Shown piece by piece: positions 1 to 33,477 of a DNA stretch of 33,477 nt (within the stretch, counting starts at the first letter, position 1; each line of letters begins with the position of its first letter). A program made the translations under genes and the position numbers. The DNA is from Deltaproteobacteria bacterium (GTDB taxonomy: Bacteria; Bdellovibrionota_C; UBA2361; JAAYZI01): contig JAAYZI010000302.1 in NCBI GenBank assembly GCA_012514925.1, positions 1 to 33,477 on the forward strand. The letters are read 5' to 3'. The notes under the pieces were generated by a model. The model was not told where the DNA came from. It searched no databases and saw nothing but the letters and a program-made list of their open reading frames with translations.

Positions 1-42
1 ATAAAACGTAAGGTCATCCAATCTGGTACGACCTAATATTGG

Positions 43-125
43 CCTTGTCGCATATGCATATCTCGCGCAAAAGGTTGGCAAATCAAACTAGTGTACTACG
101 TGCGAGATATGTATATGTGACAAGG
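43..125 (+). repeat. Long hairpin inside copy 1: about 26-bp stem and 31-nt loop.
   Basis: 43-68 CCTTGTCGCATATGCATATCTCGCGC pairs with 100-125. Three positions (50/118, 56/112, 67/101) are G:T on the plus strand. Confidence 0.85.
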
Positions 126-198
126 TTTAATAAAACCCCAGGTTAGCAAAGCCTTTCTGGTGATGGCTGGCGGTGGCTGGCAGTGACGCGGAGTCTTC

Positions 199-216
199 AC
201 TTTCTCCAGAGAAAGT
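199..216. repeat. Palindrome copy P1, ACTTTCTC-CA-GAGAAAGT.
   Basis: Perfect 8+2+8 palindrome read directly. The same core occurs at 10909, 29584, 31546 and 31814. Confidence 0.9.
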
Positions 217-261
217 AATATTCGTGCAAACGGTTACGTATATCCTTGTAAATTCAAGTGG

Positions 262-282
262 TTAAAAATGGTACTGATAAGA
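262..282 (+). repeat. 21-bp motif TTAAAAATGGTACTGATAAGA, with a perfect inverted partner at 33062..33082.
   Basis: Exact 21/21 reverse-complement match. It lies 4 nt 3' of the kinase stop codon (287-289, minus strand). Confidence 0.9.
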
Positions 283-286
283 TTAA

Positions 287-2266
287 TCAGTTCGCGCTAA
301 CGGTGCGGGCCTCTCGCTCCTCTCCGAAGCACCCCAAAAAGGCGCACAGATCTTCAATTTCCACCGGCTTACAGAAGACCCGCCGGGCACCTAAACGTTT
401 CAAATCTTCCCTTTCGGCTGGATCGTCTCGTCCAGAGAGCACCACAGCCACAGTCCGGCAGCCCTTAGCTCTTATAGCAGAGAGCAAGCGCCGCCCACCA
501 CCATCTGGCATGGACGCATCAGTGATCAGATAATCCACCTCCCCGCCACGCAGCACCTCTAACGCCGAACTAACATTATGCGCCTGCAACACCCGACAAC
601 CCACCGCGCTAAGAGCGCGCCCTAAAGTCGTGACACAATCAGGATCATCATCCACCACCAAGACACTTTGAGCGCGGCCCCTACCCCTAACTTTGCGCTC
701 CACTTCGACCTTGGCACGTTCCATTGGCGCCTGAGGCAAAGAAAGCACGAAATCCGAACCCTGGCCCGGCACCGAGAGAACCTGAATCTGGCCTGCATTC
801 AACTCCACCAAAATCTTAGTAAGAGCCAACCCTAATCCAATCCCTTCAATCTCAGGACCATGAAACCTGGTAAAAGGGGAGAAAAGCATGGATACCTGCT
901 CCGCCGTCATACCTACCCCGGAGTCCCTGACCCTCAAACACCACATACCCTTAGCGCCATGCTCAAGCTGCAACTCAACCGCGCCTTCAGATGTGTACTT
1001 AATGGCGTTGCTGATAATATTGCTGAGAACCCGTTTAATCTGACGCCGATCCGCAAAAACTTGGCAAGGCTGACTCGGAAGATCAACTCTCAGCTCAAGC
1101 CCCTTTAGACGCGCGCTTACGATAAAAGACTCCGCCACTGCCGCGGCGCAAGCCCGCAAATCCAGCGACTCTTTTTGCGCGCTCAGCTTTCCGGCACTAA
1201 ACTTAGAGTAATCTAAAATATCCTCCACAATCTCGGACATGTTCTCACAATTACTAATCGCCACGCTGATCAACTCTGGAGTATCTCCAGAAAAACCTTC
1301 CAACTTAAACAGATTAAGAATCGCCCGAATATTGTTAAGCGGAGAGCGAATATCATGCGACATATGCGCAATATAATCGTTCTTCTGGCGGTTGACATTC
1401 TCAACCTTAGCGATCTCGCCGGAGAGCTTGGATAGTTTTAATTGAGAAGGTAACTCGCGCTCCACCTTCCGAAGGACCTCCGCCGTAAGTTGATACTCAT
1501 CCACACGCGGAGGGTTGCCACTGCCATAACCCAGCCAAAGCAAGCCTTTTTGGCGCTCCCCCTCCTGCAACCAACTAAACTCGTGCAGCAGCGCATAGCG
1601 CAAGCCAAAAACGCCAAAATCGCCATCCTGAACCTGACACTCCAAATCGTGCACCCTAAGAAGCTCGCGTCGCCCTTGCTGCACGTAGGGCCAGAGATGC
1701 CTGCGCAGCTGCGCTTCAAAACGAGTGCCACTTGCGACAGCGCCACGGCTGTATATTTTGCTGATGCTCACGCCTCTCGGCCTGGACACATTCCCGTTAG
1801 AGCCTTCCTCCAATAGTAAAATCGCCCCGGCCTGACAGGAAAATTTCGCTAAAAAATATTCCAGAGTCATCTGAAAAACTAAAGCATCTTCCTCATCTTC
1901 CCCAGCTTCACATCCTTTTATAGTCCCGGCCTGCACAGCCTCATCAATTCCAGCCTCATCGCCAAGCTTTCTAAGAAAAGCCTCACTCTCCAAGCGGCCG
2001 GTTAAGCTGTGCAGGCGATACTGCAAAGCCTCCAGCTTAGACCCCAGCTTAACCCCCCAGGCCGTACGCAACGCCAAACTCGCTTGCCCAGGGGAAGCCC
2101 CAAGTAAGCGCTCTAAGCGCCGTGCTAAACTCCGTGCATCTCCCACCACCAAAAACACATAACAGAGCAGCGCTAGTGCGGCTGCACTCAGGCAGTACAG
2201 ATTACCAGTCGCACATGAAATTAAGAGCGCCACGCCGAACAAGAGCAACGACAAGACCGTGATCAT
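287..2266 (-). CDS. Hybrid sensor histidine kinase/response regulator (N-terminal TM, GAF-like region, HisKA, HATPase_c, C-terminal REC).
   Basis: H-box MSHDIRSPLNNI; N-box ISNAIKYT; G-boxes DSGVGM and GIGLGLAL; receiver VLVVDDDPD...ITDASMPDGGG. The ATGA start/stop overlap with the upstream gene at 2263-2266 implies coupling. Confidence 0.9.
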   Translation of the reverse strand: MITVLSLLLFGVALLISCATGNLYCLSAAALALLCYVFLVVGDARSLARRLERLLGASPGQASLALRTAWGVKLGSKLEALQYRLHSLTGRLESEAFLRKLGDEAGIDEAVQAGTIKGCEAGEDEEDALVFQMTLEYFLAKFSCQAGAILLLEEGSNGNVSRPRGVSISKIYSRGAVASGTRFEAQLRRHLWPYVQQGRRELLRVHDLECQVQDGDFGVFGLRYALLHEFSWLQEGERQKGLLWLGYGSGNPPRVDEYQLTAEVLRKVERELPSQLKLSKLSGEIAKVENVNRQKNDYIAHMSHDIRSPLNNIRAILNLFKLEGFSGDTPELISVAISNCENMSEIVEDILDYSKFSAGKLSAQKESLDLRACAAAVAESFIVSARLKGLELRVDLPSQPCQVFADRRQIKRVLSNIISNAIKYTSEGAVELQLEHGAKGMWCLRVRDSGVGMTAEQVSMLFSPFTRFHGPEIEGIGLGLALTKILVELNAGQIQVLSVPGQGSDFVLSLPQAPMERAKVEVERKVRGRGRAQSVLVVDDDPDCVTTLGRALSAVGCRVLQAHNVSSALEVLRGGEVDYLITDASMPDGGGRRLLSAIRAKGCRTVAVVLSGRDDPAEREDLKRLGARRVFCKPVEIEDLCAFLGCFGEEREARTVSAN

Positions 2267-3690
2267 GCCGTGACCCTCCCGCCAGAGCCTACCTGAGTTC
2301 GTTTTAGAAGCCTTTCAACCTGCGCGCACAACAAGCGAGGATCCTGATCCTTAGTAATAAAGGCATCCACCCCTATCTTTACCATCTCCAGCTCCGCCTC
2401 TAAGTCGCGGTCGGAGGTAAGCATTATCACTGAGATCTCGCTAAGACTCTCGACACGTTTTAGCTCCCTCACAAAATCAGCGCCGTTTAGCCCCGGCATA
2501 TGCAGATCGCACACAATCAGCTCAGGCCTAAACCCACCCCCTTTTAAAAGGGTCAAAGCGCTCTGCGCGTTACTTTCTAAGGTCGCTTGAACGCCGTTTC
2601 GCATTAAGAAGCGCTGTACCACCCCTAGAAAGACCTGATTGTCATCAATCAGCAGCACCCGGGCACCACTTCTTTTTTTATTAGCGTGCTTGGGCACTCC
2701 GCTGGACGGATGACGCCCCTTGAGCTTCGCTACGGCGGCGGCAGGTGCGGCTACTCGGGAAGCCACCCCCGGCAGCAACACTAACCCATTGCCGCGTGGA
2801 TCCTCAGAGTGCAAAAGTTCCTGATTCGAAGAGGCGTCTGCCGCTACTTCATTTTCTTCCCAGGCAACCCGGAAGCCAAGGCCACCCTCCAGCGCCTCAA
2901 TCTTGACGTACAACCGACCGTAGGCATGATTGGAAAGTTGCAGATCCAGACCGTCTTGCTCGTTCTGACCCAAAAGAGCGCAAAGCGGTTCGCTTAATAA
3001 CGCATGCACCTCGCCCCGCGCCTGTTCAGCCTGCGAAGTTTCAAATTCATAGAAAAGTCTCTCCTGCGACCTTTTAATCGTCAGTACAGCCGCCTGATAT
3101 GACCTAGCCTCTTCCACAATTAAAGCCAGCGCCTGAGTGGCCGCGCGCCGCAGCCGCTCTTGCTCAGCCGCCTTCTGCCGCTGCGCTTCAGAGCCCTGCA
3201 AGCGCTGTTCGCTCTGGTCGAGCGCCACGGCGATTTTGCTCCAGCACGCCAAGTACAGCGCTACGCCACCTAACTTATTTTGCAGCTTTATAACGAGCTC
3301 GGGTTCCGCGCAGATCAATCCTGACAAGATCCCATGCGCCATCAGCGGAATTGCTCCGCAACTCCAATACTCGGAAAACGGCACACCAGCGCCACAACCC
3401 TCGAAATCGACAGCCTCAACCCGGCTTAGATAAGGCAGGCCAAGTTTTTGGGCCACGCCCTGCATGAGGTCATCCTCCCTAACCCCCGCTGCATTAGCTA
3501 CATTCAGCGCCAGGGCACGACGATCCGGAAAGGCACGGATAACCTTCTCCAGATCACGGTAGCGCACCACCGAGGCTAGGGCCTCCAGGGTGGACTTTTG
3601 TCCCACCATCCTCACCCGCATCCTACCGAGGGCGCTGCGCACTCGCGCTATGAGTCCCAGCTTAGCCGGCTTCTGCTTACCCAACGCCAT
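2263..3690 (-). CDS. Receiver-domain protein with an N-terminal region resembling the T2SS-E (GspE/PilB/MshE) N-terminal domain.
   Basis: C-terminal REC: VLLIDDNQVF...IVCDLHMPGLNG...MLTS...DAFITKD. The N-terminal segment LGLPYLSRVEAVDFEG...AIPLMAHG...ICAEPE...LGGVALYLA follows the T2SSE_N pattern. GGAG RBS lies 7 nt upstream of the ATG. Confidence 0.75.
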   Translation of the reverse strand: MALGKQKPAKLGLIARVRSALGRMRVRMVGQKSTLEALASVVRYRDLEKVIRAFPDRRALALNVANAAGVREDDLMQGVAQKLGLPYLSRVEAVDFEGCGAGVPFSEYWSCGAIPLMAHGILSGLICAEPELVIKLQNKLGGVALYLACWSKIAVALDQSEQRLQGSEAQRQKAAEQERLRRAATQALALIVEEARSYQAAVLTIKRSQERLFYEFETSQAEQARGEVHALLSEPLCALLGQNEQDGLDLQLSNHAYGRLYVKIEALEGGLGFRVAWEENEVAADASSNQELLHSEDPRGNGLVLLPGVASRVAAPAAAVAKLKGRHPSSGVPKHANKKRSGARVLLIDDNQVFLGVVQRFLMRNGVQATLESNAQSALTLLKGGGFRPELIVCDLHMPGLNGADFVRELKRVESLSEISVIMLTSDRDLEAELEMVKIGVDAFITKDQDPRLLCAQVERLLKRTQVGSGGRVTA

Positions 3691-3767
3691 GCTTGATCTC
3701 CGTTTTAAAAATCTCTACGCCCTAATCCTCTTCGTAAATCCTTCCCCGCTACTGGCGCCTCCCTAAC

Positions 3768-4688
3768 TTAGGTCATATTTGTTTGCCCCAATATCTTTAT
3801 GACCTGAATAATAGGAGCCGTCAGCAAACACACAATCAGTCCAGTAAAAGTACAAAGTAGCGGCAGGGTGGCCTTTACCGGGAGTTTTGCAATCTGCTCC
3901 TCTACCGTCTCCTGGTAACAGAGTTGAGTCGAGTCGCTAAGCTCTCGCAGCGGCACGATCAACTCCCCTCCTTCCTTATAGGCCAGCGACAAATGCACGA
4001 ATGCGTGTTTTACGGCGTTGCTATCTACTGCTTCTGCCGTTTGTTTAAGACTACGCTCGAACGCCATCCCGCTCTCGCTCCGGCGCAGCACTAACTCCAA
4101 CAACTCCGTTACCGCATCCACCCGGCCTGAACCGCTGCCGTGCAAAGCCCGTTGTTTTGCGGCCTCACGTTCCAACTGAACCACCGCGCTAAAAGCTCCG
4201 ATAATATCCAAACCGGCTTCAACCCCCATCACCAGCCGCTCCATTACCACCGGCAAAAAGCGCTCCACCTCATCCAAATAGCGAGCGCGACGCGTCTTTT
4301 CTCTTCTCTGTCCAACTAAGTACCCCAAGGCTGCGCCCATCCCCGCAAAGATCAGAAGCCCTTTTGTTTCCTCCGGCGCAAAAACATATCGCAGCAGAGC
4401 GAGTAGCAGCGCTCCACCCAGCGGATAAAGCCGCCCTAACATGAGATAGCGCAGCTGCTCCTCACGTTCCAGCAACCCCAACTGCAACGCCTTCGACCTG
4501 GGCATCGGAAAGCGCAGACTCGCATCCGCGGATCTTGCTTCTTGATCCGACTCTTCCCCCCAATCCACATCAGCGCCCAAATCCAACAGCACATCCTTGC
4601 AAGTACGCACCCCCGCGCGCAGCATCAAGAGCACTCCAGCCATCCCCAGGGCCGCTAGAAAAAATATGTTAAATGTTTGCGCGCTCAT
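3768..4688 (-). CDS. tadC: Tad pilus inner-membrane platform protein, TadC-like (T2SS-F family).
   Basis: Polytopic membrane protein with a central cytoplasmic helical domain. It is the second of two paralogous genes directly after cpaF. GGAG RBS lies 6 nt before the ATG. Confidence 0.75.
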   Translation of the reverse strand: MSAQTFNIFFLAALGMAGVLLMLRAGVRTCKDVLLDLGADVDWGEESDQEARSADASLRFPMPRSKALQLGLLEREEQLRYLMLGRLYPLGGALLLALLRYVFAPEETKGLLIFAGMGAALGYLVGQRREKTRRARYLDEVERFLPVVMERLVMGVEAGLDIIGAFSAVVQLEREAAKQRALHGSGSGRVDAVTELLELVLRRSESGMAFERSLKQTAEAVDSNAVKHAFVHLSLAYKEGGELIVPLRELSDSTQLCYQETVEEQIAKLPVKATLPLLCTFTGLIVCLLTAPIIQVIKILGQTNMT

Positions 4689-4723
4689 CTAATCTCCGAC
4701 CAAATAAGCAATTAATTTGCGCG

Positions 4724-5596
4724 CTACATGCGCGCGCGTGTGATGTGCATCATCCACAACACTCCCAGCGCCATTAAAAATACCCCACCGGCAATAATTT
4801 TAATCCCAACCGGATGCGCTATCGCATCTAGAAGGGCCTGTGAATTTGTGGCCATCTGAAACAGTCCAATCACAAGCCCGCACCCCACAATCCCTAAAGA
4901 CGAAAGCTTTTGCATCGCCACCGCTGCCTTGATCTTGCGACGGAAAGACTGGCGTTGACGAGTCACTCGCCCTAAACGCTGCAGACAGTGCGCCAAAGAT
5001 GACCCTTCGCGCCTCGCCAAAAGGAACGAAACCCGGAAGAGCGAGAGGTCTGGATGATCAATCGTTTCGGCAAAAGCCTGAATAGCTTCTTGCTCCGACA
5101 ACCCGCAGGAGATTTTTTCATCGAGATGTTCAATCTCGCGGCGCACTAGAGAAGTATCGGGAAAGAGCGAGGCGCATTCGTTTAAGGCTACCAAAGGATC
5201 CAAACCGGTGCGAATCCCCGACGCCAGTGCTATTAAAAGCGCGGTGTAATCAGACTCAAACCCTTCGGCGCGACGAAAAGCCAGACGCCTAAGGCGCAGA
5301 TACTCAAGCGCAGCCGCACAGGGGCAGATCCAAATTCCAGCCGCACCCAGCCCGAAAATCGTAAGCACACCCAGTAACACCAGCTCTCCTACGGTCTTAG
5401 CAACGTACTTCCGCGCTTCCGACCCGGAGAATCCGGCACTCTTTAGTAGCGGCAAAAGACGGCCCAACTGAAACGCAGCTTCCTGCTCCTGCCGCCCGCG
5501 CACTTCTTCCGCGCTTTCCGGCCGAAACTCCACTCCACCGTAAAGCAGCCGGTAGCTCCGTTCAATCTCAGCTTGTCTCGTCGACAGTACCGCCAT
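4724..5596 (-). CDS. tadB: Tad pilus inner-membrane platform protein, TadB-like (T2SS-F family).
   Basis: T2SS-F-like layout (helical domain GIRTGLDPLVAL plus TM segments). The start chosen is MAVLSTRQ at 5596, 4 nt after the cpaF stop with AGGAG upstream. The ORF could extend to 5641. Confidence 0.7.
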   Translation of the reverse strand: MAVLSTRQAEIERSYRLLYGGVEFRPESAEEVRGRQEQEAAFQLGRLLPLLKSAGFSGSEARKYVAKTVGELVLLGVLTIFGLGAAGIWICPCAAALEYLRLRRLAFRRAEGFESDYTALLIALASGIRTGLDPLVALNECASLFPDTSLVRREIEHLDEKISCGLSEQEAIQAFAETIDHPDLSLFRVSFLLARREGSSLAHCLQRLGRVTRQRQSFRRKIKAAVAMQKLSSLGIVGCGLVIGLFQMATNSQALLDAIAHPVGIKIIAGGVFLMALGVLWMMHITRARM

Positions 5597-5600
5597 ATCC

Positions 5601-6995
5601 CTAAGCGCTCCTGCGGAAGGCAGCCTCTTTATAAAGCGCATCCATCTCTAGTTCGAGTATGGATGGGTAGCTGCTTAGCACCACCGGCTGTTCCAGCCCT
5701 TCAATCAGGTCGCGGTGGCTGCTGACGCGATGTCTGAGGAGCCAGGCCGGCCCGCCGTTTCGAGGCTCATAGCGGAAGATCTCCTTTTGCCTCAGGACTC
5801 CATCTGCCACGGGACCGATCTCTCGTACCTCCATAACCCGGCGGCGGCCCGTTACGCGGCAGACATCTAAGGAAATAATGGCCTGAACCGCTGTTGCAAC
5901 CTGCTGGCTTAAAACATTATTGGCGACCCCCTTTTGGGCGCGCCCAAGAAAAAGTTCCAGTCGCGTAATCGCCTCAGCCGCGCTCTTGCCATGAATGGTA
6001 GAGAGCCCCGGATGCCCGGAAGCACACACGTCAATGAAAGCTTCCGCCGCCTCTGCATCCCGCATCTCTCCAAAAATAATGCGGTTCATCGCCATGCGCA
6101 TGCCGCCTCGGATGCACTCGCTTGGCGAGATCCGTCCAGCCCCATCGGTGTTGGCTTCACGCGTGCGCAGATAGCGCACATGTGGGTGGTCTAACTTTAT
6201 TTCAGGCGTATCTTCAATCACTAAAATCGACTCTTCCATCGGAATCGCCGCCGCCAGGCCGCGCACCATGGTGGTTTTGCCAACACCGACCTCACCAACC
6301 ACTAAGATGGTCTGGCCGCTACGCACCATTGCTCTAAGGTAATCAAAGACGCCCTGAGGAGCCATTCCGGCATCGACCAGGTCTTGGATTCCAACCTCCG
6401 AAAAGCGGTTTAGACGAATCGTAAGATAGGGTCCACTTTCGCATAGAGACTTATGCACCACATGCACGCGCGCAAACGAACCGATCATGCCATCTGAAAT
6501 CGGTTTTTTAGTGGAGTAGGTACTACCGGCGCGTTTTAAAAGACGCTCTACATAGACTTCATAGGCCTCTTGGCTGGGGAATGAGAAATCCGTAGCCAGA
6601 TTGCGACGGCCATGCTGCACAGTAACTTTGCTGTAATCGGTCACGATAATATCCGTAATCTGCTTATCGTCCACCAACTCCTGCAGCGCGCCGAAAGGTT
6701 TTTGTGTGCTCTCGATATAGCCTAGAATCTGGTCGCGCTCGTAGGCCGTCAGATCCAGCCCGCACTTCTCGGCCACACGGCAGACCAGCGCCGTAAGCTC
6801 GCTCTGGCCGGGTAACTCCTCATGCTCAGCTCCCATGCTGGCGCCGATTTCCCGCTGCACCTCCTCCAGGACGTGCGCTACCGCCGGAGACATGCGACTC
6901 CCAGACAGAAGCTGCGCTTTGCCCTGCGACACTGGCGACAGACCGCTGTTCCCAACTCCATGATGCTCAATTAGGGCCAGATCAATTCTCCTCAT
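5601..6995 (-). CDS. cpaF: Tad/Flp pilus assembly ATPase, CpaF/TadA family.
   Basis: Walker A GEVGVGKTT; IIFGEMRDAEAAEAF...GHPGLSTIHG is typical of CpaF/VirB11-type secretion ATPases. Start at 6995 (MRRIDL) has AGGAG 4 nt upstream and overlaps the cpaB end by 14 nt. The ORF track extends to 7085. Confidence 0.9.
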   Translation of the reverse strand: MRRIDLALIEHHGVGNSGLSPVSQGKAQLLSGSRMSPAVAHVLEEVQREIGASMGAEHEELPGQSELTALVCRVAEKCGLDLTAYERDQILGYIESTQKPFGALQELVDDKQITDIIVTDYSKVTVQHGRRNLATDFSFPSQEAYEVYVERLLKRAGSTYSTKKPISDGMIGSFARVHVVHKSLCESGPYLTIRLNRFSEVGIQDLVDAGMAPQGVFDYLRAMVRSGQTILVVGEVGVGKTTMVRGLAAAIPMEESILVIEDTPEIKLDHPHVRYLRTREANTDGAGRISPSECIRGGMRMAMNRIIFGEMRDAEAAEAFIDVCASGHPGLSTIHGKSAAEAITRLELFLGRAQKGVANNVLSQQVATAVQAIISLDVCRVTGRRRVMEVREIGPVADGVLRQKEIFRYEPRNGGPAWLLRHRVSSHRDLIEGLEQPVVLSSYPSILELEMDALYKEAAFRRSA

Positions 6996-7881
6996 GACGC
7001 TCCTGACCCATCGCAAAAAATCCCTCCGGTAGAATTCGGCTCCGAATCCATTTACCGTCCGCCAAGGCAAACGCCTGCTGGCCATTCTCTCCTTTTATAG
7101 AGATATAGCCCTTGATTTTGGACTTATTGCGCTTAACGGCACTAGGGCCCTTTAAACGCTCAGCGGTATAGACGCGGTCCAGCCAACGTTCATCGTCATC
7201 AAAGCTTCTGAGCGCAAAGGCGATGCGCCCGCGGGGGACCGCTGTGTTGATGGCTAGGGCCTGTTCCTGCGTCACCAGCAAAGTGACCGTGCTCGGCACC
7301 GCCGGGGCGGCCTCGCCTTCATGCTGCGCCACGGTTCTTTCAGTCGAGAGCACCTTGACCTGCTCCGCCACTACCGTGCTACGAGTCTCCTCCACCAGCA
7401 GCACATCCACCACCGATCCGGAGCCGGCCCAGCCTTCCACCGCCGAAGTTGCATCCACCTGTATCGTAATGGCGCGCATACCGGTCGGGATCCGCTCTAT
7501 AACTGGATTGCTGCCACGTGCACTGTGGCTGAGATTCTCCCTAAAAAGAGGTAGATTGGCTGGAAGCGGTGCCACCACCACTGCCTCCATATAAGGCGAG
7601 AGATCCCGGATAGCCCCACGTGGCAGCTGATCCCTAGGAAAACCCAGGTGTTTAAACCTAATCTGACTGATGCGCGTCCCGGCAGGGACGAAATCAGTCG
7701 GTACCGGGACCTCAACAGTCTCCCAAAGTGCGGAGGTCGGCGGCTCAGGCGCAGCTGCGGGGGTTCCTCCCCGCAACATAAAGGCCCCTGCCAAAATAGA
7801 CAGAGAGAGCAGCCCCATCCCGATTAGTCCATGCGAACGTCTGCGCCCAAGCCCGGCCCTGGTATTTTTACGAAGCGCCAT
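6982..7881 (-). CDS. cpaB: Flp pilus assembly protein CpaB/RcpC (SAF-domain protein).
   Basis: N-terminal TM anchor GLIGMGLLSLSILAGAFML, a SAF-like segment VPAGTRISQIRF...PRGAI, and position between flp and cpaF. Confidence 0.8.
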   Translation of the reverse strand: MALRKNTRAGLGRRRSHGLIGMGLLSLSILAGAFMLRGGTPAAAPEPPTSALWETVEVPVPTDFVPAGTRISQIRFKHLGFPRDQLPRGAIRDLSPYMEAVVVAPLPANLPLFRENLSHSARGSNPVIERIPTGMRAITIQVDATSAVEGWAGSGSVVDVLLVEETRSTVVAEQVKVLSTERTVAQHEGEAAPAVPSTVTLLVTQEQALAINTAVPRGRIAFALRSFDDDERWLDRVYTAERLKGPSAVKRNKSKIKGYISIKGENGQQAFALADGKWIRSRILPEGFFAMGQERHEEN

Positions 7882-7916
7882 AAGAACTCCAAGTCACTTA
7901 CAAATTGAAAAAGAGC

Positions 7917-8141
7917 TCAATTTGCCACAATCGTTGTGCTGCGCGCGGTGGCCCACTGCCCAACCCGCTGCAGCAAGGTTGAAAGATTAGTGCCGAGACC
8001 GTTAAGCGCAACCCACAAGATCCCTGTGATAATGGCAGCACCAGCGCAGTACTCAAGTAAGGTGTAGCCACGTTCACGGTTAACGTACAACCAGATCATG
8101 CGTTCACGTGCCCGCTCTCTAAGGTTATTAATAAGTTTCAT
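7917..8141 (-). CDS. flp: Flp-family prepilin.
   Basis: Flp motif G/YTLLEY followed by the hydrophobic stretch CAGAAIITGILWVAL. About 74 aa. AAGGAG lies 6 nt before the second ATG (8141), so that start is preferred over 8147. Confidence 0.8.
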   Translation of the reverse strand: MKLINNLRERARERMIWLYVNRERGYTLLEYCAGAAIITGILWVALNGLGTNLSTLLQRVGQWATARSTTIVAN

Positions 8142-8172
8142 ATGCATCTCCTTTTTTTTTAGTTAAATGAAA

Positions 8173-9609
8173 TCAGTTAAGCGCCTCCCGGCGCGCTCTA
8201 TCTAATCTGACCCCCGAAATAAGCGCGGTTACATCCAAATCAGTCGAATCGACAGGATCTGGATCTTGACTCTTAGAAGCGACGGTCGTTTGCGGAGCAG
8301 CCGCCTGCGCCAATTCCTCCACCTTCCCCTGCGGAAGGGCTAAAAGCTCCGGTTTATCACGGCGGCGGCGCGCCATTCCTAAAAGTGAGCCTTTCAACCA
8401 GGAATGTTCGCCCTCGTCTTTAACGCCTTCCTTACTCTGCTGGGATTGAATTAATTCCAGCTTCTGGACCAGAGAAGTCATGGCCGTGCGTAGCGCTGCG
8501 TTGCCATGACTGTAGAGGGTGCCGCCCGAACCAGCCCAGCGCCCAGCCGCGCGGTTAAAAGGCACTGCAAACGGTGCCCAGGCCGACTCTTCAAGTTTGG
8601 CCGCCCGCTCAAACTCATCTTTTAAGAGTTTGTTGGCCAAACCAAAACGCGTGCTAGCGTTCTCTAACACCACCAGATCGGCCCCGGCCGAGAGCATCCC
8701 ACGCAAGCGTGAGAGTTTATCCACTGAAGCATAAAGCGCGCTGGGATCGTTGTTTATGATAAAGGCTACTTTGTCTGAGACCCGCAGCAGTGTTTTAAGA
8801 AAAGCGCCACGCGCGCTTCCTCCGTCCACCACGACGCAATCAAAGAGATGGTCCAGCACTTCCAGCACCGAGAGCATCGTACGTGCGCAAGTGCTGCGCG
8901 AATCGTAGAGCCCATCAGCTTCCGCCGGAGGTGGCATGCAGTACAACAGCTCGGACTCTTCCCAGACTGGGACTAAGCACTGCTCTACGCACTCCTGAGT
9001 TACGGGGCGGTTCTGTTCGAGGATTAGCTGTAAATTCTCGTTAACAAATGGCCGTGCCTGCAAGAAACGGCTTAAATCCTGAGTCTCAAAATCAAAGTCG
9101 AGTAAGACTACTTTTTTACCGTGCTCTGCCAAACATTCGCCCAGTCCCGCCACCACCGAAGTTACCCCCAGTCCACCTTTCCCGCTTTCTACAAGAACAA
9201 GCTTACCGCTGCGAGCTTTTGCTCGGCGGCGTGATAGCAGAATAATTTTTCTCACGAACTCAGAGGCTGAAATATTGTCAGGCATAACATCGTCGGCACC
9301 TAGACGCGCCAACTGCTCAATGATGGAGATACTTGACAACGCCCTAGTAAGGTAAGGCACCAATGGAGTATCAGGAATGAGGCGTTTGATTGTGGAGATC
9401 GTGCATAGCTCTTGGAGCAGCATCTCCGGACCAGCGATGCAGATATCCGGAGCGCCGTGGAATTTTAGCTCTTCGGGAGCAAGTGGTTTCACGCTAATGC
9501 GCGGCAGAAAATCCAACTCAGGCAGTTCGGCTCTAAGAAAGGAATTGATGCGGTCCACGATTTTACCGCGAGACTCCGCGCTACGATCCACCACCACCAA
9601 TCGAACCAT
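8173..9609 (-). CDS. tadZ: TadZ/CpaE-like pilus localisation protein (atypical receiver domain plus MinD/ParA-like ATPase domain).
   Basis: N-terminal receiver-like fold lacking the acidic pocket (LVVVDRSAES). Deviant Walker A GKGGLGVTS, followed by VVLLDFDFE. Start MVRLVVVD at 9609 has AGGGAG upstream. The ORF track start is 9633. Confidence 0.8.
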   Translation of the reverse strand: MVRLVVVDRSAESRGKIVDRINSFLRAELPELDFLPRISVKPLAPEELKFHGAPDICIAGPEMLLQELCTISTIKRLIPDTPLVPYLTRALSSISIIEQLARLGADDVMPDNISASEFVRKIILLSRRRAKARSGKLVLVESGKGGLGVTSVVAGLGECLAEHGKKVVLLDFDFETQDLSRFLQARPFVNENLQLILEQNRPVTQECVEQCLVPVWEESELLYCMPPPAEADGLYDSRSTCARTMLSVLEVLDHLFDCVVVDGGSARGAFLKTLLRVSDKVAFIINNDPSALYASVDKLSRLRGMLSAGADLVVLENASTRFGLANKLLKDEFERAAKLEESAWAPFAVPFNRAAGRWAGSGGTLYSHGNAALRTAMTSLVQKLELIQSQQSKEGVKDEGEHSWLKGSLLGMARRRRDKPELLALPQGKVEELAQAAAPQTTVASKSQDPDPVDSTDLDVTALISGVRLDRARREALN

Positions 9610-9864
9610 ATCCGCCGCACTCCCTTGCCGCATGAAAAGGCCTAAGCGTCTGCTAAACCACGTTTGACTGACGCTATGGCCCTATTCGGGTAAACTAAGT
9701 AAAAGTTTCCACTGAATATGAAAAAAGAAACCAAGGTCGATGCAATTGCAGCTGGCAGAGCCTTGCTGAAACGCTGTTATAACTTAACGCGTTTTAAAAT
9801 CTTATGCAAAATTGAAAGGAAAAATCGTAACTTTACTGCCGATTACCACTCGAATTTCGCCCTA

Positions 9865-9877
9865 CGTAACCGTTACG
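9865..9877. promoter_or_regulatory. Palindrome CGTAAC-C-GTTACG in the region upstream of the tad operon.
   Basis: Perfect 6+1+6 palindrome about 250 bp upstream of tadZ. Its GTAACCGTT half matches the termini of the repeat elements at 10846, 10939, 229, 29509 and 31851. Confidence 0.4.
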
Positions 9878-10033
9878 ATAGAGCCAAACCGACACCCCCG
9901 CCGAAAAAGGAGAAAAGAAGCTCACCCTCACAAATAACTGGAGAATTACTGGAGGCCTATGACTAATCGCGTAACCTCTTAATATAATTACCTAAATAAA
10001 AGGGTCGCACTATTAAAATTACGGGAAAAGGAT

Positions 10034-10071
10034 AAAAAAAGCGGCTCACAGTCAAACTGACCGTGAGCCGC
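10034..10071 (-). terminator. Rho-independent terminator of the H1-like gene.
   Basis: The minus strand reads GCGGCUCACGGUC-loop-GACUGUGAGCCGC followed by UUUUUUU, beginning 16 nt after the stop at 10087. Confidence 0.8.
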
Positions 10072-10086
10072 TGATGGGAGGAGCTA

Positions 10087-10497
10087 CTACTTCTTCTTCG
10101 GCGTAGCCTTCCTAGTGGTCTTCTTAGCAGTCCTCTTGGTAGCCTTCTTGGCAACCTTCTTGACGGCTTTCTTAGCGACCTTCTTGACGACCCTCTTGGT
10201 GGCCTTTTTGGCAACCTTCTTGGTGGCCTTCTTGGCAACCTTCTTGGCGGTCGGAGCAGGAGTAGCGCCGCAGAGAGCGCAGCTTTTCACGGTTTTGCCG
10301 ACTTTTTTGGCAGTTCTCTTAGTGGCCTTCTTGACAGCTTTCTTAGCAACAGTCTTTGCTTTCTTGGCGGTCGGCTTGGCAACTTTCTTAGCAACTTTCT
10401 TAGCAACAGTCTTTGTCTTCTTAGCAACGGTCTTTTTCTTCTTAGCGGCCGGCTTAGCGGCCTTCTTAGCAACAGTCTTTCTCTTGACAGTAGCCAT
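10087..10497 (-). CDS. Histone-H1-like lysine/alanine-rich basic repeat protein (nucleoid-associated type).
   Basis: 136 aa dominated by AKK(V/A/T) repeats. AGGAG lies 7 nt before the ATG at 10497. A strong terminator follows. Long ORFs in two other frames are shadows of this low-complexity repeat. Confidence 0.8.
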   Translation of the reverse strand: MATVKRKTVAKKAAKPAAKKKKTVAKKTKTVAKKVAKKVAKPTAKKAKTVAKKAVKKATKRTAKKVGKTVKSCALCGATPAPTAKKVAKKATKKVAKKATKRVVKKVAKKAVKKVAKKATKRTAKKTTRKATPKKK

Positions 10498-10845
10498 CTT
10501 TTTTCTCCTAAAAAAGGCTGAGACAACATCAAACATGCTGTCACACAGCGAGTTATGTCAGGGTCTAATCCTAAAAAGTGCCCCGCGCTTAAGCGCATGG
10601 GGGTTCGTGAGACCCGACACAAACACCATACACATCTTCACGCCATCGCCATAGTCCTTTTTTTTCAATAGATACATTTTATTATTGCTAATCTAAGATT
10701 GCTCTGGTCAGAGACGGGTAAGCACAGTCCCCCAGAATCTGTGCGCGATGCGGTACCAATACCCAACATGAGCCATTATTAGCATGTAGAAGTAGAGAAA
10801 TTCGACACTATTTCCAACACTATTTACAAAGCTAAGCCCCATTTT

Positions 10846-10947
10846 GTAACCGTTCACGCGCGGAATTGATCATGCAATTTTTGTTTTCAGCTTGGGCGGT
10901 AAAATTTCACTTTCTCTGGAGAAAGTAATATTTATGTAAACGGTTAC
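10846..10947 (+). repeat. Long-form palindrome element (copy E-a, contains P2 at 10909..10926), bounded by GTAACCGTT / AACGGTTAC inverted termini.
   Basis: About 80 nt are shared with 29509..29607 (GTAACCGTTCA..GGAATTGAT.ATGCAATTTTTGTTTTC.GC..GGGCGGTAAAATTTCACTTTCTC..GAGAAAGTAATATT). Confidence 0.85.
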
Positions 10948-10969
10948 CCCGTTTTTACACTTAACCTGG

Positions 10970-11758
10970 ATGTCTCATGAAGCATCCAGGTTAAGAGAAC
11001 GCCCATTCCAAAGGAGGACCATGCATTCGAAACTGGAAACAAGACTAACTCTGATCCCCTACGGCTACACCCGCTGTTACACAGTCGAGCTGGAAGCCTC
11101 CGCCGAAAAGCTGCAAGCCTTGGCAGATGAAATCCTTAACAACCTGCTCCCTGCAAGCATATTTCGAGGCGAAACGCTGCTTAACTTTAGCGGTACACAA
11201 GCCCGGACCAATCTTCTGAAAGATAGCCCTTACTCTTTTCAGCACCGACCCGAAGAGCTTTTTTTTATGACCGGCAAGGTCATCTTGCCATCTGAAGACG
11301 AAGCCCCACCAGACCAAAGCCCCCCTCCGCCACAGCGCTTCCAGGTCAGCATCCGCTCCCAATTCAAAGAGTTTAAAGGGTCTAAAGAAATCGAGCACTC
11401 TACCCAAATAACAATTGATTGGGGCTTGCCACAGACCTTCCCACTACGGGAATTTGTGTCGCTCTTAAAACCCGATATCGAGTACTTGCGTTTTGGATTC
11501 GACTTATTTCGGGCAAGGTTTTTATCCACCCTATTAGGTTGCTACCCGGTTGTAAGCGACAGCCTGCTGATCGAGGCGTTGCCAGGCCGGGTTGCCATAC
11601 AAACTATTTCGGAGGGACTAAAGCGCCAGACGGACCTGCCCCTTCAAAAAGATGGTTGGTTTGAAAAGACCACAGAAGTTCTAAAACGATCCTTAGATTT
11701 CGATTTAAAGCACGATTACCTGCTTCACGTCCTACCGGCGAAGAACCGCCGTCTCTAA
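10970..11758 (+). CDS. Hypothetical protein; no recognisable domain.
   Basis: 262-aa ORF. An alternative start MHSKLETR at 11021 is preceded by AGGAGG. There is a proline-rich linker (PPDQSPPPPQ). I could recognise no family motif. Confidence 0.6.
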   Translation: MSHEASRLRERPFQRRTMHSKLETRLTLIPYGYTRCYTVELEASAEKLQALADEILNNLLPASIFRGETLLNFSGTQARTNLLKDSPYSFQHRPEELFFMTGKVILPSEDEAPPDQSPPPPQRFQVSIRSQFKEFKGSKEIEHSTQITIDWGLPQTFPLREFVSLLKPDIEYLRFGFDLFRARFLSTLLGCYPVVSDSLLIEALPGRVAIQTISEGLKRQTDLPLQKDGWFEKTTEVLKRSLDFDLKHDYLLHVLPAKNRRL

Positions 11759-11987
11759 AGGAGCACCCCTACTTTTTCTCTAAAGGAGCACCCCTACTTT
11801 TCCTAAAGGAGCACCCCTACTTTTGCCTAAAAAGGAGCACCCCTACTTTTTTCCTACTTTTTTCCCCTAGTTACTTCCCTAGAGGTGTCCCTAGAGGAGC
11901 ACCCCTACTTTTTCTCTACTTTTTTCCTCTAGTTATTTTTCCCTAGAGGTGCACCCCTACTTTTTCTCTACTTTTTTCCTCTAGTTA
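11756..11987. repeat. Tandem direct-repeat array: four 23-25-bp units, then about 2.5 units of 52 bp.
   Basis: GCACCCCTACTTTT starts at 11763, 11788, 11811, 11837, 11899 and 11951. The short unit is TAAAGGAGCACCCCTACTTTT. The long unit adds CTACTTTTTTCCTCTAGTTATT..CCCTAGAGG. Confidence 0.9.
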
Positions 11988-12677
11988 TTCCCAGGGGTCG
12001 TCGCCGGGGATGTGAAAGACCTTTTGTCTGCCTTTAGTGACTGGCTCTAACTCTACTGCTGCGCAAAGTTCGTCTAAGACGTGTTTGATACGGTGGCCGC
12101 TGGACTCCACCAACTCGGCTACTTCTTGCTGCTGCTTGGGGTCTTCTTCTCCGCTTTTCATAAGGTAGGCGGCACCAAGCACGGCGCCTAAGGGGTTGTT
12201 AATCTCGTGACGCAAAGTAGCCACCAGGGTTTTTACAGTTTCTGTGACAAGCGCCTGCATCTTAATCCGGGTTAACTCGCCTTGCAGCCGGTTTCGGTCA
12301 ATAATTCCGCTTACTAATGGCTTAAAAAGCCCTTCTTTGATCTGCACCTTATTTAAAAAATAAGCTGCTCCGGCCTGAATCGAGGCTCCTGGAATTTCCG
12401 GAGCAGTGTCCGAGCTGATCATTATCACGGCCAAACCCTCAAACCATCCCTCTCCCAACATCTCGATTCCGCGGCCATCCGGCAGATGCTCATCTAAGAT
12501 CACCAGGCAAAATTGATCCCGCGGAGCTGACTGCAAGTATGCACGCGCGCTTGAAAGATCATTAAAAACCACAGTTTCCAGGTCGGATAAGAAAGATTTA
12601 AGCCGCATAGTCAAGATTTTTACGAAATCTTGGTCATCATCAATAATCAAAACCTTATGGGGTGCTGATGTTGTCAT
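11985..12677 (-). CDS. Receiver (REC) plus HisKA/DHp-like phosphoacceptor domain protein with no catalytic ATPase domain.
   Basis: REC: VLIIDDDQDF...LVILDEHLPDGRG...YFLNK. H-box-like ATLRHEINNPLGAVLGAAYL. The protein ends about 60 aa later with no N/G boxes. Confidence 0.8.
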   Translation of the reverse strand: MTTSAPHKVLIIDDDQDFVKILTMRLKSFLSDLETVVFNDLSSARAYLQSAPRDQFCLVILDEHLPDGRGIEMLGEGWFEGLAVIMISSDTAPEIPGASIQAGAAYFLNKVQIKEGLFKPLVSGIIDRNRLQGELTRIKMQALVTETVKTLVATLRHEINNPLGAVLGAAYLMKSGEEDPKQQQEVAELVESSGHRIKHVLDELCAAVELEPVTKGRQKVFHIPGDDPWE

Positions 12678-12685
12678 GATTCAAG

Positions 12686-13186
12686 CTAAACTAGTGTGTT
12701 TTGCAAAGACGCCCTGGTCTGACTCTCCCTAAATTCAGAGAGCTTTTGCGCCAGCCGCTCATCGCTTAGCGCTAGTATTTGAACCGCCAACAAGCCTGCG
12801 TTCTTCGCGCCTCCCGATCCGATCGCAACCGTCGCCACCGGGACTCCACCCGGCATCTGCACGATTGAAAGTAATGAATCCAACCCACCCAGCACGCCAG
12901 TTTGTACCGGCACTCCGATTACCGGCAGGGTGGTTTGAGCTGCGACCACCCCGGGCAGGTGGGCGGCGCCGCCGGCACCAGCGATAATGACTTTAATGCC
13001 ACGACCTCTTGCCCCTTTGGCAAGCTCGGCCACAACCTCCGGCGCGCGGTGAGCGGAAGCCACTTTGTATTCACAAGCAACGTCAAACTGCCTCAGGATA
13101 TCACGGGCCGGGCTCATGGTGTCATGGTCGGAACTTGACCCCATCAGAATTAAAACTTGCGGAGTTTTATCTGCATCTGATGTCAT
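12686..13186 (-). CDS. purE: N5-carboxyaminoimidazole ribonucleotide mutase.
   Basis: LILMGSSSD...ASAHRAPE...[25 protein letters not shown] is the canonical PurE signature. 166 aa. Confidence 0.92.
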
Positions 13187-13472
13187 CTAGAAAAGTCTCC
13201 GATTCGGTTGTGTCCCAACTTGTTAAGAAGCGTCGTTTCAAGAAGACTGATCATACTATTAAATCCCCATTTTTCAACCCTTAACCCGTATGTTCTACCC
13301 AGGTTTCGTCGCAAGTCGAGTCAAGTGCTTGAAGCAGATTCATGTAGGTGGCTAGACGCAGCAGAAACTTGCTAAATATCCGGGTTAATGAGGCGGGGTA
13401 ACGATTAGTTGCCTTTGGACTAGGCGTAGGCTAAAAGTGTTTTTGGGCAGTCTTTAAGATAAGGCTCGGACT

Positions 13473-14021
13473 ATGACGCGCATATTAATCTCTCTCTTAG
13501 TGACGCTTCTAGTGGGAGCTTGTGCTCCAACACACACAAGCAGACGGGAACGACAAGAGTATTTCACACACACGGTAGGAAGGCATGGGGAGAATCTTGG
13601 TTCAATTGCGCGATGGTACACAGGCTCCTCAAGCAATTGGGAGTTCTTACTAAGACATAATCCGGGATTAGATCCACAACGCATCCAAACGGGTGATGTG
13701 GTGCGTATCCCTAAAGCTTGGCTTATAACCACCAAGCCCATGCCTTCTTATACTTCGCGGCGGCCGACAGTGCGACGTCCGGCTCCGGTTTATCCAGGAC
13801 CCGATCCGACCCATCTTGAGCAGTTAGATCCAGTGCATGACGACCAGGGGCAAACAACTCCCCCTGCGGACCAAGTGCCGCCCGCCCAAGACCAATGGAA
13901 TATTGAAACGCCGGTCGTAGAACGGCCTCTGGAGCCAAGTCAGACTATTGTGTCTGATCCCGAATCGGAAGAGCGCCGCAGGCGTATTAGAGACCGGCTT
14001 TTGGATGATATGCTGCAGTAA
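13473..14021 (+). CDS. LysM-domain lipoprotein.
   Basis: Lipobox LLVGAC at residues 13-18. LysM-like HTVGRHGENLGSIARWY...NPGLDPQRIQTGDVVRIP. Pro/Gln-rich C-terminus. Confidence 0.8.
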   Translation: MTRILISLLVTLLVGACAPTHTSRRERQEYFTHTVGRHGENLGSIARWYTGSSSNWEFLLRHNPGLDPQRIQTGDVVRIPKAWLITTKPMPSYTSRRPTVRRPAPVYPGPDPTHLEQLDPVHDDQGQTTPPADQVPPAQDQWNIETPVVERPLEPSQTIVSDPESEERRRRIRDRLLDDMLQ

Positions 14022-14093
14022 ATCCTTAGTATCCAGTGACCGCTTGCGCATGGATCTGCTGCGCCTGACCCGAGGAATCCCCTTCCTTCGCCT

Positions 14094-23635: not shown

Positions 23636-24397
23636 ATGGTGACACAAGGATTGATTTTTACCTTAGTAATCGTAGCGGTTATTATAAAGAGCGCAATTCA
23701 CATCTTAAAAGAGTGGGAGCGTGGAGTAGTGCTTACTCTGGGGCGGCTTAGTCCCAGGCCACGAGGCCCAGGACTGAGATTTATTCTGCCGTTCATTCAG
23801 ACCTTAACGCGTGTGGACCAACGCATCATCACCATGGATGTACCCGGTCAAGATGTGATTACCCGTGACAACGTTTCAGTCAAAGTAAGCGCGGTGCTCT
23901 ATTACCGCGTGCTTGATCCAAACCGAGCAGTAACGCGGGTGGAAAATTACCACTATGCCACCAGCCAGCTGGCCCAAACCACTATGCGCAGTGTTTGCGG
24001 TCAGGCCGAGTTAGATGAACTACTCTCAAACCGGGAGGAGATGAATAGAAAGATACAAGAGATCCTGGACGGCCAGACCGAGCCTTGGGGCATCAAAGTT
24101 AGTTTAGTCGAATTGAAGCATATCGACCTTCCTCAAGAGATGCAGCGCGCCATGGCCAGGCAAGCCGAAGCGGAGCGTGAACGCCGCTCCAAGATCATTC
24201 AAGCAGAGGGCGAGTTCCAGGCGGCCGACAAGCTGACTCAAGCCGCGGCCATTATGTCGACTCAGAGTATTTCCGTGCACCTTAGATACTTAGAAACCTT
24301 GCGGCAAATTGCTACGGAGAATCATTCAACCGTGCTCTTCCCTCTGCCGATGGAGCTTTTGAACACATTCAAAAAAATCGGCAATACAGAGCAGTAA
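23636..24397 (+). CDS. SPFH/band-7 (stomatin-like, slipin) protein.
   Basis: N-terminal TM; EWERGVVLTLGR...TRDNVSVKVSAVLYYRV...GIKVSLVELKHIDLP...AEAERERRSKII. It is the classic partner of the upstream NfeD gene. Confidence 0.9.
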   Translation: MVTQGLIFTLVIVAVIIKSAIHILKEWERGVVLTLGRLSPRPRGPGLRFILPFIQTLTRVDQRIITMDVPGQDVITRDNVSVKVSAVLYYRVLDPNRAVTRVENYHYATSQLAQTTMRSVCGQAELDELLSNREEMNRKIQEILDGQTEPWGIKVSLVELKHIDLPQEMQRAMARQAEAERERRSKIIQAEGEFQAADKLTQAAAIMSTQSISVHLRYLETLRQIATENHSTVLFPLPMELLNTFKKIGNTEQ

Positions 24398-24454
24398 GAC
24401 AAGAAAAAACACAAGCTGTTAAACCGGAGGATCCATTATCAGCTGCATGAGTCC

Positions 24455-25288
24455 ATGTTGTTAGTTGCAGATACCCATGTCCATTTATACCCGTGTTACG
24501 ATCTGTATGCCGCGTTGCTGTACGGGTTTGATAACCTGCAGCATCTGGCACACACGGTGGGGTGGGCCAATAGTGCGGATGTTTTAAAAGTCCTCTTTTT
24601 AACGGAACGACACGATTGTGAGATCTTTAACGGTTTGGCACAGGGGAGATGTATCCATCCGGGGTTCTCTATTGAACCAAGCGATGAAGGCGGCGCGCTC
24701 TGGGTCAATTTCCGGCAACGACCAGGGCGTCTCTTGATCGTAGCGGGCCGACAGATTGTGACTCAAGAAAAATTAGAGCTTCTGGCGTTGGCAATGCCGG
24801 AAAAGATTCAAGACGGAAGCCCAATTTTTCAAGCGATCGAAGAGGTGCTTGCGCGTGGCGGCGTGCCAGTGCTTAACTGGTCACCTGGCAAGTGGTTTGG
24901 CAAACGCGGGCGCAAAGTTAAGGAGCTAATTAAGCTCTCTTCAAAGGACCGTTTTTTGGTCGGGGATATCGGCATGCGACCCAAAATTTGGGGGGAGCCG
25001 ATCTTGTTTGCGTTGGCCCGCCGGAGCGGTTTTCGGTTGGCGGCAGGATCGGACCCGCTCCCATTTAAAGGTGAAGAGCGAAATATCGGAAGTTTCGGCG
25101 TAGTAGCAGAAGCTGAAATTAGCAACCAGGTTGTGGTTACGGACCTGCGCCGGTTTTTATGGGATGCAAAGTGGAAGATTGTAGGGCGTCGTGATAGCTT
25201 AGGCGGCATGCTTCGTCGCCAGTGGCTTAATCGGAAGGTCAGAAAGGCGCAGGGAATGTTTTCATGTTTAAATAAGGTGATTTCCTGA
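24455..25288 (+). CDS. Hypothetical protein, possibly a PHP/amidohydrolase-like metal-dependent hydrolase.
   Basis: The N-terminal LVADTHVHLYP and later AAGSDPLP resemble PHP-type metal ligands. The TGATG stop/start overlap with the glycosyltransferase gene supports a real, co-translated CDS. No clear RBS. Confidence 0.55.
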   Translation: MLLVADTHVHLYPCYDLYAALLYGFDNLQHLAHTVGWANSADVLKVLFLTERHDCEIFNGLAQGRCIHPGFSIEPSDEGGALWVNFRQRPGRLLIVAGRQIVTQEKLELLALAMPEKIQDGSPIFQAIEEVLARGGVPVLNWSPGKWFGKRGRKVKELIKLSSKDRFLVGDIGMRPKIWGEPILFALARRSGFRLAAGSDPLPFKGEERNIGSFGVVAEAEISNQVVVTDLRRFLWDAKWKIVGRRDSLGGMLRRQWLNRKVRKAQGMFSCLNKVIS

Positions 25289-26541
25289 TGGACAAATCTA
25301 ATCGCAGCCGCACGGCGGTTTTGTTTATTGAGCCTCAACCATTTTTTACAAACCGTGGCAGCCCATTTCGAGCAAAAGCCACAGTGAATGCCCTAGTCGA
25401 GTTGGGGTATGAGGTTGACCTTTTGGTGTACCCACTGGGAGAAGAGATCTCAATGCCAGGGGTGCGTATACACCGCAGTTACCGTCCACCTTGGATTAAA
25501 AAGGTCAAAATTGGACCGTCCTGGACGAAGGTAGTGTTGGATATCTTTTTAACCTTCAAAGCGTTGGCGTTAACGCAGCATAAAGAGTATGCCGTGGTCC
25601 ATGCAGTCGAAGAGGCGGTATTAATCGGGTTGATACTGAAGTGGCTAAGGAAAGTGCCCTATGTTATGGATATGCACTCTTACATGCCAGATCAGTTGGC
25701 AGAGCGTCCGATTTTGGGGCTTGCTCCTTTTATGATGCTGGCTAGATGGTTTGAAAGATTTTCTGTCAGACGTGCTGCCGGAGTTCAAACAGTAAGTGAT
25801 GTTATCAGCGACCGCTCCCGCAACTTAGCTCCGCATGTGCCGGCGGTTACGGTTGAGGATATCGCGCTTGATTCTTCGGCGACAGTAGATCCAGCCCTAG
25901 TTAAGACCTTCCGCAAAGAATTTAACTTGGAGGGGCGTAGCGTCATCGTCTATACCGGCAACTTGGCTCAGTATCAGGGGGTGGAACTTCTCGTGGAGGG
26001 TTTTGGACGCATGAGTTCTTCCTCTCAGAGTAGCGCGGGCACGGATCAAAGCGTACTGCTTTTGGTCGGCGGCGGGCCTGAGGTGGAAGAGCGGATGACT
26101 GAGCTGCGTGCCATAGCGCTTAAGTGGAATGTAGTAGATAGGGTTATTTTTGCGGGTGAACGTCCGGCTGATGAGATGGGAAGCTTTATGGCCTTAGCGG
26201 ACGTCTTGGCCTCGCCGCGCATGTTTGGCGCGCATACGCCGCTTAAGATCTACAGCTACATGGTGGCTCGTAAACCGATTGTCGCCACCAATATTCGGTC
26301 ACACACCAATGTTTTAGATGAGACGTGCGCCTTTCTATGCGATCCGAACCCAGAAGCTTTTGCTAAGGCCCTAGCAGTGGCGCTAGGATCAAAGCCAGAG
26401 GAAAAAGCCGCCGCGGCAGAGCGCGCCGAAAACGCATTTGAACGAGTACAGAGCCGCCACAGCAAAAAACGGTTTACCGAGAAGATGAACAGTCTTTATT
26501 CTTCGCTTCTACCCTACCCTTCTACTCCTTCACCTCATTAA
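25288..26541 (+). CDS. Glycosyltransferase, GT-B fold (family 4/1-like).
   Basis: The N-terminal FIEPQPFFTNRGSPFRA and C-terminal VIFAGERP...ALADVLASPR...PLKIYSYMVARKPIVAT are typical of GT4 retaining transferases. Confidence 0.8.
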   Translation: MDKSNRSRTAVLFIEPQPFFTNRGSPFRAKATVNALVELGYEVDLLVYPLGEEISMPGVRIHRSYRPPWIKKVKIGPSWTKVVLDIFLTFKALALTQHKEYAVVHAVEEAVLIGLILKWLRKVPYVMDMHSYMPDQLAERPILGLAPFMMLARWFERFSVRRAAGVQTVSDVISDRSRNLAPHVPAVTVEDIALDSSATVDPALVKTFRKEFNLEGRSVIVYTGNLAQYQGVELLVEGFGRMSSSSQSSAGTDQSVLLLVGGGPEVEERMTELRAIALKWNVVDRVIFAGERPADEMGSFMALADVLASPRMFGAHTPLKIYSYMVARKPIVATNIRSHTNVLDETCAFLCDPNPEAFAKALAVALGSKPEEKAAAAERAENAFERVQSRHSKKRFTEKMNSLYSSLLPYPSTPSPH

Positions 26542-26584
26542 ATATTAAATGGAGTGATGGGGTAAAAAGTAGCATAGACACCGT

Positions 26585-29353
26585 CTATATAACCAGCTCC
26601 ATACGCAGCTTGCTGGGGTCATCAGTTGGTTTGGCTTCAAATCCAAGCGACTTGCATAGAGCAATCCCGCCTGCATTGGAACAGAGCACATCTGCGCTAA
26701 ACCTATTAAGGCCTTCCTGAGAGGTGACTTTAATGGCGTGCTCTAAAAGTTGCCGCCCCAGCCCTTTGTTCTGCCAGGCATCTGCAACCATAAGCGAAAA
26801 TTCTCCACCTCGGGGGTTCTGACGGTGGCGCGCTATTCTGCAAATTGCCACGATCTCCTCACCTTTACGGCCGTTACTTTCTTTTTCAGGATTAAGACGG
26901 GTCGCTATCAGGCTAAGCTCGCGGTCATAATCTGTGTAGCAAATACGCACCATACGAGCGTGTGCAGTGCGTTCATCCAAGATCACTGGCTGGTGATAAC
27001 GATTTAACACCGTCTGTTCGCTTAGCCCATGTTGAAAGTCCACAACCATGGCTTCATCCCCGGCGAGAATCGGGCGAACCGAAAGTTCTTCGCCGGTCTT
27101 GGCTTTAATTTTGGTGATGCCATGCAGCGGGTAAGGTTTAATGGCTGGTTTGGGCAGCTCCGAAATTTTTGTCTCCGGATCATGTAAGAGCACGCGCGCA
27201 TCCAAGGCCACCAAAGCTTCGCTTGAAGCCAGGAGTGGGTTTATATCTAACTCCTTAATCCACGGCTCTTGTGAGACCAAGAAGCTGAAACGCACCATCA
27301 ACATCTCAAGCGCAGCCATATCTACAGACTTGCGGCCACGTACTCCTTTTAGAGCAGTATAGATCTTGGTTCCCTGCATCATGCGTCTTGCCAAGGTAGT
27401 GGTTAGCGGCGGCAAACCAAGAGCGCGGTCCTTGAAAACCTCCACCAACTGCCCACCTGCTCCGAAAAGGAGCACCGGTCCAAACTGCGGATCGACCGAG
27501 GAACCCAATATAATTTCGTAGCCTTCAAGTTTGATCATGGGTTGCACTGTTACGCCCTGAAAGTCGGCGAGACTGTGCTTCTCTGCAACGGCGTTCTTGA
27601 TGCGTTCAAAGGCCTGCCTCACAGCATCAGCGCTGTTTAGGTTGAGGACCACTCCTCCCACATCAGTCTTATGGGTGATGGTGTTGGAGTAAAGTTTAAG
27701 CACCAACGGATACCCGATTTTTTCACCCCACTCCACGGCTTGATCCGCATTGGTTGCCACTTCTGTTTGAACAGTTGGGATGCCATAAGCCTCAAGCAGC
27801 TTTTTCGACTCGTACTCATTAAGCAATGTACGCCCGTCCTTTTTAACCGCTTCAATAATCTCTTGCGCTTTGGCGCGACTGGCCATGAGGTCATCCGGAC
27901 TCTCTCCGGTCATGGGTGTTTCATAAATGTCCTTGAGATTAGCGGAGTACTGCCAGAGATAATTAAAAGCGCGACAGGCGTCGTCCGGATGCTCAAAATT
28001 TGGGATGTGGGCGTGGTTAAGAATCTCCCGTCCTGCCGACACTACCGCCCCGCCCATCCAGCTGGCTAAAACCGGTTTCCCAAGCTTAGTGGCGTAAGGT
28101 TTAAGAGCCTCTGCCGTTAAAGTTGGATTAGTCATATCTTGAGGGGTAAGAATCACCAACAAGCCATGAGACTGCGAATCTTCAGCAGCGATCTCCAAAG
28201 TCTTAGCGTATTTTTCAGGCTCAGCGTCGCCCAAAATATCGATTGGATTGTTGTGGCTCCAGTGCGCCGGAAGCAGGGCGTTTAAAGCATCAAAAGTTTC
28301 CTCTGAAATATCTGTGAGCTTGCCACCACCCAGCACCAACGTATCAGTGGCCAAAACTCCCGGGCCGCCGGCGTTGGTAATGATCGTGAGGCGCGGACCT
28401 TTGGGTAGCGGTTGGCGCGCCAAGGTCTCGGCCATAGCGAAAAGATCGCTGATCTTATCGACCCGCATTACGCCCACGCGCTTGAAAGCGGCATCTAGCA
28501 CATCATCCGAACCCGTTAGTGAGCCGGTATGTGAGGCCGCTGCCTTAGCGGCGGCTGCGGTGCGGCCCGCCTTGATTACGATGATCGGCTTAGTCAGTGC
28601 CACCTCACGCGCAGCAGAGAGGAATGCGCGCGCGTCTCCAACAGATTCCATGTAAATTACGATCGCATCAGTGCGGCTATCCTGACCAAAGTAATCGATT
28701 AAATCGCCCCAATTTACGTCCAACATGGAGCCGATGGAAACAAAGGAACTAAAGCCCACATGCTCTGTAATTGACCAATCCAATATCGCTGTGCATAACG
28801 CGCCACTTTGGCTGATAAAGGCGACCCGGCCGGGATAAGCCATACCTTTACCGAAGGTGGCGTTTACGCCCGAGAGCGGATTCATGACTCCCAAACAGTT
28901 TGGTCCGACCAGCCGTACATTAGTGCCGCGAATATAGCTGCGGATCTCGGCCTCAAGTTTTTCTCCGTCCTGCCCCATCTCTTTAAAGCCGGCCGAGATT
29001 ACGATGATTCCTTTTACACCGGCTTCTACACATTCTTTTACGAGGCTCGGAACATATCTAGCGGCCGTACAGATGACGGCTAAATCAACCGAAGCGGGGA
29101 TTGCGCCCACAGTGGGGTATGCATGCACTCCCAACACCTGCGGTCTTTTTGGATTAACAGGGTAAACGAAACCGCCAAAAGGGTTACTGATAAGGTTCCA
29201 CAACACCGTGCGCCCGACGCTTACCTCTTTCTCAGTTGCGCCAATGACGGCAACACTCTTGGGATGGAAAATATAATCTAGCGGATTGGTCTCCATAACA
29301 CGCAAATCATGAGAAGGGTCGATGGGGCTGACTGCAGTGGGGGTGTCTGACAT
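26585..29353 (-). CDS. Pat/PatZ-type protein acetyltransferase (ADP-forming acyl-CoA synthetase-like domains plus C-terminal GNAT).
   Basis: CoA-binding N-terminus [11 protein letters not shown]...YPVNPK, succinyl-CoA-synthetase-like GPNCLGV, ATP-grasp region, and C-terminal [20 protein letters not shown]. 922 aa matches this architecture. Confidence 0.85.
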
Positions 29354-29508
29354 TTATTATCTCCTTTCTTCTTGACGCTACCTATGTGATCGGGTTCTAA
29401 CTCACACACTTTAGGACAATACTGAGGATCATCCACCGGTACAATAGAGACTCAGGCCCAAGTGCGGACTCGTTCAGTATGATGCACCCTTGTGCCGTAA
29501 CTTTCCAG

Positions 29509-29620
29509 GTAACCGTTCATGTATGGAATTGATTACGCAATTGATTATGCAATTTTTGTTTTCTGCCAGGGCGGTAAAATTTCACTTTCTCCAGAGAAAG
29601 TAATATTGGAATACCGATAC
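29509..29620 (+). repeat. Long-form palindrome element (copy E-b, contains P3 at 29584..29601).
   Basis: Co-oriented homologue of 10846..10947, with a 12-nt internal duplication (ATTGATTACGCA/ATTGATTATGCA) and a degenerate right terminus. Confidence 0.85.
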
Positions 29621-29777
29621 CAGATGCTTTTCCGGGTTCTACCACGTGAGAAGTTAATTTAAAGAATGTAAAACGGCGGTTTACTCTGCCCGTTTCGTTC
29701 TTCGAACTCTTCCTGTATTGGTATGTCGTCAGAGGATGAAATGGGTAGCTCTTCTTAACAGTTTGTAATGTCATCCC

Positions 29778-30839
29778 ATGCCAACTAAAATTTATCATGA
29801 AGCGTATAATTACCAACTAAGCCCGGACCGCATCGCGCAGCGCCCGGTACACCCCTATGATACGGCTAAGCTGCTGACAGTTAATCGCCGCGAGGCAAAG
29901 ATTGAAGATTCTAACTTTACTTGTCTACCACGTCTTCTGCGCGCAGGGGACCTCTTGGTCTTTAATGACAGCCGCGTGATTCCCGCGCGTTTTTTAGGAA
30001 AGATGGCCGGGCGTGATGCCTCTCTGGAAGTACTACTGGTACACAGACAGAGCGGGGGCATTTGGCGGTGTTTGGGAAAGCCGCTTAAGAAGTTCAAGCC
30101 TGGAAGCCTACTCGTTTTTGAAGAAGGGCTGCGGGCCAAGGTGCTGGAGCGCGTATCGGAACAGGAGGTGCTGCTTGAGTTTTTCTGCGAGGACGAGGCC
30201 GTAGATCTAAACTCACTTATGTCTAGGGTGGGGCAAATGCCGATTCCCCCTTACATCCGCCGGGGCCGCGCTGATGAGAGTGACCGATTGGATTATCAGA
30301 CTATTTTTGCAAGCCGGGATGGGTCAATCGCCGCTCCCACGGCTTCGCTGCACTTTACTCCAGAACTGATCACGGGTCTTAAAGAAGCAAGATGTCAAAT
30401 CGCGTACGCCACTTTACATGTGGGCACAGCCAGTTTTTTGCCACTTTGGGACGAGGTTGGCGAGGGCGTCACGCGCCTAAAGGCTCCGGCGGCTGAGACG
30501 TATGGTTTTTGCAGTGAGCTGCTATCAAAGATGGTTGAGACCAAAGCCCGTGGCGGACGGGTCATTGCGGTAGGAACCACGATGGTGCGCGCGCTTGAGT
30601 CCATGGTGCGGCATAGGGCCTGTAGCGGCGCTTTTGTGGAAACTGACCTTTTCATCCTTCCTGGATTTGAGTTCAAAGTAGTCGATGCGCTTATCACGAA
30701 CTTTCATCAGCCGCGTACTACCCACCTTCTTTTGGTACAAGCTTTTATGGGCAGACTCCTCTTGGAGCGTAGCTATCAGCACGCACTTTCAAACGAGTAC
30801 CGCTTCTTAAGCTACGGTGACGGTATGTTTATTGAGTAG
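29778..30839 (+). CDS. queA: S-adenosylmethionine:tRNA ribosyltransferase-isomerase.
   Basis: YNYQLSPDRIAQRP...LLV, MPIPPYIRR, ASLHFT, GTTMVRALES, FHQPRTTHLLLV. These are canonical QueA motifs. Confidence 0.93.
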   Translation: MPTKIYHEAYNYQLSPDRIAQRPVHPYDTAKLLTVNRREAKIEDSNFTCLPRLLRAGDLLVFNDSRVIPARFLGKMAGRDASLEVLLVHRQSGGIWRCLGKPLKKFKPGSLLVFEEGLRAKVLERVSEQEVLLEFFCEDEAVDLNSLMSRVGQMPIPPYIRRGRADESDRLDYQTIFASRDGSIAAPTASLHFTPELITGLKEARCQIAYATLHVGTASFLPLWDEVGEGVTRLKAPAAETYGFCSELLSKMVETKARGGRVIAVGTTMVRALESMVRHRACSGAFVETDLFILPGFEFKVVDALITNFHQPRTTHLLLVQAFMGRLLLERSYQHALSNEYRFLSYGDGMFIE

Positions 30840-31121
30840 GACGAGGACCTTTCGCCTTATTGGGGGATAGAGAATGGTCGTTCACAGTGATGAAGCAAAC
30901 CTGGATCGAACGGCGATAACTATTAGTGAAAGCAAAGGTAAATTGCCACCTGGAGAGGTCAGGGAGGGTGACCGATAGCGGGTATACAAGGTGGCAGTTC
31001 CGGCTTTTCCAAAGCGCTTCGTCATCCCACGTTGGAGCGGGCAGAGTAGTTTGAACGCTGCAACGTGAGATGGGGCGCAGTAACATCCTAAACTCACGGG
31101 CGGATAGAAGCGACCCCACTC

Positions 31122-31391
31122 ATGTTTAGAGCGGGGTTTGCTGTGATAGAGATCGTAATTCAATTTTTAATTCCAGCCGCGGCGATTGTACTGGCCGGAT
31201 GCAATCACAGAAATAGAGTTCTCTGGCTGTTTGTAGGTACCTACTACGCTCTACTGGGGCTGGTTTTAAGCCTCGGAGATTCAAGCTCAATTTTATTCCT
31301 CAGTTGGCTTATGCTCTCTCCGCTTGTAAACAGTTTTATATGCATCGGAGTTGTCCAGGCTTTTGATTCAAACACATCGAATCTAGCCTGA
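31122..31391 (+). CDS. Possible small membrane protein (89 aa, 2-3 predicted TM helices).
   Basis: The ORF has hydrophobic segments, but no Shine-Dalgarno sequence and no recognisable family. It lies in an otherwise non-coding 1.1-kb gap. Confidence 0.3.
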   Translation: MFRAGFAVIEIVIQFLIPAAAIVLAGCNHRNRVLWLFVGTYYALLGLVLSLGDSSSILFLSWLMLSPLVNSFICIGVVQAFDSNTSNLA

Positions 31392-31456
31392 ATGTCTCAC
31401 TAACTTTTATTGCAAGTCGAAAACTCTGACCTAAAGAGCCCTCACCAAAAACGCCA

Positions 31457-31511
31457 GGCTTTGCTAACCTGGGCTCTAATTAAACCTTGTCGCATATACA
31501 TATCTCGCGCA
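31457..31511 (+). repeat. Half copy of the composite element (GGCTTTGCTAACCTGGG flank plus left hairpin arm only).
   Basis: It matches 31612..31666 closely but lacks the loop and right arm. It is followed directly by TATCCGCCCACGTG and palindrome P4. Confidence 0.8.
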
Positions 31512-31523
31512 TAACCCTCTAGC

Positions 31524-31764
31524 TATATCCGCCCACGTGAATTTTACTTTCTCTGGAGAAAGTGAATTTAACTCTGCGCCACTGCCAGCCACCGTCAGCC
31601 TTCTCCAAAAAGGCTTTGCTAACCTGGGCTTTTATTAAACCTTGTCACATATGCATATCTCGCGCATTGCATACTAGTTTCATTTACCAACCCTTTGCGC
31701 GAGATATGCATATGCGACAAGGCCAATATTAGGTCGTACCAGATTGGAGAACCTTACGTTTTAT
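31524..31764 (+). repeat. Composite repeat element, copy 2 (palindrome P4 at 31546..31563, spacer, hairpin 31640..31722, tail).
   Basis: Inverted homologue of 1..222. The hairpin has a 27-bp stem with a single A:C at 31647/31715 on the plus strand, which is G:U on the minus strand. Confidence 0.85.
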
Positions 31765-31794
31765 GGAGAAATCTAACACTGTCTGTGTGGTGGT

Positions 31795-31862
31795 ATCCGC
31801 CCACGTGAATTTTACTTTCTCTGGAGAAAGTGAAATTAATTCCCAGCGTGAACGGTTACCGG
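31795..31862 (+). repeat. Short-form palindrome unit with P5 (31808..31837), ending in GTGAACGGTTACC.
   Basis: AATTTTACTTTCTC-TG-GAGAAAGTGAAATT is 14+2+14 with one T:G. It is preceded by TATCCGCCCACGTG, as P4 is. It ends about 87 nt upstream of the tgt ATG. Confidence 0.85.
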
Positions 31863-31933
31863 ATACAGCAGAGCTTCAAAACTTGTACTAAAATAGATTT
31901 CCAGGTATTTAGAGTGTCCTGTTTTACGCATAG

Positions 31934-33058
<1,125 letters not shown>

Positions 33059-33061
33059 AAT

Positions 33062-33082
33062 TCTTATCAGTACCATTTTTAA
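33062..33082 (-). repeat. Inverted partner of the 21-bp motif at 262..282.
   Basis: TCTTATCAGTACCATTTTTAA begins 3 nt after the tgt stop codon (33056-33058). Confidence 0.9.
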
Positions 33083-33192
33083 TCATGCGTAATCACTATA
33101 TAATGAAAAGTGTGAAAGTTTAGGCTTTGTGTTACAAACAGTGCCCGTATTAATTGGGGTTTTTATCTAATACTGACTTGCGCGGATTAACC

Positions 33193-33477
33193 TATGTCCC
33201 CCTTAATTTTGATTTTGCTCTTTGGCTTTTTGATGAGCTTAATTGCCCTGTCGGGTGCGCTGGTGCTGCTCCTAAAGCCGGCTACTCTTGATAGAATTTT
33301 ACTGTCGTTAGTGGGACTTTCCGCGGGAGCACTTTTAGGCGGAGCCTTCTTTCATATGCTGCCGGCCGCCGGGGAGCTGATGTCCGACAACTTTTCGATC
33401 TATCTCTGGACCATGGCGGGTTTTCTTTTTTTTCTGGTGCTTGAGCAGTTTTTGCACTGGCACCACTGCCATCTTGC
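33193..33477 (+). CDS. ZIP-family divalent metal transporter, N-terminal fragment (runs off the window).
   Basis: My own translation from the ATG at 33193 is an open frame of 95 codons to the window end: MSPLILILLFGFLMSLIALSGALVLLL...LLGGAFFHMLPAA...LEQFLHWHHCH. The TM pattern and HWHH motif are typical of ZupT/ZIP proteins. Confidence 0.7.

Follow-up and report, generated by a model that had tools for sequence, protein, structure and literature searches.

We identified, in the window (the whole 33,477-bp stretch of DNA analysed here, a complete contig that ends within a repeat), members of a multi-copy family of discrete, non-coding and intergenic repeats that is specific to its lineage. The units occur as mosaics and in tandem, their core is better conserved than the linkers, and the family is probably of a REP/BIME-, REPIN- or MITE-like kind, non-autonomous and recognised in trans via a palindrome. 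Each composite is built of two modules, P and H, which are found alone, together and head-to-tail.

Anatomy of the repeat modules

P is a palindrome-centred module of 50–103 nt bounded by inverted ends of 13–15 nt (GTAACCGTTCACG ... CGTGAACGGTTAC, with the palindrome at the centre), and its core palindrome, ACTTTCTC-YR-GAGAAAGT, is essentially invariant. The long form of about 103 nt is asymmetric, one arm containing an insert of 40 nt, while the short form of 50–70 nt is a long imperfect palindrome in itself. Two long units stand on their own in the window. The one at 10846-10948 (+ strand, 103 nt) has the ends GTAACCGTTCACG and GTAAACGGTTAC and its palindrome at 10906-10928, and the one at 29508-29622 (+ strand) lies in the divergent intergenic region between Pat (an ADP-forming acetyl-CoA synthetase/acetyltransferase) and queA, with its palindrome at 29581-29603. 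That the palindrome belongs to a separate module, also present solo at these two places, goes beyond an earlier sequence-only reading of the window. Exact searches for the palindrome TTCACTTTCTCYRGAGAAAGTRA returned five window sites, beginning at 196, 10906, 29581, 31543 and 31811, against 0.00 expected.

H measures about 190–220 nt and has a conserved core flanked by two variable linkers. It starts with a variable GGCTGGC-type spacer, followed by the core, which comprises a box, a hairpin (27-bp stem, 29-nt loop) and a tail that contains a second, small hairpin as well as a T-run. After the tail comes a distal stretch of about 30 nt (ATGGRGAAATCTAACAYTGTCTGTGTGATGG), and in most H copies this is followed directly by another P unit. 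The box GGCTTTGCTAACCTGGG matches exactly at 137-153 (− strand), 31457-31473 (+ strand) and 31612-31628 (+ strand), three matches where 0.11 were expected and a number reached by none of 100 shuffles.

At the left end of the contig the order on the gene sense strand is kinase gene, Q, P and H, after which the contig ends. This H (copy A, 1-195, − strand) is cut by the contig end, so that its distal stretch is missing, and shares 90.5 % identity with copy B across 190 aligned columns; read on the + strand it consists of the tail (1-42), the hairpin arms (43-66 and 102-125; 24 nt, 92 %), the box (137-153) and the GGCTGGC spacer (155-195). It is followed by a partial P (196-237, + strand), with the palindrome TTCACTTTCTCCAGAGAAAGTAA at 196-218 and an arm ending in the inverted-end motif AACGGTTAC, and by Q (238-287, no strand assigned), a repeated segment of 50 nt that separates P from the histidine-kinase stop codon. 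Q also follows P in two other contigs, L069 and L086, which match window positions 196-287 at 91 % and 89 % respectively.

The region upstream of tgt has the order H (truncated in its loop), P, H and P. The truncated member, copy C (31437-31522, + strand), which the sequence-only reading had not described, retains a variant spacer, the box (31457-31473) and the left hairpin arm (31485-31511), and the DNA on its left is unique. Next to it is a short P unit (31526-31574, + strand; palindrome 31543-31565), and the repeat beginning at 31526 is 96 % identical to 31794-31842. The complete H, copy B (31575-31793, + strand), is supported by the repeat search, the family alignment and the independent contig L133; it comprises a spacer (31575-31610), the box region (31611-31639), a hairpin with arms at 31640-31666 and 31696-31722 (27 nt, 96 %) around a loop at 31667-31695, the tail (31723-31764) and the extra conserved 30 nt (31765-31793). 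A complete short P unit (31794-31866, + strand) closes the series as an imperfect palindrome of about 70 nt, with its core palindrome at 31811-31833 and the inverted ends GGTATCCGCCCACG and CGTGAACGGTTACC. P and H alternate regularly (P-H-P-H), and the pattern repeats about every 268 bp, both here, where the two P units start at 31526 and 31794, and on contigs L104 and L055.

The sequence-only reading had taken positions 1-222 for the reverse complement of 31540-31764, with the sub-features tail, hairpin, box, GGCTGGC spacer and palindrome in the same order in both. A repeat search of the window bore this out with an inverted pair of 194 nt (1-194 and 31571-31764, 91 % complementary) and another of 28 nt (196-223 and 31539-31566, 96 %), such that the reverse complement of 31539-31764 corresponds to 1-223 with a single 1-nt offset; all five sub-features are present in that order. 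Its view of the pair as old copies rather than an assembly duplication is reasonable given their 9 % divergence, the seven fullest H copies of the family being 83–94 % identical in pairwise comparison (mean about 90 %). The suspicion that homology continues leftward also proved right, as in the family alignment it runs about 30 nt past the tail and then into a further palindrome unit, so that the left copy has lost this part to the end of the contig. Each of the two inverted copies is an independent member of the family.

Copy number and dispersal

A palindrome scan of metagenome contigs returned at least 119 stretches, and among those listed 66 are contigs of 1–4.5 kb from one sample series (Ga0123334, Ga0123335 and Ga0123328). 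Two contigs from Ga0123334 come from the same strain as the window, L141 being 99.9 % identical to window positions 10642-12279, a segment that spans the solo P unit, and L133 being 99.4 % identical to 30505-31765. Using BLAST and alignment we identified at least 14 distinct H copies, six of them essentially full and several of them halves at contig ends; three variants among these at least 14 copies lack the hairpin's inner part. For P we found at least 29 full copies, with flanks that are all different, and across the 29 aligned copies similarity drops sharply outside GTAACCG...CGGTTAC. Same-organism contigs among the matches listed total 146 kb and contain 113 palindromes. The retrieved contigs all carry the exact palindrome, an ascertainment bias that affects, outside the window, both the number of copies counted and how conserved the palindrome appears. 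These counts agree with the proposal of a dispersed intergenic family, with at least 14 further H copies and dozens of P modules located on other contigs and copies adjoining unrelated housekeeping genes in the same organism.

P units also form arrays with a period of about 102–137 nt (contigs L083, L096, L101 and L160), and tandem arrays reach four to five whole units. Two other kinds of array were considered and rejected: CRISPR arrays, as whole units including the ‘spacers’ repeat (56–57 nt in L159, 102 nt in L083) and cas genes are absent, and integron cassettes, as the units are wholly repeated and an integrase gene is absent.

Palindromes lie very often within a few tens of bases of contig ends, the window included, and these repeats break short-read assemblies. 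Comparison of L133 with the window gave seven differences; all seven lie within H, while about 1.1 kb of unique flank is free of them. Differences confined to the repeat suggest that such assemblies may render repeats partly as a consensus.

Searches of reference collections returned little. The 17-nt box gave 42 single matches in a species-representative genome collection, in unrelated taxa and with no similarity around them; such matches are attributable to chance, and the organism and its close relatives are therefore absent from that collection. Rfam 15 returned no match for the whole window at the gathering threshold and none at E ≤ 1 for 31380-31960, which answers the earlier suggestion to search Rfam with the element. 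Plasmid and phage collections held no relevant match to the element. Viral contigs likewise gave no match to it, and a scan of them for the palindrome gave two single sites, both in contigs already present in the metagenome scan.

Conservation and folding

Variability per alignment column is distributed unevenly along H. It is lowest in the hairpin arms (0.5–2 %), the box (3 %) and the tail (3 %), rises to 9 % in the loop, and reaches 16 % in both the spacer and the distal 30 nt. The ends of H are able to pair in predicted folds, yet they are its most variable part, for which reason H was rejected as a classical MITE with terminal inverted repeats. In P, none of the five window sites departs from the exact palindrome arms, while the surrounding P sequence is 67–88 % identical. 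Perfect arms (16 positions) were found in 106 of 113 palindrome sites among the matches listed, a figure inflated by exact-match retrieval. The central dinucleotide of the 113 sites is CA (47), TG (34) or CG (32) and no other, the pattern that C-to-T transitions at a central CpG would give; m5C at that position would account for it.

Single-strand folding is strong, with z = −10 for P-H-P as DNA and z = −7 and −8 for the two strands of H as RNA. Among 35 stem pairs of H none had a compensatory change, and covariation was no better than in shuffles; the copies compared are few and 83–94 % identical. Copies this similar make covariation uninformative, so that the alignments speak neither for nor against selection at the level of structure.

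Gene context and relatives

The window encodes a hybrid histidine kinase, response regulators, a Tad pilus cluster, purE, two Hsp70-like proteins with DUF2760, coaBC, Pat, queA and tgt. In line with the earlier statement that neither transposase nor integrase lies between the two inverted copies, we found no transposase, RAYT, integrase, phage, conjugation or cas genes among the 28 or more window ORFs, and no tRNA or tmRNA that might act as an attachment site in the window. Transposase, RAYT and integrase genes were likewise lacking among about 100 ORFs on palindrome-bearing contigs (for 88 of these ORFs, among the 25 commonest families), although palindrome-bearing contigs of 1–3 kb are too short for a full insertion sequence. 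ORFs adjoining the elements elsewhere encode NUDIX, TadE, YqeY, phosphoribosyltransferase, RtcB, tRNA synthetase and other proteins, all of them ordinary. One palindrome-bearing contig, L139, contains a fragment of a C5-cytosine methyltransferase.

No palindrome falls inside a credible ORF in the window or in the same-organism contigs. Elements flank genes on both sides, with 52 adjacencies at 3′ ends and 38 at 5′ ends. H adjoins a gene in 18 cases, at the 3′ end of the gene in 13 of them and in the same orientation as the gene in 13, the bias in orientation not being significant (p = 0.096). No promoter was predicted at either locus scanned.

The nearest database proteins are 75 % (Tgt) and 69 % (Pat) identical to those of the window, and the best named Tgt and Pat homologues, at 62–66 % identity, come from several phyla. 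Three window proteins looked up by exact sequence gave no recorded match. On the contigs of the relatives (L162, L163 and L164; 69–75 % amino-acid identity) P, H and the palindrome, the last with up to three mismatches, are absent. One of these, L163, is syntenic with the window, with the gene order Band_7 - Pat / queA - tgt - ... secDF, and its queA-tgt gap is 5 nt compared with 1.1 kb in the window, 430 nt of which are repeat. The absence of the elements from relatives despite this synteny argues that the family is a recent, lineage-specific acquisition or expansion.

The palindrome in other repeat families and an HNH-nuclease gene

Other repeat families in the same metagenome series are also built round this palindrome as their core, including units of 56–57 nt (L159), units of 153–154 nt (L080) and C-rich segments of 120–270 nt between palindromes (L144 and L150). 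Sequence beside each palindrome falls into three dominant half-flank types, with some mixing. Contigs L044, L144 and L110, from three metagenomes, carry a gene whose 535-aa product has an HNH nuclease domain at its C-terminus, and palindromes occur upstream of this gene, in frame within a variable linker and downstream. A homologue from other samples, 52 % identical, has a perfect palindrome at the same intragenic place and none in its flanks. Most members of this protein family are on very short contigs, as is the case with multi-copy genes. The association between protein and palindrome is at most suggestive of an enzyme–site relationship.

An identical 20-bp palindrome, CACTTTCTCCGGAGAAAGTG, recurs in an unrelated lineage of 66–69 % GC, where pairs of it, spaced 42 nt apart, lie between ordinary genes at a dozen loci or more. 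No HNH homologue was found near the high-GC loci, and the HNH association is therefore not general there. Beside the palindromes of both the low-GC organism and the high-GC lineage we found no transposase or RAYT; the neighbouring genes are ordinary, save that for one HNH-domain protein. The notion that ACTTTCTC-YR-GAGAAAGT is the site of a trans-acting enzyme of non-RAYT type, with the HNH protein as candidate, which drives a whole superfamily of repeats, is a speculative one to which we give little credence. If true, the superfamily sharing the palindrome would take in P, the P-H composite and the arrays of 56-, 102-, 124- and 153-nt units, and the palindrome in the unrelated high-GC lineage would mean that the enzyme–site pair moves horizontally.

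Proposed origin of the family and alternative explanations

We propose that P and H are non-autonomous modules and that the palindrome, as a duplex or as an extruded hairpin, may be what a trans-acting enzyme recognises; this enzyme would be encoded at another place in the genome and would copy or move P and H units. Arrays and mosaics could arise from unequal recombination or slippage between units, as well as from insertion beside existing units. Replicative selection would keep the palindrome, stems, box and tail better than the loop and linkers, as it has been described to conserve the recognised parts of REPINs (PMC3116915). A secondary role as a 3′-end hairpin of upstream transcripts is possible. 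Several observations weaken this account. No transposase, RAYT or integrase was found in the window or among the roughly 100 ORFs surveyed on palindrome-bearing contigs (for 88 of them, among the 25 commonest families). No consistent direct repeat that could represent a target-site duplication was found beside P or H in the aligned copies, the most variable parts of H are its ends (the spacer and the distal 30 nt), unlike a classical MITE with its conserved terminal inverted repeats, and the REP hallmark GTAG is absent from the half-site profile of the palindrome sites. No presence/absence polymorphism was seen, as both loci with an independent assembly share the same structure, and mobility of the family is therefore inferred.

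Two alternatives concern what the modules do. H might be a multi-copy small-RNA gene or a functional 3′-UTR or terminator element whose hairpins stabilise or terminate transcripts, with P merely adjacent DNA. This would suit the very stable folds predicted on both strands, two recurrent A·C stem mismatches on the + strand of H that become G·U wobbles on the opposite strand, the preponderance of H at gene 3′ ends and its co-orientation, a loop less conserved than the stems, and a terminator-like hairpin with a T-run on the minus strand at 31472-31454, found in copy C only. We nonetheless think it unlikely: compensatory changes are missing from all 35 stem pairs with covariation at shuffle level, neither locus has a sigma-70-like promoter, Rfam offers no family even at E ≤ 1, the orientation bias falls short of significance, and truncated or hairpin-deleted copies together with head-to-tail arrays with P suit repeat DNA better than genes. 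Palindrome and hairpins could instead be protein-binding or architectural sites maintained by the host for chromosome organisation or regulation, bound for example by a nucleoid protein, gyrase or a global regulator, and spread by duplication with no dedicated mobilising enzyme. REP/BIME elements bind IHF, gyrase and Pol I. The 16 arm positions invariant in 106 of 113 sites, with variation at the central dinucleotide alone, fit such an operator, although this invariance is inflated by the retrieval of contigs through the exact palindrome; so do the presence of sites in both promoter-side and terminator-side intergenic regions and the same palindrome, paired 42 nt apart, between ordinary genes of the unrelated high-GC lineage. 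An operator, however, has no need of the roughly 100 nt of flank with discrete inverted ends that accompany the palindrome, or of arrays of up to four to five whole units, and the nearest relatives without elements point to a recent expansion and not to an ancient regulon, all of which makes host-maintained sites improbable as well.

The two remaining alternatives concern the inverted pair itself. Its copies are inverted and 91 % identical, which would suit terminal repeats if the 31 kb were a mobile island or composite transposon, but the interior is made up of genes for housekeeping and signalling and contains none for integrase, transposase or conjugation, many copies lie elsewhere, and a truncated third copy and extra palindrome units are found inside and beside the bracket. 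Moreover queA, inside the bracket, and tgt, outside it, are ancestral neighbours, adjacent in L163; the right copy sits between them, which rules out an island boundary at that point, and we regard the island as extremely unlikely. The sequence-only reading had likewise argued against island ends, and its view is strengthened by this relative, in which the order Pat / queA-tgt is conserved across the place where the right copy lies here and the element is lacking. The left copy could also be an assembly artefact in which repeat read-through was chimerically joined to the contig end, given its position at the extreme end of the contig, the assemblies that differ in repeat sequence and agree in unique flanks, and the many sister contigs that likewise end in these repeats. 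Against this, the same layout of gene, Q, P and H follows the stop codon at five other loci (L143, L055, L113, L066 and L153), copy A has substitutions of its own that are absent from copy B, and P and Q run into the kinase gene as continuous sequence, so we hold an artefact to be very unlikely.

Significance of the family

A mosaic family of short, palindrome-bearing repeats, recognised in trans, thus appears the best account of these elements. The repeats are the reason for the poor assembly of this organism, whose contigs, the window included, end inside them. Inverted repeat pairs are also potential substrates of rearrangement and should be masked in binning and in synteny analyses of the lineage. 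The family extends the range of REP/BIME-like systems to an uncultured, deep-branching bacterium whose nearest Tgt and Pat proteins are 75 % and 69 % identical. With its perfect palindrome, 2-nt centre and lack of GTAG, it offers a useful test of whether such repeats always need RAYT-type enzymes. If confirmed, a palindrome common to several repeat families and to an unrelated lineage, and the link to an HNH nuclease, would raise the importance of the family considerably.

Comparison with known repeat families

REPs are imperfect palindromes of 30–40 nt with a conserved 5′ GTAG needed by TnpA-REP, and BIMEs are inverse REP pairs separated by linkers, sometimes in tandem (PMC3333891). Like the REP/BIME elements of enterobacteria and pseudomonads (PMC3333891, PMC2817692), the units described here are high-copy, extragenic, short and palindromic, combine conserved motifs and variable linkers in mosaic clusters, occur singly or in tandem with a variable number of units, and are placed between ordinary genes. 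They differ in having a near-perfect core palindrome of 18–22 bp with a 2-nt centre (8+2+8), no GTAG 5′ of the foot, and T/A-rich positions beside the arms. Their arrays are of head-to-tail whole units (L083, L096, L104 and window positions 31526-31866) and not of alternating REP and iREP, no RAYT (TnpA-REP) was found in the DNA examined here, and nothing in REP/BIME elements corresponds to the H module with its stem of 27 bp and loop of 29 nt. With GTAG absent, arrays head-to-tail and no RAYT found, we do not file the family as REP/BIME, though as far as can be seen it works like one.

In the short P unit at 31794-31866 the likeness is to REPINs (PMC3116915), as it is about 70 nt long with two inverted arms that can fold into one hairpin, the arms being conserved and the interior more variable; tandem REPIN clusters with flanking sequence have also been described. 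Unlike REPINs, in which compensatory changes are frequent, the H stems have none in the few copies compared, which are 83–94 % identical; moreover no cognate single-copy transposase was found here and the long P units are asymmetric.

Being small, non-coding and multi-copy with inverted ends, P qualifies on structural grounds as a MITE. The Correia/NEMIS elements of Neisseria, the BOX elements of pneumococcus and ERIC are non-coding sequences of 100–250 bp with strong secondary structure, which are intergenic, often co-transcribed with their neighbours, and have terminal inverted repeats, as in P. BOX elements are modular, boxA-boxB(n)-boxC, and resemble the P-H mosaics in this respect. Unlike with those kinds, we saw no target-site duplication at the present elements and found no parent insertion sequence that shares their ends; conservation within H is lowest at its ends, and no sequence match was obtained to catalogued Rfam, plasmid or phage entries. 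This is a new family within a known kind, that of bacterial short interspersed mosaic repeats.

The palindrome in other genomic contexts

The palindrome forming the near-invariant core of the P repeat unit, CACTTTCTCCGGAGAAAGTG, was also found in identical form in a lineage of 66-69% GC, where contigs L043, L048, L054, L057, L062, L067, L070, L072, L073, L085, L095, L098, L103, L112, L115, L120, L121, L145, L146, L151 and L152 carry it. Its sites in this lineage are grouped in twos or threes at a spacing of 42 nt, inside larger palindromes, and are flanked by ordinary genes, often convergent ones. Elsewhere whole units with one palindrome each are arranged in tandem arrays: at L159, 1002-1250, the period is 56-57 nt; at L080, 2029-2355, it is 153-154 nt; at L083, 17-342, 102 nt; and at L096, 1-454, about 112-124 nt. 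A CRISPR-like reading of these arrays was rejected because the parts between the palindromes are also repeated.

The palindrome also lies upstream, downstream and in frame within a gene encoding an HNH-domain protein (L044, 542-2149; L144, 733-1566; L110, 9-1529, minus strand; L165, 141-1457). The in-frame copy falls in a variable linker, where it encodes FTFSGESK, and a 52%-identical homologue retains the internal perfect palindrome. The start codon is preceded by AT-rich iteron-like repeats (CATTTTAGTG, five copies).

Across 113 sites from the window and the contigs of the Ga0123334, Ga0123335 and Ga0123328 metagenomes, the central dinucleotide of the palindrome was exclusively CG (32), CA (47) or TG (34), the pattern to be expected if a CpG at the centre decays by C-to-T change. 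A fragment of a C5-cytosine DNA methyltransferase gene was observed on a palindrome-bearing contig (L139, 1016-1681).

Further repeat modules and contig ends

Q, the 50-nt segment that separates P from the upstream gene's stop codon (window 238-287), recurs at another locus (L069, 949-1001; L086, 416-466) with 89-91% identity and is thus a further repeat module. A 13-bp-stem perfect hairpin (CTTAACCTGGATG...CATCCAGGTTAAG, 10963-10999) directly follows the solo P unit, about 25 nt ahead of a likely AGGAGG-ATG start at 11022. At 11752-11989, the space separating two convergent genes is filled by another motif, (T)CTCTAAAGGAGCACCCCTACTTTT, which is tandem or dispersed and comes in units of 25 nt and about 50 nt; a similar word, CCTTTAGAGGAGCCCC, adjoins a P unit in L051. 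The window (1-33477) is the complete contig, as judged from its own proteins, recorded with a longest contig of 33477; its left end falls inside the repeat, its right end (33477) within an ORF outside any repeat.

Other genes and intergenic regions

queA and tgt are adjacent in the relative's syntenic contig (L163); in the window some 550 nt that do not belong to the repeats (30840-31391) lie between them and contain small unannotated ORFs, including one for an 89-aa hydrophobic product (31122-31391), with the repeat block (31437-31866) lying beyond. On the minus strand at 14094-19524, the genes for two large proteins of the Hsp70/actin fold (929 and 660 aa) and, after them, one for a DUF2760 protein appear to form a conserved module of three genes. 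The minus-strand ORF at 10087-10536, built of 12-nt-period repeats, had no Pfam or NCBIfam match; its Lys/Ala-rich, AKKAAKK-like product resembles histone-H1-like nucleoid proteins.
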